Below are positions 1 through 64,000 of a stretch of DNA of 64,000 bases, one piece after another. The position numbers and the translations under genes are program-made. The DNA is taken from the NCBI GenBank assembly GCA_963771075.1, contig CAVYSE010000009.1:32001-96000 (forward strand), read 5' to 3'. The stretch's first letter is position 1. Each line of letters opens with the position of its first letter. The notes below the pieces were generated by a model. It did not search any database and was not told the origin of the DNA. It was given only the letters and a program-made list of their open reading frames with translations. The DNA comes from a candidate division FCPU426 bacterium (lineage in GTDB: Bacteria > Oederibacteriota > Muellerivitia > Muellerivitales > Muellerivitaceae).

Positions 1-183
1 CTTTTAACGACTTATCGGGATCGTTTGGCCCTCTATTCAGCCGCCCGCCGGGAGTTTGGGAGTTGGAAACAAGCCTTGGAGGTCGCAGGCTACCGCCTGA
101 CAAAGGGTGCCCATAAAAATTCAAATCAAATATTCAAAAAGGAAGAGGCTGCCGCCTTAAACCAGGCCCCTTCCCTCTCTTAA
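1..183 (+). CDS. 3' fragment of a homing-endonuclease-associated repeat protein (partial)
   Basis: Not in the ORF track. Frame 1 is open to TAA at 181-183 and reads LLTTYRDRLALYSAARREFGSWKQALEVAG..., matching the FGSWxxALxxAG repeat signature. Confidence 0.6.
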   Translation, partial: LLTTYRDRLALYSAARREFGSWKQALEVAGYRLTKGAHKNSNQIFKKEEAAALNQAPSLS

Positions 184-206
184 ACCGAGCCTCGGGGAAC
201 CAGTCT

Positions 207-1739
207 TTATCGGATAAGGGCCAGTTTTTTCGTTACCGACTGGTTCCCTGAACTAATGTTATAAATATAGATCCCGCTCGCTAAACGGCTCCCCGCTTGA
301 TTGACCCCGTTCCACGAAACCTGATTAACCCCCGCTTGCGTTTGTCCTGCGTTGACGGCCTGTGAATAGACCAGGATCCCTGAGATATCAAATATTTTTA
401 TCACGACATTTTGTTGGGTTGGAAGGGTAAAGGCAAAGGTGAGGCGGCCATCCCGGCTCGGATTCGGAAAGCAAAGTGTGGTGTTTTCTGAAAATTTGAG
501 ATCCCCAAACGAAACCAGCATGGGGGTGGGAGAGGCGGTTGGAACCTCTTCTTGGGTCAGAATCTTTATTGAGTTTGTCCGCATATGGGTCGTGACCAAA
601 TCCACGGTACCTGAGTTCTTCGTGTCCAAGGCGGCGACTTCCACCGGGCCAAAACTGGAAACCGCATCGGAGGCGACCTTTAAACTTTGTAAGGCTTGAA
701 ACAAACTGCCATTCCATTGAAAAAGATCCAAAAGATCAGAGTCGCGGTTGGCGATGACAACAACCGGCGCTTCCCCCTTGTTAAGATTTGCGACGGCCAG
801 GCCGTTAGGATGGGCCCCGCTCGTAGTCAAAGGCGGCTGTAAAACGAGCGTCCCATCTTTATGTTGAAGATATATCCAAACCGTGTTTTTTGTAAAATCG
901 GTCGTTACCAAATCGGCCCTTCCATCCTGGTTTATATCGGCAATTCGAAGGTCGGAAAGATTCGCTCCAGGGGTTGGGCAGAGCGTCTCCGTGAGGGTAT
1001 AAGAAGAAAGATCATTCGGGGATGAGATGGATGGACGCAAGACCGCCAATTGCCCAGTCCCTAGGCAGGCCACGACGATTTCATTCACCCCATCCCCATG
1101 CAAATCGCCCACTGCGACTTGCGCCGGGCCAGGCGGCACGTTGTAATCGTGACGAACCCCCAATTTACCGTTTTTTATTTCGTACAGAGAGATTTGGTTC
1201 GCTCCATACTCGGCAACCGCCGCAAAAGCCGCTCCTCCAACCTTGGTTGTCCCGTAACTTACCCCGACAGGCTGGGAAAGGGTCGGGCTTTCATCCGTTT
1301 TTTGAAACTTCGCCCCATCCCACCCGAACATTTGCAAAAGCCCTGCATCGTAACAGGAGACAAGGAGATCATCTTGACCTGAAAGATTGGGAACCGTCGC
1401 CAATCCACGGGGACTCCAACCGGTAGAAATTTCCGTCAATAGGGACAATCCTGATGAAGTGGCGGTAAAAACTTGGATACGGGGAATTTGTTGATTGAGT
1501 ATGCTTTGAGGGGTTGATTGTCCTATGAATGTGGAAGAACCAAAATCCGCAACCGCGAGGCAAGACGCGGAGGATCTTATGAAATGCCCAACCGCCAAGC
1601 CCCTGGGGGAGGATCCTGTTAAAATGGAACCGGGTTGTTTAAAGTTATAAACTCCACCCCAAAGGAATACCGGGAACGAAACTACATAAAAAACAAAAAT
1701 CAGTTTTAAATTTTCAACCATCCTTTTCTCCTCCTGCAT
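207..1739 (-). CDS. Secreted FG-GAP/VCBS repeat protein with C-terminal T9SS-type/FlgD-Ig domain
   Basis: Hydrophobic N-terminus; repeats GDLHGDGVNEIVVA and ADINQDGRADLVTT; PTASPTP linker; C-terminal FPNP...IFDISG...WNG...LASGIYIY...KKLALIR. Confidence 0.8.
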   Translation of the reverse strand: MQEEKRMVENLKLIFVFYVVSFPVFLWGGVYNFKQPGSILTGSSPRGLAVGHFIRSSASCLAVADFGSSTFIGQSTPQSILNQQIPRIQVFTATSSGLSLLTEISTGWSPRGLATVPNLSGQDDLLVSCYDAGLLQMFGWDGAKFQKTDESPTLSQPVGVSYGTTKVGGAAFAAVAEYGANQISLYEIKNGKLGVRHDYNVPPGPAQVAVGDLHGDGVNEIVVACLGTGQLAVLRPSISSPNDLSSYTLTETLCPTPGANLSDLRIADINQDGRADLVTTDFTKNTVWIYLQHKDGTLVLQPPLTTSGAHPNGLAVANLNKGEAPVVVIANRDSDLLDLFQWNGSLFQALQSLKVASDAVSSFGPVEVAALDTKNSGTVDLVTTHMRTNSIKILTQEEVPTASPTPMLVSFGDLKFSENTTLCFPNPSRDGRLTFAFTLPTQQNVVIKIFDISGILVYSQAVNAGQTQAGVNQVSWNGVNQAGSRLASGIYIYNISSGNQSVTKKLALIR

Positions 1740-1861
1740 ACCAATGATGATGACATTTTACCCCCGATTTCATAAAACTATCAAAAGACTAGGACAGGGA
1801 AAAAACTCAATGATTTAAGGAATTTTTAATGTAATCAGAAATAAATTTTTGGATCGGGAAG

Positions 1862-2383
1862 TTAAAACTTACAAGCCATCGCTAGGATTGGATGGTTGTT
1901 CTCAAACAAAACAACGGGGTTTAAACCGTGTTCATTATTGTAATCCTGCGCGGCGGTGGGAGCATGAGCCATGTCAACAATCCAAAAGCCACCAAAAGCT
2001 ATAATACCACCCCAAATTAGGTTCGTTCCTATCGCCGTGGCATTATTGGTGTCTCCTAATAGGCCCCCAGAAAAATCTGTTGTGTCGGACTTAATCAAGG
2101 CGCCCAAACCCACCGAAAGCACCGACAAAACTTCTCCACCTAATAAAACATCACCCGTAATGTCGTCACCCGCGTAAAAATGCCCGTACCCGTGAATAAG
2201 TAAGCCAGGGAATAAAGCTAAAAGAAAAGCTTTGTTGGGATCTTTATAAAAATATGTTTGATGGTTGGTTTCAAGGCTTCCTGAAAGACCAGGGTCGGAA
2301 ATTTGGGCCGAAAGGAAAGTTTGGCTTAATATTAAAAACATTCCCAATAAGAGAAAAATAAACCGCCGAGAAATGAATGTCAT
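1862..2383 (-). CDS. Hypothetical membrane protein
   Basis: Signal-like N-terminus, K-D-P-x-x-A..L..PG..G.GHFY motif, 2-3 hydrophobic segments. Confidence 0.65.
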   Translation of the reverse strand: MTFISRRFIFLLLGMFLILSQTFLSAQISDPGLSGSLETNHQTYFYKDPNKAFLLALFPGLLIHGYGHFYAGDDITGDVLLGGEVLSVLSVGLGALIKSDTTDFSGGLLGDTNNATAIGTNLIWGGIIAFGGFWIVDMAHAPTAAQDYNNEHGLNPVVLFENNHPILAMACKF

Positions 2384-2460
2384 AGTTTTCTCATTTTACG
2401 TAACGGAATGGAAGCGGTCAAAAGAAAATTCCAATAACAATGGAATTAGTCCCAAACCTT

Positions 2461-2940
2461 TTATGACGTAACAACCTCTTTTGAGGCCTTAGAATCCCCG
2501 GTCGTTTTTACGCCCTCTTCCGTTGCTTCTTTACCTTTTTTCGTCTTTTTAACTGTAGCTGGTTCGGTCGGCTTTTCCTCAACAGGGCGGTCAACTAACT
2601 CAAGAAAGACCATTTCCGCGCCATCACCTGCGCGAAATCCCAGTTTTAGAATTCGTGTATACCCACCCTTGCGTTGGGCATAACGATAAATCAAAGTTTT
2701 AAATAGTTTGTTGACAACTTCTCTTTCTCTCAAAAACCCAAGCGCTTCCCTTTTTGAGGCAAGAGTTTCCTTTTTGGCGGTGGTGATCATCTTCTCGGCA
2801 AACCGGCGAACTTCTTTCGCACGCATTTTGGTGGTTTTGATCCGCTCGTGCTTGAATAACGAGGTCACCATGTTTCTTACCATAGCTCGGCGATGGGCCG
2901 GTTGGACCCCCAATCGTCCATGGTGGGACTTATGCCGCAT
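2461..2940 (-). CDS. rplQ: 50S ribosomal protein L17
   Basis: MRH..GRL, GGYTRILK motifs; follows rpoA; Lys/Glu-rich C-terminal tail. Confidence 0.98.
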   Translation of the reverse strand: MRHKSHHGRLGVQPAHRRAMVRNMVTSLFKHERIKTTKMRAKEVRRFAEKMITTAKKETLASKREALGFLREREVVNKLFKTLIYRYAQRKGGYTRILKLGFRAGDGAEMVFLELVDRPVEEKPTEPATVKKTKKGKEATEEGVKTTGDSKASKEVVTS

Positions 2941-2966
2941 TGATGTTCTCCTATCGTTACTTTGGG

Positions 2967-3980
2967 TTAAACTGCAGCTTCCACACGGGGAAGGGCGGGT
3001 GATTTACCTTTGGCCAGGATCGCATCCACGTCCATACCAAAAGACAAACCCATCCCGCTCAGGATTTCTTTGATTTCATTCAAGGATTTCCGTCCGAAAT
3101 TCTTGTATTTCAACATGTCGGTTTCGGTTTTCCGAACCAAATCCCCGATGGTCTTGATGCTAGCGGTTTTAAGACAATTCGCCGATCGGACGGACAACTC
3201 CAGTTCCTCAACGCTTTCATTCAGCAATTCCCGGAGCCTTTCTTCTTCTTCGCTAACAGCGTCATCTTGAGCGGACGGTTCTTCCTCAAAATTAATGAAA
3301 ATCTGGACCGAATCTCGCAAGATTTTAGCGGAATGGGCGAGTGCATCTTCCGGATGAATACGACCATCCGTCCAAATTTCAATGATGAGCTTATCATAGT
3401 CTGTCATTTGTCCAATACGGGCTGACTCGACCGAATATTTAACCTGGGTAACCGGGGTAAAAACCGAATCAATCGGGATCACCCCGATCGATTGGCCTTC
3501 CCGCTTATTTCGATCTGAAGGCGCATAACCCCGGCCTTCCGCGATCTCAATGGTAACATCCAAAAGAGCGTCTTCTTCCGTCAGGGTGGCCAAATGCAAT
3601 TGGGGGTTAAGTATCTCCACATCGGAATCGATCTGGATATCCGCTCCAGTAACCTTACGCTCCCCTTTGACATTGAGCCGGAGGGTTTTAGACCCCGAAC
3701 CAAACATTTTTATTTTAAGTTCCTTGAGGTTTAAAATTATTTCCGTCGTATCTTCCACCACTCCTGGAATCGATGAGTATTCGTGGGAGACGCCCTCGAA
3801 TTTCACGGAAGTAACTGCCGCCCCCGAAATAGAAGACAGCAATACCCTCCTTAACGAGTTTCCAATCGTATGGCCATAACCTCTTTCAAAAGGTTCGGCG
3901 ATAAATTTTCCATAGGTCGGGCTTAAGGATTCCTTTTCATAATCTAAAAACTTTGGAATCTGAACATTACCGATTTGCAT
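2967..3980 (-). CDS. rpoA: RNA polymerase alpha subunit
   Basis: [41 protein letters not shown]. Confidence 0.99.
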
Positions 3981-4005
3981 GATCCCTCCTGCGGGGTTGT
4001 CCTAG

Positions 4006-4626
4006 TTACTTTGAATATAATTCGACGATGAGTTGTTCCTGCACCGGCAAGGCTATTTCTTCTTTGGTCGGCACCTTCTTAAAAACACCCGAAAGAGTGC
4101 CCGTGTCCACATCTAACCATTCCGGAACGCCCCTTTTTTGAAGCTGTTCCATGGATTTTTTCAAGATCACGTTTTCTTTGTATTTTTCGGTGACAGCTAC
4201 CTTATCCCCCGCTTTCAACGTATAGCTGGGAATGTCGACCTTTTTCCCGTTCACCAGCACCTGTCCATGACGGACCACTTGACGCGCTTGTGTGCGTGAT
4301 TCGGCAAAACCCATCCTATAAATCGTATTATCCAAACGCTGTTCCAATAATTGGAGCAGGGTTTCGCCCGTTACCCCTTTTTTACGGGAAGCGATAACGA
4401 AATATCTGCGGAATTGTTTTTCCAACACGCCGTAAATGCGTTTAACTTTTTGCTTCTCACGCAATTGAAGTCCATATTCGGTGTCTTTACGGCGTTTTTG
4501 GCCGTGTTGACCGGGAGCATATCCGCGCCGTTCAAAAGCGCATTTATCCGTTTCACAACGGGTTCCCTTCAAATAAAGCTTCATTCCCTCCCGCCGACAA
4601 ATCCGGCATACGGACTGGTCACTCAT
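4006..4626 (-). CDS. rpsD: 30S ribosomal protein S4 (Cys-containing form)
   Basis: [24 protein letters not shown]. Confidence 0.98.
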
Positions 4627-4638
4627 TCAGAGGCTCCT

Positions 4639-5082
4639 TTACACGCGCCGGCGCTTGGGCGGCCGGCAGCCATTATGGGGGACGGGGGTCACGTCCTTTA
4701 TCATTGTAATCACCAGACCGCTGGTTTGAATGGCGCGGATGGCGGCTTCACGGCCCGACCCAGGACCTTTCACGTAAACTTCCACTGACTTCATCCCCGC
4801 ATCGACGGCCTTTTTGCCTGCCGTCTCAGCTGCGACTTGGGCAGCAAATGGCGTCGACTTACGACTTCCTTTAAAATTCATTGATCCCGCCGAAGACCAA
4901 GCCACCACATTTCCCCTTGGATCGGTTACAGTTACCAACGTGTTGTTAAAAGTACACTGGATGTGGACCACCCCATTACGGGGGGCCTTTTTCCCTTTTT
5001 TGGATGCGACTGAAGGTGAAGTTTTATCCGTGACCGCAGGGGTCTCAGCCTTCACTTCTTTTGAATCCGGTTTTTCTGTCAC
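4639..5082 (-). CDS. rpsK: 30S ribosomal protein S11
   Basis: [25 protein letters not shown]; start placed at the GTG after AAGGAG. Confidence 0.97.
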
Positions 5083-5128
5083 TCGTTTCTCCTTCATTTC
5101 CCCTAAAAAAGCGGGCACTTAAACAATC

Positions 5129-5509
5129 CTATTCTTCCTTTTTACGACCGCTTCCTACCGTCTTTTTGGGCCCTTTACGGGTCCGTGCATTCGTTTTGGT
5201 CCTTTGGCCTCTCACCGGTAGCCCTTTCCGATGCCGACTTCCCCTAAAAGTTCCAATGTCGATCAAACGCTTGATATTCATGGAAATTTCCCGCCGCAAA
5301 TCACCTTCCACTTTGATGTTTTCAGTATTTAGGGTATTCGTGATCCGGGCCACTTCATCATCCTTTAAGTTTTTGACCCTTACGTCAGGATTAACATTCG
5401 CCTTCGTCAAAATTTTGCGGGCCAGATTAGGTCCAATCCCGTATATATAAGTCAATCCCACTTCCACACGTTTTTCCTTTGGTAAATCCACTCCAGCTAT
5501 ACGTGCCAT
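5129..5509 (-). CDS. rpsM: 30S ribosomal protein S13
   Basis: [28 protein letters not shown]. Confidence 0.99.
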
Positions 5510-5519
5510 AATTCTCCTC

Positions 5520-5633
5520 TTAACCCTGACGTTGCTTGTGTTTGGGATTGATGCAAATCACACGAACCACACCCTTCCGGCGTATGACCTTACATTTATC
5601 ACAAATCGGCTTAACGGATGACCGAACCTTCAT
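5520..5633 (-). CDS. rpmJ: 50S ribosomal protein L36
   Basis: Below the ORF-track cutoff; hand translation [37 protein letters not shown]. Confidence 0.98.
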
Positions 5634-5669
5634 TTTCAACCTTCTTTCAATCTTTGTGGTTTTAGTATC

Positions 5670-5888
5670 TCACTTAAACCGGTAGGTTATCCTACCCCGG
5701 TTTAAATCATAAGGAGACAATTCCACCGTTACCCTATCACCCGGAAGGATACGAATAAAATTCATTCGCATTTTTCCGGAAACATGCGCGAGAACAACGT
5801 GCTTGTTTTCCAGCTCCACCCTGAAACTGGCGTTCGGAAGGGCCTCGATGACCGTTCCTTCTACCGAAATCGCTTCTTCCTTGGCCAT
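5670..5888 (-). CDS. infA: Translation initiation factor IF-1
   Basis: [26 protein letters not shown]. Confidence 0.99.
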
Positions 5889-5906
5889 AAGCCTCCATCC
5901 CGAGGA

Positions 5907-6656
5907 CTATGCTACCCGGGTCAGGTTTTGAGGCCCCTCGGCCAAGACTGCGATGGTATCCTCAAAATGGGCGGAGAATTTACCATCTTTCGTCACCACT
6001 GTCCAGCTATCCTCCAGGACCTTCACTTCATCAACACCTGCGTTTACCATTGGCTCCAATGCCAAACACATACCCGCTATAATCCGGGCACCTTGGTGGG
6101 GAATCCCATAATTCGGGATTTGCGGCTCTTCATGCATCGCCTTGCCTATTCCGTGGCCTACATAATCTTTAACCACTGAAAAGCCGGCTTTTTCCACAAA
6201 TGTTTGAATCGAGTAACCGATATCTGAAATACGGTTTCCAACCTTCACTGCATCAATTCCAATATCCAAAGCTTGTTGCGTGATATCCAACAACCGCTTT
6301 ACTTCTTGAGAAACTTTACCGACAGGAAAGCTTCTAGCCGAATCACCGCAAAAACCTTTGTAAAAAGCCCCGATATCGATGCCGACAATATCCCCTTCTT
6401 CCAAGATACGCTTGCTTGGTATACCATGTACCACTTGTTCATTTACAGAGGTGCAAATGGTTGCGGGATACCCGTGATAACCTAGAAAAGCCGGGATACA
6501 ATCATGCTTTTTGAGGAAATCGCTAGCGAAACGATCCAACTCCTTGGTCGTAACACCCGGTCTAATTTTATTTCCCAGTTCTAAAAGCGCTTCTCCAACT
6601 ACCCTTCCACTGATCTGCATGAGTTTTAATTCTGATTCGGTCTTGATTGTAATCAC
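5907..6656 (-). CDS. map: Methionine aminopeptidase type I
   Basis: SVNEQVVHGIP, GHGIG..MHEEP, SAHFEDT. Confidence 0.98.
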   Translation of the reverse strand: MITIKTESELKLMQISGRVVGEALLELGNKIRPGVTTKELDRFASDFLKKHDCIPAFLGYHGYPATICTSVNEQVVHGIPSKRILEEGDIVGIDIGAFYKGFCGDSARSFPVGKVSQEVKRLLDITQQALDIGIDAVKVGNRISDIGYSIQTFVEKAGFSVVKDYVGHGIGKAMHEEPQIPNYGIPHQGARIIAGMCLALEPMVNAGVDEVKVLEDSWTVVTKDGKFSAHFEDTIAVLAEGPQNLTRVA

Positions 6657-7312
6657 GACCCTAAGGCCACCTTTTCCAAAACCTCAATAATTCGAGGAAA
6701 AGAGATTTCAAAAATTTCCTCGCATGAAACACGTTTTAATAATCCTTTCTTTTCATAGAAGGATATCAAAGGCTCAGTGTCTTTTTTATATACCATCAAC
6801 CTATTTTCAATGGTCTCAGGTTTATCATCTGTTCGTTGAATCAGCTCTTTACCGCACTTGTCACAAATCCCCTCGAGCAGAGGTTTCATCGTTTCCACGT
6901 TATAGGTCGCACCACAAGCAGGGCAAACCCTTCTTCCTGTTAACCGGCGAATGAGAACTTGATGGCTTACTTCTATTTTTAAAACACCATCCAGTTTTAT
7001 TTTCATTTCTTTAAGCATACCTTCAAGACTCTCGGCCTGAGGGACAGTGCGCGGAAAACCATCTAGAATAAAACCGGAATGGGCATCTTCTTTTTTTATG
7101 CGTTCACGGATTAATTCTATGACAACGGAATCAGGAACTAATTCACCTCGCTTCATGAATTCCTGGGCCTTCAAGCCTAATTCTATTCCCGCCTTGATCG
7201 CTGAACGGAGCATGTCGCCAGTCGAAATTTGAGGAATGGAGTATTTTTTCACCAATGCAGAAGAGTAAGTTCCCTTCCCCGCACCCGGTTCGCCTAAAAG
7301 GATAATTCGCAT
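6653..7312 (-). CDS. adk: Adenylate kinase (Zn-LID)
   Basis: GEPGAGKGT, LDGFPR, CPACG...CDKCG. Confidence 0.98.
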   Translation of the reverse strand: MRIILLGEPGAGKGTYSSALVKKYSIPQISTGDMLRSAIKAGIELGLKAQEFMKRGELVPDSVVIELIRERIKKEDAHSGFILDGFPRTVPQAESLEGMLKEMKIKLDGVLKIEVSHQVLIRRLTGRRVCPACGATYNVETMKPLLEGICDKCGKELIQRTDDKPETIENRLMVYKKDTEPLISFYEKKGLLKRVSCEEIFEISFPRIIEVLEKVALGS

Positions 7313-8652
7313 TAGAACGCGCTCCGTCCTTTTAGTCGACCCTTTTTCATAAAACCGTCGTAATGCCGCATTAATAAATGAGATTCAATTTGCTTCATGG
7401 TATCCAAAGCGACTCCGACAATGATCAAAAGGGACGTCCCGCCGAAATAAATTGGAATATTCAAGTTTCTAACGAACAAGTCAGGGAATACTGCCACGGC
7501 ACAAACCGCCAATGCGCCCCAAATGGTAATACGGGTCAACGTTCGATCAATAAATTCGGCGGTTTGCTGACCAGGTCTAATCCCGGGTATAAAACCGCCG
7601 TATTTTTTCATGTTTTCCGCAAGATCCGTCGGATTGAAGGCAATAGCGGTGTAAAAGTAACAAAAGAAAACAATTAATAGGGAATAAAGGCCGTAATAAA
7701 TGAGGGCCCCTGGCGCTAAATTTCTTGTAACAAAATCCATCAATTCATAAGCCCAACTTTGTTCCAACCCTCTTTCCGATAGAACACCTTGAACATATTT
7801 GGCAATCTGAGAAGGAAATACCAAAATTGAAGAAGCAAAAATAACTGCGATAACTCCAGAATAGTCTACTTTTAATGGCAATTGAGTTGATTGTCCTTTA
7901 AATACTTGTCGTCCCACAACACGAGTTGCGTATTGAACCGGAATTTTCCTCGCACCTTGTTGCAAAATTACAATGAAGGCAATGGTGGCCACAGTGAAAG
8001 CAATGAAAAATAGGACGGCTAATAAATTAACGGATCCAATTCGGACCAGTCGAAATGTATCCCGTAATTGACCGGGTAAGCCCGCCACAATTCCAGCGAA
8101 AATGATCAGTGAAATTCCGTTTCCAACGCCGTATTCCGTAATTTGTTCCCCCAACCACATGATGAAAATCGTGCCAGTGGTCAAGGCTAAGACCGTCATC
8201 AATTGAAAACCGATTCCCCAATGGTAAACAGCGTTATCTCCGAAGGATTTCAATAGATAAGTGGTTCCCGTTCCTTGAATGATACAAAGGCCTACCGTGC
8301 CAATGCGGGTGTATTGGGTGATCTTTCTACGCCCCGTCTCCCCTTCTTTCGATAGTTTTTCCAAGGTTGGAATCACCGCAGTTAAGAGTTGAAGGATAAT
8401 GGACATGCTAATATAAGGCATAACACCTAATGCGAAGACGGATGATTGTTTTAAAGCTCCGCCGGAGAACAGGTTTAAAAATCCCAATATCCCTCCCCCT
8501 TGGCCTGAAAAATACTGGTTTAGAAATAAAATATTGATGCCAGGAATGGGGATATGAATGCCAATGCGGTAAACCAAGAGGATTAAAAAGGTAAAGATAA
8601 CCCTATTTTTTAATTCTGGTACCCGGAAAATATTTGCGAAGGCCGAAAACAC
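7312..8652 (-). CDS. secY: Preprotein translocase SecY
   Basis: LGVMPYISMSIILQLL, WLGEQITEYGVGNGISLIIF, IPGIRPG. Confidence 0.99.
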   Translation of the reverse strand: MFSAFANIFRVPELKNRVIFTFLILLVYRIGIHIPIPGINILFLNQYFSGQGGGILGFLNLFSGGALKQSSVFALGVMPYISMSIILQLLTAVIPTLEKLSKEGETGRRKITQYTRIGTVGLCIIQGTGTTYLLKSFGDNAVYHWGIGFQLMTVLALTTGTIFIMWLGEQITEYGVGNGISLIIFAGIVAGLPGQLRDTFRLVRIGSVNLLAVLFFIAFTVATIAFIVILQQGARKIPVQYATRVVGRQVFKGQSTQLPLKVDYSGVIAVIFASSILVFPSQIAKYVQGVLSERGLEQSWAYELMDFVTRNLAPGALIYYGLYSLLIVFFCYFYTAIAFNPTDLAENMKKYGGFIPGIRPGQQTAEFIDRTLTRITIWGALAVCAVAVFPDLFVRNLNIPIYFGGTSLLIIVGVALDTMKQIESHLLMRHYDGFMKKGRLKGRSAF

Positions 8653-9090
8653 TTACAGGACCTCCGTGCTTCCGCCAGCCGACTTGATTTTATCAATTGC
8701 GGATTTACTAAACGCATTGGCCTTGACCGTAAGAGATACCTTACATTCTCCTTCGCCCAAAACCTTTACCAGATCACCTGTCTTTATAAGGCCCTTTTCT
8801 TTTAGTTGCAAAGGACCCACCATTGTTCCAGTGGGAAATATTGAAAGTGCTCCCACATTCACCACTTCATATTTGATTTTATCTAAACTCTTAAAACCAC
8901 GAATAGGAAGACGACGGTAAATCGGGGTTTGTCCACCTTCAAAACCAGGCCGTACACCCCCGCCGGTTCTGGAATTTTGACCTTTACTTCCGCGGGTCGC
9001 CGTTTTTCCATGACCCGAACCTGGACCCTTTCCAACAATTTTTTTTCGTTTAACTGAACCCTTTTTAGGTTTCAATTCTGAGATTTTCAT
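8653..9090 (-). CDS. rplO: 50S ribosomal protein L15
   Basis: GSGHGKT, FEGGQTP. Confidence 0.98.
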   Translation of the reverse strand: MKISELKPKKGSVKRKKIVGKGPGSGHGKTATRGSKGQNSRTGGGVRPGFEGGQTPIYRRLPIRGFKSLDKIKYEVVNVGALSIFPTGTMVGPLQLKEKGLIKTGDLVKVLGEGECKVSLTVKANAFSKSAIDKIKSAGGSTEVL

Positions 9091-9102
9091 TCCTAAGCCT
9101 TT

Positions 9103-9279
9103 TTATTTTTGAATTTGGATTAAATAATCAATTTTGGACAACATACCCCGGATGACTGGGGTATCGGGCTTAATTACCGTTTGACGAATTTTCCTTAATC
9201 CCAAAGCCTCTGCAATACGCACATGCTGGGGGTGACGGCCATTAAGACTCTTCGTAAGTTTTATTTTAAGTTCAGTCAT
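9103..9279 (-). CDS. rpmD: 50S ribosomal protein L30
   Basis: Hand translation [15 protein letters not shown]...[21 protein letters not shown]... (58 aa), between rpsE and rplO. Confidence 0.96.
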
Positions 9280-9788
9280 GATTTCACCGGACCCGTAAGA
9301 CTTTCGACGGTTTTACCCCGGAGAACCGCAACCATTTCGGGAGAACGGATCTCACTTAGTCCCTTTAAAGCAGCTTGAACCACGTTAAACACGTTATCCG
9401 ACTGAATAGATTTGGTTAACACATCATGAATTCCGGCCAGTTCACAAACAGCTCGGACACCACCACCAGCAATGATTCCCGTTCCCGGAGCAGCCGGTTT
9501 GAGCAAAACCCGAGATGCTTTAAATACTCCGATCACTTCGTGATAAATCGTCACGCCTTTCAATGGCACTTGGATTAAATTTTTCTTGGCGTCGTCAACC
9601 GCCTTTCGGATCGCGTCAGGAACCTCACTTGCTTTTCCCGTTCCGATCCCGACAAAACCATGCCCGTCACCCACCACCACTAAAACGGAAAAGCTAAACC
9701 GCCGACCCCCCTTGACCACTTTGGCCACGCGGTTGATATGTACTACTTTTTCTTTTAAATCAAGTTTGGAAGAATCAATTCGAGCCAT
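9276..9788 (-). CDS. rpsE: 30S ribosomal protein S5
   Basis: [28 protein letters not shown]. Confidence 0.99.
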
Positions 9789-9800
9789 GGTATTCCTTCT

Positions 9801-10166
9801 TTAAAATTTAAGGCCGTTCGCACGAGCGGCTTCTGCCAAGGCTTTGATCCGGCCATGATAGATGTAACCACCCCTATCAAACACGACTTGAGTGATGGAT
9901 TTTTCCTTAGCTAATTTGGCGATTTCTTCCCCCACCGCTTTTGCCGCTTGCAAATTACCACCGTTTTTTAATTGGCTTCTCATTTGGTGGTCAAAGCTTG
10001 CCGCCGCCGCCAAAGTAACTCCCTTTGAATCATCAACTATTTGCGCCGTGATATTTTTAGCGCCACGGTGCACCACCAAACGGGGACGCTCAGAAGATCC
10101 AGATACCTTTTTCCGAATCCGCTCGTGACGATGACTACGCTTATGATGTTGTAATTGCGACTGCAT
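9801..10166 (-). CDS. rplR: 50S ribosomal protein L18
   Basis: [22 protein letters not shown]. Confidence 0.98.
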
Positions 10167-10178
10167 TCAGTAACTCCT

Positions 10179-10748
10179 CTATTTAGCGCCGGCTTTTCCA
10201 GTCGCGCCGGTTTTTCCTACCTTTTTACGGACTCGTTCTCCCAAATATCGTATTCCTGTTCCTTTATAGACTTCAGGTGGTTTCACCCTTCGTATTTTTG
10301 AGGCGGTTTCACCTACCAGATATTTATTAATACCTTTAACCGTCAAAAGGGTTTGCTTTTCAATGTCAACGACGATCCCTTTGGGTAAATCCATCACTAC
10401 CGGATGGCTAAATCCCAGAGTCATGGTCAACTTGCCCTTTTCCAAGGCCGCCCTATAGCCCACACCTTGAATTTCAAGTTTTTTCTCAAACCCGGTTGAT
10501 ACGCCTATAACCATATTTTTTATGAGTGCGTGGATTAACCCGTGTTGGGCCCCGGCTTCTCGAGTGTTTCCTAAGGGCCCTTCAATGATCGAGACTTTTA
10601 ATTGTTTATCCTGTGTTTCCACCTTCAAGCTCGGAAGAATTTCCTGTGTTAAGGTTCCCTTCGGGCCTTCCACGGTCACTAATTTTCCATCAACCTTTAC
10701 CTTCACTCCGGGCGGCAGATCCATCGGTTTTTTGGCGATACGGGCCAT
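10179..10748 (-). CDS. rplF: 50S ribosomal protein L6
   Basis: GPKGTL, GVGYRA, PPEVYKGTGIRY. Confidence 0.98.
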   Translation of the reverse strand: MARIAKKPMDLPPGVKVKVDGKLVTVEGPKGTLTQEILPSLKVETQDKQLKVSIIEGPLGNTREAGAQHGLIHALIKNMVIGVSTGFEKKLEIQGVGYRAALEKGKLTMTLGFSHPVVMDLPKGIVVDIEKQTLLTVKGINKYLVGETASKIRRVKPPEVYKGTGIRYLGERVRKKVGKTGATGKAGAK

Positions 10749-10779
10749 GACTTCTCCTAATTATTCAACTTAAACGTCA

Positions 10780-11181
10780 TCAATGAATGAGGCACAAAAC
10801 TTCACCGCCCACACCCTGCTGACGGGCTTGCTGATCCGTTAATAGCCCTTTCGAGGTGGAAATGATCGCGATACCCAAGCCACCAATGACTTTAGGTACG
10901 GTTGATTTTCCAGTGTAATGGCGACGGCCAGAACGGCTAATCCGATCGATTTTTGTAATAACTCTCTCTCTCTTATCACCATATTTCATGGAAATACGGA
11001 TTACGGAGGCTTTGCCTTTTTCTTCAACCACCTTGTAATTCTTGATGAAACCTTCTTCCGACAGTATTCTTGCGATTTCCAACTTTAACTTAGAGAAAGG
11101 GATATCCACTTTCTCTTTATACATGTGGTTCGCATTACGAATCCGGGTCAACATGTCCGCGATAGGGTCCGACATTGCCAT
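10780..11181 (-). CDS. rpsH: 30S ribosomal protein S8
   Basis: [13 protein letters not shown]; start moved to the ATG at 11181. Confidence 0.98.
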
Positions 11182-11194
11182 TTTATTTCTCCTG

Positions 11195-11380
11195 TTACCA
11201 GCTTGCCTTAACCACGCCGGGAATTTTTCCCTCACCAGCGAGATTTCGGAAACATATACGACACATCCCGAATTTTCTAATGTAAGCCCTTGGGCGGCCA
11301 CAAAGATTACAACGGGTATAAGCCCTAACCTTAAATTTAGGTTTTTTCTTTTGTTTGTTAATCAAGCACTTTTTTGCCAT
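11195..11380 (-). CDS. rpsN: 30S ribosomal protein S14 type Z
   Basis: RCNLCGR...MCRICFR...IPGVVKASW. Confidence 0.98.
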
Positions 11381-11388
11381 TGAATCTC

Positions 11389-11949
11389 CTAGTTCCTAAA
11401 GGGCATGCCCAAAAGCCTCAACAATTCTTTAGCTTTTTCGTCATCCTTAGCGGAAGTCGCAAAGGTAATATCCATTCCATGAATGGATTGAACGTTATCA
11501 AAATTGATTTCAGGGAAAATGATCTGTTCTTTTAACCCCAATGTGTAATTTCCCCTACCGTCAAAGGATCGAGTGGGAACTCCCCGGAAATCTCGGATTC
11601 GGGGTAACGCCACCATGAATAATCTTTCCATGAATTGGTACATACGATCCCCTCGAAGGGTAACCTTCGCCCCCAATGGCTGGTTGGCACGCAGTTTAAA
11701 ATTAGAAATTGCCTTTTTGGAGCGCGTTACCGATGGCTTTTGCCCACTAATCAACGCGAGTTCATCAACCGCCATGTCCAACAACTTGATGTTATTTTCC
11801 GAAGCCGCCTTACCAACACAAACGTTGATGACAATCTTATCAACTTTAGGAACCTGCATTATGTTACCGATTCCAAATTTACTCATCAAAGCGGGAACAA
11901 CTTCCTTAAAGTATTTTTCTTTTAGTATCGTGCTAGTTACCGTAGCCAT
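11389..11949 (-). CDS. rplE: 50S ribosomal protein L5
   Basis: [20 protein letters not shown]. Confidence 0.99.
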
Positions 11950-11951
11950 CG

Positions 11952-12272
11952 TTACTTTTCCTTATCCAGTATTTCACCGCATTTTTTACAGGAACGTACT
12001 TTTTGCCCGTTTGCAAGGATCTTATGGGCTATTCGTGTCGCCTTTGTGCACTTTGTGCAGATGATTTGGAGATTGGAAATGTGAATAGGAGCTTCTTTTT
12101 CCAAAATCCCTCCTTGAGGGAGTTGTTGATTCGGCCGAGTATGCCGTTTGACTAAATTTATTTTTTCAACCAAGGCTGTTTCGGTTTTTGGAAATAATCG
12201 TATGACCCGACCTTTTTTACCTCGGTCCTTGCCCGTAAGAACCATTACCGTGTCTTCCCGATGAACATGCAT
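11952..12272 (-). CDS. rplX: 50S ribosomal protein L24
   Basis: [16 protein letters not shown]. Confidence 0.98.
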
Positions 12273-12275
12273 GGC

Positions 12276-12644
12276 TTAAAGAACCTCCGGGGCTAAAGAA
12301 ATAATTTTCATGAAATTCTTTTCACGCAACTCACGAGTCACCGGGCCAAAAATGCGGGTACCCCGAGGAGCCATCTGGTCATTAATAATGACCGCAGCAT
12401 TTTCATCAAAACGAATATTCGACCCATCTGGACGGGCAAACACCCTCTTTTGACGAACCACAACCGCTTTCACCACTTCACTCTTTTTAACACCCGCTCC
12501 AGGAATCGCTTCCTTAACGGCCGCCACGATGATATCGCCAATGGCCGCATAACGACGGCGGGTTCCGCCCAGAACGTGAATACACATAATCTTGGTCGCA
12601 CCACTGTTATCGGCCACATTGAGCATGGTTTGAGGCATGATCAT
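12276..12644 (-). CDS. rplN: 50S ribosomal protein L14
   Basis: [25 protein letters not shown]. Confidence 0.99.
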
Positions 12645-12928
12645 ATTTTGGCCTCCTCGATTTCGACCGCTTTTTTAACAATCTTCAAAAGTCGCCAATG
12701 TTTATCAGCGCTAATTGGCCTGGTTTCCACGATCAAAACCACATCCCCTTTTTTTGTTTCATTTTTGGGGTCGTGTATTTTAAATTTGCTCCGACGTCTA
12801 ATCAACTTCTGGTAAAGGGGATGTTTGACAACCCTCTCGATGGAAACCACCGCAGTCTTGTCCATTTTCCGGCTTAATACAACAGCCGTTTTAACTCGAT
12901 TTTCTTTTCGCTTCGCTTCCATCGTCAT
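12641..12928 (-). CDS. rpsQ: 30S ribosomal protein S17
   Basis: [18 protein letters not shown]. Confidence 0.97.
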
Positions 12929-12945
12929 TCTTTAACCTTCCTTTT

Positions 12946-13146
12946 TCAGGCTTTTGGACCTTTTTCTTTTTCGTGAAGGATCGATTTCAAACGGGCCACT
13001 TGCCGCCGGGCTTCTCGGATCTTCATTGGATTTTCCAATTGTTTGGTCGACAACTGAATTTTTAAATTAAAAAGCTCTTCTTCCTTGTTAATGATTTGTT
13101 GTTTCAATTGTTCCAAGTTCAAATCGCGAATTTCATTTTGTTTCAT
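12946..13146 (-). CDS. rpmC: 50S ribosomal protein L29
   Basis: EELFNLK, IREARRQVAR; position; TGATG overlap with rplP. Confidence 0.95.
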   Translation of the reverse strand: MKQNEIRDLNLEQLKQQIINKEEELFNLKIQLSTKQLENPMKIREARRQVARLKSILHEKEKGPKA

Positions 13147-13565
13147 CAAGCGCCTCCCTGTGTACGGGAAATATACTTGGTTTTAACCGGAAGTTTATGG
13201 GAAGCTAGAACGAATGCTTCCTTGGCGATTGGTTCAGGACAGCCACTCACCTCAAAAAGTATCCGGCCAGGTTTTACAACGGCCGCCCAATGATCCGGAG
13301 CGCCCTTTCCCCCGCCCATGCGGACTTCGGCTGGTTTTCTCGTGATAGGTTTATCTGGGAATATTCGAACCCAAAGTTTGCCCACACGCTTCATATGCCT
13401 ATTAATCGCAACCCGAGCAGCCTCGATCTGGCGGTCCGTAACATAACTCGCTTCCAAGGATTTCAACCCATATTCGCCAAAAGCGAAGGCAGCCCCATTT
13501 TTGGTTTTCCCTCGCATGCGACCCTTCATGGTTTTGCGGTACTTGACACGCTTTGGCATTAACAT
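13146..13565 (-). CDS. rplP: 50S ribosomal protein L16
   Basis: [18 protein letters not shown]. Confidence 0.99.
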
Positions 13566-13581
13566 TTCTATTTCCTCTTCT

Positions 13582-14319
13582 TTAAACCCTGGTCTGGGGT
13601 TTTTGTGTTTTCAGATCGGGTTGACGACGTTCTCGATGGGGTGGCCTGATTTTAGGAGCCGGCGTTTCCTCCACCATTTTGTCCTTGGCGCCGAATATTT
13701 CTTTCTTAAATACCCAGCATTTGATTCCAATAATTCCATACGTCGTCGTGGCAACCGCAACACCAAAATCAATGTCCGCTCTAAGAGTATGAAGTGGAAC
13801 CCGACCCTCGCGGTACCACTCGGTCCTTGCAATTTCAGCTCCAGCGAGGCGTCCCGAACACATGATTTTAATGCCCTTGGCTCCGCCATCCAAAGCGCTT
13901 TGAATACACTTTTTCATGGCCCGACGAAAAGCGACCCTTTTCTCCAATTGACCTGCGACATTTTCTGCAATAAGAGTAGCGTTTGTTTCAGGATGCTTTT
14001 CCTCGTTAATATTTATTCGCACATCCTTCTTGGTGAACTTTTGGAGTTCCTCTTTCAGCTTATCGACTTCCGAACCCTTTTTCCCAATTACAATCCCTGG
14101 CCGTGATGCGAAAATATCAACTTCCACCGTTTCACCCTTGCGTTTTAATACAACTTTGGCGATACCGGCATGCTTAAGGCGTTCTTTTACAAACTTACGA
14201 ATTTCAATGTCCTCTAGTAAAGTTTGTGTGTAAGTGGCTTTACGCGCGTTGAACCATAAGGATTCCCAATCGCGGATAATTCCAACCCTTAATCCAATAG
14301 GGTTAATTTTTTGTCCCAA
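13582..14319 (-). CDS. rpsC: 30S ribosomal protein S3
   Basis: [26 protein letters not shown] start after GGAGG. Confidence 0.98.
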
Positions 14320-14351
14320 AAGATCCTCCAAGCATTTTTGTTAAAAGTTTT

Positions 14352-14699
14352 TTATTTCCCCTCATCTGAAACAACCACTTTGATGTGGCTGGTACGGTGA
14401 TGAAGAGCACTGGCTCGACCCATTGCCCTCGGTATAAATCTTTTTGTATTTTTCATCATGGGACCGCCATCCACTTGGATGGAAAGAATACGGAGCTTTT
14501 CCAGGTCGACACGAGAATTTTGTCCGGCATTGGCCATCGCCGCCTTTAATATCTTCGATAATTCACCGGCCGCTCTTTTTTTAGTAAATGCTAAAATATT
14601 TAATGCTTCCACGACCGGTTTACGACGAATTAAACCTACTACTTGTCTAGCTTTCCGGGGGGTAACCCGGGTATATCGGGAAACGGCTTGTGCTTGCAT
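14352..14699 (-). CDS. rplV: 50S ribosomal protein L22
   Basis: PRKARQV; PRAMGRA; TSHI. Confidence 0.97.
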   Translation of the reverse strand: MQAQAVSRYTRVTPRKARQVVGLIRRKPVVEALNILAFTKKRAAGELSKILKAAMANAGQNSRVDLEKLRILSIQVDGGPMMKNTKRFIPRAMGRASALHHRTSHIKVVVSDEGK

Positions 14700-14712
14700 G
14701 TTTTCTCCTGGA

Positions 14713-15000
14713 TTACTTCAAAGCCACGGCTTTTTCACTCTTCACCTGTCCATGGCTTTTAAAAGTACGGGTTGGGGCGAATTCGCCCAATTTGTGGCCA
14801 ACCATATTTTCTGTAATGAAAACTGGAATAAATTTTTTTCCATTATGAATCGCAAAGGTATGTCCCACCATTTCGGGATGAACAGAACACCGCCGAACAT
14901 AGGTTTTAATGACCTTTTTTTCGTTTCCCCTGTTCATCTTTTGAATCACATTCAAAAGCTTGGCATCAACATAGGGTCCTTTTTTAAGAGATCGACTCAT
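14713..15000 (-). CDS. rpsS: 30S ribosomal protein S19
   Basis: [20 protein letters not shown]. Confidence 0.99.
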
Positions 15001-15035
15001 TTTTACGTATCCTTTGCCCTTTCCGGATCCAACCG

Positions 15036-15860
15036 CTATTTACGACGTTTAACAATAAATTTATCAGTGAGTTTGTTTTGACGAGTCTTATAACCCTTCG
15101 TTGGTTTTCCCCACGGGGTTGTAGGGTGGCGACCACCTGACGATTTTCCTTCACCACCACCCATCGGATGACCATCACCTGGCCGGGTTACCACACCACG
15201 GGATTGGGGGCGGACTCCCATCCAACGCATGCGACCCGCTTTTCCAATAGTTACATTATTGTGATCCAAATTTCCAACCTGGCCGACTGAGGCCATGCAT
15301 TCAACGTGAATCAGCCTCATTTCCCCCGAGGGCAATTTAATGGTCGCGAACTCACCTTCCCGGGCCATGAGTTGAGCCACCGCCCCAGCGGAACGAACCA
15401 GCTGGCCACCCTTTCCAGGACGCATTTCAATGTTGTGAATCAGAGAACCCAGAGGTATATCTTTAAGTTTCATCGCATGCCCAGGCTTAACGTCAGCCCC
15501 AGGGCCGGAAAGAACTTGATCGTCAACCTTCAAACCATCCGGGGCTAAGATGTAACGCTTATCCCCATCAAGATATTGAAGTAACGCGATTCGCGAGGAG
15601 CGGTTAGGATCATATTCCACCGATATTACCTTTGCTGTCATACCGGGTTTATCCCTTTTCAAATCGATAATGCGGAATTGACGTTTATGGCCCGCACCCT
15701 GATGTCGACTCGTGATGCGGCCATGCATGTTTCGACCGCCTTTGCCTTTGAGGGGTCTTACGAGAGATTTTTCGGGTGCTTTTTTTGTTAAATTTTCACC
15801 TGTGAGAGCGGTCATGCCGCGGCGACCTGGTGATGTTGGTTTGTAGGCTTTAATCCCCAT
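15036..15860 (-). CDS. rplB: 50S ribosomal protein L2
   Basis: EYDPNRS, GKAGR, GGGEG; start moved to MGIKAYKPT. Confidence 0.98.
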
Positions 15861-15862
15861 GG

Positions 15863-16159
15863 TTACGCTCCCTCGAAAAATTCTAGTTTTTGACCAGGTT
15901 TCAAGGTCACGATTGCTTTTTTCCAACGATAACCTTTTGATAAAAAGCGTCCGAAACGCCGGACTTTAGAGGGCACCTTCGCCGTGTTGACCTTTAACAC
16001 TTCCACTTTTTCCTTCTTAAAAATGAGCTCAACTGCGTTCTTAATCTCTTGTTTGGTGGCGTTGGGATGAACTTCAAATGAATATTTTCCTTTTTCCTTC
16101 ATTTGGGTACTGCGTTCGGTCACCAATGGGCGAACGATAACTTCTTGGATATTTTTCAT
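15863..16159 (-). CDS. rplW: 50S ribosomal protein L23
   Basis: [20 protein letters not shown]. Confidence 0.97.
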
Positions 16160-16806
16160 TAAACCGTCTCCTTCGCCGATGCGGGGCTCGGGGTTCCTAA
16201 TTGCTTAAGAGTTTCCTGAGTTAACACCAAAACCTCATGATTCACGATTTCATAGGTATTCAGGTTTTCCTTAAACAGCACCTTGGCCAACGGAAGATTT
16301 CGAAAGCTTTTGATGGTCGGAACATGATTATGGTCCAGGACCAAAAGACATTTTTTCCCTTCCAATCCCAACCCCTTCAAAAAGGTCAGTGCTTGCTTTG
16401 TTTTCGGACTCTCAAAAAGTATTTTTTCCACAACAAATATTTTCCCCTGTTGAGCTTTGTCCGAAAGGGATTCCGCCAGAGCCTGTCTTCTCATTTTTTT
16501 GGGAAGGTCTTTAGAGTAATCACGGGGTTTGGGTCCATGGGCAATACCCCCACCGACAAACTGAACCGCACGTATGGAGCCTTGACGGGCATTTCCGGTT
16601 CCCTTCTGCTTAAAAGGTTTTTTTCCACCGCCCGAGACTTCACCTTTACGCTTCGTTTTGACAGTTCCAAGGCGTTGATTCGATAAATGGGTCGTCACAC
16701 TGCGCCAAAGATGATGTTCTCTAGGTTTTAAGCCAAACACCGATTCGGGTAGTTCCACTTGCCCTGTGGATTGGCCGCTGACATTGTAAACATTCGCTTT
16801 AAGCAT
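16159..16806 (-). CDS. rplD: 50S ribosomal protein L4
   Basis: QKGTGNARQGS; GGGIAHGPKPR. Confidence 0.98.
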   Translation of the reverse strand: MLKANVYNVSGQSTGQVELPESVFGLKPREHHLWRSVTTHLSNQRLGTVKTKRKGEVSGGGKKPFKQKGTGNARQGSIRAVQFVGGGIAHGPKPRDYSKDLPKKMRRQALAESLSDKAQQGKIFVVEKILFESPKTKQALTFLKGLGLEGKKCLLVLDHNHVPTIKSFRNLPLAKVLFKENLNTYEIVNHEVLVLTQETLKQLGTPSPASAKETV

Positions 16807-17461
16807 TGGATTTCACCTTATGTTGCTTCTTCACACTGGGGCGAACCGTAACAAGTCCACCATCCGCACCCGGTACAGCTCCCTGGACGAAAAGAAGATT
16901 ATTATCAAAATCAACCTTGATCACCCGAAGGTTCAGGATAGTGTTTTTATCTGTTCCCATATGGCCCGGCATCCGAGAACCAGGATAAACACGCGAAGGG
17001 TCCGAAGAAGCTCCGATCCCGCCAGGAGCCCGATGAAACATACTTCCGTGGGAATTTCTACCCCCTTTGAATCCATGCCGACGCACTCCGCCTTGAAAGC
17101 CCTTCCCTTTTGTAACACCTGTCACATCCACCCAGTGAACATCCTTGTATATCTCAACAGTCAGAGACTGCCCCACTTGAAAAGGCGAAACATCTTTCAC
17201 CCGAATTTCCTGCAAAACCGCCTTGGGAGTCGCGCCCGATTTTTTGAAATGGGCCTGAAGCGCTTTGGTGGTGTGCTTTTCTTTCTTCTCACCGTAGCCA
17301 AGTTGGAGTGCGTTATAGCCCTCTTTTTCCTGGCTTTTCTTTTGAATCACGACACAGGGACCCACTTCCAGCACCGTTACGTGAGACGCCTTGCCGTTTT
17401 CTTCAAAAAAAGTGGTTTGACCTAGCTTTTTTCCTAACAAAGGTTGGACATTATCGCTCAT
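16799..17461 (-). CDS. rplC: 50S ribosomal protein L3
   Basis: KGKGFQGGVRRH; RMPGHMG; start at MSDNVQP. Confidence 0.98.
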   Translation of the reverse strand: MSDNVQPLLGKKLGQTTFFEENGKASHVTVLEVGPCVVIQKKSQEKEGYNALQLGYGEKKEKHTTKALQAHFKKSGATPKAVLQEIRVKDVSPFQVGQSLTVEIYKDVHWVDVTGVTKGKGFQGGVRRHGFKGGRNSHGSMFHRAPGGIGASSDPSRVYPGSRMPGHMGTDKNTILNLRVIKVDFDNNLLFVQGAVPGADGGLVTVRPSVKKQHKVKSNA

Positions 17462-17471
17462 AGGTCTTTCC

Positions 17472-17789
17472 TCACAACTTGATCTCGACATCAACCCCAG
17501 CGGGTAAGTCGAGTTTCATCAGGGAATCAATCGTCCGCTGGTTCGGATTCACGATATCCACCAACCGCTTATGGGTTCGAATCTCGAATTGCTCCCGGGA
17601 TTTCTTATCCACATGGGGGCTCCGAAGAACCGTATAACGGTTGATTTCGGTAGGCAGAGGCACTGGCCCTAGAACGATAGCGCCCGTGCGTCGCACCGTT
17701 TCGATAATTTCAACCGTTGACCGGTCGAGTAAACGATGGTCATAGGCTTTTAACTTGATACGGATTTTTTGACTCGTGGCCGTGGCCAT
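17472..17789 (-). CDS. rpsJ: 30S ribosomal protein S10
   Basis: [23 protein letters not shown]. Confidence 0.99.
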
Positions 17790-17825
17790 TCTTCCCCTGC
17801 CTTTTCTTAAGTGTTCTTTTGAATG

Positions 17826-19017
17826 CTATTCGATGATTTCCGTGACCACTCCGGCGCCCACGGTATGTCCGCCTTCCCGAATGGCGAACCGCAGTTCCTT
17901 CTCCATCGCCACCGGCACAATCAACTCGATATCCATCGTGATGTTGTCCCCCGGCATGCACATCTCCGTCCCCGAAGGCAACTGCACGCTTCCCGTCACG
18001 TCCGTCGTCCGGAAGAAGAATTGCGGCTTGTATCCATTGAAAAACGGCGTGTGCCGGCCGCCCTCTTCCTTCGTCAACACGTACACTTCCCCCTTAAACT
18101 TCTTGTGCGGCGTGATCGATTTGGGCTTCGCCAATACCTGCCCGCGCTCGATGTCCTTCTTTTCCACGCCCCTCAACAGGGCTCCAATGTTGTCTCCTGC
18201 CTGCGCGTCGTCCAGCAGTTTCCGGAACATTTCAACGCCCGTCACCACCGTTTCCCGCGTCGGCTTGATCCCCACGATTTCAACCGTGTCCCCCACCTTC
18301 ACCTTCCCACGCTCCACACGGCCCGTTGCCACCGTACCTCGGCCCGTGATCAGGAACACGTCCTCCACCGCCATCAGGAAATCCTTGTCGATATCCCGCT
18401 TCGGCTCGGGTACGTAGCTGTCCACCGCTTCCACCAGTTGTAGGATGGCCTTTTCCCCGATCTCGCTCGTATCCCCTTCCAGGGCCTTCGTCGCTGATCC
18501 TTTGATAATCGGCGTCTTGTCTCCGGGAAATCCGTACTTGGTCAAGAGGTCCCGCACTTCCTCCTCCACCAGTTCCAGCAGTTCCTTGTCATCGACCATG
18601 TCGCACTTGTTCAAAAACACCACGATGTAAGGCACACCGACCTGGCGGGCCAAAAGAATGTGTTCCCGCGTTTGGGGCATGGGGCCGTCGGCCGCCGACA
18701 CCACCAGAATCGCTCCGTCCATCTGCGCCGCACCCGTCACCATGTTCTTGATATAGTCCGCGTGACCCGGGCAGTCCACATGCGCGTAATGCCGCTTGTC
18801 CGACTGGTACTCCACGTGGCTCGTATTGATCGTCACCCCGCGTTCCCTCTCCTCGGGCGCGTTGTCGATGTCCGCATATCCCTTCGCCGTCGCCAATCCC
18901 TTCTTCGGCCAGTACGGTCGTGATCGCCGCCGTCAAAGTGGTCTTGCCGTGGTCCACGTGTCCAATCGTCCCGATATTCACATGCGGCTTTGAGCGTACG
19001 AATTTTTCCTTCGACAT
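17826..19017 (-). CDS. tuf: Elongation factor Tu (one-base frameshift near 18908)
   Basis: The N-terminus [15 protein letters not shown] lies in a different frame from the rest. The span is 1192 nt, one base more than 396 codons plus stop. Confidence 0.95.
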
Positions 19018-19057
19018 AAACAATCCTCCTCTTCCACCCTACCGGGTGGGCATAAAA

Positions 19058-21136
19058 TCAACCCTTCACTTTTGCGATAATTTCCTGTTGAACCGATTTG
19101 GGCGTCTCTTCGTAATGGGCGAATTGCATAGTGTACGTGGCACGGCCTTGGGTCATAGAACGCAAATTCGTGGAATATCCAAACATTTCTGACAAAGGCA
19201 CTTTCGAGCGTATGGTTTGCATCGTTCCGCGAAGTTCCATTCCCTCAATTTTTCCGCGCTTGGATTGAAGGTCACCCATCACCGGGCCCATAAAATCATC
19301 CGGGGTCACCACTTCCACATCCATCACGGGCTCCAAAATAATCGGGTCTGCTTTTTTCATCGCTTCTTTGAAAGCCATTGAAGCGGCAATTTTGAAAGCC
19401 ATTTCATTGGAATCCACTTCATGATAGGAACCGTCGGTCAAGGTAACCTTGAAATCGACCACCGGATATCCCGCTAGGACACCCGTATCTTTGGCTTCAT
19501 TAATACCTTTTTCGACCGCCGGAATATATTCCCGGGGTACCGTACCACCCACAATCGCATTCACAAATTCGATGCCCTTTCCAGGCGTTTGAGGTTCCAT
19601 TGTGATATAAACATGCCCGTATTGCCCGCGTCCACCCGTTTGACGGATATATTTTCCTTCCGCCTCAACGCTTTTGCGGATGGTTTCCCGATAAGCCACT
19701 TGGGGCTTACCCACATTCGCCTGTACATTGAATTCGCGCATCATCCGATCCACAATAATTTCCAGGTGAAGCTCACCCATGCCGGCAATAATCGTTTGTC
19801 CCGTCTCTTCGTCCGTCTTCACACGGAAGGATGGATCCTCCTCAGCGAGTTTGCTTAAAGCCATCCCCATTTTTTCTTGGTCGGCTTTTGTCTTTGGTTC
19901 GATCGCGATGAAAATAACCGGATCGGGAAAAACCATCTTTTCCAGAATAATTGGCTTTTCTTCGGAACAAAGGGTGTCACCGGTAGTAATGGCTTTAATG
20001 CCAACGGTTGCAGCAATTTCCCCGGCGTGGACCTCTTTGATCTCCTCACGTTTATTGGCATGCATTTGAAGTAAGCGGCCCACCCGTTCCCGGCTCCCTT
20101 TGGTTGAGTTATAAACGTAGGAACCAGTAGATAAAGTCCCAGAATAGACGCGGAAATACACCAATTTTCCTACGTGGGGATCGGTCATGATCTTGAAAGC
20201 TAAGGCCGAAAATGGCGCATCATCACTCGTATCTCGAGTTTCTTCTTCATTGGTATCCGCGTTGTGACCTTTGACGGGAGGAATATCAATCGGCGAAGGA
20301 AGGTAATTTACAACTGCATCTAACAGTGGTTGAACACCCTTATTTTTAAAGGCCGAACCACAAAAGACGGGATTAAATTTGTTGGCAATTGTTCCAATAC
20401 GAATGCATTTATTGATTTCTTCAGAGGTTATTTCATGCCCATCCAAGTATTTTTGCATGATTACATCGTCAAATTCGGCGACCGCCTCCACTAATTCATG
20501 CCGATATTTTTTAGCCATATCCACCATATCGGCCGGGATATCCTCGACTTCGAATTTGGCGCCCAAGCTATCATCCAACCAACGGTAGCGTTTCATCTCC
20601 ACCAAATGAATAATTCCATCGAATTTTTCTTCAGCTCCAACAGGAAGAGTGACCGGGTGGGCATTGGCATTCAACCGCTTCCGCATGGCTTCAATTGCGG
20701 CGAAATAATCACCTCCGACTCGATCCATCTTGTTTACAAAAGCTATACGAGGGACGCCATAACGGGTTGCTTGACGCCAAACAGTCTCGGACTGTGGCTC
20801 TACCCCTTCCACGGCTCCGAAGACGCCAATGGCGCCGTCCAAAACCCTTAAAGACCGTTCCACCTCGATTGTAAAATCGACGTGACCCGGGGTATCAATA
20901 ATATTGATACGGTTATTTTGCCAGAAACAAGTCGTGGCGGCGGAGGTAATGGTTATACCCCGCTCTTGCTCTTGGGCCATCCAATCCATGGTCGCAGTCC
21001 CATCGTGGACCTCTCCGATCTTATGGGTTCGACCCGTGTAATAAAGGATACGTTCGGTCAAAGTGGTCTTGCCGGCGTCAATATGAGCCATGATCCCAAT
21101 GTTGCGGGTCTTAGCGAGAGGAATCTGTCGTGCCAA
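19058..21136 (-). CDS. fusA: Elongation factor G
   Basis: [21 protein letters not shown]. Confidence 0.99.
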
Positions 21137-21151
21137 TTTTTTACCTCAGAA

Positions 21152-21622
21152 CTACCAACGATAGTGGGCGAAAGCCTGATTGGCCTCGGCCATCTTGTGG
21201 GTATCTTCTTTTTTCTTGATCGCCGTGCCTTGGTTTTTAAAGGCATCAGCCAATTCAGCAGCTAACTTTTCAGCCACCGTTTTTTCCTTACGAGAGCGAG
21301 CTGCCGTCAAAATCCAGCGAATTGCCAACGACGTTCGGCGCTCAGGTCGAATTTCAACCGGCACTTGATAGGTCGCCCCGCCCACACGGCGTGATTTAAC
21401 CTCCAAGACCGGCTTTACGTTATCAATAGCGGTCTTGAAAACATTCAAGGCGCCTTCCCCATGTCTTTGGCCCAAAACATCCATCGCACCATAAAAACTG
21501 CGGGCAGCTACCATTTTTTGGCCGTGGTACATCATGGAATTAATGAATTTGGTGACGAGTTTATTGTTATAACGGGAGTCGGCCTCGACCTCTCGTTTGG
21601 CAGCGACTTTTCGGCGGGGCAT
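21152..21622 (-). CDS. rpsG: 30S ribosomal protein S7
   Basis: [27 protein letters not shown]. Confidence 0.99.
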
Positions 21623-21631
21623 TTTTTCTCC

Positions 21632-22027
21632 TTAAGCTTTCTTAACAGCTGCTTCTTTTTTAGGACGCTTCATGCCATATTTAGACCTACCCTGTTTGCG
21701 ATCCGCCACACCAGCCGCGTCTAAAGTCCCGCGCACAATGTGGTAACGAACGCCCGGAAGATCCTTCACACGCCCTCCCCGAATCAACACAATCGAGTGC
21801 TCCTGAAGGTTGTGTCCGACCCCGGGTATATAACAGGTAACTTCCATTCCATTGGTGAGCCTGACACGGGCTATTTTTCTTAACGCCGAATTCGGCTTTT
21901 TAGGAGTCATGGTAGCCACCTTGACACAAACACCGCGCTTTTGAGGGCAGGCTTTCAGAGCCGGGGATTTAGTTTTATGTCTGCTTTTAGCACGTCCAAA
22001 CCGGACCAATTGATTGAGGGTCGGCAA
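21632..22027 (-). CDS. rpsL: 30S ribosomal protein S12
   Basis: [23 protein letters not shown] start (MPTLNQLVR). Confidence 0.99.
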
Positions 22028-22145
22028 TTCTTCCTCCCAGTTGCTCTTAAAAACAAAAAAGGCAAAGACAGTGAGCTCCGCCTTTGCCGAGTGGTAAATC
22101 ACGAAACTGTCCGGGATAGAAACCCCGGTGAATCGTAAGCAAAGC

Positions 22146-22196
22146 CCTCCTCTTGCTCACCATTTGAAAAAGCCCGACGGCTCTTTCAAAAGGAGG
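22146..22196 (-). promoter_or_regulatory. Stem-loop in the rpoC-rpsL intergenic region (leader or terminator)
   Basis: Minus strand tttgaaagagcc-gtcg-ggctttttcaaa, with flanking CCTCCT and AGGAGG that could also pair. Confidence 0.4.
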
Positions 22197-22257
22197 ATTT
22201 TCTTCACTTTTCAGCCAAAAAGCACTTCAAACGCGGACGGTTAAGATACCTAAAGGC

Positions 22258-25200
22258 TTATGCCTGGTCAAGGCTTTTTTTCTCTGAAATCTCCAATTCG
22301 CCTTTAAATTCACCATCATCCAAAATCATCTCCGCCACTGGAGGAGCCGAAGCAATGCCAGCAGGCAAGGCCTCCTCCGGTTCGTCGACGTTGATAACCA
22401 ACGACTTGTAGCTGGGGCTACCCGTACCCGCTGGAATTAAATGACCCATAATCACATTTTCTTTAAGTCCCCGCAGATCATCGACTTTTCCCGATACAGC
22501 CGCCTCGGTTAAAACCTTGGTGGTTTCCTGGAAACTTGCCGCAGAAATGAAACTTTCTGTTCCTAAGGAAGCCTTCGTAATTCCCAAGAGAATTGGCCGG
22601 GCTGTCGCGGGTTTTTGATCCTTGTCCGACACCCGATCATTTTCTTTTTTAAATTTTCCTTTATCGACCTGCTGTTTGGGTAGGAACTCTGTTTCCCCGG
22701 GTTCTTGAATCACGACCTTGCGCATCATTTGGCGAACAATCACCTCAATGTGCTTGTCGTTAATACGAACCCCCTGAAGGCGGTAAACTTCCTGAACCTT
22801 TGAGAGCAGATATTCTTGAACAGCCGCTTCCCCCTGTACCTCAAGGATATCGTGGGGATCAACCGCTCCATCCGTAAGAGCGTCCCCAGCGCGTACAAAA
22901 TCTCCTTCATGCGTATTCATGTGTTTGCCATAGGGTATGGCATATTCCTCTTCAACCGTCTTCTTCCCTTCAGTGTTAGTCAAAATAATGCGCTGGTACC
23001 CCTTGGACGCCGTACCATAACCCACGGTTCCACTGATTTTTGCTATGACGGCGTTGTTTTTGGGGCGCCGGGCCTCAAAAAGCTCTGCGACTCGAGGGAG
23101 ACCGCCGGTAATGTCTCGGGTTTTCGAAATTTCTCGGGGTATCTTCGCAAGCACATCTCCGGCCATAATTTTATCCCCATCCATCGCGTTAATGAGGGAA
23201 CCCGTAGGAAGACGATAACTCTTAATTGCCTCCCCGGTTTCATGGTTCATGATTACGCAACGAGGTGATAAATTTTCGTCCTTGTACTCCATGATGGCTC
23301 GTTCCATGAGCCCGGTTGATTCATCAATTTCTTCCCGAACCGTGACACCCCTTATAACGTCCTGAAGTTTAATAGTCCCGCTCACTTCTGTAAAAATCGG
23401 AACTTTGTAGAGATCCCAATGAGCAAGAATCTGGCCTTCTTTAACCTGTCCGTCTTCCCTGACCTTCAGGGTTGATCCGAAGGGAACCACAAAATTTTCC
23501 ATGGCCCTTCCCTTTTCGTCATAAACAGAAATTTCACCGTTTCGATTTAAAACGATGTATTCCTTATTTCGGTTCTCAACTAACTTCAAGTTATGAAAAC
23601 GAACCCTTCCATTTTTGGTAGATTCGATTTTGGATTGCTCTAAAGCGCGGCTGGCTGCTCCACCGACGTGGAAAGTCCGGAGGGTCAACTGGGTTCCGGG
23701 TTCGCCGATGGATTGGGCTGCAATAATCCCCACCGCTTCCCCAATTTGAACCAAACGGCCATTCGCCATATTTACGCCGTAACATTTTGCGCAAACACCT
23801 CGTTCCAACTCGCATGTCAGGACTGAACGAACCCGAATCTGTTCAATTCCAGCTTCTTCCAGCTTTTCACCTATTTCTTCCGTGATTACCTGGCCGGATT
23901 TTACGATAACCTCGCTGGTCAGCAGGTTGGCCACATTATCCACAGCGATACGACCCGCGATACGATCCCTCAAAGGTTCAATGATCTCAATGCCTTCTTT
24001 GATGGCCCCTACGCGGATTCCGTTCACCGTTTTACAATCCTCGGCGTTGATAATTACTTCTTGAGCCACATCCACCAATCGGCGTGTCAAATAACCGGCA
24101 TCGGCTGTTTTCAGGGCTGTGTCCGCCAAACCCTTCCGGGCTCCGTGCGTTGAAATGAAGTATTCCAGGACCGTTAGACCTTCCCTGAAATTTGCAGTAA
24201 TAGGCGATTCGATAATTTCCCCGATCGACCCGGTGATCTTTTGCAGAGGTTTCGCCATAAGACCGCGCATCCCAGCCAGCTGGCGTATTTGCATTTTCGA
24301 TCCGCGTGCCCCGGAATCGGCCATCATATAAATAGGATTAAAACCATAGGCGTCTTTTTTCAAATTCTCGAACATGACCTCAGCGATCTCGTCCGTCGTA
24401 TGTGTCCAGATATCGATGACTTTGTTATAGCGCTCACCCGCAGTTATGATTCCTTTTTTATATTGGTTCTCAATCTCAGCCACTTCTTTATATGAGCGCT
24501 TTAAAATTTCAGGTTTGTCTTTCGGAATCTTCATATCTTCGATGGAAACGGTGATCCCCGCCCGAGTGGCAAAACGGAAACCAATATCCTTTATATTGTC
24601 CAAAAGCTTGACCGTTACATCCTGGCCCAATTTTTCATAAGAAAGAGCTACCAAATCACCCAATTCTTTCTTGGTCATAACCCTGTTTACATAGGGCAGA
24701 TCGGCCGGAATGATCTGGTTGAAAAGAACTCGTCCAACCGTTGTATCGATCAATTTGCTCCCATTGGGCCGTACCTTGATTTTGGCGTGAATTCCGACCT
24801 TCTTTTCCTCAAACGCTATAATCACCTCTTGTGGACTGGAAAAAACTTTCCCCTCTCCCAAATCCCCCGGTTTTTCTTTCGTTAAATAATAGGAACCCAG
24901 AACGATGTCCTGGGTCGGCGTGACAATAGGCCGACCATTTGAAGTGGAATTGATGTTATTGGTTGAAAGCATCAGGAATCTGGCTTCCATTTGAGCTTCA
25001 CTCGATAGGGGAACATGGACAGCCATCTGGTCCCCGTCAAAATCCGCATTAAAAGCCGTGCAAACGAGGGGATGAATCTGAATCGCACGCCCCTCAATCA
25101 ATACCGGCTGGAATGCTTGAATGCCTTGGCGATGAAGGGTCGGAGCTCGATTGAGCAATACATGGTGGTCCCGAATGACTTCCGCCAGGATATCCCAAAC

Positions 25201-26508
25201 TTCAGGCTTGACCCTTTCCACCATCTTTCGAGCGCTTTTAATAGTATGGACATACCCACGGTCTTCCAATTTTTTGATGATGAAAGGTTTGAAGAGTTCT
25301 AAGGCCATTTTTTTCGGAAGGCCGCATTGATGCATTTTTAGCTCGGGTCCCACCACAATGACCGAACGGCCCGAATAATCCACGCGTTTCCCAAGAAGAT
25401 TTTGGCGGAATCGGCCTTGCTTTCCCTTCAACATATCTGAAAGGGATTTCAGGGGTCGGTTACCAGGCCCTCGCACGGCGTGGCCACGACGTCCATTATC
25501 CAAAAGGGCATCGACCGCTTCCTGCAACATGCGTTTTTCATTTCGCACGATAACTTCCGGCGCGTGCAATTCCAGGAGTTTTTTCAACCGGTTGTTGCGG
25601 TTGATCACCCGGCGATATAGATCGTTCAAATCGGAAGTGGCGAATCGGCCCCCGTCCAGCGGAACCAACGGACGAAGCTCGGGTGGGATAACCGGAAGAA
25701 CTTCCAGGAACATCCATTCAGGTTTGTTGTCACTTTTTCGAAAGCTTTCGATCACCTTTAGTCGTTTGATTAAGGTCTTACGTTTTTGCTCGCTGGTGGT
25801 CTGCTTCATTTGAACCCGCAATTTTTTGTCGAGATCTTCCAGATCGACAGCGCGAATCAAATCCCGGACCGCTTCCGCTCCCATCTTGGCCTTCAATGAA
25901 GCTCCATATTCAACGCGGAGTTTTTGATATTCATCCTCGCTTAAAAGCTGTCCTATTTCTGCAGGTGCTTTCCCAGGGTCCGTGACCACATAAGACTCGT
26001 AGTAAATAACCCTTTCCAAGTTCCGAGTGGACATCTCCAATAAATAGCCCATCCGTGAAGGAACACCCTTCAGGTACCATATATGGGAAACCAAACACGC
26101 GAGTTCGATATGTCCCATGCGTTCCCGGCGGACCTTGGCCTGGGTAACTTCAACACCGCATCGATCACAAATGACATCCTTATATTTAATCCGCTTATAT
26201 TTGCCACAAGCGCATTCCCAGTCCTTGGTGGGACCAAAAATCTTCTCGCAAAACAACCCATTCTTTTCGGGTTTAAAAGTTCGATAATTGATAGTTTCAG
26301 GCTTTTTCACTTCTCCATGGGACCAGGAGCGAATGGTTTCCGGTGATGCCAACCCAATTTTAATTGCATCAAACCTTTGGGTTTCCCTCATCAGGTTCTC
26401 TAATACGGTTTTTTTCTCGGCAACCGAAGTGATGGAAGGAGCCTCCATTGGCTCCAAAGCGGCCATTTCATTATTTTCTTCGGGGGCTGTGGGTTTGGTT
26501 TGACTCAT
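22258..26508 (-). CDS. rpoC: RNA polymerase beta' subunit
   Basis: NADFDGDQM active site; large trigger-loop insertion (SI3-like) between TFHVGG and DITGGLPR. Confidence 0.99.
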
Positions 26509-26518
26509 GGGTCCCCTC

Positions 26519-29500
26519 CTAATTGGAATTTTTCAGCAATTTAACATCCAAACAAAGACCTTGTAGTTCCTTGACCAATACGTTAAACGACTCGGGCACA
26601 CCCGGTTCGGGGGAGTTTTTGCCCTTGACAATCGATTCATAAACTTTGGTCCGGCCTTGCACGTCATCCGACTTTACAGTCAATAGCTCCTGCAATGTAT
26701 AAGCCGCTCCATAAGCTTCTAAGGCCCAGACCTCCATTTCTCCGAAGCGCTGACCACCGAATTGAGCCTTACCGCCTAGAGGTTGTTGCGTTATCAGTGA
26801 ATAGGGCCCGATCGATCGTGCGTGAATCTTGTCATCCACCAAATGGGCCAGTTTCAAGATATATATATATCCCACAGTCACTTCCTGATCGAACTGCTCT
26901 CCAGACATTCCGTCAAATAGATTGATCTTTCCCGTCTCGGGCAAGCCTTGTTCCTTGAGAGCTTTGCGAATCTCTTCTTCCCGCGCTCCGTCAAACACAG
27001 GAGATGAAACATGATATCCACCCTCAGCTGCGGCCCATCCCAGGTGTGTTTCCAATATCTGACCCACGTTCATACGAGAAGGAACGCCGAGGGGATTGAG
27101 TATGATGTCCACCGGCCGACCATTGGGCAGGTACGGCATGTCTTCCACAGGTACAATCTTGGAGACAACACCTTTATTCCCATGGCGTCCTGCCATCTTA
27201 TCCCCAACGGAAAGCTTCCGTTTCTTGGCGATATATACCTTCACCAGTTTGATGACACCCGGGGGAAGTTCATCCCCTTTTTTGACTTTTTCGATCTCGT
27301 TGTTCTTGTCCCGTTCAATATCACGGACTCGGTTTTCCAAAACCTCTTTCAAGCGCTTGATTTCCTCATCATTCTTTTCTTCCAGTTCAGACCTTTCCGA
27401 TTTGTTCAACCCTTGAGATTTCTCTTCCAGTTGTTTTTGAAGGGAAGCTATACGATTCTCATTTTCTTTTTCGAGTTGACGGACCTGATGGGCAGAATCT
27501 TTTTCGATGGCCTTCACCAGGGAGGCGTCCCGGCCCTTAATTTTTTCGTCTTTTTCCTTGCGTTTGAACACCTTGACATCTATGACCTTGCCCTCAACCC
27601 CCGGGGGAACCCTTAAAGAGGCGTCTCTCACATCGCCGGCTTTTTCCCCGAAAATGGCGCGCAACAGTTTTTCCTCAGGTGTCAATTCAGTCTCACCCTT
27701 CGGGGTCACTTTTCCAACCAAGATATCGCCTGGAACAACCTCCGCTCCTATTCGAACGATGCCATCTTCGTCCAAATCTTTCAGTGCCTCATCCCCGACA
27801 TTGGGGATATCCCTCGTTATTTCCTCTTTGCCCAGCTTGGTATCACGGGCCTCCAACTCGAACTCCTCGACGTGGACGGAGGTGAAATAGTCCTCCCGCA
27901 CCAATTTTTCAGAAACAATAATGGCATCTTCAAAGTTAAACCCCCTCCAGGGCATGAAAGCCACCAGCAAATTCCGGCCCAGCGCCAATTCACCCTGGTC
28001 CGTGGAAGGTCCATCGGCGATTACATCGCCCTTTTTGACTTTTTCGCCTTTTTTCACGATGGGTCGTTGATTGATACAGGTGTCTTGGTTGGAACGTTTA
28101 TATTTAGTTAGTTTGTAAATATCGACTGAGCCCGTTATGTCTTCCCCATCGGCGAAAATAATAATCTCGTCCGATGAAACGCCTGCCACCACCCCGTCTC
28201 GCTTTGCGATAACCAAGACTCCCGAATCATAGGCGGCTTTGTATTCCATGCCCGTTCCCACAAAGGGTGCCTCAGTTCGGATCAAGGGCACAGCCTGACG
28301 TTGCATGTTAGAGCCCATGAGGGCGCGGTTAGCGTCATCATGTTCCAAAAAAGGGATCAGGGAGGTAGCCACCGAAAACAACTGCCGTGGGGAAACATCC
28401 ATGTAATGAATATCATTGGCCGTCACCAAGGGAAAATCATCTTTTGATCGGGCTGCAATGATATCACCTGAAAATTTGCTATTTTCATCCAGGGGGGTGT
28501 TCGCCTGGGCAATAATATATTTATCCGCGTCATCCGCCGGTAAGAATTCAATTTTTTTCGAGACTTTTCCCCCTTCCACACGACGTAAGGGAGTGGTCAC
28601 GAAACCATATTCGTTGATCTGGGCGTAAGTGGAAAGGGACGCAATCAAACCAATATTGGGACCTTCCGGGGTCTCGATGGGGCAAACCCGCCCATAATGT
28701 GTGTGATGAACGTCTCGAACCTCGAAACCAGCCCTTTCCCGGTTCAAACCGCCTGGACCCAAGGCTGATAGACGGCGCTTGTGTGTTAATTCCGCAAGAG
28801 GGTTAGTTTGATCCATAAATTGAGATAACTGGGAGGTACCGAAAAATTCCTTGACAGCTGCCGTAATGGGTTTGGTGGAAATCAATTGGCTTGGCATAGG
28901 ATTCATATCCATATCAACGATAGACATGCGCTCCCGTACCGCTCGCTCCATCCGGGTGAAACCAAGACGTAGTTTATTCTCCAGTAATTCCCCGGCGGTC
29001 CGAACCCGGCGGTTTCCCAAATGATCGATATCGTCCTTTTCTCCTTTGCCGTTGCAAAGATCGAAAAGATACCGAATGATGCAAACCAAATCTTCCTTTG
29101 AGATCGTCCGCTGATCCATGAGAGTCTTCAGTCCCAGTTTCTTATTCATTTTATAGCGGCCCACGCGGGCCAAGTCGTACCGGCGTTTGTTGAAGAAAAG
29201 GTTATCCATCAAGTTCTTTGCGTTCTCTAGGGTCGGTGGATCCCCGGGGCGCATTTTTTTGTAAACCTCAACCAGAGCCGTTTCAGTCGAGTGAGTATTG
29301 TCTTTGCGGATGGTGTTGAGGACGGAAACTTCACTCGGGTTTGACGGCACAGCCTTGACCGATTTCACGTTGAGTTTCTTCAGAACAGCAATGACCTCGG
29401 AAGCAAAATCCGCACCAGCCTCCACGATCACTTCTCCAGTTTCGGGGTTGGCCACATCTTGGGCCGCCGCCTTGCCCGCAAGTTTTTTCTCTGAAACTTC

Positions 29501-30208
29501 ACAGTTCTCAACATCGAAAAATATTTTCAAAATGTCCTCATCCGAGGAAAAACCCCAGGCGCGCAAAAGGGTGGATGCCACAAATTTTCGTTTTCGATCA
29601 ATGCGGGCAAATAAAATACCGTTCACGTCAAATTCGAACTCCAGCCAGCTGCCGTGGTAGGGAATGACGCTGGTCATGTACATTTTTTTGCCGGAACTGG
29701 AAAGTTTTCCGTCGTCTTCATCGAACGTCACGCCCGGAGAACGGTGAAGCTGGGAAACAATAACCCTTTCCGCCCCATTGATGAGGAAAGTTCCACGGTC
29801 CGTCATCATTGGGAGATCACAAAAGAACACTTCCTGTTCGCGAATATCCTTGACCTTCTTGGTTCCTGTTTCGGGATCTTCCTCTCGGATCACCAGACGC
29901 AGGGTTACCTTCATTGGGACGGAATAAGTCATTCCTCTTTCCTGGCATTCCCGGACATTGTATTTAGGATCTAACAAGGCGTAAGAAACGAATTCCAATG
30001 AGGAAACTTCATTAAAGTCCCAGATGGGGAACACACTAGCGAAAACTGATTGCAAACCCACATCTTGTCGGTTATCGCTCGTGTTGTCTTTCTGAAGAAA
30101 TGAGTCGTAAGACTTGCGTTGAAAATCAATAAGATCTGGCATCTCCATGATGCCGGGAATACGGCTGAAATCGATGCGTTCGCGACGACCATATTTCACT
30201 TTTTTCAC
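26519..30208 (-). CDS. rpoB: RNA polymerase beta subunit
   Basis: [47 protein letters not shown]. Confidence 0.99.
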
Positions 30209-30243
30209 TTAAAAGCCCTCCGGGATGAAAAGGGGATGAACCC

Positions 30244-30278
30244 AAAAAAGAAAAACGAGAAAGGGGGTTTCTCGTTTT
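30244..30278 (-). terminator. Terminator-like hairpin (putative attenuator) in the rpoB leader
   Basis: Minus strand AAAACGAGAAA-CCCCC-TTTCTCGTTTT followed by TCTTTTTT. Confidence 0.6.
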
Positions 30279-30293
30279 GGGCAAAGAGGGGTG

Positions 30294-30323
30294 ATTATAC
30301 TGATATGATTTTCCAATAGTCAA
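30294..30323 (-). promoter_or_regulatory. Sigma70-type promoter for rpoBC
   Basis: TTGACT-18 nt-TATAAT; the -35 box overlaps the prmC stop codon. Confidence 0.7.
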
Positions 30324-31198
30324 CGCATTCTTGGGGTTTCTAGGCACAAAACCCGGGACAGACCCTGCAGGTCCGCAATAACCCTTTGACGCCCTGGAAA
30401 ACCCGAAAATATATTTCTGATTTTGTCAACGTTATTTGAATGTAATTCCAAGAAAGCCGCTCCGCCCTCATCCAGTTTTTGAGAAAGCAACTGGCCAATT
30501 TCTCGATAAACCCGTAAACCGTCCTGGCCCCCAAAAAGCGCCTCTTTTGGTTCAAAAAGCCTTATTTCCTCGTCCAATTCTTCTTTTTCCCCTTCCAAGA
30601 GATAGGGGGGGTTACTGATAATAACTTGAAATTTGTCTGGATCGGCTGGATTTAAAGCCTCAAAACAATTTCCCAATCGCCAATGGTAAATTCCGTCCGG
30701 ATGAATGGTTCTAGCGTTTTCTTTGGCTATTTCCAGGGCCTTTTCCGAAAGGTCCACCGCCCAAACTTCGACCGGCCATTCCTTCCCAATCGAAATGGCA
30801 ATACATCCGCTTCCCGTTCCCAGATCTAATACTTTGGAGTGGGGGCAGGCATTGCCTCTTAAAAACTCCAAAGCGGTTTCAACCAAATGCTCCGTTTCGG
30901 GCCTAGGGATAAGAACTCCCGGGTTCACCTTAAAAGAATGTCCAAAGAATTCCCTTTTTCCGAGAATGTATTGCAATGGCTCGCGCCCGGCCCGACGTTT
31001 CATGAAATTTCTGAGGTGGTCAAGTTCCTCCATGCTTAATGGACGGTCGAATTGAAGATAAACTTTCAACCGGTCAATTCCCAATGCATGGGCAATCATG
31101 CATTCTGCGTCAAGGCGAGCGGTTTTAATCCCCTTTTGGCTTAAATATGGGATTGCCCACTGAAGGATTTTTAAAGGAGTCCAAACTTCCCGACTCAT
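30320..31198 (-). CDS. prmC: Release factor glutamine methyltransferase
   Basis: EPLQYILG, VLIPRPETE, LDLGTGSG, SNPPY; start at MSREVW. Confidence 0.97.
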   Translation of the reverse strand: MSREVWTPLKILQWAIPYLSQKGIKTARLDAECMIAHALGIDRLKVYLQFDRPLSMEELDHLRNFMKRRAGREPLQYILGKREFFGHSFKVNPGVLIPRPETEHLVETALEFLRGNACPHSKVLDLGTGSGCIAISIGKEWPVEVWAVDLSEKALEIAKENARTIHPDGIYHWRLGNCFEALNPADPDKFQVIISNPPYLLEGEKEELDEEIRLFEPKEALFGGQDGLRVYREIGQLLSQKLDEGGAAFLELHSNNVDKIRNIFSGFPGRQRVIADLQGLSRVLCLETPRMR

Positions 31199-31274
31199 AT
31201 CAGCCCTTTCTAAATCCCGAGGAATTAGACTCTCAAATTGTTGGTTGAACCGATTCAGTGAAAATCGATATCCC

Positions 31275-32351
31275 TTATGGTTCAATTTCCTGGAGTTTTT
31301 CCTCTTGATCCGCCAATGCCAGCGCATTGATAAATTCGTCGATTTCGCCGTCCATTACGCGGTCTAGTTTATAGATCGTCAAACCGATTCTGTGATCGGT
31401 CACTCGATTTTGAGGGAAATTATATGTTCGGATTTTTTCACTTCGATCCCCGCTTCCAACCATGCTCTTGCGCGTTGCGGAAACCTTAGCATTGGCTTCC
31501 TCATCGGCCTTTTCCTGAAGACGTGCGGCAAGAACCTTCATTGCTTTGGCCTTGTTCTTCAACTGGGAACGTTCATCCTGGCATTGCACCACTAACCCGG
31601 AGGGAAGGTGTGTGATTCGTACCGCCGAATAGGTTGTGTTCACGCTTTGACCACCCGCACCCGAGGAACAAAAGGTGTCGATTTTCAGGTCCATTTCCTT
31701 AATCTGGATCTCCACCTCATCCACTTCGGGTAGTACAGCGACCGTTGCCGCAGAAGTATGGATACGGCCCGATGCTTCCGTCCGAGGAACACGTTGAACC
31801 CGGTGAGTCCCGCTTTCATATCGCAATTTTCCGTAAGCGCCCTTTCCCAAAACATTGAATACGACCTCCTTGAATCCGCCGATTTCCGTGGATGTGGTGG
31901 AAATCAATTCCATGCGGAAACCCGCTCGCTCCAAGTATCGAGAATACATTCGCAAAAGGTCTGAGGCAAAGAGCGCCGCCTCCTCACCCCCGGTCCCAGC
32001 ACGTATCTCGAGAAAAACGTTTCGATCTTGGTAAGGATCCTTCGGTATCAAGAGCAGGCGGACCTCTTTTTCCATACCTAGAAGCTTTTCCTCCAGTTTC
32101 GGCAATTCGTCGGAGGCGAGGTTTCTCATTTCAGGATCACCATCGGACAATAACACTTTCGCTTCATCCCTTTCTTTTAGGCATTGGAAATATTCTCCCG
32201 CCTTTAAAGCTAAAAGACTTAGGTCGGAATGTTCTTTAGTTAATTTTTGAAGTTCAGCCGACCCGGACAAGGTATCGGGACGCATGAGCCTTTCGGAAAG
32301 CTCCGAATATCGTCTTTGGGCTTGAATTAATTTAGATTCGATCATACTCAA
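31275..32351 (-). CDS. prfA: Peptide chain release factor 1
   Basis: PRT anticodon tripeptide (RVPRTE) and GGQ motif. Confidence 0.98.
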
Positions 32352-32375
32352 CCTATAAGTTTGAATTTCTTTAAC

Positions 32376-32414
32376 AAAAAATAAAAAACGCCCTTGAGGG
32401 ATTCAAGGGCGTTT
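32376..32414 (-). terminator. Intrinsic terminator after rpmE
   Basis: Minus strand AAACGCCCTTGA-ATCCC-TCAAGGGCGTTT followed by TTTATTTTTT. Confidence 0.8.
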
Positions 32415-32432
32415 GAATATGGGGGGGAAAAG

Positions 32433-32750
32433 CTATTTAGTTGTTTTATCGGCGGGAGGAGGTGCAGCGGCTCGTTTTGCCTTTTTGGCCGCTGCGGCCA
32501 CGGCCTTCGCTTCTAAACGGGCCTGGTTCTCTGCCTGGGCGGTGGCAGCAGAGGCAGATTTCTTTTGAAACTTTTCAACGCGTCCGGCCATATCCAAAAG
32601 CTTAATTTTTCCCGTAAAAAAGGGATGGCAAGCGGAGCAAACTTCCACCGAGTAACCTTCTCCTTTGGTGGTTGCCGTTTCAATTACATTTCCGCAAGCA
32701 CAGGTAATGCGGGCCTTTTGATATTTTGGATGGATTCCTGTTTGCATCAC
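32433..32750 (-). CDS. rpmE: 50S ribosomal protein L31 (Zn form, Ala/Lys-rich tail)
   Basis: IHPKY, CACGN, CSACHPFFTG, GRVEKF. Confidence 0.97.
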   Translation of the reverse strand: MMQTGIHPKYQKARITCACGNVIETATTKGEGYSVEVCSACHPFFTGKIKLLDMAGRVEKFQKKSASAATAQAENQARLEAKAVAAAAKKAKRAAAPPPADKTTK

Positions 32751-32893
32751 GACACTCCGATCAATGGGCTTTTTCCTATTGGCCGCCTAAAGTAGCGGTT
32801 CAGGGTGAGTTAGTTTAGGCGAAAACCACTAAAAATCAATATTTATAGCTAACGATATCGAAAAACCATAGGCACCCAAGGCACCTTCTAACT

Positions 32894-33838
32894 CTATTGG
32901 ACTAGATAAAGCAAAGGATTTTGAGGTTTACCATCTACCCGGATTTCAAAGTGAAGATGGGGACCTGTGACATTCCCTGATTCCCCCACTTTCCCAATCA
33001 GTTCGCCCCTTTTCACAACTTTTCCGACTTTCACCAAAATTTTATCCAAATGGGCATAGTAGGAAGTGATACCTTGCCCATGATTCAGGATTATCAATCG
33101 GCCATATCCTGCTCGGGTCCCCGCAAATATGACTTTACCATCCTGAGATGCAACTACACGAGCTCCCAAGCCCGGCGCTAGATCTAGTCCTTCATGAAAA
33201 ACGACCTGATGGGTAATGGGATGCATTCGTTTTCCGAAACCATCCGCAAACCGGCCGGTAGTGGGCTTTAAAAAGCCCCTTTGTAACTGTAGGGATATCA
33301 AGGCAATCCATCGCGGATCACGGGAGGAAAGATAAGGGGCCCCGGGCAACAACAGGATATCCCCCGGGTGAACATCTTCATCCCCTCGGATACGGTTCAT
33401 CTTTAAAAGGTCCCGAAAAGGGATTCCATACGCACGTGCGATGTCGGATAGACCTTGGCCCAACAATATCACGTGAAATATTCCGTCTTTTGAGGGAACC
33501 AGCAAATCCGTCCCTGCGGGTGGAATCCGACCATCGTTTGCTTGATTAAGACTGCGAAGGGTAGTCTCCATTAATCCCATTCGGGTCGCGATGGTCTGAA
33601 AGGTGTCCCCCGCCACTGGGTGGTAAATCGCAAAAGTTAAACCAGGGACATGCGAGTGGGGAATTTCCTCGAGTGAAACAGGCGAAGGGGGAGGCGAGGC
33701 CGTCAGGAGGTCTTTAAGCCTTGGACTCCCCTCATAAACCGTCCAAAAAAGCATACCTAACCAAAGAAAAAACAGGACCGCCGAGATTATCGCAAAAACG
33801 GTGACGGCCCCCCGTCCTGGATGTCGGGGTTCCCTCAT
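32894..33838 (-). CDS. Membrane-anchored LysM plus M23 peptidase
   Basis: N-terminal TM, two LysM-like repeats, HEGLD and GPHLHFE Zn motifs. Confidence 0.9.
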   Translation of the reverse strand: MREPRHPGRGAVTVFAIISAVLFFLWLGMLFWTVYEGSPRLKDLLTASPPPSPVSLEEIPHSHVPGLTFAIYHPVAGDTFQTIATRMGLMETTLRSLNQANDGRIPPAGTDLLVPSKDGIFHVILLGQGLSDIARAYGIPFRDLLKMNRIRGDEDVHPGDILLLPGAPYLSSRDPRWIALISLQLQRGFLKPTTGRFADGFGKRMHPITHQVVFHEGLDLAPGLGARVVASQDGKVIFAGTRAGYGRLIILNHGQGITSYYAHLDKILVKVGKVVKRGELIGKVGESGNVTGPHLHFEIRVDGKPQNPLLYLVQ

Positions 33839-33841
33839 GGC

Positions 33842-35101
33842 TTAATCGTTTAGGGTTCCCTTCATGGATTCCAGGAAAGCCTTGTTCGTTTTGGCGCGGC
33901 GCATCTTGTCCAATAAAAATTCCATGGCCTCGACTGGATTGTTGGGGTTTAGGATTTTTCGTAGAATCCAAACCTTGTTCAATTCCTCTTCGGTCATGAG
34001 CAATTCCTCACGCCGGGTTCCAGACCGTGTGATGTCAAAGGCCGGGAAAACACGCCGGTCGGCCAGTTTACGGTCCAGAATGATTTCCATATTACCTGTA
34101 CCTTTGAATTCCTCAAAAATTACTTCATCCATGCGGCTTCCGGTATCAATCAGGGCGGTCGCGATAATAGTTAAGCTGCCCCCTTCCTCGAGATCACGCG
34201 CAGCTCCGAAGAATCGCTTGGGGCGTTGAAGAGCGTTCGAGTCCACTCCGCCGGAAAGCACCTTTCCCGATGATGGTACGATCGTATTGTAAGCTCGGCC
34301 CAGACGGGTGATGGAATCCAGCAAAATCACCACATCCCGTTTATGCTCCACTAGCCGTTTGGCTTTTTCAATGATGATTTCGGCCACCGTCACATGCCGC
34401 TCGGGTGGCTCGTCAAAAGTGGAGGAAACCACCTCGCCTTTGACAGAGCGTTGCATATCGGTCACTTCCTCAGGTCGTTCATCAATCAAAAGTACGATCA
34501 AATAAACCTCAGGATGGTTTTTGGTGATACTGTTGGCGATTTTTTGAAGGAGAATTGTTTTACCCGTGCGGGGAGGGGCGACCACTAGACCGCGTTGTCC
34601 TTTTCCCAGAGGGATGAGAAGATCCATCACACGAGTGGAAAGATCGTCCGGGGTGGTTTCTAGCCAAATGCGCTTATTGGGATAGACGGGGGTCATGTTG
34701 TCAAAAAGAACTTTTTGTTTCACGGCCTCGGGCGGATCAAAATTGATGGTATCCACTTTCAGTAGCGCGAAATAACGTTCCCCTTCCTTGGGCGGCCGGA
34801 CTTGGCCTGTAACCGTGTCGCCGGTTCGAAGGTTAAAACGCCTTATTTGAGATGGGGAAACATAGATATCATCCGGGCCCGGAAGGTAATTGTAATTTGC
34901 CGACCGAAGAAATCCGAAACCGTCAGGCAGTATTTCCAGTACCCCCTCGGCGTTAATCACGCCATTGCGCTGAGTCTGGGTTTCCAAGAGCTTGAAGATG
35001 AGGTCCTGCTTCTTCATGGCGCTGATTCCCTCGAGCTTCAACTCCCCCGCCATTTCCGTCAATTCGGCGATAGTCTTTTTCTTCAAGTCGGCGATATCCA
35101 T
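33842..35101 (-). CDS. rho: Transcription termination factor Rho
   Basis: [30 protein letters not shown]. Confidence 0.99.
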
Positions 35102-35328
35102 AAAAGCTTCTTTCCTTTCAAAAAGTGTTGTTTTAATTCCCAGCGCGAGTTCAAGGTGATGAGCGATTACTGCCTGGCGAAAAGCCCGGCAATGTCAGTT
35201 TGAAGGAAGTTCCAGAGGTTAAAAAAAATCGGAATAACCGCTCGTTAATGGATTTAATTCGGGCTTGGGAAACGAACCACCGGGGGTTCAACGAAAGACT
35301 GGCAACTGCTTTTCGTTAATGACAATTC

Positions 35329-35358
35329 ATCCTATTCCACATTCTTTAAAAGTGTCAA
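35329..35358 (-). promoter_or_regulatory. Sigma70-type promoter for rho
   Basis: TTGACA-18 nt-TAGGAT, giving a leader of about 220 nt. Confidence 0.6.
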
Positions 35359-35381
35359 CCCTTTTTTAGCCCGGGATTTTC

Positions 35382-36776
35382 TTAAAGGGGATAAGCCACG
35401 ACTTGGTTTCGTCCCCGCGACTTCGCCGCATAGAGCGCCTGATCGGCCTTGGCGATCAGATCTAACATTGTCGAGGAATCCTGCGGGAATGTGGCTACTC
35501 CCACCGAAATGGTCACCTGGGTCGTTTCCTTCCCCACGGGGAAAGGATGGCTTTCCACCGCCTTCCTCAATTTTTCCGCCAGTTCCATGGCCTGCTCCTT
35601 AGAGGTTTCCGCAGCCACCAATACCATTTCCTCTCCGCCATAGCGGGCCGCCAAGTGGGTCACGTCGGATTTTACCTGTAAAATTTTAGCCATTTCCATT
35701 AAGACATGGTCCCCGGCCACATGCCCAAACGTATCGTTATAGTGTTTGAAATGATCTATATCCATGATCAATAGGCTCAACTCGGATGAATACCGGGTGG
35801 CCAGAACAATTTCCTCCTCCAAACGCAGTTTAAAATGACGGTGGGAAAAAAGTTTAGTTAATCCGTCGGTGATCGATAACTTTTGAACTTTCTCATAAAG
35901 CAGGGATTTTTGCAGGCCGATCGAAATTTGGTTGCAAAAAACCTGGAGGTTGGAGAATTTTTCCTCGTCCATAAAATCCTCGTGAGCCGAAAAGGAACAA
36001 AGAAATCCGATCACCCTTTCCTGCACCAAGAAAGGCAGAAAGACGAAGGAGCGGATGGGAAGGTGTTTCCATTTGGAAAAATGCGGGTCGTCGGACAAGG
36101 AACGTATCCAGAGGGGTTTACATTCCCGCGTCAATTTGGCTCCCAACTGGTGGGAATCAGGTTCGATCTCCAAGGTTTTTAGGAAATTCTCATCACAGCC
36201 CGAGGCAATGCGCGATTCATACCGACGGCCATCGTTGGAAACCGCCCCCATCATAAAATGGGGAAGTTCGAACATTCTTTCGGTGAAATCCCTCGCAAGT
36301 TCGATCATCTCCTGGACATTCAGGGTGCTGCCAGCCTCCTTAATGACATCGTAGAGGTGTTCCACCTGATGCAGTTGTTTCTCAATTTGTATATTCTGTT
36401 GGTGTAGCCTCTCCGCTTCCAGTTTTTTCAAATCCAGCTGTCTTTTCCGTTGCTCAAACTCCTGATCAAAATTCCGGCGGGTGCGATCCTGGACGGCTTG
36501 GATAAAATCAGGTGTTAACAAAAGGGAAAAAACCGACAACAGTTCCGGCACCACCAAGTTTTGGTGAGGCCCCCCCGTCATTAGTTTGAGGATAGCCGCG
36601 CCCAGGGCATAAACCAAAAAAAACCAACGGGCGCTGTTGGGATAGGCAAACCGGTAAGGGACGATAAAAAGAATGGGTAAAGAAAGAGCATAAGGACCAA
36701 ATCCAGGTAAATAGCTCAAGCCTAACACCACCGCCCCCAGTGCCAATCCGCAAATCATTTCCACTCGATCGGTCAC
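35382..36776 (-). CDS. Membrane GAF-GGDEF diguanylate cyclase (GGEEM, no I-site)
   Basis: TM helices, coiled coil, GAF, DGLT, DIDHFK.YND..GH..GD, RYGGEEM. Confidence 0.92.
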   Translation of the reverse strand: MTDRVEMICGLALGAVVLGLSYLPGFGPYALSLPILFIVPYRFAYPNSARWFFLVYALGAAILKLMTGGPHQNLVVPELLSVFSLLLTPDFIQAVQDRTRRNFDQEFEQRKRQLDLKKLEAERLHQQNIQIEKQLHQVEHLYDVIKEAGSTLNVQEMIELARDFTERMFELPHFMMGAVSNDGRRYESRIASGCDENFLKTLEIEPDSHQLGAKLTRECKPLWIRSLSDDPHFSKWKHLPIRSFVFLPFLVQERVIGFLCSFSAHEDFMDEEKFSNLQVFCNQISIGLQKSLLYEKVQKLSITDGLTKLFSHRHFKLRLEEEIVLATRYSSELSLLIMDIDHFKHYNDTFGHVAGDHVLMEMAKILQVKSDVTHLAARYGGEEMVLVAAETSKEQAMELAEKLRKAVESHPFPVGKETTQVTISVGVATFPQDSSTMLDLIAKADQALYAAKSRGRNQVVAYPL

Positions 36777-38245
36777 GAAGGACCTCCCGGGCGGGCCAAC
36801 CTAACGCAATTTTTCCCTTCGCCTTTCGCCTGGTAGAGCGCCTGATCCGCAGCGTCAATGAATTTTTCCACTTCTTTGAACTCCGGCACCAATTCCGCCA
36901 CGCCGATGGAAACCGTAACATGGGTGGATTCCTGGGAAGCAATGATTTCCTGTTCTTCTATTTTCTCGCGTATTCTTTCGGCAACGGTTTGAGCACCGAC
37001 CGCGGGGGTCTTGAGCAGAAGAACCGAGAATTCCTCCCCCCCATAGCGGGCGACCAGATCCACCGTCCGAACCGACTCTTTCAACACCTGCGCTACTACC
37101 TTTAACACCCGGTCCCCAACCAGATGGCCATAACGGTCGTTATAGGTCTTGAAATTATCCACATCCAACATGAGCAAACTGAGCGGCAGTTTATGTTCTT
37201 GGGCCCGGAACACCTCATCCCGGAGCCTTTCCTTGTAATAACGTTGGACATAAAGGCCGGTCAGGCCATCCGTAATCGCCAATTCGATGGTCTGCCGGTA
37301 AAGCGCCACATGTTCAAGCGCCACCGTACCCAAATCAGCGAAGTTTGATAGAAGGCGCGCATCCTCCTGGCGAAAGGCTCCCGATAAATCCGATTCCATG
37401 CGGATCAAGCCCAGCATTTCAGACCCAGCCATCAGGGGGGCCGAAACTAAGCTTTTCACCCCCGTATGGGAACCCAGGGTTTGGAAACGGAAATCCTTGG
37501 AAGCATCCCCCACAACGAGGGGTTTGCTTTGACCCATCACCCAAGCGTTGAAGGCTTCCTGCGGGTTCAATCGCTCGCGATTCAAGCGCACGTCCATTTC
37601 CGTGTCAGGGCTATAGCGGACGGCATGAAGGGCTTTGCCGATACTGCTGTCAAACAAGAGCAAAGAATAAACCCCCCCGTGCACCAGAAAGGTTTTCGAG
37701 ATCGTCTCAATGAGCAGCACCACCACTTCCTGTGTTTTGACGGTCATCGCCAGGCTACGGGCCAACTCGTTCAATGCGGTATAACGTTGGATCTTGATTT
37801 GATTCGCCGAGAACGCGGCCCGGTCCTTATCAAAGGCCCTTTGGGTGTCGTTAACTGCCATTTCGGTTTCTTCCAGCGTATTATTAAAGTCGAATTCCCT
37901 CCTTTCCTTTTCCAAACTCCGCCGGTGCCAGAAATAAAGATTGAACCCCAGGACCGCCAAGAAAAAGAAAAAGGGAACCCAGGAATAATCGGAATCCAAA
38001 AGGTTGAGCAAATTCGCTAAAACAGCCCCGGCCGAAAGAACAATGGTGATCGTCATGTTGAAATAAATCATGGATAGGGCAAGAGGCACAAAAATCAGAA
38101 AAAGGGCCGATCCCAGGTTTCCCCCGTGAGCATCGGTCCAATAGCAATAAAACATGACCGTAAAAAAAGTTCCCAGAACCCAAATCCATTTTTGGGTAGG
38201 GGTGGCCTTTTGAAGCTGTTCGATGATTTTCTCATGAAGGATCAT
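36773..38245 (-). CDS. Membrane GAF-GGDEF diguanylate cyclase (GGEEF, RxxD I-site)
   Basis: TM helices, GAF, DVDNFK.YND, RTVD....RYGGEEF; the ATG overlaps the coaE stop. Confidence 0.93.
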   Translation of the reverse strand: MILHEKIIEQLQKATPTQKWIWVLGTFFTVMFYCYWTDAHGGNLGSALFLIFVPLALSMIYFNMTITIVLSAGAVLANLLNLLDSDYSWVPFFFFLAVLGFNLYFWHRRSLEKERREFDFNNTLEETEMAVNDTQRAFDKDRAAFSANQIKIQRYTALNELARSLAMTVKTQEVVVLLIETISKTFLVHGGVYSLLLFDSSIGKALHAVRYSPDTEMDVRLNRERLNPQEAFNAWVMGQSKPLVVGDASKDFRFQTLGSHTGVKSLVSAPLMAGSEMLGLIRMESDLSGAFRQEDARLLSNFADLGTVALEHVALYRQTIELAITDGLTGLYVQRYYKERLRDEVFRAQEHKLPLSLLMLDVDNFKTYNDRYGHLVGDRVLKVVAQVLKESVRTVDLVARYGGEEFSVLLLKTPAVGAQTVAERIREKIEEQEIIASQESTHVTVSIGVAELVPEFKEVEKFIDAADQALYQAKGEGKNCVRLARPGGPS

Positions 38246-38901
38246 TGTTTTCCAAAATACTCGGTTTTCCAGGAACGCGCAGACTTCCCGTCCATACGCT
38301 TCAGCCATTTTTTCAATTCCCGGTGAAGCGTCGGAATATCTTTGTTATTGCGCACCACCCAATTGGATGACATCTCCCGTTTCCGAGCGGACCATTGTAA
38401 TTTCTCCCGCCGAAGGGATTCGGCCGCGGTCCAACCCCTACGGGCAAGCCGAAGCCGCCTTTTTCGGGTCTGGGCCGAGATACATAAGACCCCGTCAAAC
38501 CAGCGATAATAACCGCCTTCATAAATCAAGGGAACCTCCACCACCGCCAAACGGGGAGGACGAAGCCTTGAAGCAAGCTTTTTTGCCCAAACTCCGACCC
38601 GGCGACGAATTTCAGGGTGAGTCGTCCGGTTTAACCGGTATTGCTGGCGGCCGTCTTGAAAAACCACCTCGGCTAATTTCGCCCGATCAACCCGGCCCTT
38701 TTTACCCAATATTCCCTTCCCAAAAAGGGAAACGAGCCGGTCCCGAAAGGTTTTTTCCCTTAAAAGCTGATGCCCCAATCGGTCGGTCTGCAAGGTGGGG
38801 ATGCCCGCCGATTTTATAAAAGAGAGGGCCGCACTCTTTCCGGCCCCCGGGGCGCCCGTCAACCCGATGAATAAGGTTCGGGAGACCTTGGCTTTCGCCA
38901 T
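38242..38901 (-). CDS. coaE: Dephospho-CoA kinase
   Basis: IGLTGAPGAGKS, DRAKLAEVVF, HPEIR, EVPLIYE. Confidence 0.93.
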   Translation of the reverse strand: MAKAKVSRTLFIGLTGAPGAGKSAALSFIKSAGIPTLQTDRLGHQLLREKTFRDRLVSLFGKGILGKKGRVDRAKLAEVVFQDGRQQYRLNRTTHPEIRRRVGVWAKKLASRLRPPRLAVVEVPLIYEGGYYRWFDGVLCISAQTRKRRLRLARRGWTAAESLRREKLQWSARKREMSSNWVVRNNKDIPTLHRELKKWLKRMDGKSARSWKTEYFGKQ

Positions 38902-39753
38902 TTATGATCCAGATTGCTGTTGGAAGGCGTTGTAGGTATTTTGCATGAGCATTGCGATCGTCATCAGTCCCACCCCCCCCGGAACGGGGGATATGGCCGA
39001 AGCAACTTGGGAAACAGGCCTGAAGTCGACATCCCCGCATAATTTTTCCCCGGGAGGACGGTTCGTCCCAACGTCCACTACCACTGCGCCCGGCTTAACC
39101 ATATCCGCCGTGATAAAACGCGCTTTCCCAATGGCCGCCACTAGCAGGTCCGCGCGTCGGGTTTCCGCCCCCAAATCCTTGGTACGGCTGTGGCACATGG
39201 TCACCGTGGCATGCTCCGCCAATAACATTTGGGCCATGGGTTTCCCCACCATGTTGCTGCGTCCTACCACCACCGCGTTGGAACCTTGGATGGGTATTTT
39301 ATAGTGATGAAGCATTTCCATCACGCCATAAGGCGTGCAGGATTTGGGCCCAGGAAAACCCGCAACGAGCCTTCCCAAATTATCGGGATGCAAACCATCC
39401 ACGTCTTTTTGAGGGTCAATCGTCAATAGGACCTTGTTCGCATCGAAGCCTTTGGGAAGGGGCAATTGGACGAGCAAGCCGTGAAGGGCGGGATCTTGAT
39501 TGTACCTCCGCACCCATTCCAATAGTTCTTCCTGGGTGGTGCTATCCGGAAGCCGCGTGACGACCGAATGAAATCCAATTTCCTGGCAGGCCTTTTCCTT
39601 GTTGGCGACATAAATTTTCGAGCCTGGATCTTCCCCCACCAAGATCACCGCCAACCCGGGACGCGGTGAACCCGCGGGGATAGCCCCCGCAATGGATCTC
39701 AAGCGGTCTTTGACCGCCATCGAAACAACTTTTCCATCCAATAACATCGCCAT
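38902..39753 (-). CDS. folD: Methylene-THF dehydrogenase/cyclohydrolase
   Basis: VQLPLP, KDVDG, CTP, GRSNMVGKP, PVPGGVG. Confidence 0.98.
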   Translation of the reverse strand: MAMLLDGKVVSMAVKDRLRSIAGAIPAGSPRPGLAVILVGEDPGSKIYVANKEKACQEIGFHSVVTRLPDSTTQEELLEWVRRYNQDPALHGLLVQLPLPKGFDANKVLLTIDPQKDVDGLHPDNLGRLVAGFPGPKSCTPYGVMEMLHHYKIPIQGSNAVVVGRSNMVGKPMAQMLLAEHATVTMCHSRTKDLGAETRRADLLVAAIGKARFITADMVKPGAVVVDVGTNRPPGEKLCGDVDFRPVSQVASAISPVPGGVGLMTIAMLMQNTYNAFQQQSGS

Positions 39754-39862
39754 TAAGGCTTTCCTCCCCCGAACGGTCAAACGAGTGCATTTTAGCCTTG
39801 GGTCGAACCGAATTCCACGGCATATCCAAACGCCGATCCAGGCCTTTTCGCCTTTTGTTTTT

Positions 39863-40411
39863 TTAACGGTTCGTCATGAGGGCCAACGATTCGACCGATC
39901 GCTGGATTTCGGAAAGATCAAAGGGTTTTAACACCACCGTCAAAGGCCCGAGTTTCATGGCCTCCACCAACATCTCGCTGTCGGGATAAGCCGTGACGAT
40001 GACCACCAGGGATTTCAGGTTTAATTTCTTGATTTCCTTGAAAACTTCCACCCCGTTCATCCCGGGCATCTTCAAGTCGAGAAAAATGAAATCGTAATAT
40101 GACCGTGATGCCGCTTCCAAGCCCTCTGCGCCGCTATGCACCATCTCCACAACGTACTTGCGCTTATCAAGAGCCTTGGAAAAAAGATCGCAAATAGCCG
40201 ACTCATCATCAACGACGAGGATTTTCTTTTGGCTTGGGGAGGATCCCTTTTCAAGCCACTTATCGATCAACTCTTTTTTGAAACGCCATTCGCTGGCAAC
40301 TTTGAAAGAGGGGATCTCGCCCTGCTGGGCCAGCTTGTATATCGTCGTCGTGGTAATTTTTAAATAGGTCGACAACTCTTGGGCCGTCATAATTTCGTCG
40401 TTTTGAATCAT
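39863..40411 (-). CDS. Excisionase-like HTH_17 plus receiver-domain regulator
   Basis: MTAQELSTYLKI...TIYKLAQQGEIPSFKV..EWRF, then ILVVDD...FLDLKMP...KPF. Start uncertain (40411 or 40432). Confidence 0.88.
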   Translation of the reverse strand: MIQNDEIMTAQELSTYLKITTTTIYKLAQQGEIPSFKVASEWRFKKELIDKWLEKGSSPSQKKILVVDDESAICDLFSKALDKRKYVVEMVHSGAEGLEAASRSYYDFIFLDLKMPGMNGVEVFKEIKKLNLKSLVVIVTAYPDSEMLVEAMKLGPLTVVLKPFDLSEIQRSVESLALMTNR

Positions 40412-40654
40412 GCCTTTTAAAGGTTCCTTCAAGAATTGCGCAGAGTCTTAGCTACCGAATAAATACTTCACTTATTATACCGTAAATCATTTTTGCAACC
40501 CCAACTCTTTGGCCACCCGGTGATTTCTGAATATGATCACTGACAAAGTTCTGGGTTAAAATCATACCCTTTTATTCGGATCATTCTTTACCAAGTACTA
40601 TTTTCTCAAACACTTGGTTAAATGGGATTTCTGCAATTCTATATGATTCTACCC

Positions 40655-40972
40655 TTACGCCTGTTTTTGGACGGTATCAATATAAGAGCGTTCAATCTCA
40701 ATCTTGGTGTTCTCTGCCACCTTGAGAATGATGGTTTGTTCTTTAATGTCGGCCACAACACCATAAACGCCCCCCCGGGTCAGGACCCGGTCTCCCCTCT
40801 GGATGGAGTTAAGCAAAGCTTCCCTTTTCTTACGTTCCTTGGATTGGGGAACAATCATGATGAAATAAAACAAACCCACGATCAGAATCATGGGCAAAAA
40901 CGAGATGATTCCGGCCATCGGGGATGTTCCAGCGACAGAGGATGCGGCAGTTTGAGCGAATGCGGTTCCCAT
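40655..40972 (-). CDS. yajC: Preprotein translocase subunit YajC
   Basis: TM + FYF.MI.PQ.K..K + GDRVLTRGGVYG. Confidence 0.93.
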   Translation of the reverse strand: MGTAFAQTAASSVAGTSPMAGIISFLPMILIVGLFYFIMIVPQSKERKKREALLNSIQRGDRVLTRGGVYGVVADIKEQTIILKVAENTKIEIERSYIDTVQKQA

Positions 40973-41066
40973 GATTAACTCCCGGTCTGTAAACTTTTAA
41001 GATTCTAAAACCGAAAAGGTTTTAACGGATTCCTTTACCAAATGCCATTAAAACTTGAGAAACTTT

Positions 41067-41879
41067 TTAATGTTCGTCTAATACACCATAACGAATGGAT
41101 TTTATCTTTCCCTCTTTGTCAATTAGGACTTCTAACTTGTCAGCAAAACCCAGGCCGTTGTCATGGTTATAACGCAAAACCCTGAGCCCATCCCGTTTAT
41201 CCTGCCCCTCATAAGAAAAATAAACGTTTTGAAAAGCGTTTCGCACATCCCCCACGCCAGAATCAAAGGAAATTCCATCCGGAGTCAATATCCTGAGATC
41301 TCCTTCCTTTTGGGGAGAGTCCAGTTTAACAATTCCCCGGCTCATGTCCTCATAACGAAGCAGGGTTAGGTTCTTAACCGCATATAGGTTTCGCGCGGTC
41401 CCTGATATTTTGCGGCTTTCCACCTTTTTGGATATTGGCCACTTTTGGTCCTCCGCCAGGGTAAAGATCTCATTGAGCCCATATCGGACACCTTTATACC
41501 ATCCCTCGCCATTGGCAAAATCAACCACTAATAAATCGGCGGTATCTTTGTTTTTTTGAGCCGCATCCTGGGCCTTTTTAGTAGCGTCCGCCTGGAAGGC
41601 TTCCATTTGCTCTTTCTTCTTATCGTTATTTTGACTTTCTTCCTTCTTTTCTGCCCACGGTGTTTGAGTACCCTGGAATTTCATCTTTTCCATATCCAAT
41701 TTCAATTTTTCGTTCTCAAGCTGAAGTCGTTCGATTTCCAATTGTTTCTTTTCCATTTCCAGGTCGGAAGCGGTCAAGGTGGCCACAGGTGTCGTGCTTA
41801 AGGGATTATCCTGAGAAAAAACCTTATAAGTCGAAAAAAACAGAGCTAAACCAATCAAACTGATCAACACATTTCGCAT
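41067..41879 (-). CDS. Hypothetical secreted protein with coiled coil
   Basis: Signal peptide after a GGAG RBS; heptad segment EKKQLEIERLQLENEKLKL. Confidence 0.7.
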   Translation of the reverse strand: MRNVLISLIGLALFFSTYKVFSQDNPLSTTPVATLTASDLEMEKKQLEIERLQLENEKLKLDMEKMKFQGTQTPWAEKKEESQNNDKKKEQMEAFQADATKKAQDAAQKNKDTADLLVVDFANGEGWYKGVRYGLNEIFTLAEDQKWPISKKVESRKISGTARNLYAVKNLTLLRYEDMSRGIVKLDSPQKEGDLRILTPDGISFDSGVGDVRNAFQNVYFSYEGQDKRDGLRVLRYNHDNGLGFADKLEVLIDKEGKIKSIRYGVLDEH

Positions 41880-42003
41880 TTGAATCTCCCAAACATGGTT
41901 GTTGACTAAAAACATCTTACTCATAAGTGACCAAGAAAAACAAAAGACCTTTTAAAATTAAAAGTTCATACCAAGAGATAAAACTTAAGGCTTATTTAGG
42001 CAT

Positions 42004-42039
42004 AAAAAAACCCCGTCCCACAATGCGGGACGGGGTTTT
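42004..42039 (-). terminator. Intrinsic terminator after the OMP gene
   Basis: Minus strand CCCCGTCCCGC-ATT-GTGGGACGGGG followed by T7. Confidence 0.9.
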
Positions 42040-42050
42040 CGAACAACGAC

Positions 42051-43166
42051 TTAAAACTTGTAGGACAAATCAGCCTCAGACACGGTCACGATGGCGCCAC
42101 CATTATTATTATTGGAACCGCCAACCACATTCTCGTTCCCATAAAATATTCCATTTCCGGGCTGAACATTAGCAATGGAATTTTCCAAAGAGGTCGGACT
42201 TACAACGACATCCAAGGTGAAATTCTGCCAGTTGATCGAAGCGCCCGTATTGAAATTAAACGCGGTAGTATTTAGCGCATTATAAAGCTGCTTGGAGATG
42301 CCGGTGCGAAGAGTCAACCAGTCGGCAACTTTGGATTCAACGTTGCCGGTCCAGGCTAGGATGTAGTTATCCGCCGAGCCCTCGGTACCGACATAATCAA
42401 TCATCAAGCCGGTGGAAACCAAACCCTTGCCATCGTTGACCTTGCGGTTTGCGGCCAAGCCAACCACAACGTTTGAATCGCTTTGATTCGCAATGAAGGC
42501 GGGGTTCGACAGCAGGGCTAAATCCGCGAACATGCGCAAGTCATTATTGGCATCCAGATCCTTCTGGGCCAAAGCGCCGGCCGAAATGACAGAAGGCGCG
42601 TTCGATGCGGACGTGCCACCTGCGTATGCGCTAGCCATTTCATATCCGAGGTGGAAATTGATCTGGCTGAACGTGTCGGCGGTTACTCCCATGCCTAATT
42701 TAATGGCAATATCTCGGCCATAGTTGTTCCCGCTATCTCCCGCGGCGACCAGGCCGTTATAACCAGTATCGGAATAATCCACACCCACACCCAACGTAAG
42801 ACCGCTGAAATTATTGGCCCACAGGAGGTTCATCCTGTTGTTAGGAGCAGTGGCGGGTGTCGTACCAAGCGGGTTTTGAGAAGCTTGCTCAACTCCCGTA
42901 TAGTTCGCGTAAATCCCCATGGCTCCGATGGCGTCATCCTTCATGATCAAGCCACCCCAAACCGTGCCACCGGCAGGAATCAACCCACGAATATTGATGA
43001 TATTGCTGTAATCGTAGGCCTTGTTGGGATACAAGAAAACGGAATCCAAATCCTCATTCACGAAGAGGTTTGAACCCATCCCATCCAACCTGGCGCTCGC
43101 GAAAACCTTCATGGAGGCCCCCATCGCCATAAGACCAACCAAAAGCATCAAAAGACTTTTCTTCAT
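42051..43166 (-). CDS. Outer-membrane beta-barrel (porin-like) protein
   Basis: Signal peptide MKKSLL...VFA, amphipathic strands, C-terminal ADLSYKF beta-signal, AAGGAG RBS. Confidence 0.75.
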   Translation of the reverse strand: MKKSLLMLLVGLMAMGASMKVFASARLDGMGSNLFVNEDLDSVFLYPNKAYDYSNIINIRGLIPAGGTVWGGLIMKDDAIGAMGIYANYTGVEQASQNPLGTTPATAPNNRMNLLWANNFSGLTLGVGVDYSDTGYNGLVAAGDSGNNYGRDIAIKLGMGVTADTFSQINFHLGYEMASAYAGGTSASNAPSVISAGALAQKDLDANNDLRMFADLALLSNPAFIANQSDSNVVVGLAANRKVNDGKGLVSTGLMIDYVGTEGSADNYILAWTGNVESKVADWLTLRTGISKQLYNALNTTAFNFNTGASINWQNFTLDVVVSPTSLENSIANVQPGNGIFYGNENVVGGSNNNNGGAIVTVSEADLSYKF

Positions 43167-43496
43167 TCTCTCTCTCCTTAAAGCGCAAAGTGTTAGGGTT
43201 ACACTCCTCAGGGACGAGTGTGCTTCCCTACCTAAACAGCCCCGAAGGGCTGTTACAGCCACGTTACAAAGTTAGGGTAACACTCCTCAGGGACGAGTGT
43301 GTTTCCCTTCCTTGTAAGCCCCAACCGGGGCCCCTTCCGACTAAGCCTTGTAAAAGTTAGTAAATAACCTAAACAAGTCTTAATTTTTGAGGATGGTCCG
43401 GGTTTTAGACCCTTCCACCCAAATTACGGACCTCCTCAGGGAGAAGCCCGATTTCATTACAAAAAGGCATTGGCCAAACAAATGCCTTTAATAAAC
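43167..43496 (-). ncRNA. Putative structured 5' leader RNA of the OMP gene
   Basis: Lies between a consensus promoter and the ATG; at least 6 hairpins, three with (G)UCCCUGAG loops and one with a cUUCGg loop. Confidence 0.6.
43192..43311. repeat. Direct repeat of a 41-nt palindromic unit (43192-43232 and 43271-43311)
   Basis: 38/41 identical by hand alignment; a third partial copy lies at 43427-43450. Confidence 0.95.
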
Positions 43497-43502
43497 GAAA
43501 AA

Positions 43503-43531
43503 ACTATAAGTCTGTCCCATAGGCCTGTCAA
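43503..43531 (-). promoter_or_regulatory. Sigma70-type promoter for the OMP gene
   Basis: TTGACA-17 nt-TATAGT. Confidence 0.8.
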
Positions 43532-43642
43532 GGTTGAAAAGACCATGATTAGGGCAAAATCCACCCTATAAAGCATAAAAAGTTTACTTTCCAACTAAAT
43601 GTAGTGGTTTTTTTAACTCGAGCAGGCAAAAAGAAGCATTTT

Positions 43643-45493
<1,851 letters not shown>

Positions 45494-45564
45494 TGTTTTT
45501 GCCTTTTCCTAATTCGACTCGCTTTATCTTCCAGGCTGGCATGGTACCACGGGCTTTTGAGGCT

Positions 45565-46407
45565 TTACAACGAAGCTTCAGAATCCAAAGCCTTTGATAA
45601 TTCCATCAGTTTTTCAATGCCCAAAGTTTCACCCCTAATCTGCGGGTTCAAACCGGTCTTTTTCAAGGCGCTATCGATTTGGCTCGCATCCTTCCCCAAG
45701 CTTTTCAGGGAATTGGTGATGACCTTGCGGCGGGTTTGAAAGATTGCCCTCACCAAGTTGAAAAAGTCCCTTTCGAGCCCCTTTTCTAGTGGCAACTGGG
45801 GCTTCAATGAAAGTTCAACGAAGGTTGAATCCACTTTGGGACGGGGCTTAAAGCATTTAGCCGGCACTTCTACCACCCGCTTAACCACTGAGTAATATTG
45901 GGCGCAAATGGTCAAAGCCCCGTATTCCTTGGTTCCCGGTTCGGCTTCCAGCCGGTCCGCCACTTCTTTTTGGATCATTAGGTAGATTCGACGCACCAGA
46001 GGATGGTATTGGGTCAAGATTCGGGTCAAAAGGGAAGTCGTAATGTAATAGGGGATGTTGCCGGCTACCGTTAATTTTCCAGGTGGCGGCGGTGCCAGTG
46101 GGGCCAAGTCGATCTTTAAAATATCCCCCTTTACCAACTGAACCATGGGAGTGGCCCCATATTTTCTCTCAAGCATCGCAAAAAGCTTGTGGTCCACCTC
46201 TACCACAGTTAGAGGTCTTTCCTTCTTGATCAACCTCTCGGTCAGCGCCCCGTAACCTCCCCCTACCTCCAGGAGAATGTCACCGGGGGGACAAAGAATG
46301 GCCTTCTCGATCTCATCGAGAATTCGGTTGTCAGTCAGAAAGTTCTGCCCCGCGGACTTACGGGGTCTGTAGGAATATTCCTCAAATAGCGTCTTGATGG
46401 AGGTCAT
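45565..46407 (-). CDS. rsmA: 16S rRNA dimethyladenosine transferase (KsgA)
   Basis: GQNFL, EVGGGYGALT, GNIPYYITT, PKVDS. Confidence 0.96.
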   Translation of the reverse strand: MTSIKTLFEEYSYRPRKSAGQNFLTDNRILDEIEKAILCPPGDILLEVGGGYGALTERLIKKERPLTVVEVDHKLFAMLERKYGATPMVQLVKGDILKIDLAPLAPPPPGKLTVAGNIPYYITTSLLTRILTQYHPLVRRIYLMIQKEVADRLEAEPGTKEYGALTICAQYYSVVKRVVEVPAKCFKPRPKVDSTFVELSLKPQLPLEKGLERDFFNLVRAIFQTRRKVITNSLKSLGKDASQIDSALKKTGLNPQIRGETLGIEKLMELSKALDSEASL

Positions 46408-47408
46408 TGGGCCTTTTCGCTTAGCTCTCCGGCCAGGCGAATAGCCGCAACCATGCTGGAAGGGTCGGCTTTCCCCTTTCCGGCGATGTCAAATGCCGTT
46501 CCGTGGTCAGGGGAGGTGCGGATGAAAGGTAACCCTAGGGTCATGTTGACCCCCTGGTCGAAGACCGCCAGCTTGAAAGGAATCAATCCCTGGTCATGGT
46601 ACATGCATAAAACCGCGTCGTAGTGGCCCTTTGAAACCCAATAGAAAAGGGTATCGGGTGGGTGGGGACCGGAAACATCCCACCCCTGCCTTCGGGCCTT
46701 GGCGATGACGGGGGCTAAAACTGTTTTTTCCTCCTTGCCAAACGCCCCATTTTCACCCGCGTGGGGGTTCAAAGCCGCCACCGCAATTCTTGGGTTTTTA
46801 ATCTTGAACATTTTCTGAAGACTTTGGTGAGTCAAGGCCAACTTTTCCCAAACTTTGTGCCGGTTGATGCCTTTAACCGCGTCCCAAAGGGACAAATGAA
46901 TGGACTGAAGGGTAATCCGGAAGGGGCCTCCCACCATCATCATGGCGAAATCCTTTCGGTCCGACAGGTGAGCCAAAAGTTCGGTATGGCCTGGAAACAC
47001 ACACCCCGCCTTGTGGATGGCTTCTTTGCTGATAGGAGCCGTAACCAAAGCGGCGGCCTTGCCTTCCAAGGCCAATTGGGCACCTTTGATGATGTAATGC
47101 ACCGCGGCGGTACCGGAAGCGGCGGAAACTTTGCCCCAAGCCGATTTGTCCGCCCCACCCAGGTCCAGGACCCCCACCCTCCCCTTACAAATAAGGGTCG
47201 GACCCTCGTTTTCGATTTTTTCCAGCGGAAGATTCACCCTGAAACGCTTGGCGCAGGCCTTGAGGTAGGCGTAATCCCCGACGATGCAATAGAAATTCTT
47301 TGATGTGGGCGGAAGTTTGGCGAGAGCCTTTAAAGTGACTTCCGATCCAATCCCCGATGGGTCGCCCATGGAAAGGGCTATGACCGGCTTCGCGTCAAAA
47401 GATTTCAT
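46404..47408 (-). CDS. pdxA: 4-hydroxythreonine-4-phosphate dehydrogenase
   Basis: MGDPSGIG, GHTE, NPHAGE, MYHDQG, RTSPDHGTAFDIAG. Confidence 0.97.
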   Translation of the reverse strand: MKSFDAKPVIALSMGDPSGIGSEVTLKALAKLPPTSKNFYCIVGDYAYLKACAKRFRVNLPLEKIENEGPTLICKGRVGVLDLGGADKSAWGKVSAASGTAAVHYIIKGAQLALEGKAAALVTAPISKEAIHKAGCVFPGHTELLAHLSDRKDFAMMMVGGPFRITLQSIHLSLWDAVKGINRHKVWEKLALTHQSLQKMFKIKNPRIAVAALNPHAGENGAFGKEEKTVLAPVIAKARRQGWDVSGPHPPDTLFYWVSKGHYDAVLCMYHDQGLIPFKLAVFDQGVNMTLGLPFIRTSPDHGTAFDIAGKGKADPSSMVAAIRLAGELSEKAQ

Positions 47409-47444
47409 GCCCCCCCCGGGGTTTATTAAAAGCACGCCTTCAAT

Positions 47445-47599
47445 TTCACCACAGCGGCACGGAGACACAGAGAAAATTGAATTTTTTTACTTTTCTCCCT
47501 GATTAGTTGTGAGATTTGATTTTCCCTTCAGCCTTTTCTTTTTATTTGATAAATATCTTTGATTAGTTGTTCTCTGAGTGCCTGTGACTCTGAGCTGGA
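47445..47599. repeat. Periodic inverted-repeat element (CACAGAGA-type arms)
   Basis: Left arm TTCACCACAGCGGCACGGAGACACAGAGAA (47445-47474); right arm 47570-47599 is its degenerate reverse complement (21/30); AT-rich spacer. Confidence 0.7.
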
Positions 47600-47609
47600 T
47601 TAGTCTTTC

Positions 47610-48938
47610 TTACAACACCTTCGCGGCCAGCGCAGCCAGTTGGGAACGTTCGCTCTTGGACAGAGTGATATGCCCGAACATCTCATTACCCTTGAACCTT
47701 TCGGCCAGGTACACAATCCCATTGGAGGAGGCATCTAGGTAGGGATTGTCGATCTGGTATGGATCCCCGGTCATGACGACTTTCGTACCCACCCCTGCCC
47801 GGGAAACAATGGTTTTGATCTCGTGGGGGGTGAGGTTCTGGGCCTCATCCACGATCAAGAACTGCTTCGGGATCGAACGCCCACGGATATAGGTAAGAGC
47901 TTCAAGTTCTAGCTTGTGGGAGTCCAATAGATATTGGACCTTGTCATCCACTTCCTCGGCGTCGTTCTGCAAATGGCCTTTATCCAATATAAATTCCAGG
48001 TTGTCGAAAATCGGCTGCATCCAATTCATCAGTTTCTCGTCTTTGCTTCCAGGCAGGTATCCGATGTCCTTTCCGAGGGGAACAATAGGGCGAGAAACCA
48101 GAACCCTGCGGTACTTTTTTTCATCCAGACTCTTCAATAGGCCGGCGGCCAGGGCCAAAAGGGTCTTTCCCGTTCCCGCCGAACCCACCAAGGTTACCAT
48201 GCTGATGCGGTCGTTCAATAGCAGGTTCAGGGCGAAATATTGCTCCAAGTTCAAAGCCTTGATGCCCCAGGCCTCCGGGTCCTTGAACCAGAGGGACTGG
48301 GCTTCCTTCAGTCCGTCCCGGTAAATGCCCCGGGCGGTTTTGGACTCATGGATGTCGCTCTTTAAAAGCAAAAACTCGTTCTCGTAAAACTTGCTCTGTT
48401 CCATATAGGGAACCAAGGAGAGTTTCCCCGACTTATAAAACTCATCGACCTCCGAGTCCTTGACGGTTACGGTGGTCCAGCCCGCGTACAATTCGTCGAT
48501 GTTGACCTTGTTCGTCTCGTAATCTTCCGACTCCACGCCCAGGGCATCGGCCTTGACGCGCACGTTGATGTCCTTGGTGACGAAACGCACATTCTCGCCC
48601 TTTTCCTTCAGCGCCAGGGCAATGCCAATGATATTGTTGTCGATTTTCATGTGTGAAAGGGAAGCTGGCAGGTGATTGGCGGGGGTCGAGATGTCCACCC
48701 GCAAAAGGCCACCATTCTCCAAGGGTACTCCCGCCGGAAGGTTTCCCTTTTTGCGCAGGTCGTCCAGTTTACGGGCCACTTCCCGGGCGTTTCGGCCCCG
48801 CTCATCCTGGTATTTCTTGAAGGTATCCAGTTCCTCGATAACCCCCAGGGGGATCACCACAATGTTGTCCTCGAAAGACTCAATGGCGTGAGGGTTGTGG
48901 ATAAGAACGTTGGTGTCGAGTACGAAGGTTTTTTTCAT
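47610..48938 (-). CDS. PIN-PhoH family protein (YlaK-like)
   Basis: VLDTNV PIN start; GSAGTGKT; IGYLPG; YIRGRS; DEAQN. Confidence 0.95.
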   Translation of the reverse strand: MKKTFVLDTNVLIHNPHAIESFEDNIVVIPLGVIEELDTFKKYQDERGRNAREVARKLDDLRKKGNLPAGVPLENGGLLRVDISTPANHLPASLSHMKIDNNIIGIALALKEKGENVRFVTKDINVRVKADALGVESEDYETNKVNIDELYAGWTTVTVKDSEVDEFYKSGKLSLVPYMEQSKFYENEFLLLKSDIHESKTARGIYRDGLKEAQSLWFKDPEAWGIKALNLEQYFALNLLLNDRISMVTLVGSAGTGKTLLALAAGLLKSLDEKKYRRVLVSRPIVPLGKDIGYLPGSKDEKLMNWMQPIFDNLEFILDKGHLQNDAEEVDDKVQYLLDSHKLELEALTYIRGRSIPKQFLIVDEAQNLTPHEIKTIVSRAGVGTKVVMTGDPYQIDNPYLDASSNGIVYLAERFKGNEMFGHITLSKSERSQLAALAAKVL

Positions 48939-49107
48939 GCCACCCTCACATGATTTAAGAATTGATAAAGGAGTTGGCATAGGGCCGATCTCCTTGAAAC
49001 CATTTTAAACGGTGAATCTGCCCATACCGACCTTCCAATCTGAAAAAATGATACTGAGTTCGGCATTGAGCCGATTTCATTTGATTTCATTAATAACATG
49101 AATCGGT

Positions 49108-49806
49108 TCATGGTTTGGGGGCCTCCCGATGTAATAGATGGGGCTTCACCAGAATGAAACAGGTCCGGGCCAGATCAATAGCCCGGTGATAGGTCTCAGA
49201 AAATACGACGGACAAAGGCAGGACTTGCGGCCAAACAAAGGAGGTAAGGAACATTAAGCCAATCATATTTCCCGCGAAAATGAAAATCAAGGAAAAGGCC
49301 ACACCGCTTTCTTTCAAGTCCGATTGGGGATGGGAAAGGGAATAAACGGTTAGGGCGATGTGAAAGGCGTAGGTAAACCCGATCATTCCCACGAGATAAA
49401 TCTTAAAGGGTTCGGCCGCGATCAGGTAGAGCCCAACCGTAACAGCCGTGTAAAAAGGGAAGACATAGGGGGCCAAGCTGATCAACACGCTCGATTTGTT
49501 GACCATTGTGGAACCGCCTGTCGTGGTGGCGTGTACCGCCGTCACCTTGCCCCCCATAAGGAGCGCGGCCAGGGCATGGGTGAGTTCGTGGGCCAAAACG
49601 TGGGTTAGGATGGGCTTGTAAAAAGCGAAATGGATAATCAGGTAGAGGACAAACCCTGACAAGAAGACAATCGTATATTTATTGCCCCACGGAATACCCG
49701 CCCAGGCGTGGACCAAAACCCAACCGATCGATATCGACAGCCAAATCAAAAGAATGGCGAAGAACCATTTCACTAAAAATAAACCAATGGATTTATGCAG
49801 GGCCAA
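49108..49806 (-). CDS. M50B-like membrane metallopeptidase
   Basis: HELTH within a TM segment; ISLAPY; several TM helices. Confidence 0.75.
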   Translation of the reverse strand: MALHKSIGLFLVKWFFAILLIWLSISIGWVLVHAWAGIPWGNKYTIVFLSGFVLYLIIHFAFYKPILTHVLAHELTHALAALLMGGKVTAVHATTTGGSTMVNKSSVLISLAPYVFPFYTAVTVGLYLIAAEPFKIYLVGMIGFTYAFHIALTVYSLSHPQSDLKESGVAFSLIFIFAGNMIGLMFLTSFVWPQVLPLSVVFSETYHRAIDLARTCFILVKPHLLHREAPKP

Positions 49807-49833
49807 GAATCACCTTTTAATTCAATTGGAAGT

Positions 49834-50757
49834 TTATCCCTCTATCGATTCTTCTTCGGATTCAAGTGTGAATTCATTGATGGGAATTTCCGTCGCAATC
49901 TTATAGACCACTTCCCGGGGCAAGCCCCGCATTCGAGAGACCGCCTTGACCGCCTCGGTCTTGGAAAGCCCCTGTACTTTTATGAATTCCAATAATTGGT
50001 CTGCGATGGAAACCCCTACCCATTTTTCCTGGTCCGTGTGGTCAACCCTCTCGCCGCCTTCGATGACAATCACGAATTCACCCATGGGTTCATGGGTTTT
50101 GAAATGCTTCCACAATTCCTGGAGTGTGCCCCTCACGAATTCCTCATGTAGCTTCGTCAATTCCCTTCCCACGCAAGCTTGCCGGTTGCCGAACACATTC
50201 ATCATGTCCTTGAGGCTGTTGCGAAGCCGATGGGGCGACTCAAAGAAGACCAGGGTCCGTTCCTCGGACCGGAGCCCCAGCAGAGCGCTCCGACGGTCGG
50301 CGGGTTTGGAAGGCAGGAACCCTAAAAAGGTAAAGGGAGTCGTGGGAAAACCCGATACCGGCAGTGAAGCTAAAAGTGAAGAAGCTCCGGGCACAGGTAC
50401 CACTCGGAAGCCCTTTTGAATAGTCTCACGAACCACCTTGTCCCCAGGGTCCGAAATGCCAGGCATGCCCGCATCCGTCACTAACGCGACCGCCTGTCCC
50501 TTTTCCAGGGCCATGAGAATTTCCTCCACTCGTTTAGTCTCGTTATGCTCAAAACAAGAAATGAGCTTGGGCGGGGTAATCGCAAAATGGTTGAGCAGTT
50601 TCAGGGTATTTCGGGTGTCCTCGGCAGCGATCAACTGAACCTGTCCCAAGACTTTCAAAGCCCGAAAGGTCATGTCCTCAAGATTGCCGATGGGAGTGGC
50701 GACCAAGTAAAGGGTGGAAGGAAGAACCGCGTTTTTTTCAGCGTTTTTTTCTGACAC
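49834..50757 (-). CDS. rsmI: 16S rRNA C1402 2'-O-methyltransferase
   Basis: LYLVATPIGNLED, AEDTR, DAGMPGISDPG, FESPHR, RELTKLHEE. Confidence 0.97.
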   Translation of the reverse strand: MSEKNAEKNAVLPSTLYLVATPIGNLEDMTFRALKVLGQVQLIAAEDTRNTLKLLNHFAITPPKLISCFEHNETKRVEEILMALEKGQAVALVTDAGMPGISDPGDKVVRETIQKGFRVVPVPGASSLLASLPVSGFPTTPFTFLGFLPSKPADRRSALLGLRSEERTLVFFESPHRLRNSLKDMMNVFGNRQACVGRELTKLHEEFVRGTLQELWKHFKTHEPMGEFVIVIEGGERVDHTDQEKWVGVSIADQLLEFIKVQGLSKTEAVKAVSRMRGLPREVVYKIATEIPINEFTLESEEESIEG

Positions 50758-51487
50758 GGGAAGCCTTCCTGCGTGGGAGTTTTTTGGATTGACGCCGGGA
50801 TGTCGTGGTATTTATCGAAACACTCTCAGGCTTAGATTGAATATAGGCCTTCTGGGAACTTATGAAATTTGGTTTTTCGGCTTTGCTGACATCAGAAAAT
50901 AAATTTTTCTCTGTGTCTTTGTGTCTCTGGGGTGAATATTTAAATATCACTTTAACCTTTTCCAGCCCTTCCCAAACGGCCCAACCGATCCCGATTCCAA
51001 AAAGATACCCTCCCAAAACATCGGATGGGTAATGCAGGCCCAAGTAGATTCGGGACAGCCCGACCGCCAGGGCGATCAAAACGAAAAGCCCTTGATAGAG
51101 GGGAAAGGCCCTGGCCAGGAGATACATGGAAGAACCCATATTGGCCGCGTGGCTGGAGGGGAAGGAAAAGGCGGCGCTTCCACCCACTGGGGTCAGTACA
51201 CCCGGCAGGGCGTTGCAAGGCCGGACCCGCTGAACCCAATATTTCAAAAGATGGCTGGAACCCTGGTCCGAAAGAGTCACGGCCACCAAAAGGCTCAAAA
51301 ACAGCCAACGCCCCCTGGCCCCGCCCCAGATCAACTGATAAAGAAGAAAAATTGCAATGGTTAAAAGAATTCCTAAATGCCGAAAATCGGTAACGTATGC
51401 AAAAAAAGAATCCATGATGGGACAGGAACAGGTCTCATTCACAAACCGGAAAAGGCCTACATCAAGTGGGTAGAGTAACTGTCCCAA
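50738..51487 (-). CDS. PAP2 family phosphatase with an atypical C-terminal extension
   Basis: K....R.RP, SFPSSH, SRIYLGLHYPSDV. Confidence 0.92.
   Translation of the reverse strand: MGQLLYPLDVGLFRFVNETCSCPIMDSFFAYVTDFRHLGILLTIAIFLLYQLIWGGARGRWLFLSLLVAVTLSDQGSSHLLKYWVQRVRPCNALPGVLTPVGGSAAFSFPSSHAANMGSSMYLLARAFPLYQGLFVLIALAVGLSRIYLGLHYPSDVLGGYLFGIGIGWAVWEGLEKVKVIFKYSPQRHKDTEKNLFSDVSKAEKPNFISSQKAYIQSKPESVSINTTTSRRQSKKLPRRKASRVRKKR
50907..50936 (-). repeat. Single arm of a CACAGAGA-type periodic element
   Basis: Minus strand TTCACCCCAGAGACACAAAGACACAGAGAA, 25/30 identical to 47445-47474. Confidence 0.8.
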
Positions 51488-51490
51488 AGC

Positions 51491-52600
51491 CTATACCGCC
51501 ACCGGCACTGGATCCTGGTCGGTCATGGCTCGTTGAATCTCCTCAAGGGTTTTCAAAACCCAATCCGCGTCATCAGAGGTCAAAAGTTTCTGCCTCATTT
51601 CCCTCGCGCCCTCGAACCCCTTGATGTAATGGGAAAGGTGTTTGCGCATTTCCATCAACCCCATCCGTTCGCCCTTGACCTCGATGGAACAACGCAATTG
51701 TTCCGCCGCCACCCCCAGCTTGAATTTAAGGGATGGTTTACGGCCGGGCTTCCCGGTCTCGAGAAAGTGGTTGATCTCCTCGAAGATCCAAGGAGCGCCC
51801 ATACTGCCCCGACCGATCATGATGCCGTCACACCCTGTTTCCAGGAAGAGTTTGTAAGCGTCCAGCGCATTCCGCACGTCGCCGTTGCCGATGATGGGTA
51901 TCTTCGCTTTTTCCTTAAGCCGTTTGATGATTTCCCAATTGGCCTTGCCTTCAAACATCTGGTTGCGGGTGCGGGCATGGACCGCCAGAGCCGAAGCTCC
52001 CGCGGACGTGACCGCGTCCAAAAGATCAAAAACAGAGTTATCCATCGCGTCGTAACCGGCCCGGGTCTTGACCGTAATGGGCACCTTGCCCCCCGTGGCC
52101 TTGACCATGGCTTCCACGATCCAACCCGCCCTTTGGGGTTCTTTCAATACCGCAGCGCCGGAGTCGCATTTCAGGATCTTGCCCACAGGGCACCCGAAAT
52201 TGATGTCGATAAGGTCCGGTTTGATTTCCTCGGCCACCTTGGCAGCAGCTTCCCCCATGATGCCGGGGTCCCCCCCGAAAAGTTGCACCCCCACGGGTCT
52301 CTCCGGTTCCGTGAATTCCATCAACTCATGGGTCTTGTCGCTTCCATGCATCAAGGCCCGGGAGCTGACCATTTCGGTTACCACCATGGCGGCCCCGTGC
52401 CGCCGGGCCAGGCGGCGGAAGGCGGTATCGGTGTAACCCGCCATAGGCGCCAGGAAGACCCGTCCATTCAGCGTGAGGGAACCCATCTTGAACTCATGGG
52501 GGTTCTTGCCCAGCTCTTCAAGGGATGGGCCATTCATTTCGGCCTCAGGAAGTGAAGGTTCCGCTTTATCGGGATCAGGATTTCGGGGCAGTACGCTCAT
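51491..52600 (-). CDS. dusB: tRNA-dihydrouridine synthase B
   Basis: LAPMAG, DINFGCP, VHART, IGNGDV, MIGRG. Confidence 0.95.
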   Translation of the reverse strand: MSVLPRNPDPDKAEPSLPEAEMNGPSLEELGKNPHEFKMGSLTLNGRVFLAPMAGYTDTAFRRLARRHGAAMVVTEMVSSRALMHGSDKTHELMEFTEPERPVGVQLFGGDPGIMGEAAAKVAEEIKPDLIDINFGCPVGKILKCDSGAAVLKEPQRAGWIVEAMVKATGGKVPITVKTRAGYDAMDNSVFDLLDAVTSAGASALAVHARTRNQMFEGKANWEIIKRLKEKAKIPIIGNGDVRNALDAYKLFLETGCDGIMIGRGSMGAPWIFEEINHFLETGKPGRKPSLKFKLGVAAEQLRCSIEVKGERMGLMEMRKHLSHYIKGFEGAREMRQKLLTSDDADWVLKTLEEIQRAMTDQDPVPVAV

Positions 52601-52634
52601 GTAATTCCTCAAAGGATTTAAAAAACCAAAATCA

Positions 52635-52742
52635 AACGCAAAGCCGCAAAAACGCCAAGAAAAACCACCTGCAAAGGGTTAAGGCAAATTTTCGGAGAAT
52701 ATCGTAATTTAGAAGGTCTATGCGTCTTAAAGTCTTTGCGTT
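52635..52742. repeat. Periodic inverted-repeat element (CGCAAAGA-type arms)
   Basis: AACGCAAAGCCGCAAAAACGCCAAGA versus the reverse complement of 52717-52742, AACGCAAAGACTTTAAGACGCATAGA (19/26). Confidence 0.7.
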
Positions 52743-52764
52743 GGACGTCGGTTTGTTGTTATTT

Positions 52765-53793
52765 TTATTCTAACAAGAAGGGTGAGTGGCTTAAAGGGGA
52801 GGCCATGGCGGTAGCGGATAAATCAGAACTTTTGCCCAGGGCAAGCTGATAGGCGCCCAGGCCCGCGATCATGGCGGCGTTATCCGAGCAATATTTCGGT
52901 GGCGGCACCCTCAAATGAACACCCCGGGAATCAGCCTCGGCTTTCAAGACCCTCCGCAAGGCCGAGTTGCAGGCGACTCCGCCCCCCACGACTAGGCTCT
53001 TGGGATGGAACTCATCCAGGAATTTCCGGACCCGATACAACACCTCTTCCAGCACGGTGTTTTGAAAACGGGCCGCCAACAAGACCTTGTCCTTATCGTC
53101 TTTCAGGGGATGGTGCTTGATCTCCAATCCCACGGCGGTTTTGAGGCCGCTAAAAGAAAAATCGAGGGTCTTATCTTTCATTCGCGAGACTGGAAATGTC
53201 ATTTTGACTTCCGGAACCTGTGCCGCCAGCTTCTCAATCATGGGACCCCCGGGATAACCTAGCCCCATCAGTTTGGCCACCTTATCGAAAGCTTCCCCGG
53301 CCGCGTCATCGCGCGTGCAGGCCAGGAGCCGGTAATCTCCCCAGGTTTCCATCAGGTAAAGTTCAGTGTGACCCCCGGAGGCCACCAGGCCCAACGCGGG
53401 GAAAGAAACGGGATCGTCGTCCAGCCGTGCCGCGTATAGATGGGCCTCGATGTGGTGGATGGCTACAAAGGGAATTTTCAAGCGGAAGGCCATGCCCTTG
53501 GCGGCTGAAACGCCCACCAGTAGGGCTCCGATCAACCCGGGCGCAGTGGTTACGGCGATTCCCCCCAGGTCGTCCCATCCTACCTGGGCCTGCCGCAGCA
53601 CTTCCCGTGCGAGAAAAGGGAGACTTTCCAAATGCTGGCGGGATGCCACCTCGGGCACCACCCCGCCATAGCGGGCATGGACCAAGGTCTGGCTGGCAAC
53701 CTCGTTGGCCAGGACCCGGTAGCCATCTTGGACAATGGCGGCCGAGGTTTCATCGCAGGAGGATTCAATTCCAAGCACTAATTGGTTCGTCAT
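52765..53793 (-). CDS. tsaD: tRNA t6A synthesis protein TsaD
   Basis: GIESSCDET, GGVVPEVASRQH, HIEAH, SGGHT, DDAAGEAFDK, DNAAMI. Confidence 0.98.
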   Translation of the reverse strand: MTNQLVLGIESSCDETSAAIVQDGYRVLANEVASQTLVHARYGGVVPEVASRQHLESLPFLAREVLRQAQVGWDDLGGIAVTTAPGLIGALLVGVSAAKGMAFRLKIPFVAIHHIEAHLYAARLDDDPVSFPALGLVASGGHTELYLMETWGDYRLLACTRDDAAGEAFDKVAKLMGLGYPGGPMIEKLAAQVPEVKMTFPVSRMKDKTLDFSFSGLKTAVGLEIKHHPLKDDKDKVLLAARFQNTVLEEVLYRVRKFLDEFHPKSLVVGGGVACNSALRRVLKAEADSRGVHLRVPPPKYCSDNAAMIAGLGAYQLALGKSSDLSATAMASPLSHSPFLLE

Positions 53794-54043
53794 TCATTAA
53801 CTCCAGGTTCTTATCGGAAACGGAACTATACACTTGCCAAAGTCCAAAAACGAACAAAAAACGGGACCCGTCAGATCTGGAAATATCCCGATTAGAGTCA
53901 AACGGCGGGGCAAAAAGCCCGAAATATAAAGCATTTGGAGGATTAAAATCCATCCGCTATAATTCGGTTCGATTTGAAAAAGGCCGACCCGTTTTTAGTC
54001 CCTTCTTCTCAAACCCCGCGCCAAAAGGTATTTCGGTGATCCC

Positions 54044-56335
54044 TTGAAACAAATATTCGAAAGAGTGGCGAATTGGTTTAACACGAATCCGATCAAGGGC
54101 GCCTTCATCATCCTTGCCGGAGCGGTCCTGATTCTTTTCGGGAAAGCCCTCTTTGACCCAGACCTGCTCTTTTCCATTCCCCAAGGAGATTTGGCGGGCC
54201 AGTTTCTCGCTTGGAGGGAATTCGGCTTTTCCGAGTTGAAGTCTGGACACCTGGTCTTTTGGAACCCTTACATCTATTGCGGCGCCCCCTATTTCTCGGG
54301 TTTCCAGTCAGCCCTCCTCTACCCCCCCAACTGGCTCTTCATGGTCATGCCGCTCATCATGGGCCTGAATTTTTCCGCGGCGCTCCACATTTTCCTGGGC
54401 GGATTCTTTTGCTTCCTTTGGCTTTCCCAGACCCGTACCTCCTTTCTTCCCAGCCTCTTTGGCGCCTTCGCTTTCATGTTCGGGGGCGCTTTCTTCCTGC
54501 ATGTTTACCCCGGTCACCTTCCCAACCTATGCACCATGGCCTGGATACCGCTCGTTTTCTTGTTTCTTGACCGGTATTTCGACTCTCTCAAGCTCAAATG
54601 GCTTTTGTCCGGCATGGGAGCCTTAGGCTTGGAGCTCCTATCGGGGCATGTCCAGTATTTTTACTACACCCTGCTTTTCAGCGGATTCTATTATTTTGTC
54701 CGTTTGCTCATGGACCGACGTCAATGGGTCGTGAAATCCATCGGGGGGTTGGCCTTGGTTCTGGGTTCCTTTCTCCTAACTGCGGTTCAAGGAATCCCCG
54801 GTGTTCAAGCGGCCATCGAGAATCCACGCCCCACGCCCGACTCCTCCGCGGCCCACCGTCTCTATTCTTTTCCGGTCGAAAACCTGTTGACCTTTTTCAC
54901 CTCCGGCTTAAACGGGAATATCTCCCATTTTAACTGCTGGTCTTTCGTCGACATCTGGTGGGAATCGTGCCTCTTCATGGGATTGACGGTTTTCCTTTTC
55001 GCCTTTTACGGCATCTTCGCCAAACCCATCAGCGGTAAATGGGCGCTGATCGCCCTGGCCGCATTCGCGCTTCTTGTCACCCTGGGCTATAACACACCCT
55101 TTTACACCATTTTTTCCAGCGTGATCCCCTTCATCAAATTGTTCAAGGGCAGTTACAAGGCGGGGGTCTTTATCCAATTGGCCTTTGGCGTCTTGGCCGC
55201 GCGGGCCCTGGATGTTTGGATCAAGGATAACCACCCTCCAGCCTGGCCCGGCTGGCTGGCCTTCGTCATGAGCTTGGTCTTTCTTTTTTCCATACCTCGC
55301 ATTGACAGCCTCACGTTCGGGCAAATCTTGGAGGTTTTCAATTCACCTCTCGACACCCAACCGGGGAATTTCGGCCTTCAACGCATGGCGGTACAAGAAA
55401 TCAATCTTTTGGGCGCCTCATCCCTGGCCATTCTCTTCGCTGGCCTTTGGATCTTTACCCAAAAACGCCCTTCCTACCGGCCAGCCCTGGCCTTTTTGGG
55501 CATCGCGAACCTTTTCTTTTTCGCCCTTTCCGTCCTTCCCTTTTTCGATTCCAAGGTCCTGGTCAGCGACGGGACTTTGCTGGCTAAAAACGTCTCCCCC
55601 ATGGCGGGGGAAAACCGGATTTATTGGTATAACCAAGCCGACCGCGCTTTATTTTCCCGGTTAAAAAACGTCATTGGGGACGACCCTTCCCTTCCCCAAA
55701 GATATGCGCGCCTCATCAACATCCAGGACAATCGTTTCGATTATTCACGCTTCGTCGTTGATTTTTCCGAGCCCAAGCCCAAATTGATCCGGATGGCCAT
55801 CAGTATCGACCAAGTCGAAACCGGGTATAAGATCAACCGGGTTCCAGGCCCCCAGTTGGCCAGGGCAGCGTTATACGATGATTGGGAACTCGCTCCCTCT
55901 CCCGAGGCGGCTTTGATCCGGGCTCTCGCTCCCGATTTTGATATGTTCCATAAGGTCGTCCTGGAAAGTGCCCCCCATCCGCTCCCCGTCAAGGGGAAGG
56001 ACAGCGGTCAGGTGGTCGTGACGGATGTGAATTCGGATATTTTGGAAATCAAGGCGGTGACGGACCGGCCCCAAATACTGTTGGTGACCGAGAACTACGC
56101 GAATGGTTGGCAGGTGAAGCCATTTCCGGATAGCGTCCAACAAAACTACGAAATCCTTCCCGGGGACTCGATCCATCGGGCCATCCCACTCTTGGCGGGA
56201 ACACACCACTTTTATCTTCAATACAAAGCGCCGGGATTTGAAACGGGACTTTGGATCTCGGTGGTCTCCCTGCTCGCCTATGGTTTGACTTGGGTCTGGG
56301 TCTTGCGCCGTAGAGAAAGAATCGAGGCGGTCTAG
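54044..56335 (+). CDS. YfhO-like polytopic membrane glycosyltransferase (GT-C)
   Basis: WNPYIYCGAP, LLYPPNW, many TM helices, C-terminal ENYANGW...GTHH..L.Y.P + TM. Confidence 0.8.
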   Translation: MKQIFERVANWFNTNPIKGAFIILAGAVLILFGKALFDPDLLFSIPQGDLAGQFLAWREFGFSELKSGHLVFWNPYIYCGAPYFSGFQSALLYPPNWLFMVMPLIMGLNFSAALHIFLGGFFCFLWLSQTRTSFLPSLFGAFAFMFGGAFFLHVYPGHLPNLCTMAWIPLVFLFLDRYFDSLKLKWLLSGMGALGLELLSGHVQYFYYTLLFSGFYYFVRLLMDRRQWVVKSIGGLALVLGSFLLTAVQGIPGVQAAIENPRPTPDSSAAHRLYSFPVENLLTFFTSGLNGNISHFNCWSFVDIWWESCLFMGLTVFLFAFYGIFAKPISGKWALIALAAFALLVTLGYNTPFYTIFSSVIPFIKLFKGSYKAGVFIQLAFGVLAARALDVWIKDNHPPAWPGWLAFVMSLVFLFSIPRIDSLTFGQILEVFNSPLDTQPGNFGLQRMAVQEINLLGASSLAILFAGLWIFTQKRPSYRPALAFLGIANLFFFALSVLPFFDSKVLVSDGTLLAKNVSPMAGENRIYWYNQADRALFSRLKNVIGDDPSLPQRYARLINIQDNRFDYSRFVVDFSEPKPKLIRMAISIDQVETGYKINRVPGPQLARAALYDDWELAPSPEAALIRALAPDFDMFHKVVLESAPHPLPVKGKDSGQVVVTDVNSDILEIKAVTDRPQILLVTENYANGWQVKPFPDSVQQNYEILPGDSIHRAIPLLAGTHHFYLQYKAPGFETGLWISVVSLLAYGLTWVWVLRRRERIEAV

Positions 56336-56372
56336 GCGCATTCTGGATTTTATACAAAATCCGTTTTAATTA

Positions 56373-57512
56373 TTATTGGCCAACCACTTCCGAAAGATAA
56401 ACCAATTGAACACCCTGTTGCTGGATCTTGGGGAGGGCCTGGAGAAGGGTTTCCAGGGTCACCGCCTTGAAATGGCCGATGGCCACGGCGGTTCCCTGCT
56501 TCTTGGCGATGGCCAGGGCCCGGTCCAACTGTTTCAAAATGGCATGCGCCTGTACCTTGTCGTCCAAAAAAACATCCCGTTTGGCGTGGGGCAACCCGAG
56601 ACGCTCGGCTTCCGCCTCGGCAACCGTCTTGGGCGAGGTCCGGGAATCGAGGAAGAAGAGCCCCCTCTTCCCCAAAAATGCGCAAACCTCATCCATGAGG
56701 GCTTTGTTCTCGCTCGCCAAACTCCCCATATGGTTGTTCATGCCCACCGCGCCAGGCAAAACCTCAAACGCCGCCTCCAGGTTTTGTCCGACCTTATCCG
56801 ATGACATGCCCCTTTTCAGGTATTCAGGGTAGGCGTTCTTGGGGAATTTTTCATGGCCTTCCATGGGCATATGGCAGATGACTTCCACCCCGTGGCCCGG
56901 GGCCTCCTCCGCCAGCTGCTTGCCGAATTCGGTGGAGGGGATCAGGGCCAGGGTCACCGGAACCTTGAAGGCGTAGAGGTTTTCCAAAGCCTGACCTTTT
57001 TGGTAACCCCCGTCGTCGATGACCAGACTGAGGCGGGGCTTGTGGGTTTGGAGGAAGGTGATGGTAATGGGGGTCCATTGGCCGTCATAAGCGAAAACAT
57101 AACTGTAAAAGGTGGCTTGCCGCTGGGTGTCCTCGCCCGTCGTGGAATGGCCCTCGACCGCCCCGGCTGTTTCGGCGGCCTGCCGCAATTGGTCCGCCAA
57201 CTGTTCGGGGGTGTAGCGACGGGGCAGGCGGAAGATTTCTTGGTAGACCGGCAGGGTCAAGTCCCCCAGGGTGAAATCCTTTTGGAGGATATCCCCTTCC
57301 CGCATTCTCAGAATCCCCAACTGGCGGAGCTTTTGCTCCAGGGCCGTGCGGAGATTTTCGGCGTCCTGCGGGCTGTGCCGGACGGACGGGGCTGGAACCG
57401 TCTTGGGGGGCTTCTCATGGCCCGACCGGAGGATCGAATAGACCACGACGCCTGCCAATCCCAGCCCCAGGATCAACAGCGGGAGGATTATGAGCAGGAA
57501 CCTTTTATTCAT
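56373..57512 (-). CDS. Divergent polysaccharide deacetylase (YibQ family)
   Basis: VIDDGG, HMPME, NNHMGS, FLDSRT, RDVFLD, AIGH. Confidence 0.92.
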   Translation of the reverse strand: MNKRFLLIILPLLILGLGLAGVVVYSILRSGHEKPPKTVPAPSVRHSPQDAENLRTALEQKLRQLGILRMREGDILQKDFTLGDLTLPVYQEIFRLPRRYTPEQLADQLRQAAETAGAVEGHSTTGEDTQRQATFYSYVFAYDGQWTPITITFLQTHKPRLSLVIDDGGYQKGQALENLYAFKVPVTLALIPSTEFGKQLAEEAPGHGVEVICHMPMEGHEKFPKNAYPEYLKRGMSSDKVGQNLEAAFEVLPGAVGMNNHMGSLASENKALMDEVCAFLGKRGLFFLDSRTSPKTVAEAEAERLGLPHAKRDVFLDDKVQAHAILKQLDRALAIAKKQGTAVAIGHFKAVTLETLLQALPKIQQQGVQLVYLSEVVGQ

Positions 57513-57537
57513 AGCCGCGAACCCCGCTTGAAAAGAA

Positions 57538-59096
57538 CTATTCGTTTTCCTTCAATTTATTGCGTTCTTCCTCGAGCTTTTTCTCGCCCGCCTTCTCGTC
57601 CGGCTCGGCCTTCTTGGGGTATTTGGCGTAAAGGGCCTTGCTGATTTTTCCCCCGTTATGAATGATGTCGACCGCCACCGCGACCTGATTGTCGGCCAGC
57701 ACGGCTTCTTCGCGCGCTTCCTTCTCGCCCAGCTTGGCCCGCACCAGCTCCACCCGCAGGCTGGTCTTCAGGTATTGCTCGTCCTTCTTCAGCTCTTCCT
57801 TGTCGATTTTTTTGCCGGTTTTGACGCAATAGTCGTAAAACCCATCCATGGTCTCCGGGGAAATCGGCATCCCGGCGCGAAACATCCAGTCCTCCTATTG
57901 ATCAGATATCTTGGCGTACTTTTCAGCCAACTGCTGGCTGTAAACCTTGATGGTGGATTCGGTGGCGTCGTGGTCCTTCAGGTTCAGGTCCGGATCGATG
58001 CCGATGCCGTGGATACAGACACCCGAGGGGGTGTAGTACTTGGCCATGGTCAACCGAAGGGCCGCCCCATCGCTGTTGTCCAGGGGCAGGATGGTCTGCA
58101 CGGAGCCCTTACCGAAACTCTTGGAGCCGATGAGGACCGCCCTTTTCCAGTCCTTCAGGGCCCCCGCGACGATCTCCGCGCCCGAGGCGCTTCCCTCGTT
58201 GATCATGGCCACCACCGGCAGAAGCTTGAGCTGAATTTTTCGTCATCTTGCGACTTGAAGAGCTGGTTCTGGTTCTCGCTGCGTCCCTTGGTGGACACGA
58301 TGGTGTCCCCCGGGTGACCGAAATAATTGGAGACGCCGACCGCCTCGTTCAGGAGCCCCCCCGGATCGTTGCGCAGGTCGACGATCAAACCCTTGAGGGG
58401 CTTTTGTTTCTCCAAATTCTTGACCGCGCTCACGAAATCGTCGGTGGTGTTGTCGATAAACTCCGAGATTCGGACGTACCCGATGCAGTCGGGCAGGAGG
58501 TAGGAATGGATGCTCTCGATCTTGATGGCGTCCCGCACCAACGTCACGTCAAAGGGCTCGTTGAGGCCCTGCCGCAATATGGAGATGGTGACTTTGGTTC
58601 CGATTTGGCCCCGCAGGCGCTTGACCGCGTCGTTGATTCCCATCATGTCGGTTTTCTCATCGCCGATCTTGACGATCTTATCCCCAGCCTTGATGCCGGC
58701 CCGGTCCGCGGGGGTTCCCTCGATGGGGGAAATAACAGTCAGGTGCTCATCCTTGATGGCGATCTCGATCCCCAACCCGCCGAAGGAGCCCGAGGTTTCA
58801 GTCTGCATTTCCTTGTAATCCTCGGGGGGCATAAACTGGCTGAAGGGGTCCAGGGTGTTGACCATGCCTTGAATGGCCCCGTAGATGAGGTCCTTGGGGT
58901 TGGTCTTGTCCTCGTCCACGTACTTCTGGCGGATGATGGTCAGGGCGTCCACGAATGGGTTGAGGTACTTATAAACATCCTCCGAAGTCCCGGCGTTCTT
59001 GGGGGCCGATTGGGTCAGGGTCCCCGCGGCGAAGCTAACCCCGGACAAAAGAATAATCAGGGCGGCGACGGTGTAAAGGCTGGGGCGACGGTTCAT
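57538..59096 (-). CDS. ctpA: S41A carboxyl-terminal protease, interrupted into three ORFs
   Basis: [28 protein letters not shown] and GKGSVQ in a second frame; in-frame TAG at 57895-57897. Confidence 0.85.
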
Positions 59097-59201
59097 GCAT
59101 ATCCTCCAAAGAAATAGTACAAAACTCAGTTGAGGCTCGAATTGACCAACACAGGGTTTCCCGGATAAGAATCATCCCCTCTCCCCGGAGGAAGGTTCGC
59201 C

Positions 59202-60554
59202 TTAATGCTGGTGTGTCAGCCAGCGCACCGGGTCCTCGGGTAAGCCGTCATGGCGAATCTCGAAATAAAGACTGGTTCCCCATTGGTCGGCGTAAAGCGA
59301 GCCGGTGTCCCCCACGGTACCCTAAGATCTGTCCCTGGGCTACCTCCGTTCCCTCGGCCACACTGAGTTCGGCGGCCTGGGCGTAGAGGGAATAATAACC
59401 TTTGCCATGGTCTAAAATCACCAGTTTTCCATAACCTTTGAACCAATCGGCATACCGGACCAACCCCTTCGCCACCGCCCGAATTGGCGTCCCCGCGGGG
59501 CGGCAATCTGGATGCCGGTATTATCGACCATTTCATTGAATTCCTTGTTCTTGCTTCTCCCAAAGTTCAACATGATCTTACCTGAGACGGGCCAGGGGAT
59601 CTTTCCCCGGACCACTTTCAACCCCGCGCCTTCGGCGGTTTGACCGGCAGGCGACGAATTCTTCGCGGTCTTCGCCTCGGCTTTTGCTTCCGCCGCCTGC
59701 TGGCTGGCGATCTTGGCTTGGCTTATCAGGCTCGAGAATTTTTGCTGGAGTTCACCTGCCGCCTCGTTGAGCTCGGAAAGCAGCTGTTCCTGGTTCTCCT
59801 TTTGACGCTTCAAGGAGGCCAAAAACACCGAGCGGTTCCTTTTTTTCTGGCCCAGCTCTTTTTCCTGGCGTCCCAGGCTGCCCAGGAGTTTTTCCTTGCG
59901 CCTGCCCTCCGCAACCCACTCGGTGGAAGCCGTCTCCAAATCCGTTTCGCTCTCCAATGTGCCTTCCATCAGCTTCTCGTTGCTTTGGGCCAAAAGGGTC
60001 TCGAACTTGAGCTTGCGGGCCAGGTCGGCGGGGTTTTCGCTGGAAAGCAGCCCCCCCAGCAGGGGTTGGCGGAAGGACATGCGGTAAAGGGCGCGGAGCC
60101 GCTGTTGGAGGAGAGTCCGGTCCTGCTCCAGGAGCAGGCGGTTTTGCATCATGGTGGACTGGAGCCGGTCCAGACGGTCCCGGGTTTCGTCCAGCTCTTC
60201 CTGGTTGGCTTCCTTTTCCCGGCGCAATTTACCCAGGGCCTGGTCCACCTGCTGAAGGTGGGAGAGGACGTTTTTTTCCCTGGCCTCGGTGAGCTTCTTG
60301 ATCTTTTTCTGCTGCTCAATTTTCTTCTTGATCGCGGCAAGGTTTTTCTTGTTCTGGTGGATGTCATGCTTGATGGCCGTCAAATCAACGGGGGTGGCGG
60401 AAGGGCTGCCAGCGGGCGCCACCGTGTCCTGTGCGAAGGCGGGATTGGCGGCCTCAAAAAGGAGAGGTAGAAGAATCCCTATACCAAGGTTAAAAAAACA
60501 TTTCGTGATTATGGAAAATGCCTCTTTCAGGTTGTTTCTGTATCGACGGGCCAT
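59202..60554 (-). CDS. envC: Murein hydrolase activator EnvC (two compensating frameshifts)
   Basis: Long coiled coil, WPVSG, degenerate LytM lacking Zn ligands (NTGIQI, LYFEIR); follows ftsX. Confidence 0.85.
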
Positions 60555-60585
60555 TGGCTTTTAAAACCTTTATCGATTACTGATT

Positions 60586-60607
60586 TTCTCCGTGTTTCTG
60601 TGGTAAA
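60586..60607 (-). repeat. Short arm of a CACAGAGA-type periodic element
   Basis: Minus strand TTTACCACAGAAACACGGAGAA between ftsX and envC. Confidence 0.6.
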
Positions 60608-60624
60608 TGCCTTTAGAGATATGC

Positions 60625-61527
60625 TTACCTCAGATCGCCAGCCCATTCTTTGCGTACCGCCCAAAGGGACCCGGCAAAGCCAAGCATTGCCCCCAACAAA
60701 ACAAGGGTTAAGTAAAGACTTCCCCAATCCATGCCGGGCAGGTTGATGAACATTTCCATTCCCCCGGACTTGGGCAAGAACCATCCCAGGGCCAATTTAA
60801 GCGACTCCAAGACCAACATTCCCAAACCCGCCCCCAATAATCCCTTCACCAGGCCCTCCCAAAGGTAAGGGCCCCACCGCATCCAGGAGGGAGCGCCCAG
60901 GCGGGAAAGCAAAACCCATTCCTCCCGTCGTGCCCAGAGGGCCAGCGTCAGGGCATTGGAAACGATAAAAAGGGCCGTCAAAAAGACGAAAGCGCCCAGG
61001 AACCAGCCTACCCAACGGGCCAAGCGGCTCAGGTTTGAAACCGCCTCCCATTCTCCCTTGCCATAATCGACCTCTTCCACCGCCGGGTCTTTTTTCATGG
61101 CTTCCACCAGGTCGTCGATCTTTTCCGATACGTCCTTTTTCAGGACCACGCTCAGGGAATCGGTCAGGGGATTCTCCCCCAGTGCCTGGACCATGCGGTC
61201 CACATCCGGATCCTTGCGGAAATCTTTCAGGGCCTCATCCTTGCCCACCACCCGTACCGAGGCCACGCGGGGGTCAGCGGACAGGCGTTCCTGTAGCCTT
61301 TGAAGGTCGGAGGGTACCGCGCCGGGGGTCAGGAATATCGCCATCTCGAATTTCTGGCGGGCAGAAAGGAGAGCGTTATCCAAAACCTTGGAAATTCCCA
61401 GGAACAGGGAGACCTGAACCAGGGCGGCCGCCACGATGACCACCACCGCGGTGGAAAGCCCGGGAAAGCGGAATAACTGCGACAGGCCTTCTTTGAGTAC
61501 ATAAACCAGTTTTTGCCAGGAATTCAT
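60625..61527 (-). CDS. ftsX: Cell division permease FtsX
   Basis: 4 TM layout, K.EAL..F, ENPL.DS, RREE...LGA....R.PY..EG. Confidence 0.9.
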   Translation of the reverse strand: MNSWQKLVYVLKEGLSQLFRFPGLSTAVVVIVAAALVQVSLFLGISKVLDNALLSARQKFEMAIFLTPGAVPSDLQRLQERLSADPRVASVRVVGKDEALKDFRKDPDVDRMVQALGENPLTDSLSVVLKKDVSEKIDDLVEAMKKDPAVEEVDYGKGEWEAVSNLSRLARWVGWFLGAFVFLTALFIVSNALTLALWARREEWVLLSRLGAPSWMRWGPYLWEGLVKGLLGAGLGMLVLESLKLALGWFLPKSGGMEMFINLPGMDWGSLYLTLVLLGAMLGFAGSLWAVRKEWAGDLR

Positions 61528-62219
61528 GGGGTTGGCACCTCAACAGGGGATATCCTGCCTTCCGCCAGTCGATACCATTGAATGATGCCCTTTAAGGCTG
61601 GTATGGATTGCTCGACCTCCGGAAAGGCCTGTTTGGAGGTCAATACGAGTGTCGCACCGGTCTTGCGTAATTCCCCGAGTAGCTTTAATAGAACGAGCGC
61701 CGTAGCCGAATCCAACCCCTGTAGGGGTTCATCCGCCAGGAACAATTTTGGCCGGAAGATCATCGCGCGAAGCGATAGCACCATCTTTTGCTGGGCCGAA
61801 GAAAGGTCCGTCGGTTTTGCCTCCATCTTTTCGCCGAGGCCCGCATTCTCCAACAGTTTGCGAATGGAATCCCTCTGCCCTTCGGGGTGGATACCCTTCA
61901 CTTGAAGGGTGAAAAGGATGTTTTGCTCGACCGTCTTGTCGGAAAAAAGGTGCAGGTCGGGAAAAGCCATACCGACCTCATTCAGCCAGTCTTTTTTTTC
62001 TTTGGGTGTAAGACCATAGGGATCGCCGGGGCCCACCCGCAAGACGCCTGAGGTTGGCTTCTCTTCCCCGCCCAGCATCTTGAGAAAGGTGCTTTTACCG
62101 CTGTTGTTCTCGCCAAGTATCACGTTGAAGGACGCTTCCGGAAATGAAAAGAAGGCGTCGTCGAGGACCTTGACGCCCGAAGGATGGACCTTGGTAAGGT
62201 GAAAAGCTTGGATCATCAT
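61524..62219 (-). CDS. ftsE: FtsE-like ABC ATPase with degenerate motifs
   Basis: Overlaps the ftsX start; GENNSGKST, LFLADEP; signature and H-loop altered. Confidence 0.75.
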   Translation of the reverse strand: MMIQAFHLTKVHPSGVKVLDDAFFSFPEASFNVILGENNSGKSTFLKMLGGEEKPTSGVLRVGPGDPYGLTPKEKKDWLNEVGMAFPDLHLFSDKTVEQNILFTLQVKGIHPEGQRDSIRKLLENAGLGEKMEAKPTDLSSAQQKMVLSLRAMIFRPKLFLADEPLQGLDSATALVLLKLLGELRKTGATLVLTSKQAFPEVEQSIPALKGIIQWYRLAEGRISPVEVPTP

Positions 62220-62360
62220 AATTAGCTTTAAGTTAAGGCAGGAGTGCCGGGCAAGCAAGGAAAAATCCGGTCAAAAGGCTTTTCACCAAAAAGGTCACAT
62301 GCCGCAATTCCATTAAGCTTTCAAAGCATGCGGTATAGTCTCGATTTCTTTGGCCTCCCG

Positions 62361-62445
62361 ACCCAAAGGCGACCAAGGACACTAAGTGGAAAGTTAATTT
62401 GCGAAACACGCAGATTTAACTTCGTATTCATTATGTGTTTCGTGG
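62361..62445. repeat. Periodic inverted-repeat element (9-nt CACGAAG-type arms, degenerate)
   Basis: CCCAAAGGC-GACCAAGGA-CACTAAG versus the reverse complement of the right arm, CACGAAACA-CATAATGAA-TACGAAG. Confidence 0.5.
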
Positions 62446-62453
62446 CAAGAGCT

Positions 62454-63380
62454 TTATTTTTTGGTTTCCTGTAAATCTTCCGGTTTGACGGGTTCGGTAT
62501 GCACGAAGACTTCCTGCACCCCTAAACGTGATTCCTTCACCACCGCGATCACCCGATGGGTCAATGCATGGGACTCAGAAATCGTCATGGTAGGGCTCAC
62601 CTGAATGTGCAGGTCCACATGGATATGACCGGGCATACCGTGGCTTCGTACCTTATGGCAAGCCAGTATGCCGGGAACGGACCGAACGACCTCTTTGACC
62701 TGTTCCGGGTCCAACATTACCCGGTCGGAAAGGACACTCAAGGATTGGTTGACGATCCTCATGGCCGCCCCGGCCACTATGACTACAACGATCAGGGAGG
62801 CAAGCCAATCCACCCAACCCAATCCAAAATGGGCCCCCGCCAAGGCCATAAACACTGCCGCGGCGGAGAGGGTGTCGCTACCAGTATGGGCGCTGTCGGC
62901 GGAAAGAAGCGAACTGCCCAGTTGTTTGGCGTTCTTACCCTCGAACCATGATATCCAGGCGCTGATAAGCATGGCGGCCGCCATCACGGCGAAGGAAAGA
63001 ATATTCGGGTCTGGGGCGGGGGCATGGGAAAAAAACCGTCCCAGTACCCTTTCCAAAATTTCCACGCAGGCCACCCCCATCAGGATGGCGATCACGAGCG
63101 AGGCGACGACCTCGAATTTCTGATGGCCGTAGGGGTGGTCCTCATCGGCCGGTTTGGAAGCGATCGAAACGCTCACCAACCCCACGACGTTGGCCGCGGC
63201 GTCCAAGAGCGAATGAACCCCATCCGCGACCATTGACAGGGAGTTCACGACCATACCCACCACGATCTTCCCAAAAGAGACCAAAAGGTTGGAGAGCAAA
63301 GTGAGGCTTAAAACTTGAAAAACTTTCCGATATTTATTCAAGGTTGTGGCCGATGGGGAGGTTTGATCCATTGGGTTCAT
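62454..63380 (-). CDS. Cation diffusion facilitator (FieF-like)
   Basis: ADGVHSLLD, HPYGH.KFE, ADSAH..SD, C-terminal dimerisation domain VHTEP. Confidence 0.95.
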   Translation of the reverse strand: MNPMDQTSPSATTLNKYRKVFQVLSLTLLSNLLVSFGKIVVGMVVNSLSMVADGVHSLLDAAANVVGLVSVSIASKPADEDHPYGHQKFEVVASLVIAILMGVACVEILERVLGRFFSHAPAPDPNILSFAVMAAAMLISAWISWFEGKNAKQLGSSLLSADSAHTGSDTLSAAAVFMALAGAHFGLGWVDWLASLIVVVIVAGAAMRIVNQSLSVLSDRVMLDPEQVKEVVRSVPGILACHKVRSHGMPGHIHVDLHIQVSPTMTISESHALTHRVIAVVKESRLGVQEVFVHTEPVKPEDLQETKK

Positions 63381-63426
63381 TCTAACGGCCTGCCTAGTTG
63401 CCTGAGTTCAAAAACTTCAATCATTG

Positions 63427-63544
63427 TCGTTAAGACGCCAAGACGCTAAGAAAAGCGAAACCTTTGATTTTAAATGATCAAATCCGTCGAAATTGATTTC
63501 GACTCTCACCTAAAAAAAGCGTTCTTGGCGGTCTTCGCGGTAAA
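63427..63544. repeat. Periodic inverted-repeat element (CGCCAAGA-type arms)
   Basis: CGTTAAGA-CGCCAAGA-CGCTAAGA on the left; right arm reverse complement TTTACCGCGAAGACCGCCAAGAA. Confidence 0.7.
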
Positions 63545-63568
63545 CCTTTTGAAGTTTATGTTTTATCT

Positions 63569-64000
63569 TTATTCGGTCTTCCCGCGTTTTTGAGCCCGAA
63601 GAATATGTTTCGCGATTTGAATGTTTTTATCGTGTTCTTGTAGGGTCGTGGCGAAAAGATCCGACCCATCACCCTTCGAAACGTAATAAAGATAGGGCAC
63701 TTGAGCGGGTTGGGCCACGGCTTGCAAGGATGCAAAACCCGGATTACAGATGGGCGTGGGCGGCAAACCCCTGTGCTGGTAAGTGTTATAAGGCGTTTTG
63801 ATATCTAACTGCTCGTGGGTAAACCAAGGGTTCTTGCTGTTGATGACATAGTTGAGGGTAGCGTTGACCTCAAGTCGCATCTTTTGCCTGAGACGGTTAT
63901 ACATGATCCCCGCGATAACGGGCCTTTCGGAATCGAGCTTGGCTTCTTTCTCGACGATCGAAGCCAGAATCACCCCTTGGTAAAGGGTCAACCCTTGCTT
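63569..64000 (-). CDS. mltG: Endolytic transglycosylase MltG (3' part)
   Basis: LASIVEKE, NRL...M.L, PYNTY..GLPPTPICNPG; runs off the window end. Confidence 0.95.
   Translation of the reverse strand, partial: KQGLTLYQGVILASIVEKEAKLDSERPVIAGIMYNRLRQKMRLEVNATLNYVINSKNPWFTHEQLDIKTPYNTYQHRGLPPTPICNPGFASLQAVAQPAQVPYLYYVSKGDGSDLFATTLQEHDKNIQIAKHILRAQKRGKTE

Follow-up and report, generated by a model that had tools for sequence, protein, structure and literature searches.

This locus raises the question of why a single message should display one loop sequence on several hairpins. The window, a stretch of 64,000 nucleotides from a candidate division FCPU426 bacterium, holds an outer membrane protein (OMP) gene whose leader an earlier note took to be a structured RNA of ~330 nt, a candidate new cis-regulatory element. 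One part of that proposal stands and the other does not. The window does appear to carry a new minus-strand cis element with a loop-displayed signal: it is real, apparently uncatalogued, restricted to one bacterial family and common to three porin mRNAs. The unit is a single hairpin with a 7-nt core, not a 330-nt RNA of three hairpins. The features concerned are as follows.

42007..42039, no strand assigned: inverted repeat with A/T runs at its flanks, 3' of the gene; a likely terminator, read from the sequence
42051..43166, minus strand: gene for a 371-aa outer-membrane beta-barrel with signal peptide and PopA-like fold (structure model and Foldseek)
43164..43179, minus strand: Shine-Dalgarno AAGGAG and ATG, read in the sequence
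43192..43232, minus strand: hairpin 1, loop 43208-43214, 48 nt before the AUG; the positionally conserved copy
43235..43254, minus strand: cUUCGg tetraloop hairpin, between the duplicates hairpin 1 and hairpin 2
43271..43311, minus strand: hairpin 2, loop 43287-43293; duplicate of hairpin 1
43389..43437, minus strand: alternative helix B (43427-43437 paired with 43389-43400), a folding prediction only
43427..43450, minus strand: hairpin 3, with UCCCUGA at 43436-43442 as its loop; helix B is a competing fold
43463..43489, minus strand: 5'-terminal hairpin followed by U5, in all four genomes of the genus; in G001 the U tract is not adjacent
43503..43531, minus strand: sigma70-type promoter TTGACA-17-TATAGT, matching 11 of 12 consensus positions

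The promoter confirms the earlier reading: transcription is predicted to start near 43496, and the ATG at 43166 lies ~330 nt further on. The three hairpins, the cUUCGg hairpin and the downstream beta-barrel gene are likewise present as claimed; overlooked was the 5'-terminal hairpin at 43463-43489, which has a terminator-like look and is more likely a 5' stabilizing stem-loop. Several relatives have the word UUGGCC of its loop in their own first hairpin. An imperfect palindrome at 43591-43607, ~60 nt before the −35 box, resembles an NrdR box; many relatives have similar boxes, and a search of the window's genome (G000) did not single out nrd genes by this pattern.

Four peat metatranscriptome runs of one study yielded contigs identical to leader and gene. 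These join the leader to the coding sequence, but they carry no strand, 5' end or level, and DNA carry-over is possible. One contig spans 42986-43427 and none extends past 43466, limits that weakly fit a start near 43496; uncovered flanks are no sign of low expression. The choice of the minus strand is borne out by folding: against shuffles the leader reaches −128.3 kcal/mol (z −5.6) on that strand and −109.7 (z −5.1) on the plus strand, and all five hairpins that were compared gain stability when read as minus-strand RNA.

Hairpins 1 and 2 are identical at 38 of 41 positions and lie within a 52-nt direct repeat spaced at 79 nt; G002 and G003, of the same genus, have one proximal copy where the window has two, so the pair is likely a local tandem duplication, and its identity by itself is no evidence of selection. 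The G003 copy of hairpin 3 has UCUUUGA for its loop.

Protein alignment finds PopA-like homologues in 25 of 31 family genomes, and the hairpin is present in all 22 readable promoter-led PopA-like leaders of the family, some of them first reached through the motif. In 23 of 23 leaders examined a TTGAC-16/18-TA.. promoter lies 218-353 nt before the AUG; in 22 of the 23 the loop sits at −39 to −50 relative to that codon. Leaders have one to three copies, and a copy as far out as −276 keeps the loop. A few loci depart from this picture: the G005 hairpin lies at a contig end, immediately before a start codon; the G009 gene begins at a contig edge; the sole PopA-like copy of G042 has neither this promoter nor the hairpin; G025, of a sister family, has the variant UCCCUUG at −42. 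Extra PopA-like paralogues mostly do without the hairpin, with one exception in G016.

The conserved unit is a hairpin with apex (U)CCCUGA and interchangeable stems. Across 33 aligned hairpins, 89% of cells are paired and 60 are changed on both sides; covariation is 0.78, versus 0.30 for shuffled and at most 0.17 for slid alignments. The hairpins were chosen for folding, so these figures lean favorable, and related genomes are not independent samples. The loop tolerates UCCCUGG, UCCCUAA, UCCUAGA, UCCCUUG and CCCCUCA at sizes from 7 to ~15 nt, and the closing pair may be U-G, C-G, A-U, G-C, U-A or open. Conservation of the loop despite turnover of the stem, first suspected from the window's copies, is thus seen in relatives as well. 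A metagenome pattern scan added four true leaders among 120 matches, the rest being read as chance, and no new loop variants. Outside the window's genus the leaders hold further conserved hairpins (L115:1230-1599 and others), which could be a larger structured RNA motif of their own; one of them, with a U-rich/GGG loop, is near-identical across genera and has no Rfam match.

What does the message encode? No Pfam match was found for the 371-aa protein, and its ESM Atlas neighbors are mostly unnamed clusters, one with 16% PF13505. The structure model, built on a six-row alignment, is a beta-barrel with N-terminal helices (mean pLDDT 55). Its best Foldseek matches are 9GF0/9GA1, Bdellovibrio pentameric OMP A (E 5e-8 to 8e-8, TM 0.51-0.54), which makes the PopA (Bd0427) superfamily the closest structural relative, at 13-15% identity and on a model of moderate confidence. 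PopA is described as the major OMP of Bdellovibrio (PMC12228718); the window's gene probably plays that part in this bacterium. Tandem arrays of two or three PopA-like genes, with terminator-like hairpins between them, occur at G002:C23:260580-264680, G016:C32:10484-15167 and G003:C13:54820-57461.

The element extends beyond this gene. When G000 was scanned exhaustively, the same loop turned up before two further porin genes, of the types BBP2 (PF07642) and Porin_O_P (PF07396). TCCCTGA occurs at 748 sites; 54 of these fall within putative 5' leaders, and six form hairpins of −7 kcal/mol or better; the six precede four genes, three OMP-like and one for a secreted protein, the last with a terminator-like hairpin. 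By a crude heuristic 46 of 3611 genes are OMP-like, and 120 permuted loops led to 102 genes, none of them OMP-like; the loop definition and energy cut were fixed after matches had been seen, so the enrichment leans favorable. Site C28:283465, the loop of a terminator-like hairpin, was left out as a member. At G000:C11:458160-458195, on the minus strand, a strong hairpin presents UCCCUGA in a 9-nt loop, and no gene was found downstream on that strand.

Orthologues collected by protein search provide a less circular test than the loop scan. For BBP2 genes with a sigma54-type promoter, 14 of 17 family genomes show NCCCUG(A/G) at the tip of a leader hairpin, and in 12 of them the distance to the AUG is 46-58 nt; the exceptions are G011 (a variant), G013 (ambiguous) and G009 (none). 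Porin_O_P leaders carry the loop in 5 of 14 genomes, with two more reached through the motif, and keep it at −105 to −152. Several Porin_O_P leaders lacking the UCCCUGA hairpin (among L061, L062, L067, L070, L071 and L077) have instead a short CCGG-GNRA-CCGG hairpin. The stems are unrelated between the three porin gene types. The element occurs after a sigma70-type promoter, after the sigma54-type promoter of the BBP2 genes that carry it, and inside operons; it is therefore not part of a promoter. It is also no general OMP tag, since 30 of the 33 OMP-like genes of G000 are without it and three have it.

A model search of 99 genomes of the phylum, scoring 75 candidates per genome, gave 21 matches outside the family; 20 overlap reading frames of at least 130 codons, no porin lies downstream of any, and they are read as chance. 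The one variant found outside is that of G025. Within the family, where 150 candidates per genome were scored, six of the best 48 of 472 non-training matches precede known porin types, one a lipoprotein gene near a PopA-like gene and one rplM; almost all of the others fall within reading frames, and no fourth porin family with the hairpin appeared among these 48. The lipoprotein gene (L145:576-1499, G021) has its own copy of the proximal hairpin and lies ~3 kb away from the PopA-like gene; the rplM case (L132, G043), with a UCCCUGA hairpin 48 nt before the gene, comes from one genome and may be chance.

Is this a known element under another guise? Rfam 15 gives no match in the window at the gathering threshold; below threshold there is only noise in the leader region and 20 relative loci, and nothing in 12 other loci. 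Nor is it a REP: blastn of the leader or its hairpins returns itself and short chance matches, and the exact 11-mer occurs four times.

The nearest resemblance is to a DNA site. CIRCE, the operator bound by HrcA, has 9-bp inverted arms around a 9-nt spacer of free sequence, at or beside the transcription start. The window's two copies read CACTC-N9-GAGTG, and the main hairpin of the family reads GCACTC-N9-GAGTGC, the CIRCE core, a pattern essentially restricted to the groES upstream region and this leader. That the OMP site is a degenerate CIRCE operator acting on DNA would also suit the presence of hrcA in 26 of 31 genomes and the non-CIRCE arms of G017, which has no hrcA match (82% complete); but G022 has hrcA and different arms all the same. 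The OMP sites depart from CIRCE at 3-6 of 18 positions, the groES sites at 0-2; the window's two copies, at 6 and 7 by hand count, exceed a five-mismatch cut. The spacer, of length 9 in both, is fixed in the OMP sites and variable in the groES sites, while the outer arms are lost. The OMP sites lie 180-246 nt after the −10 box, those of groES 10-14 nt where a box was found; and CIRCE arms are missing altogether from hairpin 3 and from the copies before BBP2 and Porin_O_P genes. An operator is thus highly improbable as the explanation, though a weak dual use may occur. G000, which has hrcA, carries a perfect CIRCE before groES (C18:133048-133074); G012, G014 and G024 have groES variants with one or two changes, and G015, with no hrcA match, has no site.

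If the element is read as RNA, what reads it? The loop is very probably recognized in trans, because a fixed single-stranded sequence on free stems precedes unrelated genes, including short leaders with no partner in cis. Two suggestions of the earlier note fall away here. A CsrA/RsmA site was seen in the AGGGA of the opposite strand; that loop is antisense, the element being sense to the porin gene in every leader read, and no PF02599 (csrA) match was found in G000 (96.7% complete). Decoy or stabilizing Shine-Dalgarno sites would need, accessible in every copy, the GAGGAG that each hairpin was said to half-bury; it occurs in 15 of 33 aligned hairpins, mostly stem-paired, and in none of the 13 from BBP2 and Porin_O_P leaders.

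That last absence also weighs against a structure that recruits ribosomes or is intrinsically stabilizing and that has no regulator of its own, being read by a housekeeping component such as S1, the 30S subunit or RNase J. In its favor are the fixed spacing before the AUG in two unrelated gene families, the probable standing of the gene as a major OMP, and an RNase complement in which G000 has RNase J, lacks a match to RNase Y and has none above the cut-off to RNase E/G; but a plain barrier needs no fixed loop sequence, and the loop persists in copies at −105 to −152 (Porin_O_P) and at −276, so we regard this as unlikely.

Less probable still is a tandem small-molecule riboswitch with dimerizing identical loops, as in guanidine-II. 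Several leaders do have two or three identical loops, and predicted alternative folds hide the Shine-Dalgarno. The tandem ligand sensor of the earlier note is hard to reconcile with single hairpins in BBP2, Porin_O_P and many PopA-like leaders, with an invariant core of few nucleotides, with three genes that have no evident metabolite in common, or with the lack of an Rfam match.

Pairing with another RNA is a more serious contender, though we still think it doubtful. The loop would be the seed target of an Hfq-independent porin sRNA, or would form a kissing pair with another loop. Control by sRNAs at the leader is a classic trait of porin genes. FoxI-fomA is one sRNA-porin case (10.1101/2023.10.30.564711). 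At its 3' end the C-rich core accepts G in place of A, and the loop variants and variable loop size fit base pairing equally well. However, a crude scan of G000 surfaced no convincing unit of promoter, seed and terminator (104 listed intergenic-site rows, then five weak candidates), a scan blind to 3'-UTR-derived or short-seed RNAs; and the rRNA operon region offered no convincing complementary partner. For the kissing version, many leaders outside the window's genus have an upstream hairpin whose G-rich loop region pairs at 8 of 9 positions; several minimum-energy folds contain a long duplex between that region and the loop; and in G019 both loops have changed with pairing kept. Against it, neither the window's genus nor the short BBP2 leaders have the cis partner loop; in G013 and G010 the partner loop is altered with no matching change; G022 and G044 pair at only 5-6 of 9 positions by hand count; and four further metagenome leaders brought no variation. 

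A protein reader is favored because copies multiply, Hfq was not found in G000 (96.7% complete) and no sRNA surfaced. Binding sites for a protein or an sRNA, as the earlier note put it, remain the leading idea, and the odds seem about even that the hairpin is the site of a trans-acting RNA-binding protein that co-regulates stability or translation of the three porin mRNAs. Counting against this reading, predicted folds frequently pair part of the (U)CCCUGA loop, its mean unpaired probability in the leaders examined ranging from 0.16 to 0.94. G000 has KhpA, a KhpB-like match, one RRM protein and RNase J. According to a preprint, little is known of how KhpA/B recognizes its targets, and Thermus KhpB contacts a C-rich 10-mer chiefly via the backbone (10.64898/2026.10.12.757534); because of this, KhpA/KhpB is a candidate only as reader of the loop. 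The RRM protein has a long Gly/Arg/Asn-rich tail, and its gene lies directly upstream of RNase J (G000:C3:53794-56278, L137), the two adjoining in 21 of 23 loci fetched. As a required partner it was rejected: it was not found in G013, G014, G019 and G024 (93-97% complete), all of which have the hairpin.

Supposing a protein, the one to three copies could tune occupancy, and the bound factor might shield the message from RNase J or favor ribosome loading, an idea that arises from the position of the loop ~45-50 nt before the AUG. The window's genus may add a switch. Taken locally, hairpin 3 is the most favorable structure, but when the window's whole leader is folded the competing helix wins and the probability of hairpin 3 is 0.04; over the four genomes of the genus the values are 0.04, 0.00, 0.03 and 0.84. 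Where hairpin 3 is lost, its freed 5' arm pairs with the Shine-Dalgarno at probabilities of ~0.2-0.4, 0.8 and 0.7 respectively. Both pairings are kept in all four genomes, with one helix B pair changed on both sides. On these predictions helix B, which uses the 3' arm of hairpin 3, would open that hairpin and release its 5' arm to pair with the Shine-Dalgarno; a factor binding hairpin 3 would block helix B, free the Shine-Dalgarno and so activate. Long-range predictions of this kind are unreliable, and the direction of effect derives from fold prediction alone.

A broader and more tentative view would make the hairpin a portable address tag that marks out a porin regulon controlled after transcription, in a lineage that lacks Hfq, CsrA and RNase E. 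A single dedicated factor would switch on, protect or deliver the most abundant beta-barrel mRNAs to the site of envelope assembly, and the alternative folds of the major OMP leader would act as a switch that conceals or exposes the loop. In well-studied bacteria, Hfq-dependent sRNAs coordinate the synthesis of porins. In G000, Hfq, CsrA and RNase Y have no match and RNase E/G none above the cut-off, yet one loop is common to three porin mRNAs that are unrelated and come from different promoter types; this suggests that outer-membrane load is co-controlled in some other way. The range is one uncultured family plus the sister-family variant, and the element, ~25 nt with natural variants, is a ready-made bait for its factor.

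Known systems supply parts of this picture. MicF, MicA and RybB are sRNAs that target several porin mRNAs; as in their targets and in FoxI-fomA, a short site near the ribosome-binding region is common to porin messages, but here it lies in a hairpin loop, and neither Hfq nor an sRNA was found. CsrA/RsmA GGA-loop sites and ANTAR dual hairpins display a motif in the loop on variable stems, with one to several copies per leader; here the loop sequence is another, csrA was not found and single hairpins are common. The E. coli ompA 5' UTR stabilizer, like the leader of this probable major OMP mRNA, is long and folded and has a stem-loop at its 5' terminus, but it needs structure and is not known to need a loop sequence common to other porin mRNAs. 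Analogous in context is the SLH motif RNA, an uncharacterized structured leader, proposed to be a riboswitch, before cell-envelope protein genes of Synergistaceae and Firmicutes (PMC6429828); compared by description only, it is alike as the structured leader of an envelope gene, while the window's downstream protein has no Pfam domain. A literature search, with subscription journals, figures and supplements outside its scope, found no published description of a UCCCUGA hairpin motif in porin or OMP leaders; among the matches listed, those to the bare heptamer mostly concern animal microRNAs, a coincidence. The kind of element is thus already known, a recognition site displayed in the loop of an OMP leader; its UCCCUGA version is apparently new.
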